This document shows positions 1 through 64,000 of a stretch of DNA of 64,000 nt, piece by piece. The notes beneath the pieces are model-generated. The model was not told where the DNA came from. It ran no database searches and saw nothing but the letters and a program-made list of their open reading frames with translations. Position 1 is the first letter of the stretch; the number at the start of each line of letters is the position of its first letter. Source of the DNA: Candidatus Nomurabacteria bacterium. Lineage in GTDB: Bacteria > Patescibacteriota > Minisyncoccia > Phycocordibacterales > UBA9973. The stretch covers positions 174,839 through 238,838 of the forward strand of contig JAHFNH010000001.1 in assembly GCA_023267435.1 (NCBI GenBank), in the 5' to 3' direction. The translations under genes and the position numbers were made by a program.

Positions 1-30
1 TTTGCAATTTTTGCTGGTTTATGCTAGGAT

Positions 31-300
31 ATGCACATGTTAGCTACAAAGAAAAAACAAGCAGTTATAAAGAAAAACCAAGTTCACGACAAAGATACAG
101 GTTCTCCTGAAGTTCAGGTAGCTGTGTTGTCTACTCAGATTGATGAACTTGCAAAACATTTAAAGAAACACAAGAAAGATCTTCACTCTCGCCGTGGTCT
201 TATCAAGATGGTTGCCGACAGACGCACACACCTGAAGTATTTAATGAGAAAAAGTAAACCTCGTTATGATGCATTGATGAAGAAAATGGACTTAGCTTAA
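31..300 (+). CDS. rpsO: 30S ribosomal protein S15
   Basis: 89-aa protein with S15 signature GSPEVQVAVLSTQI...HSRRGL..MV..RR.LLKYL. The start may instead be the second Met at 37. Confidence 0.9.
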   Translation: MHMLATKKKQAVIKKNQVHDKDTGSPEVQVAVLSTQIDELAKHLKKHKKDLHSRRGLIKMVADRRTHLKYLMRKSKPRYDALMKKMDLA

Positions 301-320
301 TTAAAAAAATACAAAACAAA

Positions 321-350
321 AAACCCGCATTATGCGGGTTTTTTGTTTTT
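321..350 (+). terminator. Intrinsic terminator after rpsO
   Basis: Stem cccgcat/atgcggg followed by a T-run. Confidence 0.7.
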
Positions 351-385
351 GAACTTTTAAATAGAAATTCTATTTATTGTTCTAG

Positions 386-2137
386 CTAGCGGTCGTTTTC
401 AGTGTTGTTTCCTTCACTGTTATCATCGTGTTTACGATCATCTGACCACTTTGCTGCTTTCTTGATCCAGTCTCCGACAATGCCAGTTACTTTATCGTTG
501 TTTTTGCCACTTAAACTAGGGCAACCAAACTTAAGTCTACTGTCATTCTCTTCACCGTCTCTTTTCTTATTGTCTTCTCTATCACTGTCGTTATAATTAC
601 CTTGGTCTTCGTTGTTCTTATCATCGATACTTTCTTTAGTTTGTTTATGGTCGATGATTTGAGCACAACTACATCCTCTGGTGTCAACCAAACTTACAGC
701 TTTTGCTGGAACGATATTTGGCTTCTTGGCTGTTCCAATGTTTGCCATCCAAGTCAATGCACCGTTTACATTAAACACTGCAAGATTGTTTGGCTTCAAT
801 GTTGTAACTGTATCAGCTACAGTTCCAGGACATTGATCAACTTCATCGGCGACTCCGTCTTTATCTGCATCTTTTACTCCGCAAGTAGCTACTACAGGGA
901 ATGACAAAGTTAGTGTTCCTTGATTTGGATCAAGAACAACTCCTACTGTAGTTGCTTCTCTACCAGGGGCTCTGCGTAGGGCAGGGGTTTGTGATTTAGT
1001 CAATTGCATTAATTGATCTACGTTCAATGAACTTGAATAACTTTTTCCACCGTCTGCAGACAATTCATTTGTTTTTGAACCTAAACTAAGAGTTCCTGGA
1101 TCAAAATAGAAATCTCCACCATCTGGTGCTACGTATGTAGTATTTGCTTTTGAAAGTACAACATCGTTTGTTGTTGTAGGTGCAACTGTATCAAACTTCA
1201 ATGTTCCATTTACTGCATCATATACAGCGTTGGTTAATGTGTATGTAGCTTTTGTTGTTACATCCATCATATATATAGTACCTGTTTTTGCTGTCATGTT
1301 GGCATCAAATTTAGGCATCCAATCTATATTGTTTGGAGAAAACTGTACATTTATATTGTCAGATACTAATGATCTTCCATCAAAAATTACTAGACTTAGA
1401 GGTGTTTTAAGTGTTGGATTTGTTTTATCCATAGTAACAGTTGTGTTACAAGGATCAACTGGAGGAGTACAATTATTTACCATTGATAATTTCAATGTTC
1501 CTAAATTGTTATCAGCTACCACAGAAATTTGTGTCACTACTCCTGCTGCATCCTTTACATACAATGTGGAATAATTCATTAATTCTGCTTTACCTAGAGA
1601 AGGAACGAATTTTACATTGTCGACAGAGAATGTAGCCGTTTTTGATGATAATGAAAATGTATTTACATCAAAAGATAAATCCACGCCCTTTACTGTTACT
1701 ATAGGATTTGTTTGTGAAAGTACAACGGTTGTTGTAGCTGTCACAACATCAAATGTAAGGGAAGCTCCTATTATATCAAATTTTGCATTAGTGAATGTTG
1801 TCGCTGCGTCGATAGTCTTTGTTGTTGAATAATAGAATATGCCTGATTTTGACATTAAGGTTGCCATATCAAAAGATTGAAACCAATTAGTTCCATCACT
1901 TGAAAATGCACCATTCATATTATTTGATACTAATGTAGATCTACCGTCATAAGTTATAGTATCTCCTGTGGATGTTGTATAAATGGTGTTTGTCTTATTA
2001 AGACTAACAGTTGTAGGTGGACAATTTGTCACAACCTGACCTCTTGTTAGATTTGCTATATAAACGATACCAGCAATAACAGCGACAGCTGCTAAGCCGA
2101 GGAAAACTTTGTGATGAATTTTATGCATGTTAAACAT
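386..2137 (-). CDS. Large secreted/surface protein with N-terminal signal-anchor and beta-rich S/T/N repeats. It has a thrombospondin type-3-like Ca-binding repeat (DADKDGVADEVDQC) and an acidic low-complexity C-terminus.
   Basis: 583-aa ORF with a hydrophobic N-terminus (LGLAAVAVIAGIVYIA). A DxDxDGxxDxxDxC motif is present. The LRRAPGREA motif is shared with the 1239-aa protein at 37608. Confidence 0.6.
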   Translation of the reverse strand: MFNMHKIHHKVFLGLAAVAVIAGIVYIANLTRGQVVTNCPPTTVSLNKTNTIYTTSTGDTITYDGRSTLVSNNMNGAFSSDGTNWFQSFDMATLMSKSGIFYYSTTKTIDAATTFTNAKFDIIGASLTFDVVTATTTVVLSQTNPIVTVKGVDLSFDVNTFSLSSKTATFSVDNVKFVPSLGKAELMNYSTLYVKDAAGVVTQISVVADNNLGTLKLSMVNNCTPPVDPCNTTVTMDKTNPTLKTPLSLVIFDGRSLVSDNINVQFSPNNIDWMPKFDANMTAKTGTIYMMDVTTKATYTLTNAVYDAVNGTLKFDTVAPTTTNDVVLSKANTTYVAPDGGDFYFDPGTLSLGSKTNELSADGGKSYSSSLNVDQLMQLTKSQTPALRRAPGREATTVGVVLDPNQGTLTLSFPVVATCGVKDADKDGVADEVDQCPGTVADTVTTLKPNNLAVFNVNGALTWMANIGTAKKPNIVPAKAVSLVDTRGCSCAQIIDHKQTKESIDDKNNEDQGNYNDSDREDNKKRDGEENDSRLKFGCPSLSGKNNDKVTGIVGDWIKKAAKWSDDRKHDDNSEGNNTENDR

Positions 2138-2483
2138 TTTTTTTAAAATTAAATTAATAAATTATTTTTATAATATTTTCTTTAAAACAAAACATTAGAG
2201 TCCGGTTTTTCTTTAACCAGAATCTTGTAACGACCTATTGTGTTTTTAAAGAATAACCAACTAATTGGTATATGGGATAATTTTAAACCGACAAGAACCT
2301 TAAGTCAAGGATTTAATAATTATCTTAATTTAAGTATTAATTACTTGATTTAATCAAGAAATGTTATAATTTCTTTAGGTCGATTTTTAATAATTTTATT
2401 AATTTTAATTTTAAGCGTCGCGCTTCAACAGTACGCATACCCCAAGGGTGATTCTGTTGAATCACATGATTTCGCTAAATCAT

Positions 2484-2990
2484 ATGACAGTCATAAAACA
2501 TAAAGAACAGAGAGTTGGAGTTTTTATCGATACGCAAAACGTGTATCACTCCGCTCGTAATTTGTATAAAGCGAGAGTGAATTTCGGTGCAGTTTTGAAA
2601 GAAGCGGTGGCGGGTAGAAAGCTCGTCCGCGCAGTCGCGTATGTCATCACCACAGAAGCTGGTGAAGAGAAGAATTTTTTTGAAGCTTTGACCAAGCTCG
2701 GTATCGAAACCAAGACAAAAGATTTGCAAATTTTTCATACTGGTACAAAGAAAGGAGATTGGGATGTGGGTCTCGCAGTGGACGCGATTAAAAATGCTCC
2801 GCGCTTGGACACTATCGTTCTTGTTTCCGGTGACGGTGATTTCGTTCCGCTTGTAGAATATCTTCAGACGATGACGCAAGTAGAAGTAATTTCTTTCGGA
2901 AAATCTACTTCTTCAAAACTCCGTGAAGTAGCAGACGACTTCGTGGATCTCTCAGAAAATCCTAGAAAATATTTATTTGGTAGTAAATAA
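2484..2990 (+). CDS. NYN-domain (LabA/DUF88-like, PIN-related) protein
   Basis: Motifs VGVFIDTQNV and SGDGDFVPL are typical of NYN/LabA. The ORF track starts at 2448; the Met at 2484 is preferred. Confidence 0.65.
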   Translation: MTVIKHKEQRVGVFIDTQNVYHSARNLYKARVNFGAVLKEAVAGRKLVRAVAYVITTEAGEEKNFFEALTKLGIETKTKDLQIFHTGTKKGDWDVGLAVDAIKNAPRLDTIVLVSGDGDFVPLVEYLQTMTQVEVISFGKSTSSKLREVADDFVDLSENPRKYLFGSK

Positions 2991-3000
2991 AAAGAAACAC

Positions 3001-3038
3001 AAAAGCCCCCGAGCATAGCTCGGGGGCTTTTGCTTTTT
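3001..3038 (+). terminator. Intrinsic terminator after the NYN gene
   Basis: Stem gcccccgagc/gctcgggggc plus a T-run. Confidence 0.7.
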
Positions 3039-3242
3039 ACCCTCAAAATGCTAGTATGATCAGTAGTTTTATTAGTTAATCAGTTCGCGTCTAGACACAA
3101 AGTAGTGTTCCATATCTAGGTATACAAAGTGTTAATCAACTAGTCATTCAAGAGGTTAATCACTTGGTTACAGAGATAGAGAAACAATACTGCAGTCTGG
3201 ATACGAACTAAACCTTTTCACAAGAAGTGAAAAGAAAAAAAT

Positions 3243-5363
3243 ATGCACAAGAAAGAGTATTCGATAGAAGTTGGCGGTAAAACATTAACCGCTATTTTTT
3301 CAGATTTGGCAGATCAAGCGCACGGTTCCGTGATGCTGAAATATGGCGAGACGATAGTCCTCGCGACTGCTTGTATGTCGAAAGATAAACAAGCTGGTTT
3401 AGGATTTTTTAATTTAACCGTCGACTATGCAGAAAAGTTTTATGCTGCAGGAAAAATTTTAGGTTCACAATATGTTCGTCGTGAAGGCAAACCTTCGACC
3501 GAAGCCATCCTTGCATCTCGCGTGATCGACAGAACTATCCGTCCTCTCTTTGATCAGAATCTTCGACACGCAGTGCAAGTGATCATCACAGTCATTGCTT
3601 GCGATGATAATGACCCAGCGATGCTTGCGGTGAATGCCGCATCTCTCGCTCTCGTTGTTTCAAACATTCCATGGAAGGGTCCGATCGGTTGCGTACGCGT
3701 CGGAAAGTACGATGACGAAAATTTGAAAATAAATCCTTCAACAAAACTTCGCGAAGAAGAATACCCATACAAATTTGATCTGACAGTTTGTGGAAGAGAA
3801 GGAACTATCAACATGATCGAAGCAGCCGCTCGCCAAGTGAAAGAAGAAGAACTAACCGAAGCCCTCGAACATGCCAGTGCAGAAATAACTAGACTCGAAG
3901 ATTTTCAGAAAAAAATCCAGTCAGAAATCGGCAAAGAAAAGAGAGTAATAATTCATGACAAAATCAGTGAAGAATCTGTCGCTTTATTTAAAGAAAATAT
4001 TTTACCTAAAATGGAAGCAGCAGTTTTCGCTGGTCCTGGAAAAAAGAAAATTGATGAACTTCATAACGAATGGAATAATTTGGTAAAAGAAAAATATATC
4101 AATGGTGACAGAAAAGATTTTCAGCTTGAAGATGATATTTTTGATGAAACAGAAAATGATATGCTTCATGAAAAAGCTATCAAAGAAAACAAACGTGCCG
4201 ATGGTCGCACAATGGATGAAGTGCGTGAACTCTATGCTCAGGCTGGAGGTCTCTCAAAAATTTTGCACGGTTCAGGAATATTTTATCGTGGAGGTACTCA
4301 CGTTCTTTCTGCGCTGACACTTGGTGGACCGGGAGATAAACAAGAAGTGAATGGAATGGATGTTCAGTCTTCACGCAGATTTATGCATCACTACAATTTC
4401 CCTCCATTCTCAGCCGGAGAACCAGGACGAAGCGGATTTACAAATCGTCGCGAGATAGGACACGGAGCTCTCGCTGAAAAAGCTGTCGCGATGGTTTTGC
4501 CTAGTATCGAAGAATTCCCATACACGATTCGTATCGTGTCTGAATCAATGGCATCGAATGGTTCCACTTCACAAGCAAGTATCTGTGCATCAACTCTCGC
4601 GCTCATGGATGCTGGTGTACCGATTAAAAATCCTGTCGCAGGTATTGCGATGGGTTTGATGCATGCGACTGATGATGAATATAAAATTTTGACCGACATC
4701 CAAGGTCCAGAAGATCATCACGGTGATATGGATTTCAAAGTTGCTGGTACTCGTGAAGGTATCACTGCAATACAGCTCGATGTGAAAGTAGATGGTGTGC
4801 CGATAAAAATTCTTTCTGAAGCGATGGCGCAAAGTAAAAAAGCTCGTTTAACAATCCTCGACACAATCGAAAAAGAAATTCCAAAACCTCGCGCAACTAT
4901 TTCTCCAAGTGCTCCAGAAATTTTAGTTATCAAAATCAAACCAGAACAAATCGGGGGAGTCATCGGTTCCGGTGGAAAAATAATTAAAGAGATAAAAGAA
5001 AGAACTGGCGCAGAAATAACTATCGAAGATGATGGTACTGTGTACTTCACAGGTCGTGACGGTTCTGCAGGAAAAGCAAAACAAATCGTGGAAGAAATGA
5101 CACATGAATTCAAACCCGGAGAAATCTTGCAGGGCGAGGTAGTAAAAATTGCCGACTTCGGAGCATTCGTACGTCTGAACTCTGCGACCGATGGTATGGT
5201 TCATATTTCTGAAATTGCTCCTTTCCGTGTAGAACGCGTAGCTGATATAATAAAAGAAGGTATGATCGTGCCGGTGAAAGTCATCGCTATCGATGCACAA
5301 AGAGGAAAGATTAGTCTTTCGATTAAAGAAGCAGACAAAAATTTCTTCGCACCGAAAGTTTAA
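3243..5363 (+). CDS. pnp: Polyribonucleotide nucleotidyltransferase (PNPase)
   Basis: 706 aa. Two RNase PH domains and C-terminal KH and S1 domains are recognisable. It lies in the conserved rpsO neighbourhood. Confidence 0.95.
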   Translation: MHKKEYSIEVGGKTLTAIFSDLADQAHGSVMLKYGETIVLATACMSKDKQAGLGFFNLTVDYAEKFYAAGKILGSQYVRREGKPSTEAILASRVIDRTIRPLFDQNLRHAVQVIITVIACDDNDPAMLAVNAASLALVVSNIPWKGPIGCVRVGKYDDENLKINPSTKLREEEYPYKFDLTVCGREGTINMIEAAARQVKEEELTEALEHASAEITRLEDFQKKIQSEIGKEKRVIIHDKISEESVALFKENILPKMEAAVFAGPGKKKIDELHNEWNNLVKEKYINGDRKDFQLEDDIFDETENDMLHEKAIKENKRADGRTMDEVRELYAQAGGLSKILHGSGIFYRGGTHVLSALTLGGPGDKQEVNGMDVQSSRRFMHHYNFPPFSAGEPGRSGFTNRREIGHGALAEKAVAMVLPSIEEFPYTIRIVSESMASNGSTSQASICASTLALMDAGVPIKNPVAGIAMGLMHATDDEYKILTDIQGPEDHHGDMDFKVAGTREGITAIQLDVKVDGVPIKILSEAMAQSKKARLTILDTIEKEIPKPRATISPSAPEILVIKIKPEQIGGVIGSGGKIIKEIKERTGAEITIEDDGTVYFTGRDGSAGKAKQIVEEMTHEFKPGEILQGEVVKIADFGAFVRLNSATDGMVHISEIAPFRVERVADIIKEGMIVPVKVIAIDAQRGKISLSIKEADKNFFAPKV

Positions 5364-5380
5364 GAAATTAAAAATAAAAA

Positions 5381-5420
5381 ATTCCCCACAAGATCTAATC
5401 TGTGGGGAATTTTGTTTTTC
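5381..5420 (+). terminator. Intrinsic terminator after pnp
   Basis: Stem ttccccaca/tgtggggaa plus a T-run. Confidence 0.7.
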
Positions 5421-5421
5421 A

Positions 5422-6021
5422 TTAAGAATAGTCAAAAACTGCATGTACTTTTTTATCTTCTATAATTTTAAGTTTACGCTTCATTCGCCATTCTTTTTCT
5501 GCTCTTTCATAATTATGTTTTTCTGGCATATTATCTATGCCTGTATTAACAAGTGTTACAAAAGTTTTTAATCTAGTCACATCTTTCTCAAGTGTTTTTA
5601 AAAGAAACATTCCTACATCTGAGGATCCGTCATTCATCATACTTTTAATGAAACCTGAAACATAATGCTTTGGTGAATAGTGCATAAGAGCTTCTCTTAG
5701 ACAATCAATCGCAACAGAATAATTGATTTCTTTATTTTGCTCTTTTGCTTCTTTTATGAAAAAAATCATATTACTTAATTCAGGATGCGGGTAACACAAT
5801 TTTTGTACATAAAATCGTATTAAAGCTTTTTCAAAATATGTATATTTTTTTGATTCACCACTTTTGATTAAATTAAGCATTTTTGAACAATTATCCGAAA
5901 CCATAATTTCATAGAATTTTATTTTTTTCATATGTCCACACGTAAATTCCCAAATTGCAATTACTATTGTAGAGTTCACAAGGGTTATAACCCAATACAA
6001 AGGATCTTTTAATGTTTCCAT
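5422..6021 (-). CDS. Hypothetical protein
   Basis: 199-aa ORF with no recognisable motif. Confidence 0.4.
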   Translation of the reverse strand: METLKDPLYWVITLVNSTIVIAIWEFTCGHMKKIKFYEIMVSDNCSKMLNLIKSGESKKYTYFEKALIRFYVQKLCYPHPELSNMIFFIKEAKEQNKEINYSVAIDCLREALMHYSPKHYVSGFIKSMMNDGSSDVGMFLLKTLEKDVTRLKTFVTLVNTGIDNMPEKHNYERAEKEWRMKRKLKIIEDKKVHAVFDYS

Positions 6022-6213
6022 TTTATTTAATTTTTAAGTTACAAATAACACTATTGTTATTCCGAGATAAGTATAGCAGATTGTCAATATAATGTCAAGT
6101 ATATTCGTCATAATATATTAAAATAATCTATATAAAATAAGCTATAATAATACTATTTAAAATAATGTGGGATTGACTTGACACAGATATAACAAATAAT
6201 ATATACTTAAATT

Positions 6214-6996
6214 ATGAAAAAAGAACTTTCACCAATTGAAAAACAGTTGAAAATAATAGGTCTTTCGGAAAATGAAATCGTTATGTATATGGCGCTTTTG
6301 GAACTTGGAAAAGGGACCGTTTCTCAGATATCAAGAAAAGCATTACTAAATAGAACGACTGGCTATGATGTTTTGAATAGATTGTCGTCAAAAAAACTGA
6401 TTAGTATTTCTGGAAAGGAACCAAAACAAGAATATGTCGCTGAATCACCAGATAATATCGAAAAGTTAATTGCAGGAGAACTGGAACGAAGACAAAATGA
6501 GTTAAATGAAGCAAGACAAATTATTCCAGAGCTTAAATCTATGCACAATGTAAGCGGTCGTCCGCAGATAAGATTTTATGAAGGTAAAGATGGTTTGAAA
6601 CAAGTATACGAAGATACGCTTAGTTCACACGAGCCGATTCTCGCATATGCTAGTGTTGATGATGTTCACGCTGCGCTTCCCGGATATTTTCCAACATATT
6701 ACAAGCGCAGATCGAAAAATGGTATATCTATCAGAGCAATATTTACAGATAATCCTGAAGGACGAGAACTTTCAAAACACGACAAAGAAGAAATGCGTGA
6801 ATCAGCTTTTGTTCCAGAAGATAAATTCGGATTTCACCCTGAAATAAACATTTACGACAATAAAGTGATGATCGCTTCATGGCGGGAGAAATTGGGAATC
6901 ATTATTGAATCAACTGAGATTGCTGATGCGATGAAAAAGATATACGAGCTGGCTTGGGCTGAGGCGAAAAGATTAGATAAGGAAATTACAAAATAA
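6214..6996 (+). CDS. TrmB-family winged-HTH transcriptional regulator
   Basis: N-terminus LKIIGLSENEIVMYMALLELGKGTVSQISRKALLNRTTGYDVLNRL resembles the TrmB HTH. Confidence 0.6.
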   Translation: MKKELSPIEKQLKIIGLSENEIVMYMALLELGKGTVSQISRKALLNRTTGYDVLNRLSSKKLISISGKEPKQEYVAESPDNIEKLIAGELERRQNELNEARQIIPELKSMHNVSGRPQIRFYEGKDGLKQVYEDTLSSHEPILAYASVDDVHAALPGYFPTYYKRRSKNGISIRAIFTDNPEGRELSKHDKEEMRESAFVPEDKFGFHPEINIYDNKVMIASWREKLGIIIESTEIADAMKKIYELAWAEAKRLDKEITK

Positions 6997-7062
6997 AACC
7001 ACTTTACAGTAGCTTTACAGTAATAAAAATACTACTTTACAGTAGATATTATTTCTGATAGA

Positions 7063-8112
7063 ATGGAAATCATGAATGAAGTAATTAAAAAAATTCATAC
7101 TTCTCTTGATAAGGAACCAGCAGGACTAAGGTCTAGTGATATTGCAAAACAAGTCGGAGTATCACGAGTAACTATTCTTTCCCAGTTAAAGAAACTTGAA
7201 AAACAAGGGTTGATTATTCGTTTTGATAATGGACCTAAAACTTGGTATATATTAACCAAACATCAAGATGCTTTATTTCAAAAAGGGCTTTCTTTTTGGA
7301 AAATTTACAAAAACACAAAACTAGAAGAACATATCGTTTTAGAAGAATTACAAAATTACCTTCTTAAAAAGATAAAATTATCTGACCAAGCTAAATCTAT
7401 ATTTGGCTATGCTTTTTCTGAAATGATGAATAATGCGATTGAACATTCTAGGTCCAAAAGAATAAAGGTTGAATGTTCTGTTCAAAAAAAAGATATTATA
7501 TGTGTAATAGAGGATTATGGTATTGGAGCTTTCAATAATGTTAAAACAAAAAAGAGACTTCCAAATGAAACAGAAGCAGCTCGCGAAATTTTGAAGGGTA
7601 AAGTTACCACAGACACAACAGCTCACACTGGACAGGGAATTTTCTTTACTTCACGAGCAACAGACAGGTTTATGATTGAAAGTCATTCCCATGCGATTGT
7701 CGTAGAAAATGAAAATGGAAATAATGTAAGAATAGTAGAATTAAAAAAGAAAATTCGAGGTACTGCAGTTACTTTTTTTATTAAAATAAATACAAAACTT
7801 CATTTAACTAGTGTTTTTAGTAAATATGCGGAAGCTGATATAGATGGATTTAATACAACTGAGATTCATGTTAATTTATATGCAAACGGAGACCATCTTG
7901 TTTCTAGGTCACAAGCAAGACGTATTGTTGTTGGGCTCGATAAGTTTTCAAAAATAATTTTTGATTTTTCAGGAATTGCTCATATAGGACAGGGATTTGC
8001 TGATGAAATATTCAGAGTTTTTGCAAAAAAATATTCAACAATCGAAATAAAACCAATTCATATGAAAAAAGAAGTGAGCTTTATGGTAAGGAGAGCACGA
8101 GCTGAAAAATAA
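7063..8112 (+). CDS. Fusion protein: winged HTH + GHKL/anti-sigma-type ATPase (HATPase_c) + C-terminal STAS-like DUF4325
   Basis: N-terminal wHTH (SDIAKQVGVSRVTILSQLKKLEKQGLI). N-box AFSEMMNNAIEHS and DYGIG of GHKL kinases. C-terminal SRSQARRIVVGLDKFSKIIFDFSGIAHIGQGFADEIF matches DUF4325/STAS. Confidence 0.6.
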   Translation: MEIMNEVIKKIHTSLDKEPAGLRSSDIAKQVGVSRVTILSQLKKLEKQGLIIRFDNGPKTWYILTKHQDALFQKGLSFWKIYKNTKLEEHIVLEELQNYLLKKIKLSDQAKSIFGYAFSEMMNNAIEHSRSKRIKVECSVQKKDIICVIEDYGIGAFNNVKTKKRLPNETEAAREILKGKVTTDTTAHTGQGIFFTSRATDRFMIESHSHAIVVENENGNNVRIVELKKKIRGTAVTFFIKINTKLHLTSVFSKYAEADIDGFNTTEIHVNLYANGDHLVSRSQARRIVVGLDKFSKIIFDFSGIAHIGQGFADEIFRVFAKKYSTIEIKPIHMKKEVSFMVRRARAEK

Positions 8113-8153
8113 ATTTATTGTGTATAATAAAGATATTATTGAATAATTAAAAT

Positions 8154-9005
8154 ATGGAAACAGAAAATAATAAAAAAAATAAAATTGTTAAAACTTATGC
8201 CGAAGATATGGCGAAGGTTATTGAGAGCAACGAAGCTGGAGTTGTGAGAGAGATAATTCATGAAAAGGAAGAGCAGGAAATGCAAAAGGAGAATCTATCT
8301 CCGGAAAGCAAAAGAAACAAAATGTTTATGCTGATCGGCATTGTTTGTATTTTTTTGGCTTTAGGTTCGATTGTTTTTATTGTCGTATTTCGACAGCAAA
8401 TTTTTTCTGTATCAGTCGCTCCGCAGTTCGTGCCGTTGATTTTTACTGACAAGGCGCAATTTGTGGAAGTGGGTGGTTTGGCAAAAGATAAAATCGCTCA
8501 GACAGTCTTAAATGAAGTGAATGCTACACAAGTGAAAGGTGGCGGAGTGGAAGGTATTTATCTGACAGAAAATAAGGCAGTTTTAGGATTGAGAAAATTT
8601 TTAACTCTAATCAAGGCGAATATCGACCAGACTCAGATGCAATTCGTGGATGATAACTTTTTAGTTGGCGTGGCAAAGAATGACACGAATGATTTATTTA
8701 TTTTATTGAAAACTCGTTCTTTTTCCGATATCTTTCCGCAAATGCGTAGTTGGGAACCGAAGATGTTTTCTGATTTGCATGGATTCTTCGGAGTGCCGAT
8801 TTCTGTCGATACGAATTATTTGTTGACCAAAAATTTCGAGGACGGAGTTATTGCTAACAAAAATGCCCGCATTCTTCATGATAAAGACGGCAAGATAGTA
8901 TTGATGTATGTATTTGTGGATGATACGTCTGTATTAATAACCGATACCGAGACAGCCACCAGCGAAGTAATCCTCCGCCTCGCTTCGAGCCAGATTAAGA
9001 AATAG
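8154..9005 (+). CDS. Single-pass membrane protein of unknown function
   Basis: One TM helix (MFMLIGIVCIFLALGSIVFIVVF) followed by a ~200-aa extracytoplasmic domain. Confidence 0.5.
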   Translation: METENNKKNKIVKTYAEDMAKVIESNEAGVVREIIHEKEEQEMQKENLSPESKRNKMFMLIGIVCIFLALGSIVFIVVFRQQIFSVSVAPQFVPLIFTDKAQFVEVGGLAKDKIAQTVLNEVNATQVKGGGVEGIYLTENKAVLGLRKFLTLIKANIDQTQMQFVDDNFLVGVAKNDTNDLFILLKTRSFSDIFPQMRSWEPKMFSDLHGFFGVPISVDTNYLLTKNFEDGVIANKNARILHDKDGKIVLMYVFVDDTSVLITDTETATSEVILRLASSQIKK

Positions 9006-9057
9006 ATCATCAAAATGGGCCATTTGCCATTAATCTTTAAAATGTTATCATACCAGT

Positions 9058-9417
9058 ATGCCATTAGATAAGAAAAAAATTAAAGAAGAATTAGAAAAAG
9101 AGAGAGATATTCTATTAGAAGAAATGAAAGACATGGGTAAATTAAACCCCGAAACAGGCGAATGGGAAGCTACTCCAGAGGAGCAAGACATTCCTGAAGC
9201 TGATCAGAATGATATGGCGGATAGATTTTCGAACTTTGAAGAAAAAAGTTCAATGATTAGAGATTTAGGCGCTAGGTTAAATAATATTTTACGCGCTTTG
9301 AAAGGAGTAAACAGGGAATCATTTGGTAAGTGTGAAGTTTGCAAAAAGCCTATTGAGGCGGCACGTCTTGCAGCTAATCCAGCGGCTCGAACTTGCAAGG
9401 AACATTTAAACAGTTAA
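9058..9417 (+). CDS. DksA/TraR-family C4 zinc-finger protein
   Basis: C-terminal CEVCKKPIEAARLAANPAARTCKEHL, i.e. CxxC-N17-CxxH, with an acidic coiled-coil N-terminus. Confidence 0.7.
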   Translation: MPLDKKKIKEELEKERDILLEEMKDMGKLNPETGEWEATPEEQDIPEADQNDMADRFSNFEEKSSMIRDLGARLNNILRALKGVNRESFGKCEVCKKPIEAARLAANPAARTCKEHLNS

Positions 9418-9429
9418 TTTTTTAAAAAA

Positions 9430-11046
9430 ATGAGTTTCGCAAAAGTTTATTCAGCACAAGTGAATCTACTTTCCGGAGTTATCGTGACTATCGAAGTGGA
9501 CTTGTCCCGAGGTCTTCATGCTTTCAGTATTGTCGGCTTGCCTGACAAGTCCGTCGACGAGTCTAAAGATCGCGTCAGCTCAGCTATCAAAAATTCAGGC
9601 TTTCAATCTCCTAAAGCCAAGAATCAAAAAATAATAGTTTCTTTATCACCCGCAGATCTTAAAAAAGAAGGGTCTTTTTTTGATCTCGGTATCGCACTTT
9701 CTTATATGCTTGCGGCTGGGGATTTGAAATTTAATCCGGAGAAAAAGATTTTCTTAGGTGAACTCGGGCTCGATGGCACTTTGCGCAGGATCAAAGGTGC
9801 TCTGCCTCTCGTGCAGGAGGCGAAAAGAATGGGTTTTGAAGAAGTTTATTTGCCGAAAGAAAATGCAGTCGAGGCGGCGTTGGTGGATGGGATTAAAATT
9901 TTCGGAGCAGGTAGTTTGAAAGAAGTTGTTGACCATATAGATGAAAGCAAACCTAGAAAATTTACTGATGGTCTGGCCGAGCGTACTCGCGAAGGAGAAC
10001 CGAGGACCTCAGAAAATTTTACTAGGTTTGCTGAAGAAGGAAAAATCCCCGTCCAGCCAAAAACAGAAATAAAATATGAAAAAGAAAGAAAAGGTTCCGA
10101 TTTTGCAGATGTTCGCGGACAAGAAGGTGCGAAACGTGGGCTCGAGATAGCCGCTGCCGGCGGGCATAATATAGCTATGTATGGCCCGCCGGGCACTGGC
10201 AAGACGATGCTGGCTCGAGCTTTCTCCGGACTTTTACCGGATTTAATTCTCGAAGATGTTTTGGAAATTACCGGCATACATTCTGTCGCAGGTGCGACGC
10301 GCGGAGAACTCGTTTCTAGTCCGCCTTTCCGTGCGCCACACCATACTTCGTCTTATGTTTCACTTATCGGTGGAGGAACTTTTCCAAAGCCAGGCGAAGT
10401 GACGCTCGCACATAAAGGAGTTTTATTTTTGGATGAATTTCCAGAATTTGAAAAAAGAGTTATTGAATCTTTGCGTCAGCCACTTGAAGACAATATCGTT
10501 TCGATTTCTCGCGCAAAAGGTTCGGCTATTTTTCCTTCGAATTTTATTTTAGTCGCAGCGATGAATCCGTGTCCTTGCGGAAATGCCGGCTCGAAACAAA
10601 AAGCTTGCATTTGCAAACCGTCAGACTTAGACAGATACAAAAGAAAACTTTCCGGCCCGATTATGGATCGTATTGATCTTTGGGTTTCCGTGAATAACAT
10701 TGATTACAAAAAACTTGGTGAAGACGGAATGGGGGAGAAGAGTGAAAATATAAAAGAGAGAGTCTCAAGAGCACGAGAAGTACAGAAAAATAGATTTCAG
10801 AAATTTGAAAGAACTATCAAAACAAACAGTGAGATGAATGTGAAAGATTTATCCAATATGGTGAAGCTAGCTGATGATGTTCGAAATCTTTTAGACAACA
10901 GTGCTGAAAGATTAGCCCTCTCCGCCCGTGCCTATCACCGCGTCATAAAAATAGCCCGCACGATAGCAGACCTTGAAAATTCTGAGGATATAACCTCAGC
11001 GCATATTCTCGAAGCTATACAATATCGTCCGAAAGTAAATAACTAA
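9430..11046 (+). CDS. comM: YifB/ComM-family Mg-chelatase-like AAA+ ATPase
   Basis: Lon-like N-domain, Walker A GPPGTGKT, and the MCM-like zinc insertion CPCGNAGSKQKACIC. Confidence 0.9.
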   Translation: MSFAKVYSAQVNLLSGVIVTIEVDLSRGLHAFSIVGLPDKSVDESKDRVSSAIKNSGFQSPKAKNQKIIVSLSPADLKKEGSFFDLGIALSYMLAAGDLKFNPEKKIFLGELGLDGTLRRIKGALPLVQEAKRMGFEEVYLPKENAVEAALVDGIKIFGAGSLKEVVDHIDESKPRKFTDGLAERTREGEPRTSENFTRFAEEGKIPVQPKTEIKYEKERKGSDFADVRGQEGAKRGLEIAAAGGHNIAMYGPPGTGKTMLARAFSGLLPDLILEDVLEITGIHSVAGATRGELVSSPPFRAPHHTSSYVSLIGGGTFPKPGEVTLAHKGVLFLDEFPEFEKRVIESLRQPLEDNIVSISRAKGSAIFPSNFILVAAMNPCPCGNAGSKQKACICKPSDLDRYKRKLSGPIMDRIDLWVSVNNIDYKKLGEDGMGEKSENIKERVSRAREVQKNRFQKFERTIKTNSEMNVKDLSNMVKLADDVRNLLDNSAERLALSARAYHRVIKIARTIADLENSEDITSAHILEAIQYRPKVNN

Positions 11047-11116
11047 TTTACTTGTTTCACCACAAATGATACTATCTAGATAAATAAACTTATCGTCGAA
11101 CCTTAACATAATCCTT

Positions 11117-11410
11117 ATGGAAACAAATAAACCTAAGTTACCCTTAATCTTTTTAGTGCGCAGAAAATGGAGAAATTCATTGTTTGCAGCCGGTATTCTT
11201 CATTATAAAATAGTTGGTTATAACTATATAGCTCCTGGTAGTAAAATGAGTGAGATTTCTCAAACAGGATGGATACCAATTAGACAGTATAATTTTGAAC
11301 ACCCGTATATGAAGAAAAGAATGGCGGAAGTTCAAAGGAAACAAGAAGAATGTTTAGAGCGAAAAAATGTGGACTGGGAAAGATTAAACAAAATTCGCAT
11401 AACGATTTAA
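11117..11410 (+). CDS. Hypothetical small protein
   Basis: 97-aa ORF followed by a terminator. Confidence 0.35.
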   Translation: METNKPKLPLIFLVRRKWRNSLFAAGILHYKIVGYNYIAPGSKMSEISQTGWIPIRQYNFEHPYMKKRMAEVQRKQEECLERKNVDWERLNKIRITI

Positions 11411-11420
11411 TCGTATGTGA

Positions 11421-11449
11421 AAAACCTGAGATATTCTCAGGTTTTTTTA
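11421..11449 (+). terminator. Intrinsic terminator
   Basis: Stem cctgaga/tctcagg plus a T-run. Confidence 0.65.
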
Positions 11450-11475
11450 ATTTATAGTTATCCACAACTATTTTA

Positions 11476-11504
11476 TTGACAGTGAACGAGCGTTCACTTA
11501 TACT
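11476..11504 (+). promoter_or_regulatory. Sigma70-like promoter (TTGACA-17-TATACT) with a LexA/SOS (Cheo-type) box in the spacer
   Basis: -35 TTGACA at 11476-11481, -10 TATACT at 11499-11504. The spacer contains the perfect palindrome AGTGAACGAGCGTTCACT, which includes GAAC-N4-GTTC. Confidence 0.6.
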
Positions 11505-11547
11505 ATTTATATAAGTCGAGATTAAAAATTTAACTTATAAAAATCGC

Positions 11548-11748
11548 ATGTCACAAACACAATATTTAAAATTATTAGAAAAGGAGATACAACATATCAA
11601 CAAGAAGATTGATATGAAAATAATGCAGGGAGAAGCTTATATGAAAGAGGCGAGAGATCATAAACTTCTTTTGAAAAAAGTGCGTTATCACTCTCGAAAG
11701 AGTTTCTTTAGCAGATTGTTTCCAACTTTTTTTAAATTTCAATTTTAA
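11548..11748 (+). CDS. Small basic protein, candidate SOS-regulated, co-transcribed with lexA
   Basis: 66-aa ORF between the SOS-box promoter and lexA. No homology is recognisable. Confidence 0.3.
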   Translation: MSQTQYLKLLEKEIQHINKKIDMKIMQGEAYMKEARDHKLLLKKVRYHSRKSFFSRLFPTFFKFQF

Positions 11749-11775
11749 ACTTTCTAATTTTTGTTTTAAATTTTT

Positions 11776-12342
11776 ATGCGTAATGTTTACCAAACACAAA
11801 TAGAATCTTTTTACTTGGATAATAAAAGAATGCCCACATATTCCGAAATGATGAAGCTTTTCGGATTCAAGTCAAAGAATGCTATTTTTAAAATTGTAAA
11901 CAAACTGCTCGAAGCAGGTGTCGTGGCAAAAGATCATCTTGGTAGATTGATACCGACAGAGTCTTTCGGAGAGATACCAATGCTTGGCTATGTGACGGCT
12001 GGACTGCCTGCGACTGTGGAAGAAGAATTGACTGACACAATAAAACTCGATGATCTTTTGATACAAAATAAATCTCTGACTTACATGTTGGAAGTTGATG
12101 GCGATTCGATGATCGATGCGCATATTGAAAAAGGAGATATGGTGCTCGTGGAGAAAACGAATCAAGCGAAAGATATGCAGATAGTCATCGCAGAAGTAGA
12201 TGGAGAATATACTATGAAATATTTTCGCAAAGAGGGTAATAAAGTCTGGCTCGAACCAGCTAATAAAAAATACAGTCCGATCTATCCCGAAAATAGTTTG
12301 AATGTCATTGCGGTCTTAAAAGCAGTAATCAGAAAATACTAA
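11776..12342 (+). CDS. lexA: LexA repressor (S24 peptidase)
   Basis: N-terminal wHTH. The catalytic Ser is in VDGDSM and the Lys in MKYF. The length and layout are typical of LexA. Confidence 0.85.
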   Translation: MRNVYQTQIESFYLDNKRMPTYSEMMKLFGFKSKNAIFKIVNKLLEAGVVAKDHLGRLIPTESFGEIPMLGYVTAGLPATVEEELTDTIKLDDLLIQNKSLTYMLEVDGDSMIDAHIEKGDMVLVEKTNQAKDMQIVIAEVDGEYTMKYFRKEGNKVWLEPANKKYSPIYPENSLNVIAVLKAVIRKY

Positions 12343-12356
12343 ATATAAAAATAGGT

Positions 12357-12394
12357 AAAACAAAAGCCACCCGAAGGTGGCTTTTGTTTTTTAT
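12357..12394. terminator. Bidirectional intrinsic terminator (lexA / hup)
   Basis: Stem aaagccacc/ggtggcttt flanked by A- and T-runs. Confidence 0.7.
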
Positions 12395-12408
12395 CTCGAG
12401 ATAAAATA

Positions 12409-12681
12409 TTATTCTACTGCGTCCTTCAAAGCTTTTGCAGCTCTGAATTTTGGAACTTTCTTAGCAGCTACTTTAACTTGCTCTCCAGTCTTTGGATTGC
12501 GAGCCATTCTAGCAGCTCTTGCCTTTACGGAAAAGATTCCGAATCCAGCAATTGATACATCTTCACCCTTTTTCATTGTTCCAACGATACCATCAAAGAT
12601 CGCATCGACGATTTCTTCAGCTTGTACTTTTGTACCGCCTAATTTTGCTTGTACTAATTCAACTAATGCTTGTTTATTCAT
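12409..12681 (-). CDS. hup: HU-family DNA-binding protein
   Basis: 90 aa with the typical HU sequence GFGIFSVKARAARMARNPKTGE. Confidence 0.9.
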   Translation of the reverse strand: MNKQALVELVQAKLGGTKVQAEEIVDAIFDGIVGTMKKGEDVSIAGFGIFSVKARAARMARNPKTGEQVKVAAKKVPKFRAAKALKDAVE

Positions 12682-12878
12682 ATTATTTTTTATATTAATT
12701 AAAATTTAATTGGTAATATTTCGACCTCTTTTTATAAAATAACTACGTATATATTATATACTAAGGGTTTTTTAAGGCAATAGCTTGCGCAAGTTATAAA
12801 TTTATTGATTAATTAATTTTTCTGTGGTAGATTTTGGGCAGATAAATAAAGTTATTCACAATTTTAAACCTTACTATT

Positions 12879-13976
12879 ATGCCGACAATTCAAAAAAAGG
12901 TGGAAGAAATAACCACTAGGCAGGAATTCAATGAATTTCTGCAAGAATGCCAGAAAAACCATAGCATGCCTTATGCTTACGCTAAAGGAGAGGGATTTTA
13001 CGAAGATAATAAACTTATTGCTGTCCGTTGGTTGTCTATTAACGTACAAAAGAATGATGATTTTCTTTCCAATTTAAAGGACAAAAATTCTAATTTTAAC
13101 GAAAAGATCACTAAACCAACCCTTATTTGTTTGAATGAAAATGAAACAATAGGAGAAGCTGTTTGTCGTGAAATTTACTCACCTTTTACAGAAGAAGATT
13201 GCTCTATTATTATGTTATATCCAACAAAGGAATCATTAACGGAAAAAGCACCCACCACAGCTGAAGATGCATTTTGCCGGCTTACCATGATTTCGCGCCT
13301 GGAGTTCAAACCGAATGAATTGAATTTGGATAACATTTTTTCTTTGCTTCCGACTTTAGTTTGGACAATGAAAGGAGTAATGACAGAAGATACATGGAAA
13401 AATGAATTCATGAAAAATAACGTCATTCAACCAATTGCAGTGGATAAGTTTCCCCCTATGTATTGGGGCGCTCCAATACCGAAAGGTGTGCGCATTGCAG
13501 ATCCTTCTCGTGTGCGCTTGGGAGCTTATCTTTCATCTGGGACCACGGTCATGCATGAGGGTTTTGTAAACTTTAATGCCGGCACTTTAGGAGCTTGCAT
13601 GGTTGAGGGCAGGATTTCTGCTGGTGTGGTAGTGGGTAAAGATTCAGATTTGGGCGGAGGATGTTCGATTATGGGCACACTTTCCGGCGGTGGAAAAGAA
13701 AAAATAACCATTGGAGAAAATTGCTTGATCGGAGCTAATGCTGGCACTGGAATTTCACTTGGAGATCGCTGTACGATAGAAGCAGGTTTGTATGTCACGG
13801 TTGGAATGAAAATATTTGTTTCGTCTTCACGTTTTGGTTTTGGTGAAAAAAATTATGTGAATGCGTCCGAACTTTCCGGAAAAACTGATATGCTTTTGCG
13901 TAGAGATTCCCATTCTGGTGTAGTAGAATTGCTTTGGAACGAAAAGCCGAACAAGCTCAACAAAGTTCTTCATTAA
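12879..13976 (+). CDS. Hexapeptide-repeat acyltransferase, DapD-like (tetrahydrodipicolinate N-succinyltransferase, long actinobacterial-type form)
   Basis: Left-handed beta-helix region VRLGAYLSSGTTVMHEGFVNFNAGTLGACMVEGRISAGVVVG recalls long-form DapD. Confidence 0.55.
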   Translation: MPTIQKKVEEITTRQEFNEFLQECQKNHSMPYAYAKGEGFYEDNKLIAVRWLSINVQKNDDFLSNLKDKNSNFNEKITKPTLICLNENETIGEAVCREIYSPFTEEDCSIIMLYPTKESLTEKAPTTAEDAFCRLTMISRLEFKPNELNLDNIFSLLPTLVWTMKGVMTEDTWKNEFMKNNVIQPIAVDKFPPMYWGAPIPKGVRIADPSRVRLGAYLSSGTTVMHEGFVNFNAGTLGACMVEGRISAGVVVGKDSDLGGGCSIMGTLSGGGKEKITIGENCLIGANAGTGISLGDRCTIEAGLYVTVGMKIFVSSSRFGFGEKNYVNASELSGKTDMLLRRDSHSGVVELLWNEKPNKLNKVLH

Positions 13977-13991
13977 TTAAGTTTAAAAATC

Positions 13992-14029
13992 AAAAAAGCC
14001 TTCCGATAAATCGGAAGGCTTTTTCTTTG
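13992..14029 (+). terminator. Intrinsic terminator
   Basis: Stem gccttccgat/atcggaaggc plus a T-run. Confidence 0.7.
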
Positions 14030-14071
14030 TTATTTAATTTTTATCTCGCGTACCCGGTAGTGAGACTTTGA

Positions 14072-14338
14072 TTAAGACTGAACATTTTTTGAAAAATAAT
14101 CTTTCAATCTCATTTTAAACATTCTTCTACCGATACTCGTTTTTAAATACTTTTCTCTACGTCTAGCATCAGACTCTAGTAAACACGCTTCGTAGTATAT
14201 TATTTTCCAAGGTCTGTATGGTTTGGTAGAAATGTTCAGTCCATTGTTATGTTCTTGAAGGCGTCGTTTAAGATCGTTCGTATATCCGAAGTATAATCTA
14301 CCAGTTTCTTTACTTTCAAGACTATAAACGTAGAACAT
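14072..14338 (-). CDS. GIY-YIG nuclease-domain protein (UPF0213-like)
   Basis: YVYSLESKETGRLYFGYTNDLKRRLQEHN is a GIY-YIG signature. Confidence 0.75.
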   Translation of the reverse strand: MFYVYSLESKETGRLYFGYTNDLKRRLQEHNNGLNISTKPYRPWKIIYYEACLLESDARRREKYLKTSIGRRMFKMRLKDYFSKNVQS

Positions 14339-14355
14339 AACGAATCAAAGATCTA

Positions 14356-15885
14356 CTACCGGGCGTATTCAATAACTCTTGTTTCGCGTATCAAGGTAAC
14401 TTTAATTTCACCTGGATATTTTAATTCTTGTTCTATTTTGAGAGCGATATCGCGAGCCATAAGCTTTGATTCAGCGTCAGATAATTTTTCTGGAGTAACA
14501 AAGATACGAATTTCACGGCCGGCTTGCAAAGCATAGGATTTTTCAACAGCAGGGAAGCCATTTACCAATGCTTCTAATTCTTGCAAGCGCTTCAAGTAGT
14601 TCTCAACAGAGTCTCGACGAGCTCCTGGACGTCCACCGGATATAGCATCGGCAGTTTGCACGATGACAGATTCGATAGTTTCATAAGGATAGTCCTCGTG
14701 GTGAGACTTCATGGCAGTGATGATGCGTTCATCCGCTCCGAATTTCTGCAAGATTCTCATACCGATTTCTATATGTGTTCCTTGGACTTCATGGTCAAGC
14801 GCCTTTCCGATGTCGTGCACCAAAGCTCCAGCTTTCGCTATTGCGACGTCAGCACCGAGTTCTTCTGCGATCATACCGGCGATATGCGCCATTTCGATAG
14901 AGTGTTGAAGAACGTTTTGTCCATAACTAGTTCGGAAGTATAAGCGTCCGATAATAGCGACGATGCGTGGATCGAAGTTGAAGATTCCACATTCGTAGAC
15001 AGCTTGTTCTCCTTTTTCTTTGATTATTTTATTTATTTCTTCTTTTGCTTTTTCAACTAGTTCTTCGATTTTGGCTGGCTGGATGCGTCCATCGAGAATT
15101 AAATTCTCAAGGGCGAAACGAGCCACTTGTCTGCGAACTGGATCAAAAGATGAGATGACGATTGTGCCGGGAGTATCATCCACGATAAGTTCAACTCCGG
15201 CTGCTCTTTCAAAGGCTCGAATATTGCGTCCTTCTTTTCCGATAATTTTTCCTTTGATTTCGTTATTGGGAATAGAGACAATTGTCGTCATCAATTCAGA
15301 AGCGGTGCTGGAAGCTAAACGTTGGATGGATGTGGCAAGAATATCCTTAGCACGTCTGTCCAATTTTTCTTCGTTATTATTCTCAAGCTTCTGCATTCTA
15401 ACCAAGATATCTTGTTCATATTTTCCCTCGATATCTTTAAAGAGAGCTTCCCTAGCTTCTTCTTCGGAGAGTCTAGCTACTTTTTCTAATTCAGTTCTTT
15501 TTTCTGCTTCAATGCCTAAGACTTTTTCCTGAATCTTTTTTATCTCTTCAACCTTTGTTTTTATATTTTCAACCTCTTTGTCTGTCTCGACTTGTCGAGC
15601 ATCCAAAAGCTCATCTTTTTTGATAAGTCTTTTTTCAGTCTCTTTAAATTCCTGCTCTTTCTTTTTCTCTTCTTCTTTCAACTCAGCGTAACCTTTTTCT
15701 GTTTTAGTCTTTGCTTCGTCGACTATTCTCTGCGCTTCTTCTTTCGCACCGACCATCATGTCTTTGATGTCGATTTCGATAGAGCGCTTTTTACCCAAGG
15801 CGATGATAAGTCGTAGGTAATATCCTACACCAACGCCTAAAAGGAGCGCGACGACTCCAAGTAGAATTATTGTTATTGTGCTCAT
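14356..15885 (-). CDS. rny: Ribonuclease Y
   Basis: N-terminal TM helix, a KH domain, and an HD domain (HDIGK). Confidence 0.9.
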   Translation of the reverse strand: MSTITIILLGVVALLLGVGVGYYLRLIIALGKKRSIEIDIKDMMVGAKEEAQRIVDEAKTKTEKGYAELKEEEKKKEQEFKETEKRLIKKDELLDARQVETDKEVENIKTKVEEIKKIQEKVLGIEAEKRTELEKVARLSEEEAREALFKDIEGKYEQDILVRMQKLENNNEEKLDRRAKDILATSIQRLASSTASELMTTIVSIPNNEIKGKIIGKEGRNIRAFERAAGVELIVDDTPGTIVISSFDPVRRQVARFALENLILDGRIQPAKIEELVEKAKEEINKIIKEKGEQAVYECGIFNFDPRIVAIIGRLYFRTSYGQNVLQHSIEMAHIAGMIAEELGADVAIAKAGALVHDIGKALDHEVQGTHIEIGMRILQKFGADERIITAMKSHHEDYPYETIESVIVQTADAISGGRPGARRDSVENYLKRLQELEALVNGFPAVEKSYALQAGREIRIFVTPEKLSDAESKLMARDIALKIEQELKYPGEIKVTLIRETRVIEYAR

Positions 15886-16084
15886 AAGTCTAATGTCGAC
15901 TCACAAGAACACTCCACTATATCTGTGGTTCTGTTTCCTTACTGTAAAATATTTGAAAGTTTTTCGTAAAGCACATAATATATGAGGTATTTCTGCAAGC
16001 CAAATCTAAATAAATTTTTAAAATCCAACATCTTCAATATAACAAATGCTGGATTTTTTGTCTATGGGAAGCCAAAAAGGAGAT

Positions 16085-16684
16085 TTAAGCTTTTTTATCG
16101 ACAATTTTTGATTTAGTGACGATTTCGTCGATGATTCCATATTTCTTGCCTTCTTCAGCATCCATAAAGAAATCTCTTTCTACATCCTTTTCTATTTGTG
16201 TAAGAGATTTACCTGTATTTTTTGCCAAAAGTTTATTTAAATTAGTTCTTGTTTTCAAAATATGTTTGGCAGTAATTTCAATATCTGTCGCTTGACCTTC
16301 GACTCCACCAGAAGGTTGGTGGATCATGATTTCAGCATTCGGTAAGATAAATCTTTTTCCTTTCTTTCCAGCTGACAATACGATAGCTGCACCAGAAGCT
16401 GCAATTCCTACGCAGAAAGTGGCGACATCAGGGCGAACATGATTCATAGTATCTACCATCGCCATAGTCGAAGTGACTGATCCACCCGGAGAATTGATAT
16501 AAAGATAAATATCTTTTTTAGCGTCTTCGGATTCTAGAAATAAAAGTTGTGCGATGACGATGTTTGCGGTGTTGTCATCTATAGGACCGCTCAAAAATAT
16601 AATTCTATCTCTTAATAAACGTGAATAAATATCGTAAGCTCTCTCTCCAAATTGTGATTTCTCTATAACTGTTGGTATTAACAT
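16085..16684 (-). CDS. clpP: ATP-dependent Clp protease proteolytic subunit
   Basis: Classic ClpP sequence with [10 protein letters not shown] and MIHQPSGG. Confidence 0.95.
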
Positions 16685-16819
16685 GCTCTTATCATATCTC
16701 TTGCCCCAAATTTTGCAAGTTGGAACTTTATAGACAAGGGATTGACAAATAAGTTTAATATTGTTATTGTCTGAGAAATATCTACTTTGAAAAAATATTT
16801 CACTTTAAATCCATAAGCC

Positions 16820-17194
16820 ATGAAAAAACATAAAAAAACAACAGTAAAGGCTTGCTGGATTTTCTTGCGAGCTTACTTTAAACCTACAGAGAAATATTTT
16901 TATTCTCTAAGTTCCACCAATAATCTAGGGGAAGATGAAATTGATCGCTCTCTTTGTCGTATGAATTTAATTGCACTTGAAACAGCTATTCCCAGATATT
17001 CCGAACAGTTTAGAGGGAAAGATAAAGTTTTTTCGAGTCTTAACACAATAGGGGATAATATTGAAATAATAAAAAGTTTTTTTGAAAAAAAAGAAGAAGA
17101 TGATAAAGAATCAAAATCGGAACAATTTGATTTTGATTTAACAGAATATCTTTCTTCAGTAAGAATCATTTCAAAAATTCTCGAATCAAAATGA
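16820..17194 (+). CDS. Hypothetical protein
   Basis: 124-aa ORF. Confidence 0.35.
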   Translation: MKKHKKTTVKACWIFLRAYFKPTEKYFYSLSSTNNLGEDEIDRSLCRMNLIALETAIPRYSEQFRGKDKVFSSLNTIGDNIEIIKSFFEKKEEDDKESKSEQFDFDLTEYLSSVRIISKILESK

Positions 17195-17203
17195 TTTTGT
17201 AAT

Positions 17204-17238
17204 CAAAAAAAGTCGACCCGATGGGTCGACTTTTTTAG
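17204..17238. terminator. Bidirectional intrinsic terminator
   Basis: Stem gtcgaccc/gggtcgac with a flanking T-run. Confidence 0.7.
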
Positions 17239-17259
17239 TTAATAGTGTTTGTTTAACGT

Positions 17260-18315
17260 TTATTGCGTTTCCAAGAATTGGAAAACTTTTTCGTTCGTCA
17301 AAACATTTTGTGCGTGAAGAGTGGCTCTTTCTCTATCTGCGTCTTTGTAATGTTCCAAAATATGGTCAACTTCTTTTTGAACTTGTTCCGGATCAGCGAC
17401 AATATTTTCAACTTCAGAAAGTTTATTTAATACCAAGCCAAGCTTAGCTTTCTTTTCAGCATCTTTTCTGAAATCTTTTCTAATTTCTTCAACTGTTTTA
17501 TTCAAGTGTTTCAAATAATCTTCAAATTTTAGGCCCATCTGGGTTATATCGGATTCCATTCGGAATAATATTTTATCTAATTCAGTTTCCACTAAAATTT
17601 CCGGCATATCGACTTCTGTCTTATCGATTATCTCTTCAACGATTTGTAATCTAGTTTTTTCTTTTTGCTGATTTTCTTTTTCTAGTTTTATATTTATTTT
17701 AAGTTTTTCTTTAAAATCTTCTACGTTTTCAAAGGGTCCGAGTTGTTGCACGAATTCATCATTGAAAGCAGGTAATTCCTCTTCTTTTGGTTCTAGACTT
17801 TCTTCACCCTCTACTGGTTCAGTGACGTGTTTCTTGGGTGCGCGAGATTTTCGGATATCCATGATGGTGTTTTCTACATCCTCGTCAGTGATAACGATAT
17901 TTTTCTCAGCATCGGTAACTTTAGAAATCACATCTTTAGCTATTTTTTTATAGTCGGGAAGTTTTGTTTCCGGCATGACAGCAGTTTTTATTTTAAATTC
18001 TAATGGATTATTACGAGCAAGTTTCGTGATAGCTATTTCTGGTCGGCTGATGGCGTCGATTTTATTTTCTTCGATTATTTTTGGATAGTGTTCACCTAGG
18101 GCCATTTGTGCCATTTCTTCCAGAATATGCATTTCAGGAATATGAGAAATTAAAATATTTTCAGGTGCTTTGCCTTTTCGGAATCCTGCGAGCTCTACAT
18201 TTTCACCGATTTTCTTCAATGCTTTATGATAATAGCCTTCGAAAGCTTCTGCTTCCAATTCTCCTTCGATTTCAACTTCGCTTTTTGCTAGTTTTTTTAT
18301 GTTTGTTTTAAGCAT
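17260..18315 (-). CDS. tig: Trigger factor (short form; the PPIase domain appears reduced or absent)
   Basis: N-terminal ribosome-binding motif GFRKGKAP. The length is 351 aa. Confidence 0.8.
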   Translation of the reverse strand: MLKTNIKKLAKSEVEIEGELEAEAFEGYYHKALKKIGENVELAGFRKGKAPENILISHIPEMHILEEMAQMALGEHYPKIIEENKIDAISRPEIAITKLARNNPLEFKIKTAVMPETKLPDYKKIAKDVISKVTDAEKNIVITDEDVENTIMDIRKSRAPKKHVTEPVEGEESLEPKEEELPAFNDEFVQQLGPFENVEDFKEKLKINIKLEKENQQKEKTRLQIVEEIIDKTEVDMPEILVETELDKILFRMESDITQMGLKFEDYLKHLNKTVEEIRKDFRKDAEKKAKLGLVLNKLSEVENIVADPEQVQKEVDHILEHYKDADRERATLHAQNVLTNEKVFQFLETQ

Positions 18316-18355
18316 CTTCGTATATTATATTTATTGGTCTTTTTTGTCAAAAAAT

Positions 18356-18394
18356 AAAAAACAGCCCCATCGCCTGCAGGCGACGGGGCTGTTT
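18356..18394 (-). terminator. Intrinsic terminator for the small minus-strand gene
   Basis: Stem cagcccc/ggggctg with a T-run on the minus strand. Confidence 0.6.
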
Positions 18395-18405
18395 AAAAAC
18401 TTCAA

Positions 18406-18603
18406 CTAGATTTTACTATCAAGATTATCGGAAACATTCTGAGTCGATCCGATATTTTGATCCGGAAGCGCAGGTTTTATTTTTCCCTTTACGCTTGTCT
18501 GCCAGAAATAAATTCCACCAATTATAAGGATGATTACAATAATAATTGAACCAACTAAAGCGCCATTTGATTTTTGTTCTTGAGATTGGTTATTCGATTC
18601 CAT
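18406..18603 (-). CDS. Small single-TM membrane protein
   Basis: 65 aa with the helix GALVGSIIIVIILIIGGIYFW. Confidence 0.4.
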   Translation of the reverse strand: MESNNQSQEQKSNGALVGSIIIVIILIIGGIYFWQTSVKGKIKPALPDQNIGSTQNVSDNLDSKI

Positions 18604-18700
18604 TCATTAATTATATACTAGATAATTTTTTTACCAAAATATCAAAAATACACAGGATAATTCTGTGTATTTTTGTGTTTGATTATATTGAATATTTTTT

Positions 18701-19288
18701 TTATTTTTCAAACTTTGGGGCGTATTCTTTTTGATATTTTTCAGAACATTCCTTTAGGACTTTAATAGCCTCATCTGGGCCATAAAAAGTTTCAACGACA
18801 CCAGTACCAGGTTTCTTTAAATATTTTATATTTTCCCAGAAATACTTTGTCTGTGTTTTGAAGTATTCTCCTAAATCATCAACGTGCTTAATATGGTCAG
18901 AACGACGATCATCATTTAGTACTGCAATTATTTTATCATCAACTTCGCCTCCATCGATGAATTTCATTACACCGATAACACGCGCTTCTACCAATGACCC
19001 AGGAACGAGAGGTTCTGTTATATTTACGATTTCTACATCAAGAGGATCACCATCGTAATCCCAAGTCATAGGTATTGCTCCGTATGTAAAAGGATATGCC
19101 ATTGAAGAATATCCGACACGGTCAAGTTTCAACTGTCCTGATTCTGTGATCATTTCATATTTATTGATTGAACCAGCAGAAACTTCGATGATTGCATTAA
19201 TGACACCTTTCTCTTCATTCGTGAATGGAGGAAGAACGTGCAAAAGATTTAACATGTATTTACTTGGAGGAACATTTATATTTGCCAT
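18701..19288 (-). CDS. ppa: Inorganic pyrophosphatase
   Basis: Family I PPase motifs are present (DGDPLDV). Confidence 0.9.
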   Translation of the reverse strand: MANINVPPSKYMLNLLHVLPPFTNEEKGVINAIIEVSAGSINKYEMITESGQLKLDRVGYSSMAYPFTYGAIPMTWDYDGDPLDVEIVNITEPLVPGSLVEARVIGVMKFIDGGEVDDKIIAVLNDDRRSDHIKHVDDLGEYFKTQTKYFWENIKYLKKPGTGVVETFYGPDEAIKVLKECSEKYQKEYAPKFEK

Positions 19289-19315
19289 ATAATTTCAAAA
19301 ATTATTATTAAGATT

Positions 19316-20503
19316 TTATTCTTCTATTTTTTCGACTTTTTCTTCAGCTTCTTCTGTAATTTCAACTTTCTCACCATCCGCAGCTACGACTTCTTTGCCA
19401 TTTCCTTGTATGTCGATTCTCCAGCCGGTTAATTTAGCTGCGAGGCGTACGTTTTGTCCGCCTTTTCCTATTGCGAGAGAAAGCTGATCATCAGCCACTT
19501 CTATCACAGCTTTGTGGTCTTTTTCGTCTATCTTAATAGAAAGGACTTTTGCAGGTGAGAGGGAATTGGAAACGAATTCTTTTGGATCTTCGGACCAAGG
19601 AATGATGTCGATTTTTTCTCCGGAAAGTTCTGCTGTGACAGTATTTACGCGTGTACCTTTTTGTCCGACACATGAACCGACTGGATCAATATGTTCATCG
19701 TTTGAAAAGACAGCTATTTTTGAACGAGATCCTGCTTCTCGGGCTATGGATTTTATTTCCACGATACCGCTCTGCACTTCTGGGGCTTCAGCGGCAAAAA
19801 GCTTTTCCAAGAATTTCGGATGTGTGTGGGAAAGGCGAAGATTGATTCCTCTTGGTGTGTCTTCTACTGAGTAAAGATATGCACGTATACGAGCTCCTCT
19901 CTGGAAAAATTCACCTGGAATTTGTTCTTCAGCTGGCAAAATACCTGTGGCACGATTGAAATCAACATATACATTACCTCTTTCAACTTTTTGCACGATA
20001 CCGGAAACTATTTCTCCTTCCTTTATTCCATATTCGTCTATTATAGATGTGCGTTCAGCTTCACGAATTCTTTGGATTATGACTTGCTTGGCTGTCTGAG
20101 CGGCAATACGTCCATAATCGTCCTTTGATTCAAGAGGAAATACGACCTCATCATTGAGTTCTACATCTTTTTTTATTTTTTTCGCATCTTCAAGCAGGAT
20201 GTGGTGTTCAGGGTTGAAATGTGGGCGTTCGTCTCCTTCTTCTTTGACTGAGTATTCTTTTTCTTCTCCTTCCTCTTCCATTCTGACGATTGTTTCGTCG
20301 ACAACGATTTTAACTTGAAAGAAATCTGTTTTTCCTGTTTCTAAATCGAATTTAGCGCGAATTATCTGACCCTTCTTGCCGTAATCTTTTTTATAGGCGG
20401 CAGCCATGGCTTGCTCTATTGCGTCTAGAATTTTTTCTTTTGGAATTTTTCTTTCTTCTTCTAACTGTTCCAATGCTGATTTAAATGTTTTTATATCTAA
20501 CAT
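19316..20503 (-). CDS. nusA: Transcription termination/antitermination factor NusA
   Basis: N-terminal domain plus S1 and two KH domains. Confidence 0.9.
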   Translation of the reverse strand: MLDIKTFKSALEQLEEERKIPKEKILDAIEQAMAAAYKKDYGKKGQIIRAKFDLETGKTDFFQVKIVVDETIVRMEEEGEEKEYSVKEEGDERPHFNPEHHILLEDAKKIKKDVELNDEVVFPLESKDDYGRIAAQTAKQVIIQRIREAERTSIIDEYGIKEGEIVSGIVQKVERGNVYVDFNRATGILPAEEQIPGEFFQRGARIRAYLYSVEDTPRGINLRLSHTHPKFLEKLFAAEAPEVQSGIVEIKSIAREAGSRSKIAVFSNDEHIDPVGSCVGQKGTRVNTVTAELSGEKIDIIPWSEDPKEFVSNSLSPAKVLSIKIDEKDHKAVIEVADDQLSLAIGKGGQNVRLAAKLTGWRIDIQGNGKEVVAADGEKVEITEEAEEKVEKIEE

Positions 20504-20654
20504 ATGTAATTTTACTATTAAATTTTTACTAAAAAAGCCCTGTTGCGACAGGACTAATATTTAGTATATTATTTTATTTTGTTAAAAAAGTCAATATGCA
20601 CATCCTTTTCCACTTTTTCTTTGTTTTTTGGTTTATTAGGTATATAATTAACGC

Positions 20655-21836
20655 GTGAGTATTTTAAATAACGCAAAGTTTAAATTTTCGTTGAATAAAA
20701 ATACAAAACTATTTTTGATAGTTTCTGTTTTTGCAGTGTTGGCGGTTTTTTCTATTTTTTCTTCACCAAAAATAAAGGTTCAAGCTTCCAGTACGGACAA
20801 TGTTCTAGGTTACGCCTGGTCTTCAAATATCGGTTGGATAAGTTTGAATGGATCAAACTACGGAGTGAATATTGATTCTTCAGGAAATATGACTGGTTAC
20901 GCCTGGTCTTCAAATATCGGTTGGATAAAATTCGGCGGATTGTCCGGTTTTCCAGCTGGCGGTGGTGATGCTCATTTGTCTGGTAATACTTTGACAGGCT
21001 GGGCCAGAGCTTGTAGTGGCCAAAATAATCAAAATACTCCTCCTCCAAATCAAACTGTTGCCAACAATACTTGTACCGGCTCATCTCGTACTGATGGTTG
21101 GGATGGATGGATCAGTTTAAGTGGCGCATCTCCAGCTTATGGCGTGACAGTAGATACAACTTCTGGCAATTTTTTCGGTTATGGTTGGGGTTCAGATGTT
21201 GTCGGTTGGGTTGATTTTTCGCTAGTAAAATATAATCCTACTCTTGATATGTGTTTAAACATTACCGGAATTCAAACTAGTGTACCGGTCGGAATGATTG
21301 CAGACTCATCTGGAAATTGTGTTACTGGCTCTGGTGACATGTGCCCAAACATCTCTGGAATTCAAAATACTATACCAAATGGAATGATTATAGATTCTTC
21401 TGGAAATTGCGTCAGTTCTTCTGGCGACATGTGCCCAAACATTACCGGAGTTCAAGGCAGTATTCCAACTGGAATGATTACGGATTCTTTCGGAAACTGT
21501 ATTGCACCTAATGACATGTGTCCAAACATTATTGGAATTCAAACAACAATTCCTCAAGATATGGTTATCGATCCAACAACTGGTTATTGTTTCACTTCAA
21601 TCCAAACAGATCTTTGTCCAAATGATCCTGGAATTCAAACGACGCTTCCTTGTGCAAATGGAGATTTTTGCCCAGACCAGCCAGGAATTCAAACTACACT
21701 TCCTTGTCTTTCTATTATTCATATTTATCCTAGCTGTCATTTCGACGGAGTAAAAAATTACACGGAGACTGGCATAGATTGCGGTGGACCTGATTGTCCT
21801 AATTGTAAAAAACCACCAAAGTTTATTGAAGGATAG
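20655..21836 (+). CDS. Secreted repeat protein (GYAWSSNIGWI repeats plus a Cys-containing 30-aa tandem repeat)
   Basis: Signal peptide or TM at the N-terminus. The GYAWSSNIGWI(S/K) repeat occurs three times. The unit DMCPNI(S/T)G(I/V)Q..IP.GMI.DS.GNC occurs about four times. Confidence 0.6.
   Translation: MSILNNAKFKFSLNKNTKLFLIVSVFAVLAVFSIFSSPKIKVQASSTDNVLGYAWSSNIGWISLNGSNYGVNIDSSGNMTGYAWSSNIGWIKFGGLSGFPAGGGDAHLSGNTLTGWARACSGQNNQNTPPPNQTVANNTCTGSSRTDGWDGWISLSGASPAYGVTVDTTSGNFFGYGWGSDVVGWVDFSLVKYNPTLDMCLNITGIQTSVPVGMIADSSGNCVTGSGDMCPNISGIQNTIPNGMIIDSSGNCVSSSGDMCPNITGVQGSIPTGMITDSFGNCIAPNDMCPNIIGIQTTIPQDMVIDPTTGYCFTSIQTDLCPNDPGIQTTLPCANGDFCPDQPGIQTTLPCLSIIHIYPSCHFDGVKNYTETGIDCGGPDCPNCKKPPKFIEG
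21246..21600 (+). repeat. About 4 tandem copies of an 87-90 bp coding repeat
   Basis: Units beginning gacatgtgcccaaacat... are 75-90% identical. Confidence 0.6.
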
Positions 21837-21865
21837 TTTATTGTTTAAAATTTAATTAAAAAACT

Positions 21866-22513
21866 GTGAAAAAAGAAATAATTCAAACATTAAAAATAAT
21901 TACTCTCGGCACGTTATTCATTACCGGTGTATCTTTTGCTTCACCAGCAAATCCTCCTAGTAATAATGCGCCAACTCCCATAAATGTAGGCGGAGCTTCT
22001 CAGGTGAAAATCGGAGGATTGGGTACTGGGCCATTGGCTGTTTTCGGTCTTTCACAAATGTATGGCAATGTGAACATTAAAAATGATTTAGATAATACAG
22101 CGGGAAATTTATATGTATCGGGAAATATCGGCGTCGGAATTGCATCGCCTACAGAAAAGCTTGATGTAGCCGGAAATATAAAAATAAGTTCTGTCGCTCA
22201 TCCGACAGTTGCTTCTAATGCTCAAGTTTGCGCTGACACGACAGGTAAAATAGTTTCTTGCGGTAATAAATGCGGTTCGGCTCAAGGTATAACCGGTTCT
22301 AAACCTACGACAAATCTTTGCGCAGTCGGAACACCTCACACTGTTTATTCTGGTTATCCTGGCTGTACTCCAGGTGTCTATGATGCTTCTTGTCCTGATA
22401 CCGGTCTTCCTGCTCAAGGAAATACATATTCACCCAATGATACAAATCAATGGCTCTGGACTTGTGAAGGTGCGGGAGTTCCTGTTAGTTGTAATTCATT
22501 TAGACCTATATAA
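21866..22513 (+). CDS. Secreted protein, paralog 1 of the conserved-leader family (GTG start)
   Basis: Leader MKKEIIQTLKIITLG. Motifs PINVGG...GPLAVFG and LYVSGNIGVGIASPTEKLDVAGNIKIS. Confidence 0.6.
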   Translation: MKKEIIQTLKIITLGTLFITGVSFASPANPPSNNAPTPINVGGASQVKIGGLGTGPLAVFGLSQMYGNVNIKNDLDNTAGNLYVSGNIGVGIASPTEKLDVAGNIKISSVAHPTVASNAQVCADTTGKIVSCGNKCGSAQGITGSKPTTNLCAVGTPHTVYSGYPGCTPGVYDASCPDTGLPAQGNTYSPNDTNQWLWTCEGAGVPVSCNSFRPI

Positions 22514-22519
22514 ATTTAT

Positions 22520-23956
22520 ATGAAAAAAGATTTAATTCAAACACTAAAAATAATTACTCTCAGCTTGATGCTCAGCGCAGGCTTTGCTTTGGCCTGGACA
22601 GCGCCGACAAGTTCACCGACAGCTAATGATGCTACACCTCCGATAAATGTCAGTGGTATTGTTCAATTAAAAGACGGAGCTCTAGCCACTGGACCATTAT
22701 TGGTCAGTGGTCCTACCACGATTCACGGCAATGTAAGTATCTTGGGTGATACTTCTACTCCTCCTACCGGAGGCGGAAGTAGAACTGCAATGAAATTTTT
22801 AAATAATATTTTTGCATCATTTTTAAACACAGCTTTTGCTGTCGGAAATCAACCGACAACCCCGACTTTAACCGAAGTCACTCCTGTCGGCGTGAATGGT
22901 GTGACTTCCGACTCTACTCCGAATTATACTTTTAATTCAAACGTAGCGGGAACAATTTCCTTTACTGGTGGATGTACTAGTTCTACTTCCAGTGTTCCTT
23001 ATGGTAATACGACTGTTACTTTAAATCATTTATATAATGGTGTGTATAGTTGTACAGTTCAATTAACTACGACAGATGGCACTCTTTCAAATTTACTTTA
23101 CTTTGATTTTGAGATTCAAAACAATCCATCTCCGACACCAACACCTCTACCAACCAGTGATCTATATGTATCGGGAAGGGTTGGTGTCGGTGTTCCAGTA
23201 CCTACAGAAAAGCTTGATGTATCCGGTAATGTTAAAATTGCTTCTCTTCAAAATACAGCTGTTAAATTAGTGCGCATTTGCGCTGATCAATTTGGAAAAA
23301 TAATTCTTTGCCCAAGCGGATCTTCATCATCAATGGGTGGAACTTTATTTCCATCGTATAATATGACAAATGGAGATGGTACTTGGACTGTGCCTGACGG
23401 AGTTTTTCGTATTCATGTTAAAGTTTCCGGTGCCGGCGGCGGTGGTGGTGGCGCTTATGATCATTCGGGTGGTGCTGCCGGCGGTGGCGGTGGTGGCGGT
23501 GGATTTTCAGAAGGAGATTTAAATGTCGTTCCAGGGGAAACTTATTTTTATCATGTTGGAAAGGGTGGTGCTAGTGGTACTACTATCAATTCAACTGCTC
23601 CTGGTCAAAATGGCGGTAATGGTGAGTCTAGTAATTTTGATTACTTTTTTTCAGCTAGTGGCGGTGCGGGTGGAAAAGCAAGCTATCATTTAGGTGGCGG
23701 CGGTGGAGGTGGAATAACTATCCCTGGTGTTGGTGGTGTGTTTGGGACAGGAACAAATGCTAACGGAACATCAGGAGGAACTGGTGGATATAATATAAAT
23801 CAAGCAGGTAGTGGTGGTAATTCCGGTGGCTCTGGCATAGGAGGAAGTGGCGGTAATGGCGAAGGACCTCATTGTACCAGTTATAGCGGTTGTGATTCTG
23901 CCAATCCAGGTGCTAATGGTGGTATTGTTATAACTTGGAATAATTTAATAAATTAA
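22520..23956 (+). CDS. Secreted glycine-rich protein, paralog 2
   Basis: Leader MKKDLIQTLKIITLS. The C-terminal ~200 aa carry runs of 6-8 consecutive Gly (GAGGGGGGAY, AAGGGGGGGGF) and end IVITWNN. Confidence 0.6.
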   Translation: MKKDLIQTLKIITLSLMLSAGFALAWTAPTSSPTANDATPPINVSGIVQLKDGALATGPLLVSGPTTIHGNVSILGDTSTPPTGGGSRTAMKFLNNIFASFLNTAFAVGNQPTTPTLTEVTPVGVNGVTSDSTPNYTFNSNVAGTISFTGGCTSSTSSVPYGNTTVTLNHLYNGVYSCTVQLTTTDGTLSNLLYFDFEIQNNPSPTPTPLPTSDLYVSGRVGVGVPVPTEKLDVSGNVKIASLQNTAVKLVRICADQFGKIILCPSGSSSSMGGTLFPSYNMTNGDGTWTVPDGVFRIHVKVSGAGGGGGGAYDHSGGAAGGGGGGGGFSEGDLNVVPGETYFYHVGKGGASGTTINSTAPGQNGGNGESSNFDYFFSASGGAGGKASYHLGGGGGGGITIPGVGGVFGTGTNANGTSGGTGGYNINQAGSGGNSGGSGIGGSGGNGEGPHCTSYSGCDSANPGANGGIVITWNNLIN

Positions 23957-24004
23957 TTGTCGCGCTTTAATGGACAGTTGCGCGACACGATTTTGTAAAA
24001 TCGC

Positions 24005-25177
24005 ATGAATAAAAACATAATTCAAACACTTAAAATAATTTCATTCGGACTAGTACTCAGTGCTGGATTTGCTTTGGCTCAAATTTTTACCGGACCATTT
24101 TCAAATCCTCCTTCAGTAAACATTCCCGCTCCGATCAATGATAGTTCTTATGGACAGATTAAATCCGGAGGCTTGGGAGTGGGACCACTGACAGTTTTTG
24201 GAGACTCAGCTTTTTATGGCAAACAAAGTATTCTCACAAGCGGTAATTTATACGCATCAAACAAAGCAGGAGTTGGAATTTTACCGACAGCATCATCAGA
24301 AAATCTTGAAATAGCTAATACCGCTGGTTTAAATGGCCAAGGTGATATAAAAAATTACATGAAGACCAGTTCGCTTTCTCTTGCCAGCAACCCTTCTCCA
24401 TCTAAGATAAGAGAAGTTTGTTCAGATAGCTCTGGGAAACTTGTCTTGTGCGCTATTACAGCTGCGACTTCTGTTGCGCATGGATCTAAGACTTGGAATA
24501 TCAATGGCGGTTATTCATTCACTGTACCTCACGGCATTTCAAGTTTAGTTATTGAGACATGGGGCGCTGGTGCCGGCGGTGCCGGCGGAACTGGTGCTTA
24601 TGGTTCTGATGGTATAGGTGTCGGTGGTAACGGTGGCGGTGGAGGTGGATATGCTAAAACGACTATTACCGTAGCTCCAAATCAAGTCATGAATATAACT
24701 GTCGGAGAAAGAGGTGTCTATGGCACTGGGAGTGGTTCTGATGGCTTCGGTGCTACTTCGGGTGGTTTTGGTACTGACAGTTTTGTTTTGTCTAATGGAA
24801 ATTTAATATTGAAAGCTTATGGAGGACAAGGACAGTCCCCTGGTACAGGTGTGACGTCTCCAGGTGGAGGATTCCTTGCTGGTCCAGGTATTACTGGTAC
24901 AAATGGTCAGGCTGGTTTACCCGCAGGAACAGGTACTGGTTTTGGCACTTATGGCGGTACGGGAGGATATGGTGCAAATGGTGGTGCGGGTGGCAGTGGC
25001 GGTGGGTCTCCAACTGGTAATAGTGGCAATGGCTCTGATGGTTTGTGGGGTAATTCTGGTATTGCACCAGGCGGAGGCGGTCAAGGCGGAGGCGGTGCTG
25101 ATGCAAAAGCACTTTATGGTTATTCCGGTGGAGGTGGAGGATATGGTGCTGACGGACAAGTTAGAATTACTTGGTAA
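24005..25177 (+). CDS. Secreted glycine-rich protein, paralog 3
   Basis: Leader MNKNIIQTLKIISFG. Gly runs (GGNGGGGGGYAK) and the ending VRITW. Confidence 0.6.
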   Translation: MNKNIIQTLKIISFGLVLSAGFALAQIFTGPFSNPPSVNIPAPINDSSYGQIKSGGLGVGPLTVFGDSAFYGKQSILTSGNLYASNKAGVGILPTASSENLEIANTAGLNGQGDIKNYMKTSSLSLASNPSPSKIREVCSDSSGKLVLCAITAATSVAHGSKTWNINGGYSFTVPHGISSLVIETWGAGAGGAGGTGAYGSDGIGVGGNGGGGGGYAKTTITVAPNQVMNITVGERGVYGTGSGSDGFGATSGGFGTDSFVLSNGNLILKAYGGQGQSPGTGVTSPGGGFLAGPGITGTNGQAGLPAGTGTGFGTYGGTGGYGANGGAGGSGGGSPTGNSGNGSDGLWGNSGIAPGGGGQGGGGADAKALYGYSGGGGGYGADGQVRITW

Positions 25178-25223
25178 TTTTAATTAGTTTGTTTTTAATA
25201 TTAAAGTTTTTGTAATAAATAAA

Positions 25224-25502
25224 ATGAATAAAAAGAAAATTTATATAATTTCTATTGTCGTAATAGTTGTCATTGCTCTGGCTTTGGTTGGTTTTTATTA
25301 TTATAAAAATGTCAATAAACCACTTACTGAACAAGACAAGATTAATATTCTAGATCAGCTTAGTAAAGAATCAAAAAGCAATTACAACAACCAGCAAAAG
25401 GCTATTATTTTAAATAATTTATCCAGTTCTTCCAAAGATAGCAATGTCAGTAAGCTTACTAAAGAACAAAAATTGCAGCTTATGCAGTCGGCTGCGCAGT
25501 AA
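25224..25502 (+). CDS. Small single-TM protein
   Basis: 92 aa with the helix IYIISIVVIVVIALALVGFYYY. Confidence 0.4.
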   Translation: MNKKKIYIISIVVIVVIALALVGFYYYKNVNKPLTEQDKINILDQLSKESKSNYNNQQKAIILNNLSSSSKDSNVSKLTKEQKLQLMQSAAQ

Positions 25503-25507
25503 TCTCT

Positions 25508-26260
25508 ATGTTGAAGAAAAAAATAGTCATAGGCAATTGGAAAATGAATCCACCTGCTAAAAAAGAGGCGGAAAGCATTTTCAAGTCTGTTTTGAAAAAT
25601 TTAAATCCAAAAAGAAAAACTGAAGTGGTTATTTGTCCGCCGTTTTTATACTTGGAAAGTTTAAAAAAATTATCCAAAAAAGTTTCCTTGGGAGCGCAAG
25701 ATGTTTTTTGGGAGGAGAAGGGTGCTTACACTGGGGAAGTTTCTGCTGATATGATTTATAATATCGGCGCCAGATATGTGATATTGGGGCACTCTGAAAG
25801 ACGAGCATTAGGTGAATCAAATATTGATGTAAATAAAAAAATAAAACAATCATTTTCTGTGGGTTTGATTCCTGTTGTGTGCGTGGGAGAAAGTGTACGC
25901 GATGAAAATCATGAATATCTTAATTTTGTAAAAACTCAAGTTGAAGAATGTTTGTTTGGAGTCTCTAAGAATTTTATTTCAAAAGTAATCATTGCATATG
26001 AACCAGTCTGGGCTATCGGCAAGAATGCTGTACGAGAAGCAACGTCAGAAGAATTTCGGGAGATGAGCATTTTTATCAAGAAAATTTTGAGCGATAAATT
26101 CGGAGCGAAAACGATAGAACAGATCAGAATAATTTACGGCGGATCAGTTCATCCAGAAAATGCGTTAGGATTTTTACAGGAAGGCGCTGATGGTTTTCTA
26201 GCAGGACGCGATAGTTTGGACCCTAAAAAGTTTTCAGAGATTATAAAAATATGTAGCTAA
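25508..26260 (+). CDS. tpiA: Triosephosphate isomerase
   Basis: TIM motifs GNWKMN, GHSERR and VCVGES. Confidence 0.9.
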   Translation: MLKKKIVIGNWKMNPPAKKEAESIFKSVLKNLNPKRKTEVVICPPFLYLESLKKLSKKVSLGAQDVFWEEKGAYTGEVSADMIYNIGARYVILGHSERRALGESNIDVNKKIKQSFSVGLIPVVCVGESVRDENHEYLNFVKTQVEECLFGVSKNFISKVIIAYEPVWAIGKNAVREATSEEFREMSIFIKKILSDKFGAKTIEQIRIIYGGSVHPENALGFLQEGADGFLAGRDSLDPKKFSEIIKICS

Positions 26261-26344
26261 ACTTATTGAAATTTTTTCCCACTGCGCCCTTCTCGGAATA
26301 CCGAGTGAGACCCTCGCGGATAAAAAATTTCAATAAGTTTAGCT
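26255..26344. repeat. 23-bp perfect inverted repeat enclosing a 44-nt GC-rich core; fills the whole tpiA-pgk spacer
   Basis: Arms agctaaacttattgaaatttttt (26255-26277) and aaaaaatttcaataagtttagct (26322-26344). The core contains the hairpin ctcgg-aata-ccgag. Confidence 0.6.
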
Positions 26345-26351
26345 TTAAATT

Positions 26352-27425
26352 ATGAAGTCAATTAAACAAGTAAAAAATATAAAAGGCAAAGTTGTGCTAG
26401 TACGTGTTGATTTCAATGTGCCGATCAAAGACGGCAAAATAGAGGATCCTTTCAGGATAAAAAAAGCTCTACCCACTATTGATTTCTTACATAAGAAAGG
26501 GGCGAAAATAATTTTAATAACGCATTTGGGTAAAGACGGCAGTGCTAGTCTGGAACCAGTAATTAAATCTTTTTTTAAAATATCTAAATACAAAAAATCA
26601 GAAATAAGTTTTTTTGAGAATGTTCGAAAGTTTCCAGGGGAAGAAAAGAATGATCCAACTTTTACTCGCAAGCTCGCTTCTCTTGGTGATGTTTATGTAA
26701 ACGATGCATTTTCCGTGTCACACCGGGCGCATGCTTCAGTGGTAGGCATTCCAAAATATTTGCCATCTTATGCTGGTTTTCAGCTTGAAGCTGAAATAAA
26801 AAATCTTTCTAAAGCTTTGAATCCTAAACACCCATTTTTATTTATTTTAGGTGGAGCAAAATTTTCTACTAAGATGCCTTTGATTAAGAAATATTTAAAA
26901 CTCGCAGATTATTGTTTTATCGGCGGTGCTCTTTTGAATGATTTTTTGAAAGCTAAAGGTTATGAGGTTGGCAAGTCACTCATTGATAATTCGAATTATG
27001 GTATTGAAAAGATTTTAAAAAATAAAAAATTAATATTACCTGTAGATGTAGTGGTAAAAAGTAGTGGTAAGTTAATTAATAAAGGAGTCACTGAAGTCTT
27101 AAAAGATGAAATTATTTTAGATATTGGTAGTGAATCGATAAAAATGATTGAGCCTTACATAAAAAAATCCAAACTTATTCTTTGGAATGGTCCGCTTGGA
27201 AAATACGAGGCAGGCGGAGGCGGAGCAACAAAAAAAGTATTGAAATTTGTCGCGAAATCTAAAGCGGAAAGCATTATTGGCGGGGGAGATACAGTTGAAT
27301 TAATTTCAGAAATGAAAATGGAAAAAGATTTTTCTTTTGTTTCCACTGGCGGTGGCGCAACGTTAGACTTCTTGGCGAACGGCACTCTGCCGGGAATTAA
27401 AGCTTTAGAAAATTCTAAAAAATAA
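26352..27425 (+). CDS. pgk: Phosphoglycerate kinase (short form)
   Basis: N-terminal VRVDFNVP and a C-terminal nucleotide-binding region GGGA...GGGD. Confidence 0.9.
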   Translation: MKSIKQVKNIKGKVVLVRVDFNVPIKDGKIEDPFRIKKALPTIDFLHKKGAKIILITHLGKDGSASLEPVIKSFFKISKYKKSEISFFENVRKFPGEEKNDPTFTRKLASLGDVYVNDAFSVSHRAHASVVGIPKYLPSYAGFQLEAEIKNLSKALNPKHPFLFILGGAKFSTKMPLIKKYLKLADYCFIGGALLNDFLKAKGYEVGKSLIDNSNYGIEKILKNKKLILPVDVVVKSSGKLINKGVTEVLKDEIILDIGSESIKMIEPYIKKSKLILWNGPLGKYEAGGGGATKKVLKFVAKSKAESIIGGGDTVELISEMKMEKDFSFVSTGGGATLDFLANGTLPGIKALENSKK

Positions 27426-27513
27426 AATATAGATTTTTTTTGACAAAATACTATAAAAGTAGTAGATTGAGGATAAAGAAAAATAGTTCTAAACAATTTA
27501 AAAAACTACCCAC

Positions 27514-28005
27514 ATGAACTTCAAAGACAAGTATTCGCTTGAATTTGTGCAAAGCATAAAATCAAACGTTAACCATGAATTTTCTGTAAATAGATTTATA
27601 GAAAATAACAAAGATCTATTGATTTCTGTTACAAGCGGAATGAATGATCAAAATTTTCCACTGGAGCAGGATTTTGAGGGAGATGTTGATTTTATTTTTT
27701 TTAAATCTGACAGGGGAATATATCCCACTAATCAATTTGTTTCAGATGCAAAGGATGATGGTTATATTCTGACAGGAGTGAAAGGTATCGCATTTTTAGT
27801 TTTAAAAATTAAAGATAGTCCTTTTTTACCTAAGGACATTGCGATATTCTCTCCAAACAAGACTTTTTCTCCGGAAGATAAAAACAAAAGTTTGGCGCTT
27901 CCTTACTTTATTTCAAGAACATTGGGTGGCATAGCGCTTCATCATTCCAATGATTCCACAACTATGATAGCGGCAGAGAATTATGTAGTTTTAGGCAGGC
28001 AGTAA
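27514..28005 (+). CDS. Hypothetical protein
   Basis: 163-aa ORF. Confidence 0.4.
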   Translation: MNFKDKYSLEFVQSIKSNVNHEFSVNRFIENNKDLLISVTSGMNDQNFPLEQDFEGDVDFIFFKSDRGIYPTNQFVSDAKDDGYILTGVKGIAFLVLKIKDSPFLPKDIAIFSPNKTFSPEDKNKSLALPYFISRTLGGIALHHSNDSTTMIAAENYVVLGRQ

Positions 28006-28018
28006 TAAACAGACAACA

Positions 28019-28052
28019 AAAAGCCTCAATATAATATTGAGGCTTTTCTTTT
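28019..28052. terminator. Bidirectional intrinsic terminator
   Basis: Stem gcctcaata/tattgaggc plus a T-run. Confidence 0.7.
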
Positions 28053-28060
28053 TGTAAATT

Positions 28061-28471
28061 TTAAAATACTCGGATGATTTTGTCGGCGACTTCTTGCATC
28101 TCGCCTTCGTTGTATGGGCGCTTGCCGTGCCAATGAGTGAAACCATCATCTCCAAAACGTGGAACGACATGTAGATGTGCGTGAGATACTAGTTGGCCAG
28201 CAGCTTTTTCATTATTCATTTCTATATTTATTCCGTCAGCTTTGGTGGCAGTTTTAATAGCTATGCTGAGTTGTTTTGCTATCTCCATCATCTCACAGAG
28301 TATTTTAGTCGGAGTCGTGTAAATATTTTCCCAATGATCTTTAGGCACGACGAGTGTGTGTCCGATATTTACCGGATTGATATCTAAAAAGACGAAAATA
28401 TTTCTATCTTCATAAATCTTAGTGCTAGGTATTTCTCTTTTTATTATTTTACAAAATAAGCAATCTGGCAT
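28061..28471 (-). CDS. HIT-family (histidine triad) hydrolase
   Basis: CLFCKII and HAHLHVVPR form an HxHxHxx triad. The start is the Met of MPDCLFCK. Confidence 0.8.
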   Translation of the reverse strand: MPDCLFCKIIKREIPSTKIYEDRNIFVFLDINPVNIGHTLVVPKDHWENIYTTPTKILCEMMEIAKQLSIAIKTATKADGINIEMNNEKAAGQLVSHAHLHVVPRFGDDGFTHWHGKRPYNEGEMQEVADKIIRVF

Positions 28472-28555
28472 ATGGGTGTTCATTTGTAGATTATAGCAGA
28501 AATTAAAAGACAATAAAAAACACCAATCATTTTGATCGGTGTTTTTAAATTTTTG

Positions 28556-28939
28556 TTATGGTTTAACTTTTTTAACCCGGTAATTTTTTGCGAGCATTCT
28601 TATACCAATAATTCTTTCCGTTGATCCTTCCGGGAACTGATTCATTATTCTTCTTAAGCCGTCATGATTTAATGAAGATAGTTTTGATCCTTTGGGAAGT
28701 TTCAATTTTTGTTTTGTTTTAAAAGCTTCTTCAATTTCTTTTATCCCGATTTCCTCCTTTTTTGACATCTGATGAACATCGGTTTTTGCAAATTCTCTTT
28801 CTCTTTTTTTGTGTTGATTTTTTGCAACTTCGTTGGTTTTTTCCTGTATTACAGTAGGTTTTTCTTCAAGATATTTATCATGAACATCTGTAATTAAAAT
28901 AATCGGCCCTGTGCCGATAGTAATTCGTTTGTTTCGCAT
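28556..28939 (-). CDS. Hypothetical protein
   Basis: 127-aa ORF. Confidence 0.35.
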   Translation of the reverse strand: MRNKRITIGTGPIILITDVHDKYLEEKPTVIQEKTNEVAKNQHKKREREFAKTDVHQMSKKEEIGIKEIEEAFKTKQKLKLPKGSKLSSLNHDGLRRIMNQFPEGSTERIIGIRMLAKNYRVKKVKP

Positions 28940-29059
28940 ACTTTTAAGTTTTAAAGTTAGACAATTATTTCGAGGTACTATTTACCTTTGTTACCATATT
29001 ACCCTCAAATTATTTTTTGTCAATCTAATTTTGCAAAACTAATTGCTATACTTCCATTT

Positions 29060-30856
29060 ATGAAAAGGTATTCCGAGCTAATGCAAAATCTTTTAGAAAA
29101 ACGGGGAATTACTGATCCAGAGCAAGCTGAGATTTTTTTGAATCCGAGTTATGAACGAGATCTATATGATCCATTTTTAATGCGTGATATGGAGAAAGCT
29201 TGCGTCAGAATTTTTGAGGCGATGGAAGCCAAAGAAAAAATTGTGATTTATGCCGATTATGATTGTGATGGCATTCCTGGGGCGGTTATTTTGCAAGATC
29301 TATTTAAGAAAATTAATTATCCAAATTTCGAAGTTTACCCCAACACTAAAATTAAAGAAAAAAATAATTTTGGTGTTGGGGTTTATATACCCCAAAGAAA
29401 TTCCGAAGGATATGGTTTGAATTTGTCTGCCATTAAACAATTTGCGGATAATGATGTAAAACTTTTAATTACCGTTGATCTTGGCATCACGGCGGTGGCT
29501 GAAGTTGCTCAAGCGAAAGTTGATGATATTGATGTCATTATTACCGACCACCATTTACCTAAAATTGCTTCGCCTCATGAAATTTCTTCCTCCTGTGCCC
29601 TTCCCGGAGTACCGGGTGGGACCCTCGGAGATAAGAAATTTCATGAGACTCTGCTTTTACCGCACGCTTATGCTATTTTAAATCCAAAAGTAGATGATTA
29701 CCCTGAAAAAATGTTATGTGGCGCAGGTGTGGCATTTAAGCTCGTGCAAGCATTTGTAAAAAAATATGGGGAATATTTTAAAATAACAGACGGCTGGGAA
29801 AAGTGGCTTTTAGATATGGCAGGCATGGCGACGCTTTCAGATATGGTGCCACTGTTGGGAGAGAATCGTGCGATTGCTAGTTTTGGAATAAAAGTTTTAA
29901 GAAAATCTCCTCGTCCGGGCTTGATGAAACTTTTAACTAAAATGAATATCGATCAAAGATATCTTACCGAAGATGACGTCGGTTTTATGATCGCTCCACG
30001 ATTAAATGCCGCTTCTCGAATGGATGATCCGATGCGTGCTTTTGAACTGTTAGCAACGAATGATGCAGCCCTAGCTGATACTCTGGCGAAACATCTTACA
30101 AAAATAAATGACGAAAGAAAATTAATCGTGGCCGGCATTATGCGTGAGGTGAATAAAAAATTTGGCAATAGTTCTTTGCATGAAATGAAAGAAGTTGTGG
30201 TAATAGGTAATCCAGCTTGGCGCGTGGGCGTCTTGGGTCTCGTAGCAGGTAAAATATCAGATGAATATAAGAAACCGGTTTTTGTTTGGGGTAGAGATGA
30301 GAATGATTGTATAAAAGGTTCTTGTCGTTCCGATGGTTCAGTATCAGTCGTGGAATTGATGACGGAAACAAAAGATCACTTTATAGAATTCGGTGGACAT
30401 GAATTGGCAGGCGGTTTTACTGCCCTAAATGAAAAAATACATTTTCTAGAAGAAACATTATCTGTCGCTTATGGAAAAGTAAAACGAGATAAAAAAGAAA
30501 CAGAAATATCTTTCGATGTAAAATCAGACTTAAGTATTGTAAATATGAAGAGTTGGAGAGAATTAGAAAAAATAGCTCCGTTTGGTTTGGAGAATCCTAA
30601 ACCAGTTTTCTTTTTTGAAGGAGCAAAGATTGAGAACTTAAAAAGTTTCGGCAAAAATAATTCCGGCGAGCATTTGGAAATAATTTTTTCTGACGCCAGC
30701 AAGAATAAAATTAAAGCTATTTCTTTTTTCTCCACGATTGATTCCTTTAAAGTTCCTTTGGCTCTGGGATTGAGCGTAAATTTATTGGCGACTTTTGATT
30801 TGTCTCATTTCGCTGGCAGAGAAGAGCTACGATTAAGAATTGTTGATATACTATAA
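29060..30856 (+). CDS. recJ: Single-stranded-DNA-specific exonuclease RecJ (DHH/DHHA1)
   Basis: YADYDCDGIPG and ITDHH are DHH motifs. The ORF track starts at 28988; the Met at 29060 is preferred. Confidence 0.85.
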   Translation: MKRYSELMQNLLEKRGITDPEQAEIFLNPSYERDLYDPFLMRDMEKACVRIFEAMEAKEKIVIYADYDCDGIPGAVILQDLFKKINYPNFEVYPNTKIKEKNNFGVGVYIPQRNSEGYGLNLSAIKQFADNDVKLLITVDLGITAVAEVAQAKVDDIDVIITDHHLPKIASPHEISSSCALPGVPGGTLGDKKFHETLLLPHAYAILNPKVDDYPEKMLCGAGVAFKLVQAFVKKYGEYFKITDGWEKWLLDMAGMATLSDMVPLLGENRAIASFGIKVLRKSPRPGLMKLLTKMNIDQRYLTEDDVGFMIAPRLNAASRMDDPMRAFELLATNDAALADTLAKHLTKINDERKLIVAGIMREVNKKFGNSSLHEMKEVVVIGNPAWRVGVLGLVAGKISDEYKKPVFVWGRDENDCIKGSCRSDGSVSVVELMTETKDHFIEFGGHELAGGFTALNEKIHFLEETLSVAYGKVKRDKKETEISFDVKSDLSIVNMKSWRELEKIAPFGLENPKPVFFFEGAKIENLKSFGKNNSGEHLEIIFSDASKNKIKAISFFSTIDSFKVPLALGLSVNLLATFDLSHFAGREELRLRIVDIL

Positions 30857-30858
30857 AA

Positions 30859-31629
30859 ATGCAAAATAAAGAAGATAAGCAAATCATAATACATACCGAC
30901 GGTGCGGCGAAAGGCAATCCTGGAAAGGGTGGTTGGGGGACGATAATTATTTTAGATAATAAAAAAGTTGTTGAACTTGGCGATAAGGTAAAACTCGCGA
31001 CCAATAATCAAATGGAACTTCAAGCGATGATTGAAGGTTTGAAATATGTTGCACAAAAAATAAAACCAAAAGATGCACAGATAAATATATTTTCAGATTC
31101 CAATTATCTTTTGAATGGCATAACTTCTTGGATAAAAAGTTGGCAGGCGAATGGCTGGCAGACGAAAGCTAAGCAAGATGTTTTAAACAAGGAATATTGG
31201 GAAGAATTAAGTATGTATAAAGAAAAACTTTCTCAAATATCTCTTGGCAATAAACTTTCTTTTAATAAAGTAAAAGGACATAACGGTGATCCATTAAATG
31301 AAAGGTGTGACGATATTGCCTCCGGTTTTGGATTAGAAGAAGATGTAGAACTTTTCTCTGGTGATTTAGAAAAATATAAAAAAGTTTTTAGTTTACCTGC
31401 GAATGTAGAAAAAGCTGTTGCAAAAAAAGTATCATCAAAAAAATCTAGTTCTAGCAAGCAAGTTTATTCTTATGTCTCGATGGTAGCTGATAAGGTCTTT
31501 GCCAATAAAACTTGGGCAGAGTGTGAAAAGAGGGTAAAAGGCAAATCCGGTGCGAAATACAAAAAGGTATTCTCCAAAGAAGAAGAACAAGATTTGATTG
31601 CTTTGTGGACACTAAAATCTCTATTTTAA
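30859..31629 (+). CDS. rnhA: Ribonuclease HI with a C-terminal hybrid-binding-domain-like extension
   Basis: RNase H core HTDGAAKGNPGKGGWG...SDSNYLLNG...KVKGHNG. The C-terminus KTWAECEKRVKGKSGAKYKKVFSKEEEQDL resembles the HBD/Cauli_VI motif W.EC...V.G..GA.YK.F. Confidence 0.8.
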   Translation: MQNKEDKQIIIHTDGAAKGNPGKGGWGTIIILDNKKVVELGDKVKLATNNQMELQAMIEGLKYVAQKIKPKDAQINIFSDSNYLLNGITSWIKSWQANGWQTKAKQDVLNKEYWEELSMYKEKLSQISLGNKLSFNKVKGHNGDPLNERCDDIASGFGLEEDVELFSGDLEKYKKVFSLPANVEKAVAKKVSSKKSSSSKQVYSYVSMVADKVFANKTWAECEKRVKGKSGAKYKKVFSKEEEQDLIALWTLKSLF

Positions 31630-31654
31630 TTTTGTTAAAAAATTTGAAAATAAA

Positions 31655-31712
31655 AAAGCCACTTCAATAATGAAGTGGCCCAAATCAACTATGTTGATTT
31701 TATTTTTTAAAG
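31655..31712. terminator. Terminator hairpins between convergent genes
   Basis: Hairpin gccacttca/tgaagtggc is followed by a T-run on the minus strand. Hairpin atcaac-tat-gttgat is followed by a T-run on the plus strand. Confidence 0.5.
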
Positions 31713-32236
31713 GCAGAAACCCAAAGTTCAAAATAAGCTGCGAAATCTTTCATTAAAGCATCTTTGTCGGCAATGGAAAGTTTTCCTTTTTCCAACTGTT
31801 TTCTTAATGCAACTGTTTTGTTCTTCAGCTCTGAAGTTTTGGCGATCAAATTTGTAGCTTCAGTTTCATCCAGTACCGGCTCATAATCCCCGGTGCTGAT
31901 CCTTTCATTCAGGATAGCCATCTTTGCTTTTTCGAACAAAATAGCTTGTTTAGGTGTAAACATGTCCTGTTCTGATGGTTTGATGAATTGATGCAAGCAT
32001 GAATCGATCTTTTTAAAGTTATCAATAGCTCTGTCGAGCGTGGCAGTAGAAATTTTGTCATACGATCTGCCGTCAATGGATGAAATATCGTAGGCATAAT
32101 TGAATGCCTGAAAACTGTAAACATAGCGGCTTTGTTCCTTGTCCGCATCAGAAAGTTTGTCTTGTGCGTGTGCGTTGCACGCAAAAAGTAACGCAGTCAT
32201 CACTATAAAAGTGATCATTTTGGCTTTGTTTTTCAT
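31700..32236 (-). CDS. Putative lipoprotein / secreted protein
   Basis: Signal peptide with the lipobox-like LLFAC. Confidence 0.5.
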   Translation of the reverse strand: MKNKAKMITFIVMTALLFACNAHAQDKLSDADKEQSRYVYSFQAFNYAYDISSIDGRSYDKISTATLDRAIDNFKKIDSCLHQFIKPSEQDMFTPKQAILFEKAKMAILNERISTGDYEPVLDETEATNLIAKTSELKNKTVALRKQLEKGKLSIADKDALMKDFAAYFELWVSAFKK

Positions 32237-32367
32237 GTGTATTTAATTATTAGGGGTTAAATTTTTGTTTATTTTTTAACTGACAAGTTCTTCTGTTTTT
32301 GATACTACAACATACTGATTAATAAGTCAACTAATCTTTCTGTAATTTCTTTTCTTCGCCCAATTAT

Positions 32368-32395
32368 TTGACATTACATTTTAATTTGCTAGTAT
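32368..32395 (+). promoter_or_regulatory. Promoter of the rpsS operon (TTGACA-16-TGcTAGTAT)
   Basis: -35 TTGACA at 32368-32373, extended -10 tgcTAGTAT at 32387-32395. The same architecture precedes rpsZ. Confidence 0.45.
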
Positions 32396-32435
32396 GACTT
32401 GAGGCTCAATTGGGAGCTTTTTGTTTACTCATTTT

Positions 32436-32783
32436 ATGACAAGATCAATCAAAAAAGGAATATTGGTGGACGAAAGGCTAATGAAAAAGATAGCCGGCAA
32501 GAGTCCGCTTCAGACTCCCATGATAAAAACATGGAAAAGAGCGTGTCAGATCCCTCCTGAAATGGTTGGTTTTACTTTTGGCGTATATAACGGTAAGACT
32601 CACGTCGAAGTTATCATCACCGAAGACATGGTTGGACACAGACTTGGAGAATTTTCCCCAACTAAGAAATTCATGAAACACGGAGGAAAGATGCAGAAAG
32701 AGCTTGAACAAAAGAAGAAGGAAGCTGAAATAACAGCAGCCAAGGGAGCAAGTGCCGCCGCAGCTGACGCAAAGAAGAAATAA
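32436..32783 (+). CDS. rpsS: 30S ribosomal protein S19 (K/A-rich C-terminal extension)
   Basis: Motif GHRLGEFSPTKKFMKHGG. The preferred start is the ATG at 32436. Confidence 0.9.
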   Translation: MTRSIKKGILVDERLMKKIAGKSPLQTPMIKTWKRACQIPPEMVGFTFGVYNGKTHVEVIITEDMVGHRLGEFSPTKKFMKHGGKMQKELEQKKKEAEITAAKGASAAAADAKKK

Positions 32784-32800
32784 TTTAAATATTAAATATA

Positions 32801-33250
32801 ATGAAAGCCTTTTTAAAAAATTATAGACAATCTCCTAGAAAAGTTCGCCTAGTGGCAGGACTAATCAGAGGAAAAGATGTTGACGAAGCTCTTGCAGAGT
32901 TGAGTTTTTTGGCGAAGCGTGCAGGTGAACCTATAAAAAAGCTTTTACTTTCAGCTGTTGCAAATGCAAAGCAGACTGGAGCAGAGAAAGAAAATTTATT
33001 TATTAAAGAAATACGAGTAGACAAAGGTATTGTAATGAAAAGAATGATGCCGGCAGCCATGGGTACTGGACACAGAATCAACAAGAGAACCAGTCACATC
33101 TTACTTGTATTAGCTGAAAAGGTTGCCAAAGAAGCTAAATCAAAAGCAAAAAAAGTTGAAAAGGCAGTAGTATCAAAGGTTGTAAAAGCAAAAGTAACAA
33201 AAACAGCCGCAAAGCCAAAAGTGGCAAAAGCTGTAAAGAAGACCAAATAA
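32801..33250 (+). CDS. rplV: 50S ribosomal protein L22 (Lys-rich C-terminal extension)
   Basis: L22 core sequence. Confidence 0.9.
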   Translation: MKAFLKNYRQSPRKVRLVAGLIRGKDVDEALAELSFLAKRAGEPIKKLLLSAVANAKQTGAEKENLFIKEIRVDKGIVMKRMMPAAMGTGHRINKRTSHILLVLAEKVAKEAKSKAKKVEKAVVSKVVKAKVTKTAAKPKVAKAVKKTK

Positions 33251-33254
33251 TTTT

Positions 33255-33941
33255 ATGTCAAAAATAGTACACCCATATGCACATAGATTAGTAATACTTA
33301 GAGACTGGAAGTCTCGCTGGTTTGCTGATCCTAAAAAATACTGTGAGTACCTAAAGGGTGACGTTCTTATTCGTGAATTCTTGGAAAAGAAATTGCGCGG
33401 AATGTATATTTCTACTATTGAAATAGAAAGAAACCAAAAGGCGACTCGTTTTATCATTAAAACATCCCGCCCAGGACTTATCATCGGACGATCCGGTGAA
33501 GGCGCGACAAAACTTAAAGAAGAAATTTTGAAAAAAATGGCAAAACTAAAACTAACAAAGCTTGAAGATTTCAAGCTTGAAATAGTTGAAGTTGCAAATC
33601 CAGAAGCTGATGCTGCTATCGTTGCTTATATGATCGCTGAAGGTTTAGAGAAAAGAATGCCATATCGCCGAGTCATCAAGCAAGTTATCGAAAAGTGTAT
33701 GACTACTCGCGGAGTAGAAGGAGCAAGAGTTGTTCTTTCCGGCAGACTTGGTGGAGCTGAAATCGCTCGTACGGAAGAGCTTAAGCGCGGATCTATCCCG
33801 CTTCAGACTTTCCGCGCGGACATTGATTTCAAAAGAGAAAAAGCCCATTTGCCATACGGAGATGTCGGTATAAAGGTCTGGATTTATCGCGGTAAAATAT
33901 TTTCTCAGAAGAAAAAAGGAGAAGATAAAACCTTAAATTAA
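33255..33941 (+). CDS. rpsC: 30S ribosomal protein S3
   Basis: KH and S3-C domains. Confidence 0.95.
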   Translation: MSKIVHPYAHRLVILRDWKSRWFADPKKYCEYLKGDVLIREFLEKKLRGMYISTIEIERNQKATRFIIKTSRPGLIIGRSGEGATKLKEEILKKMAKLKLTKLEDFKLEIVEVANPEADAAIVAYMIAEGLEKRMPYRRVIKQVIEKCMTTRGVEGARVVLSGRLGGAEIARTEELKRGSIPLQTFRADIDFKREKAHLPYGDVGIKVWIYRGKIFSQKKKGEDKTLN

Positions 33942-33950
33942 TAAAAATAT

Positions 33951-34379
33951 ATGTTATTACCCAAAAAAGTAAAATTCAGAAAGTGGCACACCATGCGCTT
34001 AAATCCAAAAGCCATGACGCCAGAGACCAGAGGCACTAAATTAGCCTTCGGTTCTTTTGGTCTTAAAGCTGAGACTCAGGCACGCGTAAAATCAAACCAA
34101 ATCGAATCTGCTCGAAAAGCCATGTCTCGTACTTTGACCAAAGCCGGAAAATACTGGATTCGAATTTTTCCAGACAGACCATATACTGCAAAAGCTGCAG
34201 AAGTGGGCATGGGAAAGGGAAAAGGAGATCCACAAGGTTATTGTTTCGAAGTTTTCCCTGGACGCATAATTTTCGAAGTTGATGGAATAGACGAAGCGAC
34301 TGCACGCGAATCATTGAGAAAGGCCGGTACAAAGCTTCCAGTTAAGACCAGAATAGTATCAAGAGTTCATAAGCAATAG
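33951..34379 (+). CDS. rplP: 50S ribosomal protein L16
   Basis: Begins MLLPKKVKFRK. Confidence 0.95.
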   Translation: MLLPKKVKFRKWHTMRLNPKAMTPETRGTKLAFGSFGLKAETQARVKSNQIESARKAMSRTLTKAGKYWIRIFPDRPYTAKAAEVGMGKGKGDPQGYCFEVFPGRIIFEVDGIDEATARESLRKAGTKLPVKTRIVSRVHKQ

Positions 34380-34412
34380 TTCGACAGGCTCACTATAAAT
34401 AATTATAAATAT

Positions 34413-34613
34413 ATGGCAAAGAAAACAGAAAACAATATAAAAGGAATGAAAGTTGATGAACTTAAAAAAATGCTTGCCGATTTACAGGAAAGCATCCGAG
34501 TCATCAAATTCAAAGGACAAGGTTCAAAAACAAAGAATGTCAAAGAAGCTAGCACTCTACGAAAAGAAATTGCTCGAGTGTTGACAGAAATGAATAAAAA
34601 CAATAAAAAGTAA
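34413..34613 (+). CDS. rpmC: 50S ribosomal protein L29
   Basis: 66-aa L29-like helical protein. Confidence 0.85.
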   Translation: MAKKTENNIKGMKVDELKKMLADLQESIRVIKFKGQGSKTKNVKEASTLRKEIARVLTEMNKNNKK

Positions 34614-34636
34614 TATAAAAGAATTAATACAAATAT

Positions 34637-34897
34637 ATGGCAACAAAAGTAAAAAAAGAAATAACAGAAAAGAAAGGCAATATCTTAAAAGGAGTTGTTG
34701 TTTCAGATAAGATGGATAAAACCGTCGTTGTTTCTGTTTCACGCTTTGTTAAGCATCCAAAGTATGGAAAATTTCAGAAAGTGAGCAAGAAATACAAAGC
34801 TCACGATGAAGAGAATAAATATAAAACAGGAGATACTGTTGAAATACAAGAAACCAGACCAATTTCAAAAGATAAGAACTTTAAAGTAATAAAATAA
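34637..34897 (+). CDS. rpsQ: 30S ribosomal protein S17
   Basis: Motif [14 protein letters not shown]...TGDTVEI. Confidence 0.9.
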
Positions 34898-34901
34898 TTT
34901 T

Positions 34902-35273
34902 ATGATTCAAACAGAAACATTAGTAAAAATAACAGACAATGCTGGAGGCACCGTAGGAAAGGTGTTCAAGGTTTTAGGCAGTGCCCACAAGAGATACGCT
35001 CAGCTCGGAGAGATAGTTATTATTTCTGTTAAAGTTGCTCAGCCTAGAAAGGGAGTTAAGAAGAAAGATGTTCACCAAGCTGTCGTCGTTAGACAACGCA
35101 ATGCTTTCAGAAGAAAAGACGGTTCTTATATAAGATTTGATGACAATGCGGTAGTAATATTAGAAAAAGGAAAGAAAGATCCAAAAGCAGGACGCGTATT
35201 CGGACCTATCCCAAGAGAGCTTGCAGAAAAGGGATTCCAGAAAATAATTTCTTTAGCACCTGAGGTTATATAA
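34902..35273 (+). CDS. rplN: 50S ribosomal protein L14
   Basis: Begins MIQTETLVKITDNAG. Confidence 0.95.
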   Translation: MIQTETLVKITDNAGGTVGKVFKVLGSAHKRYAQLGEIVIISVKVAQPRKGVKKKDVHQAVVVRQRNAFRRKDGSYIRFDDNAVVILEKGKKDPKAGRVFGPIPRELAEKGFQKIISLAPEVI

Positions 35274-35282
35274 ATCAAATAT

Positions 35283-35588
35283 ATGAAATTAAAAAAAGGA
35301 GACAATGTAATAATCGTAACAGGAAAAGATAAAGGTAAGAAAGGTAAAATTGCCCGTGTTTTGGTTGAGAAAAACAGAGTGGTAGTAGAAGGCATTAATA
35401 TGATGAAGAAACATCAGCGTCCTAGAAAGTCTGGTGAAAAAGGCCAGATGATCAATATCGCAATGCCTATCCACGCTTCCAATGTTATGATCGCAGATCC
35501 AAAGACAGGCAAGCCTTCACGCTTAGGCAAGAAGAAAATTGGTGATAAGGTGGTAAGAATCGCTCGAAAGAGCAGTCAAGAAGTTTAA
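35283..35588 (+). CDS. rplX: 50S ribosomal protein L24
   Basis: KOW motif KKGDNVIIVTGKDKGKKG. Confidence 0.9.
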   Translation: MKLKKGDNVIIVTGKDKGKKGKIARVLVEKNRVVVEGINMMKKHQRPRKSGEKGQMINIAMPIHASNVMIADPKTGKPSRLGKKKIGDKVVRIARKSSQEV

Positions 35589-35600
35589 TAACAAATATTT

Positions 35601-36167
35601 ATGAAACATTTAACTGTAAAAGAAAAAGAAGTACTAATTTTCGATAAAATGAAAAGTACTTTTCACTATAAGAACATAATGGCTTCTCCTAAATTAAAGA
35701 AGATCGTTTTGAACGTCGGTACTGGAACTGCTATCAAGAAAGACAAGAATAAAAATGAAGCTATTGCAGAACGTCTAGCAAAAATCACCGGACAGAAGCC
35801 AGCCAAGAGAGGAGCAAAACAGTCCATCGCTTCTTTCAAGATTCGCCAAGGCGATCCTGTCGGAGTCATGGTGACTCTTCGTGGAAAGAGAATGTATGCT
35901 TTCCTTGAAAAGTTGATCAATGTTGCCCTTCCTCGTACCAAAGACTTCCGCGGTATCAATCGCAGAGCAGTGGACAATATCGGCAACCTTACTATCGGTA
36001 TCAAAGAACACACTATTTTCCCTGAAACAGCTGATGAAGATATCAAAGATGTTTTCGGTCTTGCTATCACAATAGTATCAAGTGCTAAGACAAAACCCGA
36101 AGGTTTCATGTTTTATGAACTCTTAGGAATGCCTTTTAAGAAAGAAGACGACAAGAAAAAGAAATAA
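35601..36167 (+). CDS. rplE: 50S ribosomal protein L5
   Basis: N-terminus aligns with L5. Confidence 0.9.
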   Translation: MKHLTVKEKEVLIFDKMKSTFHYKNIMASPKLKKIVLNVGTGTAIKKDKNKNEAIAERLAKITGQKPAKRGAKQSIASFKIRQGDPVGVMVTLRGKRMYAFLEKLINVALPRTKDFRGINRRAVDNIGNLTIGIKEHTIFPETADEDIKDVFGLAITIVSSAKTKPEGFMFYELLGMPFKKEDDKKKK

Positions 36168-36175
36168 AAATAAAT

Positions 36176-36217
36176 TAAAAATCCCCCGCCGACGAAAGTC
36201 GGCGGGGGATTTTGTTT
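36176..36217 (+). terminator. Strong intrinsic terminator directly after rplE, ending the S19-L5 transcription unit
   Basis: Stem atcccccgccgac/gtcggcgggggat plus a T-run. Confidence 0.75.
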
Positions 36218-36308
36218 CACCCAACATTCAGTTGACTTTTTAAGTAATATATGATAGAGTGTGAAGGACTAACTTCTTTGAAATAACTAAAAATCTTATA
36301 TATAGAAA

Positions 36309-37508
36309 ATGAAAAAAACAGCTAATGTGTTGTTATTTATAGCGATAGCTGTAATAACAAATATTTCTTTTGCCCAACAGGGTAAAGGAATGAAATTCGA
36401 AAGTGATTCATCACTCGTTAGTGCTTTATCAAAAGCAAAAAGTGAAGGTAAGAATGTTTTCATTGATTGCTTTACCACCTGGTGTGGTCCGTGCAAATTG
36501 ATGGTGAAAAATGTTTTTCCCAATGATACGGTGGGTGAATTCTTTAATTCTCACTTTGTCTGTATCAGCTACGATATGGAAACAAGTATTGGAAAAGAAC
36601 TCGCCAGGACATTTGAAGTGAATTGCTATCCGACTTATCTTTTTTTAGATAAAGACGGTAAATTGTTACACAGATCAAGCGGTGCACAACCTGTAAAGGA
36701 TTTCGTACAACTTGGCCATGATGCAGTTAATCCGGAGAAACAATATGCAACACTTGAGTATGATTACAAATCAGGTGGCATTACTCCTTTAGAGCTTATT
36801 CAGTATATGCATCTGCGACAAAATTCCGGGATGTCGGTTGACCAAGAACTGGAAAAGTATTTCAGCACTCAAAAAGAAGCTGATTATACTAGTAGTATGA
36901 ACTGGTCTGTAATTCGTGATTTTGGTGTGGACTACAAATCGCCTGTGTTTCAGTATTTGCTTAAAAGCAGAGAGGAATTTTGTGAATTGCATAATGCTGA
37001 TTCTGTAAATATGGTTTGCGTGTCACCTTATGCCAAGTTAATGAATAAATATATTTTTGGTAAAGTTCCTGATACAACTGGTTACAAAAATATACGAACA
37101 GAATTAATTGCACTTAAATTGCCGTCCACTGAACGCTTCATCCTTGGTATGGATTTATCATTTTATGAAATAACTCAAAATTGGCAGCAATTTGCTAAAA
37201 CAGCTGTTATTCATATTGAAGGTTATCATTACGATAGTCCTGAAGAGATAAATTATACCGCTTATTCATTTTATGAGCATATAAACGACACAGCATATTT
37301 GGAAAAAGCATTAGAATGGACTAAATGTTCTTTGGATATAAAAGAAGATCCGGCTTACATGGACACTTATGCTTCTTTGCTCTTTAAATTGGGTAGAAAA
37401 AAAGAAGCTCAAGCCATGGAAGAAAAGGCACTTAAATTAGCAAAAGAAAATGGAGAAGATATTTCTCAGTATGAAGAAATGTTCGCTAAAATTAAAGGTT
37501 TAAAATAG
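36309..37508 (+). CDS. Secreted thioredoxin-fold protein (CxxC = WCGPC) with a C-terminal helical domain
   Basis: Signal peptide LLFIAIAVITNISFAQ followed by FIDCFTTWCGPCK. Confidence 0.7.
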   Translation: MKKTANVLLFIAIAVITNISFAQQGKGMKFESDSSLVSALSKAKSEGKNVFIDCFTTWCGPCKLMVKNVFPNDTVGEFFNSHFVCISYDMETSIGKELARTFEVNCYPTYLFLDKDGKLLHRSSGAQPVKDFVQLGHDAVNPEKQYATLEYDYKSGGITPLELIQYMHLRQNSGMSVDQELEKYFSTQKEADYTSSMNWSVIRDFGVDYKSPVFQYLLKSREEFCELHNADSVNMVCVSPYAKLMNKYIFGKVPDTTGYKNIRTELIALKLPSTERFILGMDLSFYEITQNWQQFAKTAVIHIEGYHYDSPEEINYTAYSFYEHINDTAYLEKALEWTKCSLDIKEDPAYMDTYASLLFKLGRKKEAQAMEEKALKLAKENGEDISQYEEMFAKIKGLK

Positions 37509-37516
37509 TTTTTAAT

Positions 37517-37550
37517 GAAAAACCGAGATAGATATCTCGGTTTTTTAATT
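37517..37550 (+). terminator. Intrinsic terminator
   Basis: Stem ccgagatag/atatctcgg plus a T-run. Confidence 0.7.
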
Positions 37551-37570
37551 TTTATGTGTGATATAATATA

Positions 37571-37630
37571 TCAAGTATTTTAATTATTAGTTTAATTTTA
37601 TAAAAAAATGAAAAAATATATATTAGGAAG
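37571..37630 (+). promoter_or_regulatory. Duplicated promoter/leader module, copy 1
   Basis: ttttaattattagtttaatttt(a)taaaaaaatgaaaaaatatatattagg is about 90% identical to 41432-41482. Confidence 0.5.
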
Positions 37631-40600
37631 TTTAGTTTTAATGAGTATGGTTGGTTTTTTAGGAGTTAACATTCAGCATGTCGATGCTAAAGTCAAGATT
37701 GGTGCTAAATGTGGTGGATCGACTAGAAGTTCTCAAGATGGAATGCTTGTTCCTAATCGCTGGACACTTTATTCTAATGGAAGTGGTGGATATTACGTAG
37801 CTTGTGGTATTTTACCAGTCCACCGTCCTTGGCCAATAGCCGAAAACATCCAAAGCCCAGTATCAAACACAGTAATTCCTAACACAGCAAATCCTGGAGT
37901 ATCTGCAACAAACCCTATCCAATATATATTTAGAACATATCCGTTATTACCAGGTGATCCTCTTCCTGCCAATGATCCTGCAACTATCGGAAATAATCCT
38001 CCACCAATAGATCCGTATTCAAATGGTACGGAAACTCCTGTAGATGTAAATGCAGATGGCACTGTTGGATCGATTTTTAGTACTATTGCTTCAACTGCTA
38101 AAGTAATTTGGGAGCCAACATCATTGTTTGATAATATGGAATTTTGGAATCAACCTATGATGAGCTCTTTCAGAGCATTTAGACAAAGTACTGGTGGTAA
38201 TACTCCGGCTGAAAAATGGTATCCTGCACAAATAAACACGCTTCCAAATCCTGCTTCACAAATTCCATTAACTCGAGTTAAATTAAGTTGGAAACCCGTG
38301 GCTGGAGCAGACAGTTACCATGTAAAAATCACAGTAGTTAACAATCCATTAAACGTAGATCCAAATACACCAGCAGAGGTGGTTGTACCTGCTACTACTA
38401 GAAATTATGAGTTCGATGGACGAGGCAAGGTTTGGTATAAGTCTGAAGCGGTACCGTTTGTAGCTGGTCAGGAAATTATAGGACCAGATATAATAGAACA
38501 ACCTATAGTTTCAATGGTTCAAGGAAATATAAATACCAGTCATCCAAATGATTACTACACTTATAAATGGCCTACTATTTTGGGAGCTGTGAGTTATAAA
38601 TTGCAATACGCAGTATCATTTGCACCAATTATAGAAGGAACTCCTTTTGCAGATGGTGCTACATTTGTTGAAAATTCAAAAACAGTGATTGGTACTCCCG
38701 GTGGTCTTTATACTGTAACAACACATGTTTTACCTGGTGTTATAAATGAAAACAGTAATGACTCAGATACTGGCTATCATTCATTTGATTTCGCAAATAG
38801 TCCTCTTGCTAGTATTCACCCTACTATTCCTTTTCAAGATATTTATTGGCGTGTTGAAGGTATCGATAATCAGGGTAATGTTATTAAAGAGAATATTAAA
38901 TCAACAAATTACTTCACTCCTCCTGTCGCAAAGAAACCATACGCTCAAGCTTTCCCAACTTGGAACAGTACCGCTGGTGCGACTTCTTATGTAGTCGATA
39001 TGGCTGAAACACCTGATGCCCTTAATCTATTGCCAAAATTAACAAATCAAACATCTGTTGCAGAAAAAACAGGCACAACTACAAGTTCTGGAACTTTTCT
39101 TCTTAGAAGAATAGCTCCTGCTCATTCATATACTACTGGCACATTGAATGCTGGTCTATATGCCAATGACAGCGCTAAAAAATTTGTAGTTGATGAAATA
39201 ATAAAGTCATTAAAAGAAGATAGAATTTCATTTGTTAATATTAATGCAGCAATGGGAATATATGATTTTGAAAATTCTGTAGATGAAGCAGATGCTTTGG
39301 ATAGAGGAGTACCATATGTACCGGTAGATTATCAAGGAAATGACATGGATATAGTGACAAATTTCGACAATAATAGTCCTTCAAATTACTCTGATTATCT
39401 TTCTGCGGAAAATTGGATATATCCGTTAGTCACCGATGAATTAGGTTTGGTTGTCGTACCTCAAACAGCTTCAAATGTTCTTAAATTCACCACTAATGCA
39501 CCTATTAGTATTAAAAAGATTCTGACTGGTAATGCCACAATAAGTGTCAGTCAAATCGTTACTAATTCTAGTCCTACTAACTACAAGATGACGACAACTC
39601 TGACTTTTGGAGGCACAAATGGTTCCTATGCATTCAATATAACCAAGCATGGTAACAACGGTCTGAACTTAGCGGATGAAAATGTAAATCAATATGATCT
39701 GACATATCCGACAATCGGACCTGTATCAGTGGTTCCAAGTTTGGGTGGCAAAGATATCACTGAGTTCGCAAGATTGCTTCCAGGCAAACAATATTTCTAC
39801 CGAGTTACACCTCTAACAGACTCAAGCGCTGAAACCAATGTACCATTTACTTTCGGACTAACATCTCCAGTAATGTCATTAACCACTCCGACTATGACTC
39901 CTGATTCAATGACCATCTCCACTGATGGTGAAACAACTCTTTCTGCATATGATTTACAAGGTACGATCAAATCATTAGATATTAATACTAATCAGAAACT
40001 ATTACTACGAAGACCTCCTGGCAGAGAAGCCATCAATACACCTATCACTTGGACTGTGGTTCCTAGTGCCATAGATTATGTTGTTACACTTAAGGATGCA
40101 AACCATCAAGTGATTCAGACTGTTGCAACAACAGGGTCAACATATACAATAACCGATCCTAATGTGGCTTATTATTCCTTGCAAGCTCGTAATTCTGTGG
40201 GTGCAGGAACAGCAAGTATAGACTATCTTTTGCCAGTTTCCGTAGTTTCCAAAACAGCAACAATAGGAACTGTTTCTGTAAAAACCTATCTTGCCAATCT
40301 CAAGGCTTATATGACATCTCTAAAGGCTACAAGAAAAGCTTATGAAGCTTCTTTCAAAGCTACAAGCGCTGCCAATAAAACACGTCTTACAGCTATTAAA
40401 ACAGCCAATGCAACGGTTTCTAAATCCATTAAAAATGTTAATGCATTGAGTGGTTCTGTTAAGGTTACTCCAACTCCAACCAATCCCAGTAGTCCTTTTA
40501 AATCTGCCCTAAATGTTCCTATTAACAATTTGAAAGTTCAAATAGTTGTGGAGACAGCGCCTGGTGTATATACATCTGTCAGCGTGCCCAGCGCTACTGT

Positions 40601-41327
40601 GATTTCTACTACTCCAGCAGGAATTATAAAATGTCCGGCAGTGGCCGGGGTAGCATATCCTGCGACAGTAGATTGTTCTGAAACAGGATTGGCATTGAAT
40701 TCCAGTGTAAAGTTATCAGCGACTTCCACCATACCGACAATATTAAACACTCACTTCTATCAGTGGACTATGATACCTGGTTCGACTTCAGCCGGAGTAA
40801 ATACTTGTACTTATCCTTCTTCCAGCAATAATATCTTGTGTACAATGACAGGCACCAGAGAGATTCAAGCAGTTTATCAGTGTAACGATGGCTATGGATT
40901 CAACACTAAATCAAATCAATGTGAGAAGTCTGCCGTAGTTCAGACAGCTTGTACTAAGTTTAGCCCTACGATGACAAATTGCGGTCTTGGTTTAAATATC
41001 AGCCGAATAAATAAAAATTCTTTTACTTACAATGTGGCTGTTTCTCCAGCATCGCCTCTAGTGTCTGTGAACACCGCGCCAAGTTCTTCTTCACAATGTG
41101 TTAATAGTGGAACTTCGACTGCGACAAATTGTTATTTGTTCTACAATTCTTCTCCGCAATCAGTGACCTTGACTGCGTCTTCTTCTTCAGGAAGTCTGCC
41201 AGTCGGTTTCAAATGGATAGCGGGAACAGGATTGCCTTGTAACAATTCCACTTCAGCTACTTGTACTGTAAATATCACTAACCTGACTTCACAAGTTGCC
41301 GGAGGCATAACTGCTTCATTTCCTTAA
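37608..41327 (+). CDS. Giant secreted surface protein (1239 aa, S/T/N/P-rich, probably Ig/FN3-like beta domains)
   Basis: Signal peptide MKKYILGSLVLMSMVGFLGV. The LLRRPPGREA motif is shared with the 386..2137 protein. Confidence 0.6.
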   Translation: MKKYILGSLVLMSMVGFLGVNIQHVDAKVKIGAKCGGSTRSSQDGMLVPNRWTLYSNGSGGYYVACGILPVHRPWPIAENIQSPVSNTVIPNTANPGVSATNPIQYIFRTYPLLPGDPLPANDPATIGNNPPPIDPYSNGTETPVDVNADGTVGSIFSTIASTAKVIWEPTSLFDNMEFWNQPMMSSFRAFRQSTGGNTPAEKWYPAQINTLPNPASQIPLTRVKLSWKPVAGADSYHVKITVVNNPLNVDPNTPAEVVVPATTRNYEFDGRGKVWYKSEAVPFVAGQEIIGPDIIEQPIVSMVQGNINTSHPNDYYTYKWPTILGAVSYKLQYAVSFAPIIEGTPFADGATFVENSKTVIGTPGGLYTVTTHVLPGVINENSNDSDTGYHSFDFANSPLASIHPTIPFQDIYWRVEGIDNQGNVIKENIKSTNYFTPPVAKKPYAQAFPTWNSTAGATSYVVDMAETPDALNLLPKLTNQTSVAEKTGTTTSSGTFLLRRIAPAHSYTTGTLNAGLYANDSAKKFVVDEIIKSLKEDRISFVNINAAMGIYDFENSVDEADALDRGVPYVPVDYQGNDMDIVTNFDNNSPSNYSDYLSAENWIYPLVTDELGLVVVPQTASNVLKFTTNAPISIKKILTGNATISVSQIVTNSSPTNYKMTTTLTFGGTNGSYAFNITKHGNNGLNLADENVNQYDLTYPTIGPVSVVPSLGGKDITEFARLLPGKQYFYRVTPLTDSSAETNVPFTFGLTSPVMSLTTPTMTPDSMTISTDGETTLSAYDLQGTIKSLDINTNQKLLLRRPPGREAINTPITWTVVPSAIDYVVTLKDANHQVIQTVATTGSTYTITDPNVAYYSLQARNSVGAGTASIDYLLPVSVVSKTATIGTVSVKTYLANLKAYMTSLKATRKAYEASFKATSAANKTRLTAIKTANATVSKSIKNVNALSGSVKVTPTPTNPSSPFKSALNVPINNLKVQIVVETAPGVYTSVSVPSATVISTTPAGIIKCPAVAGVAYPATVDCSETGLALNSSVKLSATSTIPTILNTHFYQWTMIPGSTSAGVNTCTYPSSSNNILCTMTGTREIQAVYQCNDGYGFNTKSNQCEKSAVVQTACTKFSPTMTNCGLGLNISRINKNSFTYNVAVSPASPLVSVNTAPSSSSQCVNSGTSTATNCYLFYNSSPQSVTLTASSSSGSLPVGFKWIAGTGLPCNNSTSATCTVNITNLTSQVAGGITASFP

Positions 41328-41347
41328 TAATTAAAAGTATTTTTAAC

Positions 41348-41380
41348 AAAAACAGCCTCAGAAATGGGGCTGTTTTTTAA
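41348..41380 (+). terminator. Intrinsic terminator
   Basis: Stem cagcctcag/atggggctg plus a T-run. Confidence 0.65.
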
Positions 41381-41422
41381 TTTGCTTGTTTGTTTCTTGT
41401 ATAGTGTTATAATAGATCCATT

Positions 41423-41482
41423 ATCAGTTTTTAATTATTAGTTTAATTTTGTAAAAAAATATGAAAAAATATATATTAGGTT
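41423..41482 (+). promoter_or_regulatory. Duplicated promoter/leader module, copy 2
   Basis: Near-identical to 37571-37630 through the first 8 codons (MKKYILG). Confidence 0.5.
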
Positions 41483-42153
41483 TGTCAGTTTTGACTTTGT
41501 TGGTTTTTGTTGGTTTTGGTGCTCAAAAGGCTTTTGCAGCTGCAAAGTGTAGCGTTGCTGCCGACTGTCCTGGTGCAACAGATAAGTGTTGGTATGGTTC
41601 ATGCGTAGCTACTATGACTGTAGGAGGAGGGGTTCTTAATAGTATTGATAATGCTTCCGTAGTTGCTAAAGATTCTAACGCTACTAATCTGCAACTCAGA
41701 ACAGCTCTTCAGGCATTAGTTGATGCTAATAAATTTGATATTGCTACTAGATCTGATTATCAAACACCAGTCGCAGGTCAAAAGACAGTAGCAGGAACTC
41801 CAGATGTTACTGCAACTAGTTATGAACTTGCTATTTATGATGTACAAGGTAATTATAAACTTTCAATCCATGATCTTCAAACACCAAAGGTAACTTTAAA
41901 CAATATAAATTACCCTGGTCTTCAGGCTGGAGATAAGTTTGCAACTAGATGGTATGTTAATAATAAGCTAGGAAAAAGTCCAGCTGGTGCTTTGACTGTT
42001 TTAACAGCTGATGCAGTTGCTGGTGGTAAATCAGCTACTTCTGTTGATGCTAAGAACTTTGCTTCTTGTGATGCACAACTCAAGGCTGTTTATCAAGGAT
42101 TTTCATTCCTTAATAGGATAATAAAAGATCCAACCGCTGGTCCTAAGTATTAA
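41461..42153 (+). CDS. Secreted protein sharing a leader with the giant protein
   Basis: Signal peptide MKKYILGLSVLTLLVFVGFGAQKAFA followed by the Cys-rich AAKCSVAADCPGATDKCWYGSC. Confidence 0.55.
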   Translation: MKKYILGLSVLTLLVFVGFGAQKAFAAAKCSVAADCPGATDKCWYGSCVATMTVGGGVLNSIDNASVVAKDSNATNLQLRTALQALVDANKFDIATRSDYQTPVAGQKTVAGTPDVTATSYELAIYDVQGNYKLSIHDLQTPKVTLNNINYPGLQAGDKFATRWYVNNKLGKSPAGALTVLTADAVAGGKSATSVDAKNFASCDAQLKAVYQGFSFLNRIIKDPTAGPKY

Positions 42154-42193
42154 TAACAAAAACTTGTTAATCTTTAACAAGAAATAGTTAATC

Positions 42194-42230
42194 AAAAAAT
42201 CCTCCGCCACTGGCGGAGGATTTTTTGTTG
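42194..42230. terminator. Intrinsic terminator (CCTCCGCCA...TGGCGGAGG family)
   Basis: Stem atcctccgccac/tggcggaggat flanked by A- and T-runs. Confidence 0.7.
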
Positions 42231-42257
42231 GTTGAGAGATTAAAGTTTGACTATTTT

Positions 42258-43313
42258 TTACTCAACTAAATATGTATTTGTGGAAAATATATATTGTTCA
42301 ATAAATATTTTTTTCATTGGCATTATTGAGTACGTTTCATAGAATACTAGTATAGCTTCGCGATAATTTACTTCATCGACACTCCTGTATGAAAGTGGTG
42401 CGCATTTATGTGCAAGTAAAATAGCATTGGCTAAAAGTCTAGCAGTTCTTTTATTTCCATCTTCGAATGGTTGAATATAACTCATTCCAAGTATTATGAG
42501 TAGTGCTTTGGTATAAGGGTTATTTGTATGGTTAACTAATTTATTCAGTTCTTCCAAAGCTTCATGAATTTGGTATTGATTATCAAGTGGCTTGTATACA
42601 GTACCAGTTATTCCAACTGGAGACTTTCTAATTCCAAAATTTACATTAAGTCCGGAAACTATTTTTTTATGAATTTCTTCAACAAGGGGATTTTGGATAT
42701 TTTTAGAAAAATCTCCTTCTCGCTCTAAAATAAACTCGAAAGCTTTTTTATGATTTAATATCATTATAGATTCATTTTTTGAGTGTCCTTTAGCCGGTAT
42801 CCCTTCACGAATTAGACGTTCAGTGTCAAGCAGAGTGTATGTATTTCCTTCTATTTTTGATGATTTCCAGGATAATTCTATAATGAATCTCTCCAATTCT
42901 TTTTTATGGATTCCTTTTGGAGAATTTTTTATGCGTATCCTATATTCTTTTGTTGCATTATCAAGTTCAATTTCTTCTTCTTTTGAGAATAAATTAAAAT
43001 CTATTTTAGAAAATAATTCAAAATTATAAGATTTTGAACCGCTTCTCTTATCTGGATCAATGGCACAATATGTTTTTGCATCAATAGGGGATAAGATTTC
43101 TCCTTGTACGCTTAATTTGTAGATTATAGATCTTCCTTTACCAGTTTTTTCTAAATATCCAAGTTTTAAAAGATTTGATAAATCTCTTTTTATTGTTACA
43201 AGAGAACTTCTTTCCTTTTTTTTAAGGATATTAAAAATACCCGACGAAGAAATTTCTTTTTCTTGCCTTATTATTTCTAGTATGTTTATTTGTCTATTTT
43301 TTAACTCTGTCAT
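42258..43313 (-). CDS. Fic/Doc-family protein with N-terminal wHTH and a degenerate active-site motif (QPFEDGNKRTAR)
   Basis: The Fic core is recognisable. The canonical HPFx[DE]GNGRxxR reads QPFEDGNKRTAR, confirmed on the DNA at 42447-42473 (ttg = Gln on the minus strand). Confidence 0.7.
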   Translation of the reverse strand: MTELKNRQINILEIIRQEKEISSSGIFNILKKKERSSLVTIKRDLSNLLKLGYLEKTGKGRSIIYKLSVQGEILSPIDAKTYCAIDPDKRSGSKSYNFELFSKIDFNLFSKEEEIELDNATKEYRIRIKNSPKGIHKKELERFIIELSWKSSKIEGNTYTLLDTERLIREGIPAKGHSKNESIMILNHKKAFEFILEREGDFSKNIQNPLVEEIHKKIVSGLNVNFGIRKSPVGITGTVYKPLDNQYQIHEALEELNKLVNHTNNPYTKALLIILGMSYIQPFEDGNKRTARLLANAILLAHKCAPLSYRSVDEVNYREAILVFYETYSIMPMKKIFIEQYIFSTNTYLVE

Positions 43314-43424
43314 TATCGTATCATTTTAACCATTTAATCGTATCATTTTGATACGTAAAAGGCAAGTTTTTTAGTGGTTTATTTTAAAGGTTTCTAGTTT
43401 TTTAATTATCTTAATTGATTAAAT

Positions 43425-43453
43425 TTGACTATTTTATTTCATTCTGCTAGTAT
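43425..43453 (+). promoter_or_regulatory. Promoter of the rpsZ-secY operon (TTGACT-17-TGcTAGTAT)
   Basis: Same architecture as the rpsS promoter. The 110-nt leader contains direct repeats AGGGAATA(G/A)G. Confidence 0.45.
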
Positions 43454-43567
43454 CAGAACTAAGGGAATAGGTTTTGATTAATCCATTTTTCTCCTTATTT
43501 TTTCAGGCAACTGAGGGAATAAGAAAAGAAGTGAGATATTGCAAAGCAAACCCGATATTATTTTTAT

Positions 43568-43753
43568 ATGGCAAAAACATCAGTTATAGCAAGAAGTAAA
43601 AAAACACCTAAGTTTTCAACTCGACAGAAGAATCGATGTTTTCGTTGTGGCCGTGGTAACGGTTTCATGAGAGATTTCGGCCTATGTCGTATTTGTTTCA
43701 GAGAATTGGCAAACGAAGGTATGTTGCCAGGTATTAGAAAGTCTTCTTGGTAA
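43568..43753 (+). CDS. rpsZ: 30S ribosomal protein S14, type Z (zinc-binding)
   Basis: 61 aa with CFRCGR...CRICFRE. Confidence 0.9.
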   Translation: MAKTSVIARSKKTPKFSTRQKNRCFRCGRGNGFMRDFGLCRICFRELANEGMLPGIRKSSW

Positions 43754-43766
43754 TTTCAAAAAATAT

Positions 43767-44153
43767 ATGGATTCAATTTCAAACATGATAATAATGCTTA
43801 AAAATGCAAGCCTTGCCGGCAAGGAGTCTGTTTCTTTACCATATTCAAAAATGAAAGCAGCGATAGCAGAATGTTTAAAGAAAGAAGGTTATGTTACTGA
43901 AATTTCAAAGAAAACAAAAAAAGGCCAGCCTTTGCTTGAAGTCGGCTTGGTCTATGTAGACAAGAAGCCAAAAATCACCGAAGTAGAAAGAATTTCCAAA
44001 CAATCCCGCCGAGTATATTTCGGAATGAAAGATATTCATACAGTTCGCAATGGTTCAGGACTTTTAGTTCTTTCCACACCCAAAGGCATTATGTCCGGCA
44101 AGCAAGCTAGAAAAGAACAAGTCGGAGGAGAGGCATTATTTAAAATTTGGTAA
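43767..44153 (+). CDS. rpsH: 30S ribosomal protein S8
   Basis: S8 sequence ending GGEALFKIW. Confidence 0.9.
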   Translation: MDSISNMIIMLKNASLAGKESVSLPYSKMKAAIAECLKKEGYVTEISKKTKKGQPLLEVGLVYVDKKPKITEVERISKQSRRVYFGMKDIHTVRNGSGLLVLSTPKGIMSGKQARKEQVGGEALFKIW

Positions 44154-44162
44154 TTAAAATAT

Positions 44163-44696
44163 ATGAGTAGAATAGGAAAACAAGAAATAGTAATACCAGC
44201 AGGAGTAGAAGTCACAAAGAATGGCGCTATTTTGACAGTGAAAGGTCCAAAAGGAACTTTGACTAAGACTTTCCGAGATGATATCGAAATAAAAATCGCA
44301 GACAAGATGGTTACTTTATCCATAAAGAGAAATGACAAATTTTCAAAATCTCTTTGGGGTACATACGCTTCTCATATCAAAAACATGATTGCCGGAGTAC
44401 AGACACCTTACCAGAAAAAGCTTATCCTAGAAGGAGTCGGATTTAAATCTGAAGTTAAAGGAAAAGAAATTCATTTTGCTTTAGGATTTTCTCATCCAGT
44501 TATCGTCCCTATTCCAGAAGGTCTGACTGTTACAGCTGAAAAAAATAACATTACTGTTACCGGTATCGACAAAGAATTAGTTGGTAGCTTCACAGCAGCT
44601 GTTCGCGCATTAAAGAAACCAGAACCTTACAAGGGTAAAGGTATGCGTTATGAAGGTGAAGTCATCAGAAGAAAACAAGGTAAGAAAACAGCATAG
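44163..44696 (+). CDS. rplF: 50S ribosomal protein L6
   Basis: Begins MSRIGKQEIVIP. Confidence 0.9.
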   Translation: MSRIGKQEIVIPAGVEVTKNGAILTVKGPKGTLTKTFRDDIEIKIADKMVTLSIKRNDKFSKSLWGTYASHIKNMIAGVQTPYQKKLILEGVGFKSEVKGKEIHFALGFSHPVIVPIPEGLTVTAEKNNITVTGIDKELVGSFTAAVRALKKPEPYKGKGMRYEGEVIRRKQGKKTA

Positions 44697-44715
44697 TAAT
44701 AATTAATTTAAATAT

Positions 44716-45057
44716 ATGATTAAGAAAGACGAAAAAAGAACAAGATTAAAAGCAAAAATCCGAGCAAAGATCAACGGTACTTCAGAGCGTCCAAGACTTT
44801 CTGTTTTTCGTTCAAATAAATTTATTTATGCGCAGATTATTGATGATGTTACAGGCAAGACTTTAGCACAGGCTAGCGATATTAAAACAAAGAAAGGTAC
44901 AAAGTCTGAAAGAGCAATGCAGATCGGCAAAGACATAGCCGCAGTCGCTATCGCCAAGAAGATCAGCCAAGTTGTTTTTGATAGAAACGGATTTAAATAC
45001 ACAGGCCGTATCAAATTAGTAGCTGACGAAGCAAGAGCTTCTGGATTGAAATTTTAA
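44716..45057 (+). CDS. rplR: 50S ribosomal protein L18
   Basis: Motif RLSVFRSNKFIYAQIIDD. Confidence 0.9.
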   Translation: MIKKDEKRTRLKAKIRAKINGTSERPRLSVFRSNKFIYAQIIDDVTGKTLAQASDIKTKKGTKSERAMQIGKDIAAVAIAKKISQVVFDRNGFKYTGRIKLVADEARASGLKF

Positions 45058-45065
45058 TAAAATAT

Positions 45066-45617
45066 ATGGAAAAAGGAAACGAAAAAAGAAATACCGGCCG
45101 CCGTCCATCATCTTTTGATAGGCCAAAACCTGAATTTGATCAGAAGATCTTAGACATTCGCCGTGTTACTCGTGTCGTCGCAGGAGGACGCAGATTCTCT
45201 TTCTCTGTTGCACTAGTAGCCGGTGACAGAAAAGGTGCTATCGGCTTAGGTTTAGGAAAAGCTGGAGACACATCTCTCGCGATCAATAAAGCATTGAGAA
45301 ACGCAAAGAAAAATATGGTTAGATTAAATTTGACCAAGACTATGTCTATTCCTTATGAAGTTTCCGCTAAGTTCTCCGCTTCTAGTGTTAAACTTATACC
45401 AAACAAAGGCCGTGGACTTGTAGCAGGATCAATAATGCGTGATATTATTAAATTAGCTGGTATGAAAGATATTACAGGAAAGATTTTATCTGGAACTAAG
45501 AATAAATTAAACAATTCTAAGGCTGTTATGTTGGCATTGTCAAAAATTTCTACTAAATATTCAAAACCAGTTGAGACTGTCGTTGTTGCCGGAAAAGAAG
45601 AAGTTAAGAAAGATTAA
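45066..45617 (+). CDS. rpsE: 30S ribosomal protein S5
   Basis: Motif RVTRVVAGGRRFSFSVALVAGDRKG. Confidence 0.9.
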   Translation: MEKGNEKRNTGRRPSSFDRPKPEFDQKILDIRRVTRVVAGGRRFSFSVALVAGDRKGAIGLGLGKAGDTSLAINKALRNAKKNMVRLNLTKTMSIPYEVSAKFSASSVKLIPNKGRGLVAGSIMRDIIKLAGMKDITGKILSGTKNKLNNSKAVMLALSKISTKYSKPVETVVVAGKEEVKKD

Positions 45618-45634
45618 TTTGATATAATAATTTT

Positions 45635-46105
45635 ATGCAGATACATAATTTAAAAAGACAACACAAAAATAAGAAAGACCGCTTGGTAGGACGCGGAGGC
45701 AAACATGCTAAGACTTCCGGCCGCGGAGGCAAGGGTCAGACAGCTCGTGCCGGAAACAAGCGCCGTCCAGAACTTCGCGATATCATCAAGAAATTGCCGA
45801 AGCATCGCGGATACATGTTTAATTCTTTCCAGATCAAGCCTGTTTGTATTTCTCTCGATAAAATTGCTAAAGCTTACTCAAAAGGCGGAGCAGTGAACCC
45901 AGTTTCCTTATTGGAGTTAAAGGTAATTAAAAAAATGAAAGGTGTTGTTCCAAAGATTAAACTCTTGGGCGGCAAGGAAGATTTCAATGTTAAGATCCAA
46001 GTTTCTAAATGTTTAGTTTCAGATTCTGCTAAAGAAAAAATAACAAAAGCTGGCGGAGAAGTTTCTCCGGTTAAGCCTGAAGAGATTGTGAAAAAAGCCA
46101 AATAA
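45635..46105 (+). CDS. rplO: 50S ribosomal protein L15 (follows S5 directly; no L30 gene)
   Basis: Motif GRGGKHAKTSGRGGKGQTARAG. Confidence 0.9.
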   Translation: MQIHNLKRQHKNKKDRLVGRGGKHAKTSGRGGKGQTARAGNKRRPELRDIIKKLPKHRGYMFNSFQIKPVCISLDKIAKAYSKGGAVNPVSLLELKVIKKMKGVVPKIKLLGGKEDFNVKIQVSKCLVSDSAKEKITKAGGEVSPVKPEEIVKKAK

Positions 46106-46108
46106 TAT

Positions 46109-47380
46109 ATGCAAAATTTTTGGGATAAAATAAAGGTAGTATGGATGGATGCTCTTTTAAGAAAGAGAATCTTGTTCGTACTTTTTGCATTGATAGTTTT
46201 CAGATTGTTGGCCGCTATTCCAATACCTGGTATTGATACAGTAGAGTTAAATAGATTTTTGAGCAATAACCAATTCTTTGGAATCTTGAATATATTCTCC
46301 GGAGGCGGACTCTCCAATCTTTCCATAATCATGCTCGGCGTCGGACCATTCATTACCGGTTCGATCATTATGCAGTTGATGACCATGATGATTCCTTCTT
46401 TAAAGAGACTTTATCAGGAAGAAGGCGAAGCAGGCAGAAAAAGATTTACTCAATATTCCAGATTGTTGACTGTCCCTCTCGCCGCTATTCAAGGATTCAG
46501 TTTGCTTATGATTCTTCAAAATCAACACATTTTGAGCAATTTGAGTGCGTTCTCCCGTATTTCAAATTTGCTTGTAGTTATTGCCGGTTCTGTTCTTCTA
46601 ATGTGGATCGGAGAGCTTATGTCTGAATTCGGTATTGGAAACGGAGTTTCTCTTATCATCTTCGCTGGTATCATCGCAGGTATTCCTACACACATCAGCC
46701 AGTTGATTTTCACTTTTGATGTTTCTCAGATTCCTCTTTATATTCTTTTTGTTGTTTTGGGTACAGCTGTCGTCGCCGGAGTTGTCGTTGTCACAGAAGC
46801 AGAACGACCTATTCCTGTTACTTATGCTAAGCAAGTTCGCGGAGCAAAGGTATACGGCGGGGGGTCAACTTACTTACCGCTTCGCGTGAATCAAGCTGGA
46901 GTTATTCCGATAATCTTCGCTTTGTCTATTTTGCTTTTCCCTCAAATGATCGGTACTTTTCTTTCAACTTCTTCAAATGCAGTACTCCTAAAGATAGGAC
47001 ATGTTCTTGCATCATTCTCACAGACAACATGGTTGTATTCCGTACTCTATTTTATTTTGGTTTTCTTATTCACTTATTTCTACACAGCAGTTACTTTCGA
47101 TCCAGAAGCACTTTCTACTAATCTGCAAAAGAACGGTGCATTTATTCCAGGTATTCGCCCAGGAGCTGCCACCTCTGCTTATATTTCCAAAGTCTTAAAT
47201 CGTATTACAATGTTGGGTGCAGTATTCTTAGGACTCATCGCCGTTCTTCCGCTTGTCATGCGCGCAGCGACTGGTATCACAGCGATAGCATTGGGTGGTA
47301 CAGCTCTTCTTATCGTTGTTTCCGTGGTTCTAGACTTGATCAAGAAAGTAGACGCTCAAATCTCAATGAGAGAATACTAA
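46109..47380 (+). CDS. secY: Preprotein translocase subunit SecY
   Basis: 10-TM SecY with the typical N-terminus. Confidence 0.95.
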   Translation: MQNFWDKIKVVWMDALLRKRILFVLFALIVFRLLAAIPIPGIDTVELNRFLSNNQFFGILNIFSGGGLSNLSIIMLGVGPFITGSIIMQLMTMMIPSLKRLYQEEGEAGRKRFTQYSRLLTVPLAAIQGFSLLMILQNQHILSNLSAFSRISNLLVVIAGSVLLMWIGELMSEFGIGNGVSLIIFAGIIAGIPTHISQLIFTFDVSQIPLYILFVVLGTAVVAGVVVVTEAERPIPVTYAKQVRGAKVYGGGSTYLPLRVNQAGVIPIIFALSILLFPQMIGTFLSTSSNAVLLKIGHVLASFSQTTWLYSVLYFILVFLFTYFYTAVTFDPEALSTNLQKNGAFIPGIRPGAATSAYISKVLNRITMLGAVFLGLIAVLPLVMRAATGITAIALGGTALLIVVSVVLDLIKKVDAQISMREY

Positions 47381-47403
47381 AATTTATAATTGACATATAC
47401 TCA

Positions 47404-47440
47404 AAAACCTGCTATAAATATAGCAGGTTTTTGTTTTTTG
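47404..47440 (+). terminator. Intrinsic terminator after secY
   Basis: Stem cctgctat/atagcagg plus a T-run. Confidence 0.7.
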
Positions 47441-47541
47441 AAATAAAAGTTTTTAGGTATTCTTGTTTTGTTTATTGAGTTTCCCGCTTTTGCAGGTGAT
47501 TCATAGACAAAATAATTTTTAATCTTAAAAACATACGACAT

Positions 47542-48324
47542 ATGAAAATTCCAAAAGACACAGAAGAAGGCAAATTGTTCATTGCTTTGTTTATGGGAGA
47601 CAACCCTATTTTTAAAAATCAGACCCGTTTAGCAGAAAAGCTATTGGAAAATGAGAAATCTTTTTTTAAGGCTGAAAAAGGAGAATCTGCTGAAAAAATA
47701 AACACAAAAATGGTGAATCTAAAATCTCTGCTTTCTCAAATTTTTAATCCTAACGCAAGAAGGAAAATAAAGAATGAGTTTATAGAATCAGTTTGTTTAG
47801 TTGTAACTGAACAGTTGAAATCGAAACAATTTTCTTCTGAGGAAATTGAAGCAATCGTTTCTTCCATTAGATCTTCTTTAATTGCTATTAAGGAATCGCC
47901 AAAATCTTTAAAGAAGGGCAAACAGGAAACAGACATCGGGTTACTAATAAAAGAATGCCAATTTTTTTATTTTGTTGGTTGTTCTTGTGACCTATTTAGA
48001 GCAATACCAGATTTAGAAAATCTTGAATTGTCTAAAGGAAAGTTTTTTGTACCAGCAATTTTTCCGAAAGTACAAAAGAAAATAATTGAAAGGAAATCAG
48101 AAATTTTTGAAATGAAAGGAAATTTTTTAGATTTTATTTTCTTTAGAAATTATAATTGGAAACCACAAGTTCGTGGGTTTCTAATTAGAAATAGTGGTGA
48201 ATTGCTAATTGAATTGAATGAAGGTGAAACATCAAGTTGGGAATATGAAATCTACAAAAATAAACTTATGACTATTGTTTACAACCAACGGTTTATTAAA
48301 AATGGTTCCGTAGATAAAGTTTAA
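47542..48324 (+). CDS. Hypothetical protein
   Basis: 260-aa ORF. Confidence 0.4.
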   Translation: MKIPKDTEEGKLFIALFMGDNPIFKNQTRLAEKLLENEKSFFKAEKGESAEKINTKMVNLKSLLSQIFNPNARRKIKNEFIESVCLVVTEQLKSKQFSSEEIEAIVSSIRSSLIAIKESPKSLKKGKQETDIGLLIKECQFFYFVGCSCDLFRAIPDLENLELSKGKFFVPAIFPKVQKKIIERKSEIFEMKGNFLDFIFFRNYNWKPQVRGFLIRNSGELLIELNEGETSSWEYEIYKNKLMTIVYNQRFIKNGSVDKV

Positions 48325-48340
48325 AAACATTTAAAGACAC

Positions 48341-48375
48341 AGCCCTGTAATGAATATTGCGGGGCTGTTTTAATT
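48341..48375. terminator. Bidirectional terminator
   Basis: Stem acagccctg/cggggctgt with one G-U pair. Confidence 0.55.
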
Positions 48376-48380
48376 ATTGT

Positions 48381-48947
48381 CTATTCTTTTATCCACTTTT
48401 TATATTCTTCAACAACAAGATGGGCGACTTGATGAAGGTTATTTTCATTTGTGTCGATCACTAGGTCAAAATTATTTTTGTCGGTATGATCCACGCCGTA
48501 ATAATCCATATATCTTTTTTTCTCGCTTTCGAGTCGGCGAGTTATTTTTTGACAAATTTCTTCTGCGTCAGTAGAGTGCTCGCTTTCTTGTCTTAGCTTG
48601 TTTACTTTTAAATTGCTGAGAATTCTTTGTTTGGCTATTTCCGGTGGAAGGTCGAGATATACTTTGAAAGATGTTGGTATCCAGTGAAAAGCCAAACGTG
48701 AATCAATAACAATATTATCCATTTCTCCAGCTTTCTTCACTTCTTCATCTATTTTTAAGTCTATTGAATGGTCGATCTCCGCCATGACTGAAAGCTCATT
48801 TAAGGAAATTCCCATATCGGTGGCAATTTTGCGCATAAAATCCCCAGAGGAAAATCGTTTAAAACCAAGTTCTTTCGCCACAAAATCAGCTGTGCTGGAT
48901 TTTCCACTGCCGGGTAAGCCGTTGATTGTTATAATCTCTTTTTTCAT
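48381..48947 (-). CDS. cmk: Cytidylate kinase-like NMP kinase (short, archaeal-type)
   Basis: P-loop INGLPGSGKSS and FSSGDFMRKIA. Confidence 0.6.
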   Translation of the reverse strand: MKKEIITINGLPGSGKSSTADFVAKELGFKRFSSGDFMRKIATDMGISLNELSVMAEIDHSIDLKIDEEVKKAGEMDNIVIDSRLAFHWIPTSFKVYLDLPPEIAKQRILSNLKVNKLRQESEHSTDAEEICQKITRRLESEKKRYMDYYGVDHTDKNNFDLVIDTNENNLHQVAHLVVEEYKKWIKE

Positions 48948-48970
48948 ATTTCAAGTATAACATAACAAAT

Positions 48971-49075
48971 CTCCCCCTTGATAAGGGGGAGTGCCTGAAA
49001 GGCGAGGGGGTAATTTTCAAAAAATCACCACTCTCCAAACCCCTCCTCAACAAGGAGGGGAATTATTTGATTTTG
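48971..49075 (+). promoter_or_regulatory. GC-rich leader with alternative hairpins upstream of adk
   Basis: Hairpin ctccccctt-gat-aagggggag (48971-48991) and hairpin cccctcct-caaca-aggagggg (49040-49060). Segment cgagggggta (49003-49012) can pair with either 5' arm. A weak U-tract follows the second hairpin. Confidence 0.4.
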
Positions 49076-49101
49076 AATATAAAATCCTGTATTCTTATTG
49101 G

Positions 49102-49689
49102 ATGCAAGGTGATACTTATGTATTTTTTGGAATGGTTGGCTCCGGCAAAGGGACTCAGGTAAAATTACTGATGGATTTTTTGAAAGTACGGGACGGCAAG
49201 GAGATAATTTACATCTATCCAGGCAGTGAATACAGGAAATTAGTGGACTCTGGAAGCTATACAGGCTCCTTGGTGAAGGATTCTTTGGCACGTGGAGAAT
49301 TACAGCCTGATTTCTTAACAAACTCAATTTTCACGAATATTTTGATTAATTCTCTTACTAACGAAGAGCATTTAATATCTGATGGGTATCCTAGAACCAT
49401 ATCTCAATCTCAAACTTTTGAGTCGATGGTTAATTTCTATAAGCGGGGAAATGTAAAGATGATCTATATTGAAGTTAGTAAAGAAGAATCAATGAAGCGA
49501 AATATGTTGCGTGGCAGAGGTGATGATACAGAAAAAGGTTTAGCAAAAAGATTTGACGAATATATAAACAAAGTTATTCCAGCGATGGATTATTTCAAAG
49601 ATAAAGAAGGGTATGAACTTTTATCTATCAATGGTGAGCAGTCAGTCGAAGACGTGCACAAAGATATTATTAAAGCATTAAGTTTTTAG
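49102..49689 (+). CDS. adk: Adenylate kinase
   Basis: FFGMVGSGKGTQ, LISDGYPRT and RGRGDDTEKGLAKRF. The ORF track starts at 48991; the Met at 49102 is preferred. Confidence 0.75.
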   Translation: MQGDTYVFFGMVGSGKGTQVKLLMDFLKVRDGKEIIYIYPGSEYRKLVDSGSYTGSLVKDSLARGELQPDFLTNSIFTNILINSLTNEEHLISDGYPRTISQSQTFESMVNFYKRGNVKMIYIEVSKEESMKRNMLRGRGDDTEKGLAKRFDEYINKVIPAMDYFKDKEGYELLSINGEQSVEDVHKDIIKALSF

Positions 49690-50384
49690 TGATGCCAAAT
49701 AAAACAGAAGAAATTATTGTCATTTCACTTGGCGGATCGCTTATCGTGCCGGATGCTATTGATACGGAGTTTTTGAAAGATTTTAAAAAGGTAATTTTAT
49801 CTGAAATAGAGAAGGGTAAGAAATTTATTATTATAACCGGTGGGGGAAAAATCTGCCGAAGATATCAGGAAGCAGCGAAAGAAGTATCTACTTCATCGAA
49901 TTACGATCTTGATTTGATCGGCATTACTGCATTGCGCATAAACGCTGAGCTCTTGAGAGTTATTTTCAGCGAACAAGCGCACGGCGAAGTTGTTTCAAAT
50001 ATGACCGGCGAACTTTCTTTTGAAAAGCCGATAATAATAGGCTCAGCTTATAAACCAGGAAGCAGTACGGATCTCGGAGCTATCTTGGCAGCAAAGTTGG
50101 TCGGTGCGAAAAAAGTGATCAATTTATCGAACACTGATTATGTTTATGATTCGGATCCGAAAGTTAATCCGGAAGCCAAAAAATTTGAAAAAATTTCCTG
50201 GGCGGATTATCGCGCCCTTATTCCGAAAGAATGGAATGCCGGACTTAATTCTCCTTTTGATCCAGTAGCTTCCGAACTTGCAGAGAAAGAAAATATTTCA
50301 GTCGTGATAATGAACGGCAAGCCGATTGAAAATTTTGCTAAATGTTTAAGTGGTGAAAATTTTATGGGCACGATTATTTCTTGA
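49689..50384 (+). CDS. pyrH: UMP kinase (amino-acid-kinase fold, archaeal-type)
   Basis: VISLGGS, ITGGG and a C-terminal aspartokinase-superfamily fold. Confidence 0.7.
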   Translation: MMPNKTEEIIVISLGGSLIVPDAIDTEFLKDFKKVILSEIEKGKKFIIITGGGKICRRYQEAAKEVSTSSNYDLDLIGITALRINAELLRVIFSEQAHGEVVSNMTGELSFEKPIIIGSAYKPGSSTDLGAILAAKLVGAKKVINLSNTDYVYDSDPKVNPEAKKFEKISWADYRALIPKEWNAGLNSPFDPVASELAEKENISVVIMNGKPIENFAKCLSGENFMGTIIS

Positions 50385-50489
50385 TATATGCTTGCCCCGT
50401 ACTAAATTTTTGATTAAAAAATAATAAATTAAAAATAAACAGTAAGAAGTAAAAGGGAATAAGATTAATAAATAAATGAAAATTTTAGT

Positions 50490-51263
50490 ATGGGGATAAT
50501 AATTAAAACACCAGCAGAAATAGAAAAGATAAGAGAAGCCAGTAAGCGATTGGCTTTTGTTTTGGACGAAGTAAAAAAAATAGTTAAGCCTGGAGTTTCC
50601 ACTAAAGAGCTTGATAAATATGCAGAGAAATTAATCAGGGAACAGGGTGATTCTCCCGCTTTCCTTAATTATCGTCCTGTTGGGGCAAAAAAACCTTTTC
50701 CAGCGTCATTGTGCGTTTCAGTGAATGAAGAAGTGGTACATGGCATTCCAAAGGAAGATAAAATATTACAAGAGGGCGACATTGTTTGCATTGATTTGGG
50801 GATTAATCATAAAGGTGTCTTTGCTGATATGGCTTACACTGTGCCGGTAGGGGAAGTTTCATCTGCATCTAAAAAACTTATGGATACCACACAGCGTAGT
50901 TTGATGGTAGGTATCGATGCGGCGCGTGGAGGTGGCAGGGTTGGAGATATTGGTTATGCGATTGAAAGTTTTGTTAAAAAACAAGGAAGGTTTGGTATCG
51001 TGGAAGTTTTAGCGGGGCATGGAGTCGGACGTGAGATACATGAGGATCCATATATTCCAAATTTTGGCAAAAAGGGGACAGGGGCGAAGCTAGTACCAGG
51101 AATGGTGATAGCCATCGAGCCGATGTTAAACAATGGCACCAAGAATGTAGTAATTGGAAAAGATGATTGGACCATATCAACTGCCGACAAAAAACGTAGC
51201 GCGCATTTCGAGCATACTATTTTAATTACCGAAGATGAACCAGAAATACTAACGATCCAATAA
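50490..51263 (+). CDS. map: Methionine aminopeptidase type I
   Basis: Metal ligands in DIVCIDLG, HGVGREIHE and EHT. Confidence 0.9.
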   Translation: MGIIIKTPAEIEKIREASKRLAFVLDEVKKIVKPGVSTKELDKYAEKLIREQGDSPAFLNYRPVGAKKPFPASLCVSVNEEVVHGIPKEDKILQEGDIVCIDLGINHKGVFADMAYTVPVGEVSSASKKLMDTTQRSLMVGIDAARGGGRVGDIGYAIESFVKKQGRFGIVEVLAGHGVGREIHEDPYIPNFGKKGTGAKLVPGMVIAIEPMLNNGTKNVVIGKDDWTISTADKKRSAHFEHTILITEDEPEILTIQ

Positions 51264-51267
51264 AAAT

Positions 51268-51302
51268 AAAAAATCCTCCACCAGATGGTGGAGGATTTTT
51301 TA
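51268..51302. terminator. Intrinsic terminator (CCTCCACCA...TGGTGGAGG variant)
   Basis: Stem atcctccaccag/tggtggaggat plus a T-run. Confidence 0.7.
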
Positions 51303-51318
51303 TTTTTATTATATTGTT

Positions 51319-51792
51319 TTAGTTACCACTGAAACTATCTGAATAACCTGATCCTTCCTCATAATCTTGTTTTTCTTGATTCCATATTGGAAATCCTACA
51401 CCTTTACCTAGCGCAATTTTATATTTTTCTGCTTTTTCTGGATTTATTTTCTCTATATCTGCTAATGATTTTTTAGTATGTTTATTTTCTAATTTTTTAT
51501 CTAAAACTTTTTGACTAAATTTTGTTTCAAATATGGAAGAAACTTTTTTACCCATTTTTTCCCATATACTCTGTCTCGTCTCTTCTATTTTTTGTTCTTT
51601 AGCGGCTTCCTTTTCTTCTTTTTTCATTTCTTGAGCAGAATCTATTTTCTGTTCAGCCATTCCCTTTTTTGCAGCTTCTTCAGTGCCTTCGACTTTTTGT
51701 TCTGGTAATTTTTCTTTAGATTGCGCAGTTTGTTTTGACTGCATCTCTAAAAGTTCTTCTCTTACATCTTTAGTTAATCCTTCTATTTTCAT
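51319..51792 (-). CDS. Lys/Glu-rich hypothetical protein
   Basis: 157 aa, highly charged and coiled-coil-like. Confidence 0.4.
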   Translation of the reverse strand: MKIEGLTKDVREELLEMQSKQTAQSKEKLPEQKVEGTEEAAKKGMAEQKIDSAQEMKKEEKEAAKEQKIEETRQSIWEKMGKKVSSIFETKFSQKVLDKKLENKHTKKSLADIEKINPEKAEKYKIALGKGVGFPIWNQEKQDYEEGSGYSDSFSGN

Positions 51793-51988
51793 ATTTTTTA
51801 ATTTAAAATTGTTTTTTAATAAACGACCCCCTAATAATCACCTCAAAAGTATAACATTATTATAATAATTTTTCATTGCTTTTACTGTTCCATTATATCA
51901 TATCGTAGTCAAATGTCAAGGTTGACTTATTTCAAAAAACTGATATTATCTTAAGTAAATATATTGTTTTTTAACTAAAAATTCAGCC

Positions 51989-52147
51989 ATGCTTATATTT
52001 CTTAAGAAATTTTTTCAGCCTTGGTTTCAGGAAAACCAACCGAAAAGGAGGATTGTTTCTAATACTCTTAATGGAAGGGTTTATAAGTTCAATTTTGCTC
52101 CAAAAGAATTAATAAAAAAAGATCCGTTGAAAGTAAATTTAAATTAA
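51989..52147 (+). CDS. Small upstream ORF (52 aa) followed by a terminator, ahead of the large ATPase gene
   Basis: ATG at 51989 downstream of TTGACT-N16-TATTAT. Terminator at 52146-52186. Confidence 0.2.
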   Translation: MLIFLKKFFQPWFQENQPKRRIVSNTLNGRVYKFNFAPKELIKKDPLKVNLN

Positions 52148-52217
52148 AACCGCATTGTTTGCAACAGAATGCGGTTTTTATTTTGTCTTTTAGTGAATTC
52201 AAAGTATAATTAAACCA

Positions 52218-54971
52218 ATGGAAGGATCATTTTTAGAGGAAATGCCAAAATTCAAAACTCCGGAAGAGGAGCTCGGTTATTTGCGCGCGCATGTGGCGAA
52301 ACGCGAACAAGAACTCATTAATGCCGGGCGTTTTGAGAGCGCTCAAGAAAATGCAGTTCAAGAAATAATTACTGAATACGAAAAAGTTCCGGTGAGTCAG
52401 GCTATTCATGAGCGCAATATAATAGAAAAAGAAGAGGCAGAAGAAGTTGTGCTCAGATTAAAACCAGAAACACACGATCGAGTGATGGAAGAACTTTTAG
52501 GTTTAGTTCTCACGAAAGGCATCAGAAATGCTTTGTCGGTAGTAGAAGCAATGAACAATCCGCATATTGATGACGATTTTCACCGATTGTTGATTCAATA
52601 TTTAAAAACAGGACAAAAAGTGCCAGACTTGAAAGAAGGCACGCCTCTTTGGAAACAATTAAACATTACACTTTATGAAGTTACTTTGCCGGAGCAATCA
52701 GGCGAAGAGAAAAAAGGTTTCAAGGAATTCATTGGCGCGATGGAGCAGTTCTATGCCGGCATGCAGTCTATTTCTTCCGGACGCAACAATGAAGAAAGAA
52801 ATTATTTTTCATTGGAAATAGCTTTAGGAAATCAAACCGACGAAGTTGTTGTTTATGTAGCTGTACCAAATAGCTTCGTTTCTCTTTTTGAAAAGCAGAT
52901 TTTAGCTTTTTACCACGATGCGAAAGTAGTAGAAGTTGAGGATGATTACAATGTTTTCACGGACAATGGTTTTTCTGCTGGAGCTTATGCTAAATTCTCC
53001 GAGCGTTCCGTATTACCTATTAAGACTTATGATGTGATAGACCATGATCCGATGAATACTATTCTGAGTGTTTTCTCAAAATTAAAGTCGAGTGGCGAGG
53101 GCGCGGCAATACAATTCGTTATAGCTCCAGCGGGAGAAAAATACATTAAAGAATTTCACCTTATTTTAGATGATGTGAAAGATGGAATGTCTGTGAAACA
53201 TGCTGCGGATAATTTTTATAAATTCAATAAAGCCATTTTGAAAGCTTCGAAGGAATTATTTTTCGGAGTAAAAAAAGAAACAGAGAAAAAAGAAAAATAC
53301 ATTGCTGGCAGAAGTGCAGTAGATGAAGGCGCAGCGGAAAAAATAGGCAATAAGCTAAAAAGTACCATTATGGAAGCCAATATTCGCCTCATCGCTTCAG
53401 CGGGAACAAAAGAAAGAGCGGATGCAATATTAAGAGAAATAGAATCATCTTTCAATCAATTTACCGAAACAGCCAGCAACTCGATTATTTTTGAAAAAGT
53501 TCAAGGAAGCGAAGTGAAAGAATTTTTCCACGATTTTTCTTATCGCGCTTTTTCGAAAAATAAATCTATGCCGATGAATTTAAAAGAGCTCGCATCCGTA
53601 TTTCATTTTCCTATTGGTGTGGAAGGCATGGCACAATTGCGTGAAGCCAAGTCCGGTATTGCTCCCGCTCCTATGCAAATGGGCGGAGATGGGATTGTAT
53701 TAGGTATAAATAGTTATCGCGGAAAAGACACTGAAATCCGCATGGCGCGAGAAGACAGAGTGCGCCATATGTATGTCATCGGTCAGACGGGAACAGGTAA
53801 GACGAATATTTTGCTTAATATGATTACTCAGGACATTAAAAATGGTGATGGATGTTGTTACATCGATCCGCACGGCACAGATATTCAAACCATACTTAGT
53901 CGTATTCCAAAAGAAAGAATAGATGATGTTATTTACTTCGATCCGGCTTATACAGCGCGACCAATGGGGCTCAATATGCTCGAGTATGATCCAAATTATC
54001 CTGAGCAAAAGACTTTCGTGGTCAATGAAATGATGGGTATTTTCAATAAGCTTTTCGATATGAAAGCTGGAGGCGGAGCGATGTTTGAACAATATTTTAG
54101 AAATAGCGCATTTCTGGTGATGGAAGATCCAGAATCAGGTTCGACTTTGCTTGAAATTACCAGAGTTTTGGCGGATAAAGAATTTCGTGATTTAAAACTT
54201 TCTAGATGTAAGAATCCGATCATTAAGCAGTTTTGGGTTTCTGCGGAACAAACTTCCGGTGATCAATCTTTGGCAAACTTCGTGCCATATATTTCTTCAA
54301 AGTTTGATAACTTTATTTCCAACGACATTATGCGTCCAGTCGTACTTCAGCAGAATTCAGTTTTCAATTTTAGAAAAATTATGGACGAGAAGAAAATTCT
54401 TTTGGTAAATCTTTCAAAAGGCAGACTCGGTGATATCAATGCGAACTTGATCGGTCTTGTACTGGTGGGTAAAATTCAAATGGCAGCGCTTTCCCGTGTG
54501 GATATGTTCGGCAAGCCTATGAATGATTTTTATCTTTATATTGATGAGTTTCAAAATGTTACTACTGATTCTATTTCTTCAATTCTTTCGGAAGCTAGAA
54601 AATATAGATTGTCTCTCAATATTGCGCACCAATATATTGCTCAGTTGGATGAGGGAATTAAGAATGCAGTCTTTGGCAACGTCGGCTCGATGGCAATCTT
54701 CCGTGTCAGTCCTGAAGATGCAACTTTCTTAGAACCAAAATTCAAACCGGTATTTACTTCTCATGATATAACCAAGCTCGACAACTACAATGCTTACATG
54801 AGCATGTTGGTAAATGGCCAGCCGACCAAGCCTTTCAATTTAAAAACTTTAGCGCCTGAAAGAGGTAATCCAGAAATAATAGATAGTCTCAAAGAACTTT
54901 CATATCTAAAATACGGCCGTGATAGAGAAGAAGTAGAAGCTGAAATCATGGCTCGCTACTCCTCGATGTAA
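52218..54971 (+). CDS. Large soluble P-loop ATPase of the FtsK/HerA/VirD4-TraG superfamily with an uncharacterised ~450-aa N-terminal domain
   Basis: Walker A GQTGTGKT followed by YIDPHG, Walker B LYIDEFQN. No TM helices. Confidence 0.6.
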   Translation: MEGSFLEEMPKFKTPEEELGYLRAHVAKREQELINAGRFESAQENAVQEIITEYEKVPVSQAIHERNIIEKEEAEEVVLRLKPETHDRVMEELLGLVLTKGIRNALSVVEAMNNPHIDDDFHRLLIQYLKTGQKVPDLKEGTPLWKQLNITLYEVTLPEQSGEEKKGFKEFIGAMEQFYAGMQSISSGRNNEERNYFSLEIALGNQTDEVVVYVAVPNSFVSLFEKQILAFYHDAKVVEVEDDYNVFTDNGFSAGAYAKFSERSVLPIKTYDVIDHDPMNTILSVFSKLKSSGEGAAIQFVIAPAGEKYIKEFHLILDDVKDGMSVKHAADNFYKFNKAILKASKELFFGVKKETEKKEKYIAGRSAVDEGAAEKIGNKLKSTIMEANIRLIASAGTKERADAILREIESSFNQFTETASNSIIFEKVQGSEVKEFFHDFSYRAFSKNKSMPMNLKELASVFHFPIGVEGMAQLREAKSGIAPAPMQMGGDGIVLGINSYRGKDTEIRMAREDRVRHMYVIGQTGTGKTNILLNMITQDIKNGDGCCYIDPHGTDIQTILSRIPKERIDDVIYFDPAYTARPMGLNMLEYDPNYPEQKTFVVNEMMGIFNKLFDMKAGGGAMFEQYFRNSAFLVMEDPESGSTLLEITRVLADKEFRDLKLSRCKNPIIKQFWVSAEQTSGDQSLANFVPYISSKFDNFISNDIMRPVVLQQNSVFNFRKIMDEKKILLVNLSKGRLGDINANLIGLVLVGKIQMAALSRVDMFGKPMNDFYLYIDEFQNVTTDSISSILSEARKYRLSLNIAHQYIAQLDEGIKNAVFGNVGSMAIFRVSPEDATFLEPKFKPVFTSHDITKLDNYNAYMSMLVNGQPTKPFNLKTLAPERGNPEIIDSLKELSYLKYGRDREEVEAEIMARYSSM

Positions 54972-55034
54972 TAGTTTGAGTAATTTTTCAAAACCTGCTA
55001 ATATAGCGGTATTACAATTTTAATTTAATTTTTT

Positions 55035-55511
55035 ATGGCAAAACCTAATGAAGAGAAATCCTTAATAATTATCAAGCCGGACGCAGTACAGCGTAACTTG
55101 GTTGGAGAAATGATAAGTCGTTTTGAAAGAAAAGGTCTTAAACTCATCGGAATGAAAATGATGAGTATTGAGGACGCAATATTAGAAGAACATTATGCGC
55201 ATATAAAAGACATGCCATTTTTCCCTGGTGTTCGAAACTACATGAAAGCTTGTCCTGTAATAGTAATGGCAATCGAGGGTATCAATGCTGTGTCAGCTAT
55301 TCGCTTGCTTGTAGGTCCAACAAAGGCATGGGAAGCAAATGCTGGTACTATTCGCGGTGATTTTTCTTTATCTAAACAGTCAAATCTTGTGCATGCTTCT
55401 GATTCTATTGAAAATGGAGAAGCAGAAATTAAAAGATTTTTTAAACACGAAGAATTGTTTAATTATTCAAAGATTGATACTGATTTTATTTACGCAGAAC
55501 ACAAAGAATAA
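55035..55511 (+). CDS. ndk: Nucleoside diphosphate kinase
   Basis: IIKPDAVQRNLVGEMISRFE and NLVHASDS. Confidence 0.9.
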   Translation: MAKPNEEKSLIIIKPDAVQRNLVGEMISRFERKGLKLIGMKMMSIEDAILEEHYAHIKDMPFFPGVRNYMKACPVIVMAIEGINAVSAIRLLVGPTKAWEANAGTIRGDFSLSKQSNLVHASDSIENGEAEIKRFFKHEELFNYSKIDTDFIYAEHKE

Positions 55512-55514
55512 TTT

Positions 55515-55550
55515 TAAAAAATCCTCCGCCAGCTGGCGGAGGATTTTTAT
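55515..55550. terminator. Intrinsic terminator (CCTCCGCCA...TGGCGGAGG family)
   Basis: Stem atcctccgccagc/tggcggaggat plus a T-run. Confidence 0.7.
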
Positions 55551-55642
55551 TTTGTCAAACAAAATCAAACTTGTTTTTAAATTTTTTCTGTGGTTTTTTG
55601 AAAAGCTTGTTGCAGAAATATTTTAAGATAGTATACTTTTAG

Positions 55643-55768
55643 TAGGGTTATTTCCGATTATTACCTAGAACAATAAATTATGGGAGTCTCGATCGGGTAA
55701 GGCTTAGGCCTCACACGTCTGACACCCACTTAGCTTTACGCTATGGTAATATATCGGAAATAGCCCTA
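55643..55768 (+). other. 126-bp element bounded by a 16-bp near-perfect inverted repeat; candidate structured cis-regulatory RNA or MITE
   Basis: tagggttatttccgat (55643-55658) pairs with atcggaaatagcccta (55753-55768), 16 bp with one G-U. Inner helix ttacc-tag / cta-t-ggtaa and internal hairpin aggc-ttag-gcct. Confidence 0.45.
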
Positions 55769-55777
55769 AAGAAGGAT

Positions 55778-55806
55778 TCCGCGCATTCGTTTTGGGCGGA
55801 TTTTTT
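55778..55806 (+). terminator. Terminator-like hairpin + U-tract between the structured element and the downstream membrane-protein gene
   Basis: tccgc-N13-gcgga followed by tttttt. Confidence 0.4.
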
Positions 55807-55822
55807 CTTCAATATAGACATA

Positions 55823-56227
55823 ATGCAAAATATTAATAAAGAAAAACTTTTAAAACGCATGTTATTCATGGTTTTTTTTGTTTTTGGGCTAAATTCTTTA
55901 GCAATGAAATTTTATTGGTATTCAATGATTTGGTGGTTTGATATGCCGATGCATTTTTTAGGGGGATTTTTTGTCGGATTGGCTTGGATGTTTGTTTTTT
56001 TACCAAAAGATTTCACATATCAGGGTGGGTGGGGTAAATCAATTTTTAAAATAATTTTAGGGGTTCTTTTAATAGGAGTTTTATGGGAGATATTTGAGAT
56101 ACTTGTTGATAAGACTATTTCTCAAAATCCTTTCAATACTTTAGACACTATCTCAGATATTTGTTTTGATGTGGCGGGCGGTTTTACTGCTATTTTCTAT
56201 TTTCTAAAGAGAATTATGTCTGTTTAA
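55823..56227 (+). CDS. Small polytopic membrane protein, possibly VanZ-like
   Basis: 3-4 TM helices. C-terminal WEIFEILVDKTISQNPFNTLDTISDICFDVAGG resembles the VanZ motif. Confidence 0.4.
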   Translation: MQNINKEKLLKRMLFMVFFVFGLNSLAMKFYWYSMIWWFDMPMHFLGGFFVGLAWMFVFLPKDFTYQGGWGKSIFKIILGVLLIGVLWEIFEILVDKTISQNPFNTLDTISDICFDVAGGFTAIFYFLKRIMSV

Positions 56228-56231
56228 AAAA

Positions 56232-57614
56232 TTGCTGTATAATGTATCTATGGAGAAAATTGCAAAGATAACTTTTTGTGGGGGAACAGGTTCCGTAACA
56301 GGTGCAAACTTTTTACTTGAAGTTGAAGGAAAAAAAATATTAGTTGATTGCGGACTTACTCAAGGAACGAAATTAGCAGATGATATAAACTGGGATCCTT
56401 TTATTTATGATCCGAAAGAGATAGACATTCTTTTTATTACTCATGGGCATATCGACCATTTGGGCCGTATTCCAAAACTTATTTATGATGGTTTTCGTGG
56501 AAAGATTTATTCAACTGCGCCGACCAAAGCTCTAGCAGCTCCAATGCTCGAGGATACGATGGGTATACTTTCAAAAAATAGAGAACATAATTTGGATAAA
56601 ATTTATACTGAAGAAAATATACAACTCGCTCTTTCTTTGTGGCAAGGATTTGAATATCATGAAAAAATACAAATTGTTGAAAATTTAGAAGTTTCTTTTC
56701 TAAACGCTGGACATATACTAGGATCCGCTATGGTTGAATTTATTTACAACCGCAAGAAAATTCTTTTTACTGGAGACTTAGGAAATTCACCTTCACCTCT
56801 ACTTCCTGATACTGAAAAAGTTACTGATGTGGATTATTTGATAATGGAAAGCGTTTACGGTGATAGAAATCATGAAGCCAGAGAAGAAAGAAGAAAGTTT
56901 TTAGAAGAAGCAATTGAAGACAACTATAAAAGAAAAGGAACTCTAATTATTCCGACTTTTTCACTCGAACGTTCACAAGAGCTTTTATTTGAAATAGATG
57001 CTTTAGTGGAAGATCAGCGTATTCCTATCATGCCGATATTTCTTGATTCGCCTTTAGCTATAAGACTCACAGATGTTTTCAAGCAGTATAAAAGTTATTT
57101 CAATGAGAATGCTCAGAAAGCCATATCCGACGGCAAACATTTATTTGATTTTCCTGGGCTTCATTCTACTTTACAATCAGAAGAATCAAGAAAGATTTTA
57201 ACTGTACCCAATCCTAAAATAATTATTGCCGGTTCAGGGATGTCTTCGGGTGGCAGAGTAGTGCATCATGAAAAGAATTATTTGCCTGATCCCAACAATA
57301 CGCTTTTACTTACGGGTTATCAGTCTGTGGGTACGATGGGACGTTTGATCGAAGAAGGCGTAAAAACAGTTCATATTTCCGGTGAAGATGTTATTGTCCG
57401 GGCACATATCGCAACCATTTCCGGATATTCTGGACACAAAGATTCAGATCACTTGATTAATTTTGTGGAAGATATGGAAGATAGTTTGAAAAAAGTTTTT
57501 GTGGTTATGGGCGAACCAAAATCGTCATTGTTTTTAGTGCAGAAACTTAGAGACAATTTGGCAATTGATGCATCTGCTCCAGATCGAGGAGATAGTGTTT
57601 CGCTTGTTTGTTAA
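56232..57614 (+). CDS. Beta-CASP family MBL-fold ribonuclease (RNase J / CPSF-like)
   Basis: THGHIDHLG metallo-beta-lactamase motif and a beta-CASP region. The start may be the Met at 56250. Confidence 0.75.
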   Translation: MLYNVSMEKIAKITFCGGTGSVTGANFLLEVEGKKILVDCGLTQGTKLADDINWDPFIYDPKEIDILFITHGHIDHLGRIPKLIYDGFRGKIYSTAPTKALAAPMLEDTMGILSKNREHNLDKIYTEENIQLALSLWQGFEYHEKIQIVENLEVSFLNAGHILGSAMVEFIYNRKKILFTGDLGNSPSPLLPDTEKVTDVDYLIMESVYGDRNHEAREERRKFLEEAIEDNYKRKGTLIIPTFSLERSQELLFEIDALVEDQRIPIMPIFLDSPLAIRLTDVFKQYKSYFNENAQKAISDGKHLFDFPGLHSTLQSEESRKILTVPNPKIIIAGSGMSSGGRVVHHEKNYLPDPNNTLLLTGYQSVGTMGRLIEEGVKTVHISGEDVIVRAHIATISGYSGHKDSDHLINFVEDMEDSLKKVFVVMGEPKSSLFLVQKLRDNLAIDASAPDRGDSVSLVC

Positions 57615-57644
57615 TTATTAATTTAATTTTATTTAAATAAATTT

Positions 57645-58247
57645 ATGGATATATTATCTTCAAACCCTTATGCAAAACATGGACACCGTCAGTTGAAACT
57701 TTGTGTTTCTGGCGCGGCGGAGACGGGTCATTGCGGTCCGAATGCTTTACAAAAAGCCAAAGAACTTGGTGCTGAAATAGTGCGTCAGGGTGGCATTTTG
57801 GTAACAGGAGCGACGACTGGCTTTCCTCTTTGGTCAGCGATGGGAGCGAAAGAAGTGGGAGGTATTTCTATTGGACTTTCACCAGCAGCGACAGAGCAAG
57901 AACATGTAAGTGTTTACAAACTTCCTGTGGATTATATGGATATTCTTATTTATACTGGTTTTGGTTTTCCAATGCGAGATATTTTATTGACTCGTTCGAC
58001 TGATGCTGTATTTATTGGTTGTGGACGTATCGGTACTATTCATGAATTTACTGTGGCTTTCGAAGATAGCAAGCCTATCGGAATACTGGAAGATGAAGGT
58101 TGGGAAATGGGTGATGAAATTAAAATGATTTTGGAGAAAGGTCATCGGCCAAATGCAAAAATAGTTTTCGATTCTGATCCAAAAAAACTTGTTCAAAAAG
58201 TGATAGAATTGATTATGAAAGATAAAGTTGAAGAGTTTAAAATATAA
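57645..58247 (+). CDS. SLOG/LOG-like Rossmann-fold protein (TIGR00725 family)
   Basis: LCVSGAAETG...GGILVTGATTGFPLWSAMGAKEVGGISIGLSP and FIGCGRIGTIHEF. Confidence 0.6.
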   Translation: MDILSSNPYAKHGHRQLKLCVSGAAETGHCGPNALQKAKELGAEIVRQGGILVTGATTGFPLWSAMGAKEVGGISIGLSPAATEQEHVSVYKLPVDYMDILIYTGFGFPMRDILLTRSTDAVFIGCGRIGTIHEFTVAFEDSKPIGILEDEGWEMGDEIKMILEKGHRPNAKIVFDSDPKKLVQKVIELIMKDKVEEFKI

Positions 58248-58253
58248 AAAGTT

Positions 58254-58292
58254 TAAAAACCCTCCGCCAAACTGGCGGAGGGTTTTTAGTTT
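58254..58292. terminator. Intrinsic terminator (CCTCCGCCA...TGGCGGAGG family)
   Basis: Stem accctccgccaa/tggcggagggt plus a T-run. Confidence 0.7.
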
Positions 58293-58362
58293 GACTTTTA
58301 ACATAAATCATGCTAAAGTTATAAAAAAGTTCATTAAGTAAACCAAAAAACCATCCGGAAAA

Positions 58363-58854
58363 ATGAAAAAAATAGTTCGATCCTTTTTGTTCATAGCAGT
58401 AGCTGCTGTGGCAAATATTTCTTTTGCTCAAAATATGAGCGATAGCATCCCATTTTACTCAGGAGTTCATCGTTATTCAGCAGAAGTAAAAAAAGAAATC
58501 AATCAAGATTCAGCTTTTGTTTATGTCAAAGTAATGCAAAACACTTTTGATCCATTTGAAGTTAGAGATATTTTTCACTTAAAATTTGCTCAGGCTGCTT
58601 GCGCATTAGAAAAAATAAATGAAACTTCAAAAGTAAAAAAAGAGGGGATAATCATTGTCGATGAATATGGTCGAACAATTTATTTTCCAGTCTCGGCCTT
58701 AGAAGAGAATGGATATCTTTTATTGGAAGGTGGGGAAGTAAAAAGGGGAGTTTTTTATCCGTATATTATTAGTGCTAATAATGTATTTTACAAACAGGAT
58801 AAAAACGAACCTGGCACGGTTATTCCGAACAAGAAGATTATTGATTTTAAATAA
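58363..58854 (+). CDS. Secreted hypothetical protein
   Basis: Signal peptide FLFIAVAAVANISFAQ, nearly identical in form to that of the thioredoxin-fold protein. Confidence 0.5.
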   Translation: MKKIVRSFLFIAVAAVANISFAQNMSDSIPFYSGVHRYSAEVKKEINQDSAFVYVKVMQNTFDPFEVRDIFHLKFAQAACALEKINETSKVKKEGIIIVDEYGRTIYFPVSALEENGYLLLEGGEVKRGVFYPYIISANNVFYKQDKNEPGTVIPNKKIIDFK

Positions 58855-58867
58855 TCAAATAAAGAAA

Positions 58868-58900
58868 ACAAAAAACACCTCGAGATTCGAGGTGTTTTTT
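58868..58900. terminator. Bidirectional terminator
   Basis: Stem cacctcga/tcgaggtg plus A- and T-runs. Confidence 0.7.
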
Positions 58901-58909
58901 AAATTTATA

Positions 58910-59254
58910 TTATTTAACTTTCGCTAGGACTCTGGAGAAACTTTCTGGATTGTTTTCTGCAAGGTCAGCCAACATTTTTCTGTTTAACATTATCTTTTTC
59001 TTTCCTAGTTCACCGATAAGTTTGGAGTAAGACATTCCGAGCTCGCGTGATCCTGCGTTGATCTTGATATTCCAAAGTGTACGGTTGTGACCTTTTTTGT
59101 CTTTTCTGTGTGCGAAGGAATAATTTCCTGCGTGTAGAAGAGCTTCTTTGGCTTGTCTTTCCTTAGTGCTTCGTCCGTGACGAAAACCCTTGGTTTGCTT
59201 CAAGATACTTCTTCTTCTTTTTAATGCATGTACTCCCTTTTTTACTCTTGTCAT
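58910..59254 (-). CDS. rplT: 50S ribosomal protein L20
   Basis: Classic L20 sequence. Confidence 0.9.
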   Translation of the reverse strand: MTRVKKGVHALKRRRSILKQTKGFRHGRSTKERQAKEALLHAGNYSFAHRKDKKGHNRTLWNIKINAGSRELGMSYSKLIGELGKKKIMLNRKMLADLAENNPESFSRVLAKVK

Positions 59255-59277
59255 GGTTTTTTACTGTTATTTTTTAA

Positions 59278-59466
59278 TTATGCGAACGGCAACAAGTGAC
59301 TCATCGGCTTGTTCTTGATTTTAAATTCTTGACCCTTGCGACCAGCTAATTGGGTTGTGCGTGACTGTTTGGCATTAAAGTGGTTGAAGCCTGGCTTGCG
59401 TCCAATGACCTTACCATTTTTGGTAACTTTTAATCTTTTTGAAAATGATTTGTTTGTTTTCATCAT
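59278..59466 (-). CDS. rpmI: 50S ribosomal protein L35
   Basis: 62-aa basic protein consistent with L35. Confidence 0.85.
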   Translation of the reverse strand: MMKTNKSFSKRLKVTKNGKVIGRKPGFNHFNAKQSRTTQLAGRKGQEFKIKNKPMSHLLPFA

Positions 59467-59475
59467 ATAATTTTA

Positions 59476-59982
59476 CTACTTTGCTTTTTCTATTGTTATA
59501 ATCAAACCTTTTGGACCTCTTTTGTATGAATCTGAAACTTTGTAATCTTCGGTGATAAAGTGAAGTACTCTATCCAAGCGCTCTTTTAGGAATTTATCAT
59601 CCATATATTTTGCGCGTCCGGAAAGGAAAAGTTCAACTTTTATTCGGTGGCCTTCTTTTAACCATTTGGAAGCAGTTTTAGCTTTTAATTCTAAATCATG
59701 GTCACCGGTGCCTATCTTTACTTGGATCGACTTGGTTTCTGTGGGTTTAGCTCCAGCCTTTGCTTTCTTTAGTTTTTTACTAGCTTCATACTGATACTTG
59801 CCGAAGTCCATTATTTTCCCTATTGGAGGGTTTGCATTCGGGGATATTTCAATCAAGTCCAAGCCTTTACTCTGTGCGAGTTCCAGCGCATCTTTAATGC
59901 TTAAAACTCCGAGGTTTTTATTTTCACTGTCTAAAACTCGTAATTCTTTGGCTCTTATTTGGTTGTTTATTCTTTCACGCAA
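59476..59982 (-). CDS. infC: Translation initiation factor IF-3
   Basis: IRAKELRVLD...GKIMDFGKYQYE. The true start may be a non-ATG codon. Confidence 0.85.
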   Translation of the reverse strand: MRERINNQIRAKELRVLDSENKNLGVLSIKDALELAQSKGLDLIEISPNANPPIGKIMDFGKYQYEASKKLKKAKAGAKPTETKSIQVKIGTGDHDLELKAKTASKWLKEGHRIKVELFLSGRAKYMDDKFLKERLDRVLHFITEDYKVSDSYKRGPKGLIITIEKAK

Positions 59983-60020
59983 TTGATCTAAAATAATGCT
60001 TTAGCTCTGAAGATAATAGC

Positions 60021-61379
60021 TTATTGAGAGTTTAAAGTCAACCGTACTTGATCAAAAATGGTATTTATTCGGTTTTCTTCCTTAGCTTCACCGATAATGC
60101 GTACAACTGGCTCAGTATTAGAGGGTCTGACGTGGATCCAACTAGAATCTGCCCAATCAAAACGCACTCCATCTAAAGTATTTAAAGTCGCATCTTTAAA
60201 GGTTATTTTTAGGTTTTCATAAAGTTCATCTAATTTACCAGTAAAAGTGATTTTATCTTTTTTCATTACATATTGAGGTAAAGACTCTGTAATTTCGGAA
60301 ATATTTTTGTTTTCACGCGCAAGGAGTTCAAGGGTGAGAGCTATGCCGACAAGGCTGTCGCGGGCAGTGTTTATTTTCGGATAAATCACTCCACCTCCAC
60401 CTTCGCCTCCCATTATTGAATTAGTAGCTTGGATCATTTCTACGACATTGGCTTCGCCGATTTTGGAACGATAAGTTTTTCCGCCATATGACTTTGCAAT
60501 ATCTTCATTCACTCGAGAGGTGGACATGTTAATGACGATATCGCCAGGATTTTTTGATAAAACACTTTTCACTGAGAGAGCCAAAGTGTATTCTTCATTT
60601 AAAACTTCTCCCTTCTCGTTTACGATGACGAGTCGGTCTGCGTCGGGGTCTTGGGCAAAGCCGACGATTGATTTGCTATCCAAGACGGCTTTGCCTATTT
60701 GTGCTAAATTTTTTGGCAATGGTTCTGGCTCATGTGCGAATTCTCCGTTTTGTTCTGTATTTATCGCGTACACTTCACAACTCAGTTCTTTTAATAATTC
60801 TTGAGCGATGATACTGCCGGCACTATTGATTGGATCCAGGGCAACTTTGAATTTTTTACTTTTAATCAAACTAACATCAATGTTTTTAAATATTTCATCA
60901 ATGTGTAATTTTCTGAATTTTGCATTATCAGGAAATTCCTGAGGCCTTGCCTCAGGGGAGTAAACAGGCAATGTTTGTGGAGATAAATCTTCTTTATTTT
61001 TAGTGATTTCTTCTATTTCTGTTTGAGTTGCAAAAAGTCCATTTTTATTTATAAATTTCAAACCATTGTATTCTGGTGGGTTATGCGAAGCGGTGATCAT
61101 TACTCCGCCATCGAAAGAAAGTTTCTTGATTAAGAAAAGCATTGAAGGTGTCGGTATGATGCCAGCATATTCTATTTCCAATCCTTCATTTTTAAATGCA
61201 GTCTGCAGGGATTCGAAAATAACTCCGCCAGTCTTGCGTGCGTCGCGTCCGACTAAAATTTCCTTGCCTCCAGAGTTTTTTATAAACTTAGCGAAAGCAA
61301 TTCCAAATTCAAAAGCAATTTGTTCATTTAAATCCTGACCCCATATTCCTCGATATCCTGAGACATTTAATTTAGGCAT
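60021..61379 (-). CDS. Phosphohexomutase (phosphoglucosamine/phosphomanno-mutase family)
   Basis: Active-site loop TASHNPPEYNGLKF and a four-domain architecture. Confidence 0.8.
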   Translation of the reverse strand: MPKLNVSGYRGIWGQDLNEQIAFEFGIAFAKFIKNSGGKEILVGRDARKTGGVIFESLQTAFKNEGLEIEYAGIIPTPSMLFLIKKLSFDGGVMITASHNPPEYNGLKFINKNGLFATQTEIEEITKNKEDLSPQTLPVYSPEARPQEFPDNAKFRKLHIDEIFKNIDVSLIKSKKFKVALDPINSAGSIIAQELLKELSCEVYAINTEQNGEFAHEPEPLPKNLAQIGKAVLDSKSIVGFAQDPDADRLVIVNEKGEVLNEEYTLALSVKSVLSKNPGDIVINMSTSRVNEDIAKSYGGKTYRSKIGEANVVEMIQATNSIMGGEGGGGVIYPKINTARDSLVGIALTLELLARENKNISEITESLPQYVMKKDKITFTGKLDELYENLKITFKDATLNTLDGVRFDWADSSWIHVRPSNTEPVVRIIGEAKEENRINTIFDQVRLTLNSQ

Positions 61380-61427
61380 ATTTGTATTTTATCATAATCA
61401 ACACCGTAAATATGATATTATAAAAAC

Positions 61428-61874
61428 ATGGCGCATTATGCGGAAAATAGAAAAGTCAGATTCGACTACGAAATCCTAGAGAAATTCGAGGCAGGTATTG
61501 AGCTTCTGGGAGAAGAAGTTAAATCAGTTCGAGGCGGACGAATGTCGCTCGAAGGGGCTTTTGTGTTGGTTCGCGGGAGAGAATGCTTTTTAATTAATTC
61601 AAATATTCCCCCGTATCAAGTGAAGAATGCTGCGAAAGATTATGACCCGATTCGGAATCGCAAGCTTTTGCTGACTAAAAAAGAAATAGCTGAACTAGCT
61701 GGAAGCGAGAAGAATAAAGCTTTGACAATAGTGCCGATTTCAGTGTATAATAAAGGCAGAAAAATTAAGGTAGAAATTGCCTTAGTAAAAGGTAAGAAAA
61801 AGTTCGATAAGCGTGAGAGTATCAAGAAACGCGATACGGAAAGAGAAGTCCGACGCGAATTCAAAGGACGTTGA
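61428..61874 (+). CDS. smpB: SsrA-binding protein SmpB
   Basis: Typical SmpB sequence with a basic C-terminal tail. Confidence 0.9.
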   Translation: MAHYAENRKVRFDYEILEKFEAGIELLGEEVKSVRGGRMSLEGAFVLVRGRECFLINSNIPPYQVKNAAKDYDPIRNRKLLLTKKEIAELAGSEKNKALTIVPISVYNKGRKIKVEIALVKGKKKFDKRESIKKRDTEREVRREFKGR

Positions 61875-61887
61875 TAACAGAATATTG

Positions 61888-62266
61888 GGACTGCAAGGCA
61901 TAGACAGTAAGCCATTTGCTATTGATGCATGCCGAGTATGGACGTAATCTCGTTAAAATTCGTTCAAATGTTAATTGCAAAATTGACTTCAAAGCAATCT
62001 CCATACTTCGGTATGAAAGATCTTGCTCTAGCCTTCGCGTAAGCCTCGGCTAGTGTCTCTCTCATAGACTTCCGATATATGAGTCGAGGCATAATATTAT
62101 CGGGATAGGGAAGAGAATGTCCTGACTCTTCTCCGAAACAAAAGGAATCGGTTCTGAAATATTTCGTGCACTTAAGAATTTCAGAATTTAAACAAAAAAG
62201 TGTACTAAGCATGTAGATTTCCTTGCAACTACTTTCTGCACTGGGGTTCAATTCCCCACAGTTCCA
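61888..62266 (+). ncRNA. ssrA: Transfer-messenger RNA (tmRNA, ssrA)
   Basis: Starts 13 nt after smpB. The 5' gggacug pairs with the 3' caguucc, giving a G3.U70 wobble with discriminator A. T-arm ugggg-uucaauu-cccca lies at 62242-62258. gcaugccgag (61927-61936) is shared with E. coli tmRNA. The tag ORF from GCA at 61977 reads AKLTSKQSPYFGMKDLALAFA and stops at 62040. Confidence 0.75.
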
Positions 62267-62382
62267 CAAATTCATTTAGCTATTATAATATAAAGGTATT
62301 TATATATTGACTTTTGTGTTTATTTATGATACAATTGCTTGTAAATAAGGATAACGTTGTTCTTATAAAAAAGGAGGTCTAA

Positions 62383-62622
62383 ATGGCGCTTACAAAAGAA
62401 AAACAAGGAGAAATTGCTTTGGCTTTTATGAAAGAAAAATTCAGAAAAGACAGAAGAATACCAGATGTTGAAAGTATGAAAAGAGAAATTGGTAATTCTG
62501 CTAAAAAAATGGGATTCTCAAAAGAGGAATTGTATGAATTTATGATTCTTTTAATTGAAGAGTTAACCGAAGAATTTATCTCTGAAGTAAAACAAATAAA
62601 TAAAACAGGTGCAAGCAAATAA
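62383..62622 (+). CDS. Hypothetical small protein
   Basis: 79-aa ORF preceded by the window's clearest Shine-Dalgarno (aaaggagg, 7 nt upstream). Confidence 0.5.
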   Translation: MALTKEKQGEIALAFMKEKFRKDRRIPDVESMKREIGNSAKKMGFSKEELYEFMILLIEELTEEFISEVKQINKTGASK

Positions 62623-62697
62623 TGTTTCCTAAAAGGGTAATTTGTCGTCCTCTTTGAGATATGACAAGAACAAGAACCTAGCCTCTTTATTTAAGGT

Positions 62698-62738
62698 TGA
62701 ACCAGTTAATTTATTAACTGGTTCTTTTTTTTATTTTC
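62698..62738 (+). terminator. Intrinsic terminator
   Basis: Perfect 11-bp stem gaaccagttaa/ttaactggttc plus a T-run. Confidence 0.75.
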
Positions 62739-62778
62739 CAAAATTAAGATTTTCAGAATAGTTTGATATACTCTTTGT

Positions 62779-63303
62779 ATGAATAAAGTGAATTTAGAAC
62801 TGAAATGTTATTGTCCGGATTTTTCTAAGGTAAGAAATGTTTTAAAACAAATCGGTGCAAAGAAAGAAATTGTAAAAAATCAGAAAGATTACTTTTTTGA
62901 ATTACCCGCTAGTAAAAAGAATTCTCCAAGATTAAAACTTCGTATTGAAGGTAAAGATAAAACTCTCGTTTATTATGAACGTCCAGATTTTACAAAAAAC
63001 AAAGGTGCTGTGGCTGATATAAAGCTTTATGATGTAAATGATAATGATTTATTTCCTTTTCTTGAAAAAGTTTTAGGAGTGAAGGCTATTGTAGAAAAAA
63101 AGAGGGAAGTATGGAGAAAAGAAAATACAGTATTTCATCTTGATACAGTAAAAAAAGTAGGAAAAATTTTTGAGATTGAATTGCAAAAGAAAGATAAAAT
63201 AAATGAAAAAGACAGAGCAATATTCGAGTCATATAAACAAAAACTTGAACCATTTTTGGGTAAAATCATCAAAGGTTCTAATGTTGATTTGGTTGTTAAA
63301 TAA
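62779..63303 (+). CDS. CYTH-domain protein (CyaB-like class IV adenylate cyclase / triphosphate tunnel metalloenzyme)
   Basis: N-terminal ELK and C-terminal VFHLDTVKKVGKIFEIELQ match the CYTH pattern. Confidence 0.65.
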   Translation: MNKVNLELKCYCPDFSKVRNVLKQIGAKKEIVKNQKDYFFELPASKKNSPRLKLRIEGKDKTLVYYERPDFTKNKGAVADIKLYDVNDNDLFPFLEKVLGVKAIVEKKREVWRKENTVFHLDTVKKVGKIFEIELQKKDKINEKDRAIFESYKQKLEPFLGKIIKGSNVDLVVK

Positions 63304-63311
63304 CGTATCTA

Positions 63312-63433
63312 TTGACATTCAGTCTAAAATGTGCTAAACTTGTTGTAGCTATAGTCCTTTGATATTAGGTTTAAATTGTTGTTGATTGAGTCACTTTGAG
63401 CTTCTGAAACGGAGACCAAAGTGACCTAATCAA
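63312..63433 (+). promoter_or_regulatory. Promoter (TTGACA-17-TAAACT) plus a 17-bp inverted repeat in the 5' leader of the last gene
   Basis: -35 at 63312-63317, -10 at 63335-63340. IR ttgattgagtcactttg (63382-63398) / caaagtgacctaatcaa (63417-63433). Confidence 0.4.
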
Positions 63434-63463
63434 CTAGTAAATAAAAACAATTAAATCTAAAAA

Positions 63464-64000
63464 TATGAAACCAATCGATTATTTTTCAACCTTTGAAGAA
63501 GGTAAAAACGAATTTATCGAAGCATCAAAGAAAAACGACACTCTTGCAAAATTGGAGGCTATTAAAAAAATGGGCAGTTCTGCTTCTAAAATTTTGGAGA
63601 ACAATTACCATATTAAACTTCAAACTTTGTTTGATAAAGAATCAAAAGAGAATCCAATAGTTGAGGCCAGAAAAGCTTTTAATACTTGGAAAAATCTAAT
63701 TAGCGTGAATTCGGAATATTTAGATCTTGTCGGAAAATTTTACCAAGAAACATCAACAAGAGTTCTACACTCCATTGATACATTGAAACTGGTAGAAAAT
63801 TATAAAAACACCAGTTCTAAAAATTCTGAAAAAATGAAGGAATTACTTGATGAAGATCCGTTTATACGGAACGTGTTAAAAGGTACTGAATATATAGTTA
63901 ATGGTGTGATTCCTTATTCGCATGTTATTCATATGATTCAGGAGCTCATAGAAGATTCTTTTTTCTTGAAAGATGAAGAAATAACTACAGGGTTAAATTA
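63464..64000 (+). CDS. Hypothetical protein, 3'-truncated by the window end
   Basis: ATG at 63464 with an open frame to the window edge. Confidence 0.35.

What the first reader, a model, noticed from the sequence alone, without database searches (positions are those of the whole stretch)
48962..49110. GC-rich leader with mutually exclusive hairpins between divergent cmk and adk; the ORF-track N-terminus of adk is probably leader, not protein
Two strong hairpins, ctccccctt/aagggggag and cccctcct/aggagggg, flank a segment gagggggt. That segment can pair with either upstream C-rich arm, so three structures compete. The arrangement has the anti-antiterminator, antiterminator and sequestor logic of attenuators. 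A weak U-tract follows the last hairpin. The purine arms are also SD-like (GGAGG), which is rare in this genome. Downstream is the nucleotide-kinase operon adk-pyrH(-map). cmk is divergent and ndk is 5 kb away. I therefore propose a nucleotide-responsive or translational control element. The 37 codons that the ORF track places before Met-38 of adk run through these hairpins and are low-complexity, so the real start is 49102.
Basis: partly seen in the sequence, partly recalled or inferred. Interest (0 to 1): 0.5.

Follow-up and report, generated by a model that had tools for sequence, protein, structure and literature searches.

The report
Triplex-motif DNA repeats between two promoters
The GC-rich hairpins upstream of adk are real, but they lie upstream of the promoters of two back-to-back leaderless genes and belong to a known, widespread class of intergenic "intrastrand triplex" (BoxC/PIT) DNA repeats, so they are very unlikely to be a nucleotide-sensing RNA leader.

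Summary
Observation confirmed.

Interpretation not supported, for four reasons.
- The hairpins are not mutually exclusive. All coexist in the minimum-energy fold, and the proposed alternative pairings cost 12-13 kcal/mol.
- They are probably not in a leader. An invariant TTGATT-N17-TATTCT-N6-ATG block lies between the hairpins and adk. This genome has no Shine-Dalgarno sites at 64 gene starts, and -10 boxes 5-8 nt before ATG are strongly enriched. Both adk and cmk therefore look leaderless, with the hairpins between their promoters.
- Of about 45 related cmk|adk spacers, most are 22 nt or AT-rich. Only one (L050) carries the homologous insert, and there hairpin 1 is broken.
- The segment GAGGGGGT(A) is a perfect 9-position mirror repeat of AAGGGGGAG. 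That is the third arm of a purine-motif intrastrand triplex motif, the BoxC/PIT/TM repeat class of E. coli and many other bacteria.

The same modules occur at other intergenic sites and in both orientations in related genomes, and in many viral contigs.

Verdict: a new member of a known repeat class. Its function is unknown, as it is for the whole class. Interest is low to moderate.

The parts
48381..48947 (-). cmk-like nucleoside-monophosphate kinase gene, divergent from adk
   Evidence: Pfam Cytidylate_kin2 at 8.7e-16. The divergent pairing with adk is conserved in most relatives.
48948..48962 (-). Inferred cmk promoter. The extended -10 TGTTATACT is at 48954-48962 on the minus strand, followed by 6 nt (TGAAAT) and the ATG, which implies a leaderless mRNA.
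   Evidence: Sequence. The same TGnT(A/T)TAAT-N5-6-ATG layout is found in relatives. TANNNT 5-8 nt before ATG is enriched in the window. Inferred; no start site has been mapped.
48971..48979 (+). Pyrimidine arm CTCCCCCTT of triplex motif A (5' arm of hairpin H1)
48983..48991 (+). Purine arm 1, AAGGGGGAG, Watson-Crick partner of the pyrimidine arm (3' arm of H1)
   Evidence: H1 alone folds at -14.8 kcal/mol.
48992..49003 (+). Loop 2 of motif A, TGCCTGAAAGGC, which contains its own mini-hairpin GCCT-GAA-AGGC (H2)
   Evidence: -2.9 kcal/mol. L050 has GCCC-AAA-GGGC, with the T-A pair replaced by C-G. L026 has a similar loop, TGCCAAAGGT.
49004..49012 (+). Purine arm 2, GAGGGGGTA. It is a mirror repeat of arm 1 and gives 9 of 9 allowed purine-motif triads (G.G:C, A.A:T, T.A:T).
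   Evidence: My triplex-motif scan found one locus in the window and none in 30 block-shuffled windows. The same arm accompanies the same hairpin in unrelated viral contigs.
49013..49026 (.). AT-rich remnant of the ancestral inter-promoter spacer (AATTTTCAAAAAAT), continuing into CACC
   Evidence: It resembles ATTTTT..AAAAAGATAACC in relatives without the insert. Homology is inferred by eye.
49027..49036 (-). ACCACTCTCC. On the minus strand it reads GGAGAGTGGT, a decayed third arm of motif B. It also pairs with GAGGGGGT in the RNA/DNA fold (H3).
   Evidence: Only about 5 of 8 triads by hand alignment, and the window motif B did not pass my scan at one mismatch or fewer. The L050 counterpart GGGGGGGT has 7 of 8. 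H3 folds at -9.9 kcal/mol.
49040..49060 (.). Hairpin H4, CCCCTCCT-CAACA-AGGAGGGG, the Watson-Crick core of motif B
   Evidence: -14.3 kcal/mol. It is conserved in L050 with loop CGACA. The same arms occur at L010 8529-8549 with a perfect third arm GGGGTGGT. It differs from CCCCTCTCC-TTAACAA-GGAGAGGGG of L012/L026 by a symmetric 2-nt deletion in each arm.
49067..49101 (+). Inferred adk promoter: -35 TTGATT 49067-49072, 17-nt spacer, -10 TATTCT 49090-49095, then 6 nt before the ATG. The predicted +1 is A49102, so the mRNA is leaderless.
   Evidence: The block is invariant in the window, L050, L044, L051 and L002. It is present in all relatives that have spacers of 40 nt or more. Inferred; not mapped.
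49102..49689 (+). adk (195 aa), with the true start at 49102
   Evidence: Pfam ADK matches from residue 46 of the 232-aa ORF. Homologue lengths and P-loop offsets agree.

Best explanation
The 95 bp at 48971-49060 are two inverted copies of a G/C-rich intrastrand triplex motif repeat, the class called BoxC, PIT elements or TM/TMECO in E. coli and other bacteria.

Copy A, on the + strand, is intact:
- pyrimidine arm CTCCCCCTT
- 3-nt loop
- purine arm AAGGGGGAG
- a 12-nt loop that forms its own mini-hairpin
- mirror-repeat purine arm GAGGGGGTA

Copy B, on the - strand, keeps its hairpin (CCCCTCCT/AGGAGGGG), but its third arm has decayed.

The pair sits in the only dispensable DNA between two back-to-back promoters, which appear to start transcription directly at the ATGs of cmk and adk. 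It is therefore most likely not transcribed with either gene and is not an attenuator or riboswitch.

Shown:
- the anatomy of the motif
- its statistical significance
- its patchy presence among relatives
- its occurrence at other intergenic sites, in both orientations, and in distant genomes
- the conserved promoter block downstream of it

Inferred:
- Both mRNAs are leaderless.
- The element was gained by insertion and is decaying without strong selection. Different parts are broken in the window and in L050.
- Like its E. coli counterparts, it has no promoter or terminator role. At most it is a structure-prone, instability-prone spacer.
For: Motif anatomy and significance:
- My triplex-motif scan finds exactly one locus in the 64-kb window (48971-49012, 9 of 9 triads) and none in 30 block-shuffled windows.
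- The published class has the consensus CCCTCNCCC-N3-6-GGGNGAGGG-N3-GGGNGAGGG. It is always intergenic, shows no strand bias, often occurs as inverted pairs, varies between close strains, and is linked to local instability. The same paper cites earlier work that found no promoter or terminator activity (PMC4666352).

Related copies elsewhere:
- Related CPR genomes carry near-canonical copies, for example L026 CCCTCTCC-TTAACAA-GGAGAGGG-CTG-GGGTGAGG. Compare E. coli NCTC9064 CCCTCTCCC-TTTCA-GGGAGAGGG-CTG-GGGTGAGGG.
- These copies occur between cmk|adk, pyrH|map and rplO|secY, and in a cluster in L010. They occur in both orientations, and L015 has two copies.
- Window H1 differs by one loop base from L041 1037-1057 (reverse complement), which lies between pyrH and map and has its own third arm.
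- Each hairpin is scored on both strands. Among hairpins with exactly the H1 arms in viral contigs, 18 of 36 hairpin-strand instances have a valid third arm, against 0.7 expected. That is roughly one arm per hairpin.
- For the CCCCTCTCC and CCCCTCCT hairpins the counts are 130 of 318 and 84 of 221, against 11 and 14 expected.

Patchiness:
- The cmk|adk spacer is 22 nt in 13 loci and AT-rich in about 20. It carries GC inserts in about 10, with sister pairs that differ (L015 vs L021, L031 vs L036).

Promoter position:
-. 24 of 64 gene starts have TANNNT 5-8 nt upstream, against 9% of all ATGs. The strict version is 15 of 64 against 1.6%. None of the 64 has an SD.

Hairpins coexist. No Rfam family matches.
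Against: - Loop 2 of copy A is 12 nt. That is outside the 1-6 nt (ITxF) and 0-10 nt (Hoyne) ranges used to define the class, although 11 of its 12 nt form a mini-hairpin.
- The covariance model built from the CCTCACCCC-type CPR elements scores the window hairpins at only 10-12 bits, and blastn finds no E. coli match for the window element. Kinship therefore rests on motif architecture and on short exact-arm matches.
- Only one such locus occurs in 64 kb, so 'dispersed repeat' is shown for relatives and not for this genome.
- No transcription start site has been mapped. A transcript from further upstream that crosses the element cannot be excluded. There is a 10-of-12 promoter-like match at 48549-48577 on the + strand, but such matches occur at chance frequency.
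- Triplex formation in vivo has never been shown for this class (PMC4666352).
- Other relatives carry non-triplex GC hairpins in the same slot (L007, L008, L053). These abut the T-rich -35 box like terminators and hint at some selected role for a hairpin there.
Confidence: 0.78

Rival explanations
1. Back-to-back insulating terminators. H4 plus UUAUUUGAUUUU on the + strand, and H1 plus AUUUGUUAUGUUAU on the - strand, stop stray or antisense transcripts before they run into the neighbouring promoter. These transcripts could be read-through from the ribosomal-protein/secY operon, or divergent starts from either promoter.
For: - The consensus scan flags both hairpins as terminator-like, each pointing at the adjacent promoter.
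- In relatives, unrelated GC hairpins occupy the same slot with their 3' arm ending in GGGG directly before TTGATTTT (L007, L008/L032, L015, L031, L053, L052). That is a hairpin followed by a U-rich tract.
Against: - The T runs are not adjacent to the stems (AAUUAU..., AUUUGU...).
- The other strong hairpins in intergenic DNA in the window all lie at gene 3' ends, and nearly all are A-tract/GC-stem/T-tract terminators.
- No other divergent gene pair in the window has such hairpins.
- Copies between pyrH|map and rplO|secY lack T tracts.
- PIT elements showed no terminator activity in E. coli (Hoyne and Maher 2002, as cited in PMC4666352).
- Most relatives do without any hairpin.
Confidence: 0.1
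2. One reading: a transcribed adk leader whose alternative hairpins form a nucleotide-responsive attenuator or translational switch.
For: - The predicted structure is strong.
- The GAGGGGGT segment has partial complementarity to both C-rich arms.
- A U-rich tract follows H4.
- The downstream genes are nucleotide kinases.
Against: - The conserved promoter lies downstream of the hairpins, with -10 six nt from the ATG.
- Leaderless, SD-free starts are the rule in this genome.
- The alternative pairings are 12-13 kcal/mol worse than the fold in which all hairpins coexist.
- The element is absent from nearly all orthologous spacers, and H1 is broken in the only homologue.
- The same modules occur at unrelated intergenic sites and in phage-like contigs.
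- No Rfam match.
Confidence: 0.03
3. A small independent RNA gene, or a palindromic operator for a DNA-binding regulator shared by cmk and adk.
For: - The position between two promoters is typical for operators.
- The palindromes are perfect.
- A TGTTATAAT box on the + strand at 48926-48934 could in principle drive a short transcript of roughly 125 nt that ends at H4.
Against: - The sequences in this slot differ completely between relatives and are usually absent, so no conserved operator or sRNA exists.
- The + strand TGTTATAAT is the reverse complement of the conserved Ile-Ile-Thr codons of cmk.
- No Rfam hit.
- The mirror-repeat third arm is unexplained by either idea.
Confidence: 0.05

Closest known systems
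BoxC / PIT (potential intrastrand triplex) elements / TMECO triplex motifs of E. coli and other bacteria (Bergler 1992; Hoyne et al. 2000; Hoyne and Maher 2002; Holder et al. 2015, PMC4666352)
   Same: - Three-block architecture: pyrimidine arm, complementary purine arm, then a mirror-repeat purine arm obeying G.G:C, A.A:T and T.A:T.
- G/C-rich.
- Strictly intergenic, in either orientation.
- Frequent inverted pairs.
- Presence or absence varies between close relatives, with small deletions that leave a hairpin.
- CPR relatives of the window carry copies nearly identical to the E. coli consensus.
   Different: - The window arms are CTCCCCCTT/AAGGGGGAG/GAGGGGGTA rather than CCCTCNCCC/GGGNGAGGG/GGGNGAGGG.
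- Loop 2 is 12 nt with a mini-hairpin instead of 3 nt.
- The second copy has lost its third arm.
- The host is an AT-rich (36% GC), SD-less CPR bacterium.
- The element lies between two back-to-back leaderless promoters.
- Only one locus occurs in 64 kb.
REP / BIME elements (repetitive extragenic palindromes, mosaic clusters)
   Same: Short GC-rich extragenic palindromes combined in mosaic clusters in either orientation. They are patchy among strains and their role is disputed.
   Different: - There is no conserved GTAG-type 5' tetranucleotide.
- No associated RAYT transposase was looked for or seen.
- Copy number in this genome appears low.
- REPs have no mirror-repeat third arm.
Transcription attenuators and riboswitch expression platforms
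   Same: GC-rich hairpins with some alternative complementarity, and a U-rich tract, upstream of a biosynthetic operon.
   Different: - The element lies upstream of the inferred promoter.
- The hairpins are not mutually exclusive.
- It is not conserved in orthologous positions.
- No aptamer and no leader peptide.

Membership tests
Intrastrand triplex motif repeats (BoxC/PIT/TM, class II purine motif) | Pyrimidine arm plus Watson-Crick complementary purine arm (stem 6-15, at most one mismatch) | tested here: met
   CTCCCCCTT/AAGGGGGAG, 9 of 9.
Intrastrand triplex motif repeats (BoxC/PIT/TM, class II purine motif) | A second purine arm antiparallel to the first (mirror repeat) giving only G.G:C, A.A:T or T.A:T triads | tested here: met
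   GAGGGGGTA gives 9 of 9 triads. No hits in 30 shuffled windows. The same arm accompanies the same hairpin in unrelated contigs, 18 of 36 instances against 0.7 expected. Copy B fails in the window (about 5 of 8) and passes with one mismatch in L050.
Intrastrand triplex motif repeats (BoxC/PIT/TM, class II purine motif) | Short loops (ITxF 1-6 nt; Hoyne 0-10 nt) | tested here: not met
   Loop 1 is 3 nt, which passes. Loop 2 is 12 nt (48992-49003). 11 of its 12 nt form a 4-bp mini-hairpin that would bring the arms together. L026 has a similar 10-nt loop.
Intrastrand triplex motif repeats (BoxC/PIT/TM, class II purine motif) | Match to the TMECO consensus CCCTCNCCC-N3-6-GGGNGAGGG-N3-GGGNGAGGG | tested here: not met
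   The window arms differ, so this is a variant. blastn against E. coli finds nothing. CPR relatives (L026, L012, L015) come within one base per arm, and L026 hits 2979 E. coli genomes at 82-87% identity.
Intrastrand triplex motif repeats (BoxC/PIT/TM, class II purine motif) | Intergenic, multi-copy, either orientation, variable among close relatives | tested here: inconclusive
   Intergenic location, both orientations and patchiness are shown in relatives. The window has a single locus in 64 kb, and the rest of the genome was not available.
Intrastrand triplex motif repeats (BoxC/PIT/TM, class II purine motif) | The single strand actually folds into a triplex (CD/NMR) | not testable with these tools
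   ViennaRNA does not model Hoogsteen triads.
Transcription attenuator / riboswitch leader | Lies between the transcription start and the start codon | tested here: not met
   The conserved -35/-10 block lies 3' of the hairpins and the predicted +1 is the ATG. This is an inference from sequence, not from a mapped TSS.
Transcription attenuator / riboswitch leader | Mutually exclusive terminator and antiterminator of comparable stability | tested here: not met
   The alternatives are 11.8 and 13.3 kcal/mol worse. The pairing probability of H1 and H4 is above 0.999.
Transcription attenuator / riboswitch leader | Conserved, covarying structure in orthologous leaders | tested here: not met
   Absent from about 35 of 45 orthologous spacers. 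Only L050 is homologous, and H1 is broken there. No Rfam hit.
REP/BIME | High copy number and an associated RAYT (Y1 transposase) | not tested
   Only 64 kb of the genome is in hand, and no transposase search was done.

The most novel reading that the evidence does not exclude
The triplex/cruciform-prone pair is not inert. It sits exactly where two back-to-back leaderless promoters generate the most negative supercoiling, so it could extrude H-DNA or a cruciform as transcription rises. That would absorb supercoils and couple or buffer the expression of the cmk and adk-pyrH nucleotide kinase genes. This would be a DNA-structure switch rather than an RNA switch. It might also explain why unrelated GC palindromes have repeatedly been fixed in this same slot in different CPR lineages.
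Probability: 0.06. Interest if true: 0.65.

Novelty: new member of a known kind. Interest (0 to 1): 0.3.

Why it matters
- It removes a false riboswitch/attenuator candidate and corrects the adk start codon.
- It extends the puzzling, cross-phylum BoxC/PIT triplex-motif repeats to the Candidate Phyla Radiation, in a tiny, AT-rich, SD-less genome. I found no paper reporting this class in CPR. Near-identical arms in E. coli, CPR bacteria and many phage-like contigs sharpen the open question of how these repeats spread and what they do.
- The analysis also gives sequence-level evidence that this CPR lineage relies on leaderless mRNAs with promoters abutting the start codon. That matters for gene calling and for judging any proposed 'leader' in these genomes.

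Tried and rejected
- Rfam scans of the region at E up to 10, and of 12 element-bearing loci at gathering thresholds, found nothing relevant.
- A covariance model (R1) built from five CCTCACCCC-type CPR elements recovered copies at four intergenic contexts. It scored the window hairpins at only 10-12 bits, so it cannot establish membership.
- MITE/IS200-like insertion was considered. I looked by eye for target-site duplications and for a common 5' flanking tetranucleotide (TTGAT/TCAA) and found none consistent (sequences). Rejected as unsupported.
- REP/RAYT was considered but no transposase search was run.
- A DNA-uptake-sequence idea was dropped, because the 8-mers occur only inside the elements.
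- The terminator idea is kept as a minor rival.
- Three literature searches on CPR leaderless mRNAs, SD usage and CPR palindromic repeats found nothing specific.
- Searching papers for the arm sequences themselves led to Holder et al. 2015.
- A search for later functional work on intrastrand triplex repeats found no new function.
- The neighbour-joining tree from 195-aa adk is weak, so gain and loss counts are only indicative.

Full report
**What is in the sequence**

The window is an AT-rich genome whose proteins match Candidatus Nomurabacteria/Paceibacterota. Positions 48948-49101 are the 154-bp spacer between two divergent genes:
- a cmk-like kinase at 48381-48947 on the minus strand (Pfam Cytidylate_kin2)
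- adk (Pfam ADK), followed by a UMP-kinase-like gene and map

The spacer folds far better than shuffled sequence on both strands: z = -5.35 on the + strand and -3.6 on the - strand.

**The adk start**

- 87 of the 120 best homologues are 195 aa, and most hits align to 82-84% of the 232-aa ORF (195/232 = 84%).
- 97 of 120 have the P-loop at offset 9, as it is from Met-38 in the window protein.
- The few longer N-termini are unrelated to each other.

**Are the hairpins mutually exclusive?**

They are not. In the minimum-energy structure four hairpins coexist:

| Hairpin | Coordinates | Energy (kcal/mol) |
|---|---|---|
| H1 | 48971-48991 | -14.8 |
| H2 | 48993-49003 | -2.9 |
| H3 | 49004-49036 | -9.9 |
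| H4 | 49040-49060 | -14.3 |

Forcing GAGGGGG to pair with either C-rich arm costs 11.8 or 13.3 kcal/mol. H1 and H4 each have pairing probabilities above 0.999.

**Is it a leader?**

I fetched 19 related loci from genomes, 24 from metagenomes and about 10 via exact-protein look-ups. The divergent cmk|adk pair is conserved in most of them.

The adk promoter:
- Directly upstream of every adk ATG with a spacer of 40 nt or more lies the block TTGATT-N17/18-TATTCT (or TATTGT)-N6-7-ATG.
- The block is invariant in the window, L050, L044, L051 and L002.
- In the window the -35 is 49067-49072, the -10 is 49090-49095, and the predicted +1 is A49102.

The cmk promoter on the other strand reads TGTTATACT-N6-ATG.

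This layout is general in the window:
- None of the 64 gene starts has GGAG or GAGG at -20..-4.
- 24 of 64 have TANNNT 5-8 nt before the ATG, against 9% of all ATGs.
- With a stricter -10 definition the figures are 15 of 64 against 1.6%.

Both genes therefore look leaderless, and the hairpins lie upstream of both promoters. This is inference from sequence; no start site has been mapped.

**Comparative test**

The cmk|adk spacer falls into three classes:
- 22 nt in 13 loci, consisting of overlapping back-to-back extended -10 boxes
- AT-rich and 40-110 nt in about 20 loci, folding at only -2 to -19 kcal/mol
- 88-161 nt with a GC-rich insert in about 10 loci

All inserts occupy one slot, between the two -35 elements (GATAAC|C|TTGATT).

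Only L050 (76% adk identity) carries an insert homologous to the window's. There H1 is broken (CTCCCCCTT...AAGTGGAG), H2 has a T-A to C-G change, and H4 is kept. Closer relatives (L044, 82% identity; L051, L002, L017) lack the insert. On an adk tree, sister pairs differ: L015 has an insert and L021 does not, and L031 has an insert while L036 has the 22-nt spacer.

**What the element is**

Several relatives (L009, L015, L026, L031, L040) carry CCTCACCCC...CCCCTCTCC-loop-GGAGAGGGG...GGGGTGAGG in the same slot. The same element also lies between pyrH|map (L012, L015, L021, L033 and others), between rplO|secY (L005/L024), and in a cluster in L010. It occurs in both orientations, and L015 has two copies.

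The window hairpins recur elsewhere:
- H1 recurs in L041 between pyrH and map, with one loop difference.
- The H4 arms recur at L010 8529-8549.

Exact-pattern scans of viral contigs found the same hairpins in many contigs of 39-70% GC. They are often multi-copy and have the same flanking arms.

Searching the literature for the arm sequences themselves led to Holder et al. 2015 (PMC4666352). These are the BoxC / PIT / TMECO 'intrastrand triplex motifs'. The architecture is a pyrimidine arm, a complementary purine arm, and a second purine arm that mirrors the first, so that it can lie antiparallel in the major groove through G.G:C, A.A:T and T.A:T triads.

The window fits this architecture exactly. 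AAGGGGGAG (48983-48991) is mirrored by GAGGGGGTA (49004-49012), 9 of 9 triads. I wrote an ITxF-style scan to test it:
- one locus in the 64-kb window
- none in 30 block-shuffled windows
- perfect 8-11-triad motifs in the CPR relatives

In the viral contigs each hairpin was scored on both strands, and the counts are hairpin-strand instances:

| Hairpin arms | With a valid third arm | Expected from shuffled flanks |
|---|---|---|
| CTCCCCCTT/AAGGGGGAG (exactly H1) | 18 of 36, about one per hairpin | 0.7 |
| CCCCTCTCC | 130 of 318 | 11 |
| CCCCTCCT | 84 of 221 | 14 |

A CPR copy (L026) hits intergenic DNA in 2979 E. coli genomes. One hit reads CCCTCTCCC-TTTCA-GGGAGAGGG-CTG-GGGTGAGGG, against L026 CCCTCTCC-TTAACAA-GGAGAGGG-CTG-GGGTGAGG.

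Inverted pairs of this kind are also described for E. coli.

**How it most likely works**

According to PMC4666352, this class:
- is always intergenic, with no strand bias
- forms a very stable triplex as single-stranded DNA in vitro, though no in vivo triplex was detected
- is associated with local sequence instability and with small deletions that leave hairpins

That paper also cites earlier work (Hoyne and Maher 2002) that found no promoter or terminator activity, and cites evidence that purine-motif triplexes do not form in RNA.

The window data fit this picture. The slot is an indel hot spot, different parts have decayed in the window and in L050, and most relatives do without the element.

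My best reading (confidence about 0.78) is a structure-prone repeat pair lodged in the only dispensable DNA between two promoters, with no riboregulatory role. Its effect on expression, if any, would be at the DNA level.

**Caveats**
- Loop 2 is 12 nt, longer than the class definitions allow, although it folds on itself.
- The window arms are a variant of the E. coli consensus.
- The covariance model and blastn do not link the window element to the canonical copies.
- Only one locus was seen in 64 kb.
- No TSS data exist.
- Other relatives carry non-triplex GC hairpins abutting the T-rich -35 (L007, L008, L053). This keeps a terminator/insulator role alive as a minor rival (about 0.1).

**Verdict**

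The element is a new member, in CPR bacteria, of a known but functionally unexplained repeat class.

Noticed in passing
whole window (64 gene starts): No gene start has GGAG or GAGG at -20..-4. About a third have a TANNNT box 5-8 nt before the ATG (24 of 64, against 9% of all ATGs). This lineage appears to run on SD-less, largely leaderless initiation.
   Followed up: partly
window 42193-42227, 51259-51310, 55517-55548, 58254-58288: Four bidirectional terminators share almost the same stem, (T/C)CCTCC(G/A)CC...GG(C/T)GGAGG(A/G), flanked by A and T tracts. They look like a small family of near-identical terminators. The one after map is conserved in L002.
   Followed up: no
L001, L003, L005, L010, L012, L024, L033-L038 (cmk|adk spacer): In 13 relatives the whole divergent spacer is 22 nt. 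It is a near-palindrome, ATGTGCTATAATAGCACAT-like, that reads as an extended -10 box on both strands. This is an extreme case of overlapping back-to-back leaderless promoters.
   Followed up: partly
L007 3900-3985, L008 2987-3018 (identical in L032), L046 2300-2330, L052, L053 (slot just 5' of TTGATT): Unrelated GC-rich hairpins without a triplex third arm occupy the same slot in other lineages. Each ends in GGGG immediately before the -35 TTGATT. The slot is an insertion/deletion hot spot, or a hairpin there is repeatedly selected.
   Followed up: partly
L121 (viral contig, GC 0.68), 31-10021: Twelve copies of CCCCTCCTTSAAGGAGGGG in 11 kb, several as doublets about 85 nt apart with mirror third arms (GAGGGGAGGT). 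This is a very dense triplex-motif array in a putative phage contig.
   Followed up: no
L010 8405-8565: A cluster of four GC hairpins or triplex modules (CCCCTCTC.., GCCTGCCTGCCGGCAGGCAGG, CCCCTGATAAGGGG, CCCCTCCTTTTGGAGGAGGGG-CT-GGGGTGGT). It lies right after a small ORF that looks AbrB/antitoxin-like (not tested) and directly upstream of a TGTATAAT-N7-ATG leaderless start. The module types are the same as in the window but in a different order.
   Followed up: partly
window 47542-48324: A 260-aa ORF inserted between secY and cmk has no Pfam match. It is flanked by terminators at 47402-47433 and 48339-48368. A weak sub-threshold Rfam hit (rli40, E = 4e-4) overlaps the second terminator and is probably spurious.
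   Followed up: no

What the first reader, a model, noticed from the sequence alone, without database searches (positions are those of the whole stretch)
51989..54971. 917-aa soluble VirD4/TraG-HerA-superfamily ATPase with a novel N-terminal half, preceded by a promoter, a 52-aa uORF and a terminator
The C-terminal half has Walker A GQTGTGKT followed by IDPHG (the DPKG-like motif of coupling proteins) and Walker B IDEFQN. There are no transmembrane segments, and the 450-aa N-terminal domain is unrecognisable. Upstream are a good promoter (TTGACT-N16-TATTAT), a 52-aa ORF and an intrinsic terminator (52146-52186), all before the ATPase start. This suggests leader-peptide or attenuation control. 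Divergently transcribed is a K/E-rich coiled-coil protein. An orphan coupling-protein-like ATPase in a tiny genome could serve DNA uptake or transfer, or a defence function.
Basis: partly seen in the sequence, partly recalled or inferred. Interest (0 to 1): 0.55.

Follow-up and report, generated by a model that had tools for sequence, protein, structure and literature searches.

The report
Core VirB4-like secretion ATPase, orphaned
The 917-aa gene encodes a very strongly conserved, membrane-anchor-free motor protein built like the VirB4 ATPase of type IV secretion systems. It is a core chromosomal gene of Nomurabacteria-type ultra-small bacteria with its own leaderless promoter, and the upstream promoter, small ORF and terminator form a separate lineage-specific mini-gene, not an attenuator.

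Summary
The interpretation needs correcting in three ways.

2. It is not a stray mobile-element gene. At least 561 species representatives carry it, and the order adk–pyrH-like–map–ATPase–ndk is fixed. Residues 500–800 are 87–97% identical across 72 species, which is more conserved than map or adk.

3. In nearly all 80 related loci a (TGn)TATAAT box lies 6–8 nt before the ATG and there is no Shine-Dalgarno sequence. In the window this promoter (52183–52210) lies downstream of the terminator. The small ORF with its own promoter and terminator recurs in only one related lineage and has only two database members. Attenuation is not supported.

The function is inferred, not shown. The most likely role is a cytoplasmic hexameric motor that docks on the patescibacterial T4SS or a derived envelope machine. 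The family was already counted in the literature as an unexplained "T4CP homologue".

The parts
51263..51306 (.). Palindromic bidirectional terminator after map. It closes the upstream adk-pyrH-like-map unit and also the minus-strand K/E-rich gene.
   Evidence: Terminator scan. The core TCCTCCACCAGATGGTGGAGGA at 51274-51295 has a near-twin after ndk, with 0 matches expected by chance.
51319..51792 (-). Variable K/E-rich 157-aa ORF inserted between map and the ATPase. It is not part of the ATPase system.
   Evidence: ORF list. Composition is 19% K and 17% E. No tblastn hit in 80 related loci. The minus-strand ORFs in the same slot in L001 and L081 are unrelated to it.
51892..51919 (-). Consensus sigma-70-type promoter (TTGACA-N16-TGnTATAAT, 12 of 12 matches) facing the K/E-rich ORF.
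   Evidence: The -35 region is conserved in L081.
51922..51949 (+). Promoter-like site TTGACT-N16-TATTAT (extended -10) for the small-ORF transcript.
   Evidence: The block TGTCAAG.TTGACTT is conserved in L081.
51989..52147 (+). Lineage-specific 52-aa ORF. It is an independent mini-gene, not a leader peptide.
   Evidence: The homologous 66-aa ORF in L081 gives pairwise E = 2e-6. Only two proteins match among 5.8 billion. Absent from L001-L080.
52146..52184 (+). Intrinsic-terminator hairpin plus U-tract that ends the small-ORF transcript.
   Evidence: Free energy -14.2 kcal/mol, z = -3.1. L081 has a hairpin of different sequence at the same position (-14.6 kcal/mol, z = -5.6).
52183..52210 (+). 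Proximal promoter of the ATPase (TTGTCT-N16-TATAAT). The -10 box ends 7 nt before the ATG, which implies a leaderless mRNA.
   Evidence: A (TGn)TATAAT box lies 6-8 nt before the ATG in nearly all 80 related loci, with no SD sequence. The same layout occurs at many operon-first genes in this window.
52218..52637 (+). Residues 1-140: helical N-terminal extension with conserved PEEELxYLR and NPHxxDDFHR motifs. It takes the place of the transmembrane helix found in a sister branch.
   Evidence: AF2 secondary structure. Alignment consensus. Sister-branch proteins P0258 and P0270 have an N-terminal TM helix directly before DUF8128.
52650..53618 (+). Residues about 145-467: DUF8128 domain, an alpha/beta fold like the N-terminal domain of VirB4/TrwK.
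53685..54968 (+). Residues about 490-917: RecA-like P-loop motor with a helical insertion (about 596-709), of VirB4-CTD/TrwB type. Walker A is at nt 53781-53804, DPHG at 53865-53876 and Walker B at 54531-54548.
55035..55511 (+). ndk, the conserved downstream neighbour. It is probably co-transcribed, because no terminator lies between the two genes.
   Evidence: ORF list. Synteny. No terminator found in 54971-55035.
55517..55548 (.). Palindromic terminator that closes the ATPase-ndk unit.

Best explanation
The ORF encodes a cytoplasmic P-loop motor of the type IV secretion ATPase clade. Its domain plan is that of VirB4: an alpha/beta N-terminal domain (Pfam DUF8128, VirB4-NTD-like) followed by a RecA-like C-terminal ATPase with a helical insertion. 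Its P-loop sequence motifs are closest to VirD4/TrwB coupling proteins.

It is a vertically inherited core gene of Nomurabacteria/Paceibacterota (Patescibacteria), fixed between map and ndk. It is transcribed from its own promoter as a leaderless mRNA, probably together with ndk.

Inferred mechanism:
- Like VirB4 and TrwB, it assembles into a ring or trimer-of-dimers.
- It is recruited to the membrane through the DUF8128 domain and the N-terminal helical extension, the surface that in VirB4 binds VirB3 and VirB8.
- It uses ATP hydrolysis to energise or feed substrate to the patescibacterial T4SS encoded elsewhere, or to a machine derived from it.

The upstream promoter, 52-aa ORF and terminator form a separate, fast-evolving mini-gene inserted at the variable map/ATPase junction. 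They do not regulate the ATPase by attenuation.

Shown here: family and fold assignment, conservation, synteny, promoter layout, and non-conservation of the small ORF.
Inferred: oligomeric state, membrane docking, partner machine and substrate.
For: Fold:
- The full AF2 model has pLDDT 83.9 and the N-terminal model 83.5.
- Foldseek aligns the full model co-linearly over about 860-910 columns with full-length TrwK chains, E about 1e-13.

Sequence:
- Walker A, DPHG and Walker B motifs are present.
- TrwB_AAD_bind and TraG-D_C score above their Pfam cut-offs.
- A family profile hits TrwB at 9e-5 and DotL at 6e-4.
- The protein carries DUF8128.

Core-gene status:
- At least 561 species representatives carry it.
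- The order adk-pyrH-like-map-X-ndk-membrane-MBL-LOG is conserved.
- Median identity is 77%, against 70% for map and 60% for adk. Residues 500-800 are 87-97% identical.

Promoter:
- A TATAAT box lies 6-8 nt before the ATG in nearly all loci.
- The genome lacks SD sequences and uses the same layout elsewhere.

Link to T4SS:
- A sister branch carries an N-terminal TM helix before DUF8128.
- One such gene is followed by a protein with a T4SS_pilin domain, E = 1.2e-5.

Literature:
- 5,713 VirD4-type homologues were found in 2,918 Patescibacteria genomes. Only 148 lie near virB4, and their function is left open (PMC12102498).
- VirB3 wraps around the VirB4 NTD (PMC9259494).

Small ORF:
- It is homologous only in L081.
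- Only two database members exist.
- It is absent from L001-L080.
Against: - No T4SS component, relaxase or pilin is encoded next to the gene in the window or in the 80 syntenic loci. The link to a T4SS therefore rests on homology alone.
- No sequence-level match to VirB4 families (CagE_TrbE_VirB, AAA_10, NCBIfam VirB4) was found for any of 27 family members.
- The extreme conservation and housekeeping context would fit a function unrelated to secretion equally well.
- The t4cp homologue of S. epibionticum was reported as non-essential while the T4SS is essential (PMC12102498). Whether that gene is a DUF8128 orthologue was not checked.
- The transcription start sites are predicted, not measured.
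Confidence: 0.6

Rival explanations
1. It is a housekeeping nucleic-acid translocase: an FtsK/HerA-like ring that pumps DNA or RNA for chromosome segregation, repair, or import of host nucleic acid. It has been fully exapted from its T4SS ancestry and works without a secretion channel.
For: - The gene has a fixed position among translation and nucleotide-metabolism genes (adk, pyrH-like, map, ndk).
- Conservation is at the level of essential genes.
- No adjacent T4SS genes were found.
- There are weak NCBIfam hits to the archaeal DNA-import ATPases CedD (2e-4) and CedB (5e-3).
- The authors of PMC12102498 raise exaptation themselves.
Against: - The N-terminal domain matches the VirB4 NTD, not the HAS barrel of HerA or the FtsK N-terminal or gamma domains.
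- No NurA-like nuclease partner is present.
- A TM-anchored sister branch lies next to a T4SS_pilin protein.
Confidence: 0.25
2. It is a bona fide conjugative coupling protein (VirD4/TraG/TraD) belonging to an integrated mobile element, and it recruits a relaxase-DNA complex.
For: - TrwB_AAD_bind and TraG-D_C score above their Pfam cut-offs.
- NCBIfam TraD models hit at 4e-13 and 5e-11.
- NCBI names homologues 'TraM recognition domain-containing protein'.
Against: - There is no transmembrane domain.
- The NCBIfam scores (42-49 bits) are far below the cut-offs of 366-648.
- The extra 450-aa VirB4-like N-terminal half is not found in T4CPs.
- Synteny is identical in 76 of 80 species-level loci, with no relaxase or integrase.
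- Base composition is the same as the surroundings.
- Relaxases are rare in Patescibacteria: 109 across 103 genomes (PMC12102498).
Confidence: 0.04
3. It is the ATPase of an anti-phage defence system (HerA-Sir2/Nezha, MADS mad8, or Dnd DptH-like).
For: - PADLOC mad8 hits at 2.6e-11 over residues 516-817, with weaker HerA models.
Against: - No effector partner (Sir2, nuclease or methylase) is adjacent.
- The gene is universal, syntenic and under strong purifying selection. Defence islands behave in the opposite way.
- The PADLOC match covers only the generic P-loop core.
Confidence: 0.03
4. One reading: the distal promoter, the 52-aa leader peptide and the terminator control ATPase expression by attenuation.
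For: All three elements exist in the right order upstream of the gene. The arrangement recurs in L081.
Against: - A promoter lies between the terminator and the ATG, and it is the conserved element across about 80 species.
- The small ORF and terminator are absent from L001-L080. There the ATPase follows map directly, or other unrelated inserts occupy the gap.
- No alternative antiterminator fold is evident: the terminator persists in the MFE structure and the whole leader has z = -1.5.
- No Rfam family matches: the best hits reach only 24.8 bits, far below the gathering cut-offs of 50-59.
Confidence: 0.05

Closest known systems
VirB4 / TrwK (T4SS energising ATPase; PDB 7o42, 8rtd, 4ag5)
   Same: - It shares the two-domain plan of an alpha/beta N-terminal domain followed by a RecA-like C-terminal domain.
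- The size is similar (917 aa against about 800-820 aa).
- It is soluble and has no transmembrane segment of its own.
- A sister branch with an N-terminal TM helix resembles VirB3-VirB4 fusions.
   Different: - It has only 10-11% identity to VirB4 and no hit to VirB4 sequence families.
- It has an extra 140-aa helical N-terminal extension.
- It is not encoded in a T4SS cluster. Canonical patescibacterial virB4 genes are abundantly flanked by replication genes (dnaA, dnaN) and genes such as rnpA and rpmH, with T4SS components nearby (PMC12102498).
- Its P-loop motifs (DPHG, TraG-D_C) are VirD4-like.
Type IV coupling proteins VirD4 / TrwB / TraD / DotL
   Same: - The Walker A context RH-YVIGQTGTGKT...IDPHG closely parallels TrwB RHLLVNGATGTGKS...VDPNG.
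- TrwB_AAD_bind and TraG-D_C match.
- A helical insertion lies between Walker A and Walker B.
- This is most probably one of the 5,713 'T4CP homologues' counted in Patescibacteria.
   Different: - There is no N-terminal transmembrane domain.
- A 450-aa VirB4-like N-terminal half is present.
- There is no relaxase or T4SS linkage.
- The gene is chromosomal, core and highly conserved rather than carried by a mobile element.
- The NCBIfam TraD cut-offs are missed by a wide margin.
Pfam DUF8128 (PF26449) family
   Same: The identical database protein P0001 and all close homologues carry the precomputed PF26449 hit. This is the family to which the protein belongs.
   Different: The family has no assigned function, and no paper in the searched library mentions it.
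HerA / FtsK translocases and archaeal Ced DNA-import ATPases (CedB, CedD)
   Different: The N-terminal domain is not a HAS barrel. There is no NurA or Ced partner. The Ced models score far below their cut-offs.

Membership tests
Pfam DUF8128 (PF26449) | Match to the family HMM | tested here: met
   Precomputed PF26449.1 hit on the identical protein P0001 and on all 120 listed homologues. The name DUF8128 appears. The local Pfam copy reports no such hit for this protein, so the hit was not recomputed here.
VirB4 (T4SS ATPase) | N-terminal alpha/beta domain with the VirB4-NTD fold | tested here: met
VirB4 (T4SS ATPase) | C-terminal RecA-like ATPase domain of VirB4/TrwB type with Walker A and B | tested here: met
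VirB4 (T4SS ATPase) | Sequence-level match to VirB4 family models (CagE_TrbE_VirB, AAA_10, NCBIfam VirB4) | tested here: not met
   No such family appears among the hits for the protein or for any of 27 diverse family members.
VirB4 (T4SS ATPase) | Encoded within a T4SS cluster (VirB3, VirB6, VirB8, pilins) | tested here: not met
   The neighbours are adk, pyrH-like, map, ndk, a small membrane protein, an MBL-fold RNase-like protein and a LOG-like protein in the window and in about 80 loci. No T4SS domain was found among ten large ORFs of the window. The rest of the genome could not be examined.
VirB4 (T4SS ATPase) | Hexamer or trimer-of-dimers docked on VirB3/VirB8 at the membrane | not testable with these tools
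   This needs multimer modelling or experiment. It is known for TrwK from PMC9259494.
Type IV coupling protein (VirD4/TrwB/TraD) | N-terminal transmembrane anchor | tested here: not met
   The highest Kyte-Doolittle 19-residue window is 1.54 and lies in the ATPase core.
Type IV coupling protein (VirD4/TrwB/TraD) | Nucleotide-binding domain with Walker A, DPxG, Walker B and a TraG-D_C region | tested here: met
Type IV coupling protein (VirD4/TrwB/TraD) | Reaches the curated full-length family cut-offs (NCBIfam TraD/VirD4 models) | tested here: not met
   Best scores are 48.6 bits against a cut-off of 366 (TIGR03743) and 41.9 against 647 (TIGR03754).
Type IV coupling protein (VirD4/TrwB/TraD) | Genetic association with a relaxase or conjugative element | tested here: not met
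   No relaxase or integrase occurs in the window flanks or in the syntenic loci. The housekeeping synteny is conserved.
HerA-type helicase/translocase | N-terminal HAS-barrel domain and NurA (or other effector) partner | tested here: not met
   The N-terminal model does not hit HerA N-terminal domains. No partner gene is adjacent. Only the P-loop core matches (DUF87 at 18.2 bits, below the cut-off of 23.2).
Anti-phage defence ATPase (MADS mad8, HerA-Sir2) | Co-localisation with system partners and an accessory-gene distribution | tested here: not met
   The mad8 hit (2.6e-11) covers only the P-loop core. There are no partners, and the gene is universal and syntenic.
Leader-peptide / terminator attenuation | The terminator is the last element between the only promoter and the regulated gene, the leader is conserved with the gene, and an alternative antiterminator structure exists | tested here: not met
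   A conserved promoter lies downstream of the terminator. The leader ORF is absent from L001-L080. No alternative fold was found.

The most novel reading that the evidence does not exclude
DUF8128 proteins are a previously unrecognised second VirB4 lineage that Paceibacteria-type Patescibacteria have fixed as an essential, housekeeping-level motor. One version is that it is the missing 'coupling' ATPase that feeds host-derived or exported macromolecules through the essential patescibacterial T4SS. Another is that it is a T4SS-independent translocase that replaces a lost core function. Either reading would explain why 'T4CP homologues' are nearly universal in CPR genomes yet unlinked to virB4.
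Probability: 0.3. Interest if true: 0.7.

Novelty: new variant of a known kind. Interest (0 to 1): 0.45.

Why it matters
Patescibacteria depend on hosts, and their T4SS is the first one shown to be essential for growth (PMC10633639, PMC12857230). No coupling protein is recognisable in the S. epibionticum T4SS cluster, and thousands of unlinked 'T4CP homologues' remain unexplained (PMC12102498).

This analysis shows that one of these homologue families is a VirB4-architecture motor. It is among the most conserved proteins of its neighbourhood and has a membrane-anchored sister form next to a T4SS-pilin-domain gene. That gives a concrete candidate for the missing energising or substrate-selecting ATPase, and a testable hypothesis for DUF8128.

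It also corrects an appealing but wrong regulatory reading. It documents that this lineage lacks Shine-Dalgarno sequences in this window and places -10 boxes where leaderless transcripts are expected.

Tried and rejected
- **Rfam searches.** The whole window at gathering thresholds gave only the tmRNA. The 51750-52300 region at E <= 10 gave only chance-level hits. There is no known riboswitch or leader.
- **Whole-leader fold.** The predicted transcript 51956-52195 is not unusually structured (z = -1.5).
- **tblastn of the 52-aa ORF and the K/E-rich ORF against 80 loci.** There were no hits. A profile search of the small ORF against 5.8 billion proteins returned only itself and the L081-type protein.
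- **K/E-rich ORF against the minus-strand ORFs in the same slot of L001 and L081.** No significant similarity. It was rejected as a conserved partner.
- **Sequence search of PDB with the protein and with a family profile.** Only the P-loop stretch matched TrwB and DotL, so this said nothing about the N-terminal half.
- **PADLOC.** The mad8 and HerA hits are limited to the motor core. Defence was rejected on distribution.
- **Foldseek against AFDB50.** The library was unavailable.
- **Cluster-member look-up of distant representatives.** It gave almost no names or taxonomy.
- **Literature searches.** Searches for DUF8128 and for leaderless or SD usage in Patescibacteria found nothing.
- **P0002 contig.** No DNA was available. 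Whether its upstream 58-aa ORF is the same small gene remains unknown.
Full report
**1. What is in the sequence**

The ORF at 52218-54971 (+) encodes 917 aa.
- Walker A (GQTGTGKT) is at residues 522-529, the DPHG motif at 550-553 and Walker B (YLYIDEF) at 772-778.
- No 19-residue window reaches a transmembrane-like hydropathy. The maximum is 1.54, inside the ATPase core.

Upstream lie three elements:
- a promoter-like site TTGACT-N16-TATTAT at 51922-51949;
- a 52-aa ORF at 51989-52147;
- a hairpin at 52146-52178 with a U-tract (-14.2 kcal/mol, z = -3.1).

- a second + strand promoter, TTGTCT-N16-TATAAT, at 52183-52210, whose -10 box ends 7 nt before the ATG;
- a perfect consensus promoter on the minus strand at 51919-51892.

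**2. Organism and context**

- The window is 30-42% GC.
- It carries PNPase, RNase Y, RecJ, a ComM-like Mg-chelatase ATPase, GlmM-like phosphoglucosamine mutase and a tmRNA.
- The closest homologues come from Candidatus Nomurabacteria, Paceibacterota and Minisyncoccia MAGs.
- In this window almost no gene has a Shine-Dalgarno motif. Many operon-first genes have a TATAAT box ending 6-7 nt before the start codon. Leaderless initiation therefore looks like the normal mode in this genome.

**3. The gene is core, not accessory**

Eighty loci were fetched.
- In nearly all of them the order adk - pyrH-like - map - ATPase - ndk - small membrane protein - MBL-fold protein - LOG-like protein is kept.
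- Median identity to the window protein is 77% for the ATPase. It is 70% for map, 60% for adk, 61% for the pyrH-like gene and 78% for the MBL protein.
- Residues 500-800 are 87-97% identical across 72 species, and the N-terminal half is 55-74% identical.
- This pattern contradicts a mobile-element coupling protein and a defence gene.

**4. Regulation**

Across the loci, a (TGn)TATAAT box lies 6-8 nt upstream of the ATPase ATG with no SD sequence. This holds even where the box overlaps the 3' end of map. The window's equivalent is 52183-52210, downstream of the hairpin. The ATPase thus has its own leaderless promoter.

No terminator separates the ATPase from ndk. A palindromic terminator follows ndk at 55517-55548 and is a near-twin of the one after map at 51263-51306.

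The map/ATPase junction is variable:
- In most species the gap is 10-150 nt.
- In others it holds unrelated inserts, such as an ArsR-like ORF in L004, a 98-aa ORF in L018, L020 and L064, and a 261-aa minus-strand ORF in L001 and L002.

The window's small ORF is absent from all 80 loci. It does recur in L081, whose ATPase is 85% identical:
- it is a 66-aa ORF, with pairwise E = 2e-6;
- the divergent promoter block is conserved;
- a hairpin terminator of different sequence sits at the same position (-14.6 kcal/mol, z = -5.6).

A profile of the two small ORFs finds only those two proteins among 5.8 billion.

The simplest reading is a real but lineage-restricted mini-gene with its own promoter and terminator, inserted upstream of the ATPase promoter. 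Attenuation is not supported:
- the conserved element is the promoter after the terminator;
- the 'leader' is dispensable in almost all species;
- the leader RNA shows no alternative structure (z = -1.5);
- no Rfam family matches.

**5. The protein: sequence level**

- Pfam gives only short hits just above threshold: TrwB_AAD_bind at residues 509-554 and TraG-D_C at residues 771-829.
- NCBIfam TraD/VirD4 models hit at 1e-13 to 1e-7 but far below their cut-offs.
- PADLOC mad8 hits the motor core.
- PDB sequence searches find TrwB and DotL over the Walker A stretch.
- The identical database protein carries Pfam PF26449, which is DUF8128.
- A phmmer search with residues 1-480 against 1.84 billion cluster representatives finds 1,052 proteins at E <= 1e-3 and 609 at E <= 1e-10. 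The N-terminal half is therefore a widespread domain of unknown function, not a one-off.

**6. The protein: structure level**

- With a 27-sequence alignment spanning 38-86% identity, AlphaFold2 gives pLDDT 83.9 and pTM 0.70.
- An N-terminal-only model (residues 1-491) gives pLDDT 83.5 and pTM 0.76.
- That query contains no P-loop domain, and no RecA-like protein appears in its hit list. The match is therefore to the VirB4 N-terminal domain (TrwK residues 15-400, PMC9259494).
- Foldseek with the full model ranks full-length TrwK chains first. E is about 1e-13 and about 860-910 columns are aligned, so both domains align co-linearly. The TM-scores are low because the domain orientation differs.
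- The architecture is therefore VirB4-like. The C-terminal fold cannot separate VirB4 from VirD4, and the P-loop motifs are most like VirD4/TrwB.

**7. Family variants**

- The roughly 900-aa form has a 140-aa helical N-terminal extension with conserved PEEELxYLR and NPHxxDDFHR motifs.
- A sister branch of 800-840 aa has a transmembrane helix directly in front of DUF8128 instead. It comprises P0258, P0270 and twelve other representatives, most of them shorter. This recalls VirB3-VirB4 fusions.
- P0258 is followed by a 673-aa protein with a T4SS_pilin domain. The hit has E = 1.2e-5 and 25.8 bits, just under the cut-off of 26.6.
- P0270 sits in a cluster of unannotated membrane proteins downstream of an FtsQ-like POTRA gene.
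- In L085 a second paralogue carries the same motor (40% identity over 425 aa) at its N-terminus, followed by a 520-aa extension.
- More distant soluble members, such as P0278, again stand alone among housekeeping genes.

**8. Comparison with the literature**

- Quinonero-Coronel et al. 2025 (PMC12102498) found canonical VirB4 in 2,407 of about 3,035 Patescibacteria genomes. These lie in T4SS clusters whose neighbourhoods are rich in dnaA, dnaN, rnpA and rpmH.
- Separately, they found 5,713 VirD4-type 'T4CP homologues' in 2,918 genomes. Only 148 of these lie near virB4.
- They note that the S. epibionticum homologue is not essential and that exaptation cannot be excluded.
- Wang et al. 2023 (PMC10633639) state that the essential T4SS of S. 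epibionticum lacks recognisable coupling and relaxase proteins.
- The present protein is most probably one of those counted T4CP homologues. No paper in the library mentions DUF8128.

**9. Most likely mechanism**

Shown:
- a P-loop motor of the VirB4/VirD4 clade with intact catalytic motifs;
- a VirB4-type domain plan;
- a cytoplasmic location with no membrane anchor of its own;
- core-gene conservation;
- its own leaderless promoter.

Inferred from established knowledge of TrwK and TrwB:
- it forms a hexameric assembly;
- it is recruited to the membrane through the NTD and the N-terminal extension, which is the face that binds VirB3 and VirB8 in R388;
- ATP hydrolysis drives assembly of, or substrate delivery to, the patescibacterial T4SS or a derived envelope machine.

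My estimates are about 0.85 for the fold and family statement, about 0.9 for the regulatory re-interpretation and about 0.35 for the T4SS-docking function. The main rival, at about 0.25, is a fully exapted nucleic-acid translocase with a housekeeping role. A classical conjugative T4CP, a defence ATPase and attenuation control are each below about 0.05.

**10. Verdict**

The finding is real and the superfamily call was right. However, the 'novel' N-terminal domain is a catalogued DUF with a VirB4-like fold, and the 'orphan' is a core gene. The promoter, uORF and terminator form an unrelated mini-gene.

The family is already in databases and was noted, unexplained, in a 2025 survey. This is therefore a new variant of a known kind, not a new kind of system.

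Interest is moderate at 0.45. The protein is a strong candidate for the missing ATPase partner of an essential T4SS, or for an exapted T4SS motor, in a major uncultivated lineage. Its function remains untested.

Noticed in passing
window 51274-51295 and 55522-55543: Two near-identical palindromic terminator cores (TCCTCCNCCAGNTGGNGGAGGA) lie after map and after ndk. Chance expectation is 0. They bracket the block holding the K/E-rich gene, the small ORF, the ATPase and ndk. L001 and L002 have the same sequence after map.
   Followed up: partly
whole window (64 start-codon contexts): Shine-Dalgarno motifs are almost entirely absent. Many operon-first genes (for example 6214, 20655, 30859, 45635, 48381-, 60021-, 61428 and 62779) have a TATAAT-like box ending about 6-7 nt before the start codon. 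This implies widespread leaderless mRNAs.
   Followed up: partly
window 37608-41327 (+) and 386-2137 (-): A 1239-aa ORF and a 583-aa ORF have no Pfam hit at E <= 1e-5. They are large uncharacterised proteins in an otherwise housekeeping window.
   Followed up: no
window 51264-52217 and the equivalent gap in L001-L081: The map/ATPase junction is a hotspot for small, unrelated, lineage-specific inserts. Examples are K/E-rich minus-strand ORFs of 125-261 aa, an ArsR-like ORF in L004, and a 98-aa ORF shared by L018, L020 and L064. The flanking genes stay fixed.
   Followed up: partly
L085:505-3381: A 958-aa paralogue carries the same motor domain (40% identity over 425 aa) at its N-terminus, followed by a roughly 520-aa C-terminal extension and no DUF8128. 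It lies 4.6 kb upstream of a 1120-aa DUF8128 protein. This may account for the figure of about two T4CP homologues per genome in the literature.
   Followed up: partly
L086:8001-12579 and L082:4600-14600: Membrane-anchored DUF8128 ATPases exist (TM helix, then DUF8128, then motor). One is followed by a 673-aa protein with a T4SS_pilin domain. Another is embedded in a run of ten co-directional genes. Most have no Pfam hit and several are membrane or secreted proteins. The run includes an FtsQ-like POTRA protein and a proline-rich secreted protein.
   Followed up: partly
window 61887-62269 (+): A tmRNA gene is present (Rfam RF00023, 124 bits). A 103-aa ORF on the opposite strand (61964-62275) overlaps it and is presumably spurious.
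   Followed up: no
window 7063-8112 (+): A 349-aa protein combines a winged-helix HTH, an HATPase_c_2 (anti-sigma-factor-like kinase) domain and a DUF4325 STAS-like domain. This is an unusual fused partner-switching-type regulator.
   Followed up: no

What the first reader, a model, noticed from the sequence alone, without database searches (positions are those of the whole stretch)
55643..55806. 126-bp element closed by a 16-bp inverted repeat, followed by a terminator-like hairpin, upstream of a small membrane protein
tagggttatttccgat (55643-55658) and atcggaaatagcccta (55753-55768) form a 16-bp helix with one G-U pair. It encloses about 94 nt that contain a second stacked helix (ttacc-tag / cta-t-ggtaa) and internal hairpins such as aggc-ttag-gcct. 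Just downstream, tccgc-N13-gcgga plus UUUUUU resembles an expression-platform terminator. Then comes a 134-aa polytopic membrane protein (possibly VanZ-like). There are two readings: (a) a riboswitch-like cis-regulatory RNA controlling a transporter or resistance protein, or (b) a MITE with 16-bp terminal inverted repeats. I could not match it to the fluoride, guanidine, Mn, SRP or 6S consensus sequences.
Basis: seen in the sequence. Interest (0 to 1): 0.6.

Follow-up and report, generated by a model that had tools for sequence, protein, structure and literature searches.

The report
Conserved small RNA gene in Patescibacteria
The palindrome is real: it is the closing stem of a roughly 165-nt structured small RNA with its own promoter and terminator, conserved with compensatory base changes in one lineage of ultra-small Patescibacteria, matching no known RNA family and built more like a miniature 6S RNA than a riboswitch or a mobile element.

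Summary
55643-55768 folds into a 26-bp closing stem, a 13-nt open strand, an irregular apical hairpin and a small 3' hairpin, followed by an intrinsic terminator (z = -8.7).

It is not chance, a MITE or a riboswitch. It is single-copy, and it sits at the same place in about 200 Nomurabacteria/Paceibacteria loci. On 140 distinct sequences, 92.8% of cells pair (32-45% when the partners are slid) and 22 pairs show changes on both sides. G-U pairs fix the + strand.

All 171 distinct upstream sequences carry TTGC-16 nt-TAnAnT ending 3 nt before the RNA. All 192 loci have a hairpin plus T-run. The next gene has its own -10 box 6-8 nt before its ATG, so it looks leaderless. No antiterminator exists.

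No Rfam 15 family matches, even at E <= 10. Nothing was found in the literature searched.

This is a stand-alone gene of a new small-RNA family (about 0.9). My best mechanistic guess (about 0.4) is a miniature 6S-type RNA: a rod with an open 5' bubble strand, and a 3' bubble hairpin that competes with the top of the closing helix. The two forms are predicted to be isoenergetic. Its fixed position upstream of a DUF2238 membrane gene and a CPSF-like beta-CASP RNase keeps an RNase-linked role open.

The parts
55610..55637 (+). Promoter of the RNA gene: -35 TTGCAG (55610-55615), 16-nt spacer, -10 TATACT (55632-55637). The predicted start is about 55642-55644.
   Evidence: The sequence was read. 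In 171 of 171 distinct upstream sequences the same TTGC-16/17 nt-TAnAnT lies 3 nt before the core. Divergent homologues have the same layout. The start site is inferred from promoter geometry, not measured.
55643..55668 (+). 5' strand of closing stem P1 (26 nt). Its top (UAG, 55666-55668) is segment X1.
   Evidence: MFE fold. Pair counts (helix 1: 96.6% of cells paired). Compensatory changes occur in the middle (cols 14/132 and 17/129) and, in distant homologues, in the outer block.
55669..55681 (+). Open 5' strand of the central bubble (J1/2), AACAAUAAAUUAU. It has a conserved A-rich start with a pyrimidine at its third base (C55671), followed by a variable A/U-rich tail.
   Evidence: Unpaired in the MFE and in the consensus folds. 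No covarying partner was found by mutual information. Sequences were compared.
55682..55727 (+). Apical arm P2: GGG/CCC clamp, A-A mismatch, covarying 3-bp helix, internal loops and a tip hairpin (CUUG loop in most homologues, UUAG here).
   Evidence: This arm shows the strongest covariation: cols 49-90 and 50-89 have 79 and 77 double changes, and cols 65-77 and 66-76 have 49 and 62. A sister group replaces it with a longer, different arm.
55728..55743 (+). 3' strand of the bubble: ACU, then small hairpin P3 (X2 = UAG 55732-55734, loop, X' = CUA 55741-55743). P3 uses the same CUA that pairs with X1 at the top of P1.
   Evidence: helix 5: 93% of cells paired. Double changes at the inner pairs are seen in L159, L191 and the long group. 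The alternative forms are predicted isoenergetic.
55741..55768 (+). 3' strand of closing stem P1.
   Evidence: C/U and A/G toggling opposite G and U of the 5' strand (G-U 62 / G-C 16, U-G 72 / U-A 5, U-A 58 / U-G 20 in the unbiased set) shows selection on the + strand RNA.
55769..55806 (+). Purine linker AAGAAGGA, then the intrinsic terminator: UCCGC 55778-55782, loop, GCGGA 55796-55800, U6 55801-55806.
   Evidence: A hairpin plus T-run is present in 192 of 192 homologous loci (median -9.3 kcal/mol), giving a whole RNA of about 164 nt. The stem sequence varies and covaries between loci.
55813..55825 (+). Candidate -10 box (TATAGA 55813-55818, or CATAAT 55819-55824) and the ATG (55823) of the DUF2238-like membrane gene. 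This marks the start of a separate, probably leaderless, transcription unit. It is not part of the RNA.
   Evidence: The window sequence is weak on its own. In homologues, 141 of 169 distinct sequences have a >=5/6 -10 box just after the terminator (50% in shuffles), typically 6-8 nt before the ATG.

Best explanation
The region 55642-55806 (+) is a stand-alone gene for a structured small RNA of about 165 nt. It belongs to a previously undescribed family found in Nomurabacteria/Paceibacteria-type Patescibacteria. A sigma-70-type promoter starts transcription at the first base of a 26-bp closing stem, and an intrinsic terminator ends it. The neighbouring genes have their own promoters. This part is shown by sequence, conservation and covariation; I put it at about 0.9.

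The proposed mechanism is inferred, at about 0.4. I think the RNA is the lineage's 6S-type RNA, a mimic of an open promoter that binds the RNA polymerase holoenzyme.
- P1 would lie where downstream DNA lies.
- The 13-15-nt open 5' bubble strand would act as the template strand.
- P2 would stand for upstream DNA.

When nucleotides are plentiful, the polymerase would copy the 5' bubble strand and the top of P1 into a short product RNA. The predicted start is opposite C55671, giving 5'-GUUCUAGGUAAUAA. That would free the 3' strand of P1, whose CUA then closes hairpin P3 with the 3' bubble strand, and the RNA would be released. The stated confidence refers to this mechanism.
For: Stand-alone gene:
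- The promoter is conserved in 171 of 171 distinct upstream sequences.
- A terminator is present in 192 of 192 loci.
- The downstream genes have their own -10 box 6-8 nt before the ATG.
- There is one copy per locus.
- The RNA core is more conserved (82% nucleotide identity) than the adjacent beta-CASP coding DNA (74%).

Real structure:
- 92.8% of cells pair, against 32-45% when partners are slid. There are 22 pairs and 547 cells with double changes, and 0 of 500 shuffles reach this.
- All top mutual-information pairs lie in the model.
- Compensatory changes appear in the outer P1 block in distant homologues.

6S-like design:
- The shape is a rod: closing helix, bubble, irregular arm, with G-C clamps on both sides of the bubble.
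- The 5' bubble strand is always unpaired and A/U-rich.
- The 3' bubble strand carries a hairpin that shares three bases with the 3' strand of the closing helix.
- The two forms are predicted isoenergetic: median ddG 0.0 kcal/mol, within 2 kcal/mol in 119 of 140 sequences.
- In L212 all three segments changed together (UAG/UAG/CUA to GUG/GUG/CAU). L210 shows a weaker case, CUG/CUG/CAG.
- Published 6S RNAs form exactly such a 3' bubble hairpin, either with the 3' strand of the downstream helix (E. coli) or already in the free RNA (B. subtilis 6S-1). A 78-nt 6S-1 core without the -35-like arm still completes the cycle (PMC8876501). This makes the small size and the variable P2 compatible with a 6S role.
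- CPR housekeeping RNAs are known to escape Rfam models (RNase P RNA; PMC8172020).
Against: - No match to Rfam 6S (or to any other family) even at E <= 10, for the window or for divergent homologues.
- The core is only about 126 nt, against roughly 200 nt for typical 6S RNAs.
- A terminator hairpin hangs outside the closing stem.
- The P2 arm is 46 nt in one group and about 70 nt in another.
- The three-way covariation rests on one clear lineage and one weak lineage.
- Equal energies are partly expected, because X1 and X2 have the same sequence.
- A bistable element could serve other purposes, such as a folding pathway or protein binding.
- The RNA is always found just upstream of DUF2238/beta-CASP genes, even where the upstream flank differs. 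This could point to a function tied to those genes.
- There are no expression or binding data.
- I could not test whether these genomes hold a canonical 6S RNA elsewhere.
Confidence: 0.4

Rival explanations
1. A trans-acting RNA whose function is tied to the neighbouring genes. It could be a regulator, decoy, substrate or partner of the CPSF-like beta-CASP ribonuclease, or the RNA part of some other RNA-protein particle. In this reading the conserved closing stem and junction are a protein-binding site, not a promoter mimic.
For: The RNA always lies just upstream of, and on the same strand as, a DUF2238 gene and/or the beta-CASP gene.
- This holds in about 190 loci found either by the protein or by an RNA pattern that ignores context.
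- It also holds in lineages whose beta-CASP is only 49-58% identical and whose upstream genes differ: FUR/ZnuA in L203, adenylate kinase/Met aminopeptidase/NDK in L210.

Within the main family, sequence conservation of the P1 blocks and junction is higher than pairing alone needs. The beta-CASP protein is CPSF/aCPSF1-like, and its best NCBIfam match is the Cas14 nuclease of type VII CRISPR, below the cut-off. That enzyme type is known to work with RNA partners in other systems; this last point is my own knowledge.
Against: - Gene order in these tiny genomes is generally stable (TraD-like, NDK and SLOG genes are linked too), so adjacency is weak evidence.
- Beta-CASP genes at 46-53% identity (L204-L207) have no such RNA within 2.5 kb, so the enzyme does not need it nearby.
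- Nothing in the RNA suggests a guide function: the conserved strands are buried in P1, and no complementary targets were found in the window.
Confidence: 0.25
2. A cis-acting leader (riboswitch or protein-dependent attenuator) of the DUF2238-beta-CASP-SLOG genes. A signal would shift the P1-top/P3 balance and change how much transcription reads through the terminator.
For: - Same strand as, and immediately upstream of, the same genes everywhere.
- A three-way-junction-like core with a conserved bistable element.
- A terminator follows directly.
- The -35 regions of the downstream promoters are poor, so read-through could contribute.
Against: - The terminator stem varies freely (CUCCGC, CCCCCG, UCUCC and others) while the P1 3' strand is constant. 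No conserved antiterminator pairing can therefore exist.
- The switchable element is 25 nt away from the terminator, behind a 23-bp helix.
- The downstream ATG has no Shine-Dalgarno sequence. It sits 6-8 nt after its own -10 box, with a position-specific excess over shuffles (141 of 169 against 50%). That layout fits a leaderless mRNA starting at the ATG.
- The first downstream gene differs between loci: the membrane gene is absent in 10 of 78 genome loci.
- The RNA has a strong promoter of its own that is more conserved than anything downstream.
Confidence: 0.12
3. A highly diverged member of a known housekeeping RNA family that Rfam models fail to recognise: SRP (4.5S) RNA, or a Y-RNA-like or RNase-P-related fragment.
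For: The size and hairpin-like shape resemble 4.5S RNA. CPR RNase P RNAs are known to fall below Rfam thresholds (PMC8172020).
Against: - No sub-threshold hit to SRP, RNase P, Y RNA or 6S models at E <= 10 in the window or in 13 homologous loci.
- The apical arm, which is the invariant functional part of SRP RNA, is the least conserved part here. It is replaced outright in a sister group.
- There is no GNRA loop and no GGAA/AGCA-type loop motif (read directly).
Confidence: 0.03
4. A MITE or other mobile or DNA-level palindrome, or a chance inverted repeat.
For: 16-26-bp terminal inverted repeats enclose about 75-95 bp.
Against: - Single copy: other near-matches in the window are at chance level.
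- Same position in all related genomes.
- G-U pairs and compensatory changes.
- It has its own promoter and terminator.
- Absent from phage, plasmid and viral collections; the single viral pattern hit is a chance match.
- Folding z-score of -8.7.
Confidence: 0.01

Closest known systems
6S RNA (Rfam RF00013; E. coli SsrS, B. subtilis 6S-1)
   Same: - A stand-alone small RNA.
- Rod shape: a closing helix formed by both ends, a large central bubble with an unpaired 5' strand, and an irregular distal arm.
- G-C clamps flanking the bubble.
- A hairpin in the 3' bubble strand that can use the 3' strand of the closing-side helix. This is the element that drives release in E. coli, and it pre-exists in B. 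subtilis 6S-1 (PMC8876501).
   Different: - No covariance-model match at any threshold tried.
- The core is about 126 nt instead of about 180-200 nt.
- The distal arm is short and of variable length.
- A separate terminator hairpin sits at the 3' end.
- Polymerase binding and product-RNA synthesis are untested.
Ms1 RNA of actinobacteria (6S-related, binds RNA polymerase core)
   Same: A lineage-specific RNA with a 6S-like fold that standard 6S models miss. It was found through synteny (PMC9130861, listed).
   Different: By my own recollection Ms1 is about 300 nt and has a different domain layout. No sequence or model relation was tested or seen here.
Terminator-type riboswitches and leader attenuators
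   Same: A conserved multi-helix RNA with alternative pairings, followed by an intrinsic terminator, upstream of a membrane-protein gene.
   Different: - The alternative pairing does not involve the terminator.
- The closing stem is 26 bp.
- The downstream gene has its own promoter and appears leaderless.
- The downstream gene is not constant.
MITEs
   Same: A short element bounded by inverted repeats.
   Different: Single copy, fixed locus, RNA-level covariation, own promoter and terminator.

Membership tests
6S RNA (RF00013 and related Rfam 6S models) | Scores against the family covariance model | tested here: not met
   No 6S hit at gathering score. None at E <= 10 on the 401-nt region, on the long-group loci or on divergent homologues.
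6S RNA (RF00013 and related Rfam 6S models) | Rod-like fold: closing helix, large central bubble, irregular distal helix | tested here: met
   MFE and consensus folds. Pair counts with controls. No competing long-range pairs.
6S RNA (RF00013 and related Rfam 6S models) | 3' bubble hairpin that forms with, or is extended by, the 3' strand of the closing-side helix (release element) | tested here: inconclusive
   P3 shares CUA with the top of P1. The two forms are predicted isoenergetic. Joint change of all three segments is seen in L212 and, more weakly, in L210. This is one or two lineages only, and it is prediction, not probing.
6S RNA (RF00013 and related Rfam 6S models) | Length of about 150-200 nt | tested here: inconclusive
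   The whole transcript is about 164 nt, but the rod itself is only 126-156 nt.
6S RNA (RF00013 and related Rfam 6S models) | Binds the housekeeping sigma holoenzyme and templates short product RNAs | not testable with these tools
   Needs binding assays or small-RNA sequencing.
Riboswitch / cis-regulatory leader | Lies in the 5' untranslated region of the regulated mRNA | tested here: not met
   The downstream ATG lies 6-8 nt after its own -10 box in most loci. The RNA ends in a terminator in 192 of 192 loci. This rests on sequence only; transcripts were not mapped.
Riboswitch / cis-regulatory leader | Expression platform in which the sensor competes with the terminator or the ribosome-binding site | tested here: not met
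   The terminator stems vary while the P1 3' strand is constant. There is no conserved complementarity between them and no Shine-Dalgarno sequence to mask.
Riboswitch / cis-regulatory leader | Binds a small-molecule ligand | not testable with these tools
   Needs in-line probing or a similar assay.
MITE | Multiple dispersed copies, with presence or absence varying between related genomes | tested here: not met
   One copy in 64 kb and one per locus in 1.44 Mb of related DNA. Present at the same site in 79 of 80 genome loci; the 80th is cut off.
Bacterial SRP (4.5S) RNA | Conserved apical domain (GNRA loop with symmetric and asymmetric loops) and a match to the Rfam SRP models | tested here: not met
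   No SRP hit at E <= 10. The apical arm is the most variable part and is replaced in a sister group.

The most novel reading that the evidence does not exclude
The RNA is a dedicated partner of the adjacent CPSF-like beta-CASP ribonuclease: a bacterial small RNA that recruits, guides or gates a CPSF73/Cas14-type nuclease. That would explain why the RNA gene stays glued to the DUF2238/beta-CASP genes across lineages while everything upstream changes. A less radical but still new reading is that it is the first 6S-type RNA of the candidate phyla radiation, stripped down to a core of about 126 nt with a built-in release hairpin; I give that about 0.4.
Probability: 0.08. Interest if true: 0.9.

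Novelty: new variant of a known kind. Interest (0 to 1): 0.62.

Why it matters
Patescibacteria (the candidate phyla radiation) are a large, mostly uncultured part of bacterial diversity with tiny genomes, and almost nothing is known about their regulatory RNAs. I found no paper linking 6S RNA, or any lineage-specific small RNA, to them.

This RNA has a strong promoter and is more conserved than the neighbouring protein-coding DNA. It is kept in genomes that have shed most regulators, so it is likely to do something central.

If it is a 6S-type RNA, it would show that the open-promoter mimic can be reduced to about 126 nt in nature. It would also give a covariance model for finding polymerase-regulating RNAs that current models miss.

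If it instead works with the CPSF-like RNase, it would be a new kind of bacterial RNA-protein pairing.

Either way, the alignments and the model built here make the question directly testable by metatranscriptome mapping and simple binding assays.

Tried and rejected
- Rfam 15, on the whole window at gathering score and on the 401-nt region at E <= 10. Only the tmRNA and terminator-driven noise came up. The same was true for 10 homologous loci, 4 long-group loci and 5 divergent loci.
- Extra copies of the repeat in the window: chance level. nhmmer and the covariance model R1 found one copy per locus.
- SRP, RNase P and Y RNA readings: no sub-threshold hits, and the apical arm is not conserved.
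- Pseudoknot search by mutual information with APC correction: every top pair is already in the nested model.
- Antisense targets of the conserved 5' strand in the window: chance level.
- Phage, plasmid and viral collections: nothing. The one viral pattern hit (L216) and two metagenome hits (L134, L158) are chance matches of the pattern.
- I first read the invariant 5' strand of P1 as a sign of an extra sequence-specific function. I withdrew this. The metagenome loci were selected by a pattern on that strand. In the unbiased genome set, the asymmetry is explained by a G/U-rich 5' strand whose partners can toggle C/U and A/G without breaking pairs. In distant homologues the strand does change, with compensation.
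- My first automatic terminator and promoter scripts used wrong offsets (first part). They were redone.
- The best 120 hits of the search for homologous proteins were all 79% or more identical and added no range. The representative search was needed to reach 46-58% relatives.
- Literature searches for 6S or non-coding RNA in CPR found nothing relevant apart from the diverged RNase P RNAs.

Full report
**Observation**

The sequence is as described. TAGGGTTATTTCCGAT (55643-55658) pairs with ATCGGAAATAGCCCTA (55753-55768), with one U-G pair. The helix continues to 26 bp with two single-base bulges. Inside lie a 13-nt unpaired stretch, an irregular hairpin ending in AGGC-UUAG-GCCU, and a second short hairpin. 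UCCGC-N13-GCGGA-UUUUUU follows at 55778-55806. RNAfold gives -72.6 kcal/mol for 55635-55810, against -39.2 +/- 3.8 for shuffles (z = -8.7). The minus strand folds less well (-66.4) and has no U-run after the hairpin.

**Source organism and neighbours**

The window is low-GC DNA (about 36%) from a Patescibacteria genome. Relatives are labelled Candidatus Nomurabacteria, Paceibacterota or Minisyncoccia.

The genes around the element are, in order:
- a TraD/VirD4-like ATPase;
- nucleoside diphosphate kinase, with its own terminator at 55517-55548;
- the element itself;
- a 134-aa membrane protein, whose homologues carry DUF2238 hits;
- a 454-aa CPSF-like beta-CASP metallo-beta-lactamase RNase;
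- a SLOG/TIGR00725 protein.

**It is conserved, single-copy and syntenic, so not a MITE and not chance**

A search of species-representative genomes with the beta-CASP protein gave 80 loci at 69-88% protein identity. nhmmer finds the element on the + strand just upstream in 79 of them; the 80th is cut off.

A context-blind pattern scan of metagenome contigs returned 120 more loci. Of these, 118 contain the element and 2 are chance pattern hits. Wherever enough flank is present, beta-CASP lies downstream.

There is one copy per locus and one in the 64-kb window. None occurs in phages, plasmids or viral contigs.

The RNA core is 82% identical between random pairs of genomes, against 74% for the adjacent beta-CASP coding DNA.

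**The structure is real**

- RNAalifold on 78 unbiased genome sequences predicts 50 pairs, 16 of them with compensatory changes.
- On 140 distinct cores, my model has 46 pairs and 92.8% of cells paired, against 32-45% when the 3' partners are slid by 1-3 columns.
- 22 pairs and 547 cells show changes on both sides, and 0 of 500 shuffles reach any of the measures.
- The strongest covariation is in the apical arm. Columns 49-90 carry CG 54, UA 43 and AU 34; columns 50-89 carry CG 47, GC 36 and UA 36.
- Every high mutual-information pair belongs to the nested model, so there is no sign of a pseudoknot.
- In the unbiased set, several P1 pairs toggle G-U/G-C and U-G/U-A through changes on the 3' strand only. 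These would be mismatches on the other strand, so the RNA is on the + strand.
- The outer blocks of P1 look invariant within the family. In lineages with 49-58% beta-CASP identity they change with compensation: A-U to G-C, and G-C to C-G twice.

**It is its own transcription unit**

All 171 distinct upstream sequences have TTGC (99, 91, 91 and 86% per base), a 16-nt spacer (160 of 171) and TAnAnT. The -10 box ends 3 nt before the core in 165 of 171. In the window these are TTGCAG at 55610-55615 and TATACT at 55632-55637. This places the start at about 55642-55644, at the first base of P1 (an inference).

All 192 loci with enough sequence have a hairpin plus T-run (median -9.3 kcal/mol), giving an RNA of about 164 nt. 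The terminator stems differ between loci and covary.

Directly after the U-run, most loci have a -10 box. In 141 of 169 distinct sequences it matches at 5/6 or better, against 50% of shuffles, with peaks at fixed offsets. An ATG follows 6-8 nt later, with no Shine-Dalgarno sequence. L125 has TATAAT-6 nt-ATG before beta-CASP. L203, L212 and L215 show the same. So does the window's own beta-CASP gene (TGTATAAT, 6 nt, ATG at 56250). The downstream genes therefore appear to be leaderless mRNAs with their own promoters.

Ten of the 78 genome loci that hold the RNA lack the membrane gene but keep the RNA.

Together with the absence of any conserved pairing between the constant P1 3' strand and the variable terminator stems, this argues against a riboswitch or attenuator. 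None of it is transcript data.

**It is not a known family**

Rfam 15 gives only the tmRNA in the window. The region yields nothing meaningful at E <= 10. The same holds for 10 homologous loci at gathering score, 4 long-group loci and 5 divergent loci.

Six full-text literature searches found nothing on 6S or lineage-specific small RNAs in Patescibacteria; I also checked one candidate paper directly and found nothing. One paper does show that CPR RNase P RNAs fall below Rfam thresholds (PMC8172020), so a missed divergent family is possible in principle.

SRP RNA is unlikely, because the apical arm is the least conserved part. A sister group (9 loci, beta-CASP 55-69% identical) keeps P1, the bubble, the GGG/CCC clamp and P3, but has a different apical arm of about 70 nt.

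**Range of the family**

I reached more distant beta-CASP proteins through the 50%-identity representative library and fetched their contigs.

The RNA was found upstream of DUF2238-beta-CASP in these loci:
- L203: beta-CASP 57% identical, 41 bits;
- L208 and L209: 58%, 69 bits;
- L212: 51%, 18 bits;
- L210 (53%) and L215 (49%), found by eye;
- L211 (54%), 3' end only.

All have the same promoter, RNA, terminator, -10 box and ATG layout, while the genes upstream differ. The RNA is absent within 2.5 kb upstream in L204 (53%), L205 (48%) and L206/L207 (46%). These loci also lack the DUF2238 gene.

**A bistable element**

The three bases CUA at 55741-55743 (X') can pair in two ways. They can pair with UAG at 55666-55668 (X1), which gives the top of P1. 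Or they can pair with UAG at 55732-55734 (X2), which closes the small hairpin P3 in the 3' strand of the bubble. Both options are fully conserved in the main family.

The inner P3 pairs do not conflict with P1. They show double changes in several lineages: C-G to U-A in L159, to A-U in L191, and U-A to G-C in the long group.

Constrained folding of 140 sequences gives a median energy difference of 0.0 kcal/mol between the two forms. The difference is within 2 kcal/mol in 119 of them. The unconstrained MFE picks P1-top in the window and L208, and P3 in L203 and L210.

In L212 the three segments read GUG, GUG and CAU, so both helices are kept through a joint change. L210 reads CUG, CUG and CAG, but its P1-top is weak. 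This suggests selection for both conformations, but it rests on only one or two events.

**Mechanism**

The anatomy has these features:
- a rod whose two ends form a long helix;
- an unpaired 13-15-nt 5' bubble strand, with an A-rich start and a pyrimidine at its third base;
- G-C clamps on both sides of the bubble;
- an irregular distal arm of variable length;
- a 3' bubble hairpin that competes for the 3' strand of the closing-side helix.

This is the design described for 6S RNAs. In E. coli, unwinding of the downstream helix during product-RNA synthesis lets its 3' strand form a hairpin with the 3' bubble strand and drives release. In B. subtilis 6S-1, a smaller 3' bubble hairpin already exists in the free RNA. 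A 78-nt core without the -35-like arm still completes the cycle (PMC8876501).

I therefore propose a miniature 6S-type RNA at about 0.4. The predicted product RNA starts opposite C55671 and reads 5'-GUUCUAGGUAAUAA.

Several points count against this: there is no model match, the size is small, a terminator hairpin hangs outside the rod, and the linkage to DUF2238/beta-CASP genes is unbroken.

The main rival (0.25) is a trans-acting RNA tied to the CPSF-like RNase or to another protein. A cis-acting leader gets 0.12, a diverged known RNA 0.03 and a MITE 0.01.

**Verdict**

It is a strongly supported new family of structured small RNA in an under-studied phylum. It is not a riboswitch or a MITE. 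Its function is open, but there is a concrete and testable 6S-like model.

Noticed in passing
window 26255-26345 (+): A second strongly structured intergenic element lies between ORFs 25508-26260 and 26352-27425. A 23-bp perfect A/U-rich stem (26255-26277 with 26322-26344) encloses a GC-rich irregular hairpin. MFE is -42.5 kcal/mol, z = -8.4. It has no Rfam hit at gathering score. It could be another small RNA or an elaborate bidirectional terminator.
   Followed up: partly
window 56232-56252; L125 2480-2520; L203 2075-2105; L212 1195-1222; L215 305-325: Many genes in this lineage seem to be leaderless. A good -10 box (often TGnTAnAAT) sits 6-8 nt before the ATG, with no Shine-Dalgarno sequence. 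An example is TGTATAAT-gtatct-ATG before the beta-CASP gene, which also suggests that gene starts at 56250 and not at the TTG at 56232.
   Followed up: partly
window 56250-57614 (+): The best NCBIfam match of the 454-aa beta-CASP protein is the Cas14 nuclease of type VII CRISPR systems (398 bits, cut-off 800). The next is archaeal aCPSF1 (307 bits). RNase J models score only about 21-25 bits. It is therefore a CPSF-like enzyme, not RNase J. It is paired with a SLOG/TIGR00725 gene in most loci down to 46% identity, though L203 and L205 have other genes there.
   Followed up: partly
window 61887-62269 (+): A tmRNA gene (124 bits) with tag peptide AKLTSKQSPYFGMKDLALAFA lies about 6 kb downstream. 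It is also linked to this region in related contigs.
   Followed up: no
window 55517-55548 and many other sites (e.g. 42193-42227, 58254-58288, 36178-36213): Intrinsic terminators here often share nearly the same stem (AAAAATCCTCCGCCA...TGGCGGAGGATTTTT) with flanking A- and T-runs, so they could act in both directions.
   Followed up: no
window 11205-11228 and 11453-11476: A 24-nt inverted repeat (88% complementary) has its arms 224 nt apart. It was not examined.
   Followed up: no
L002-L081, upstream of the RNA: The NDK-like gene upstream comes in two very different forms (about 75-83% or about 25-42% identical to the window's NDK). Extra genes are often inserted between it and the RNA. The RNA-to-beta-CASP side is never interrupted except by the DUF2238 gene.
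   Followed up: no
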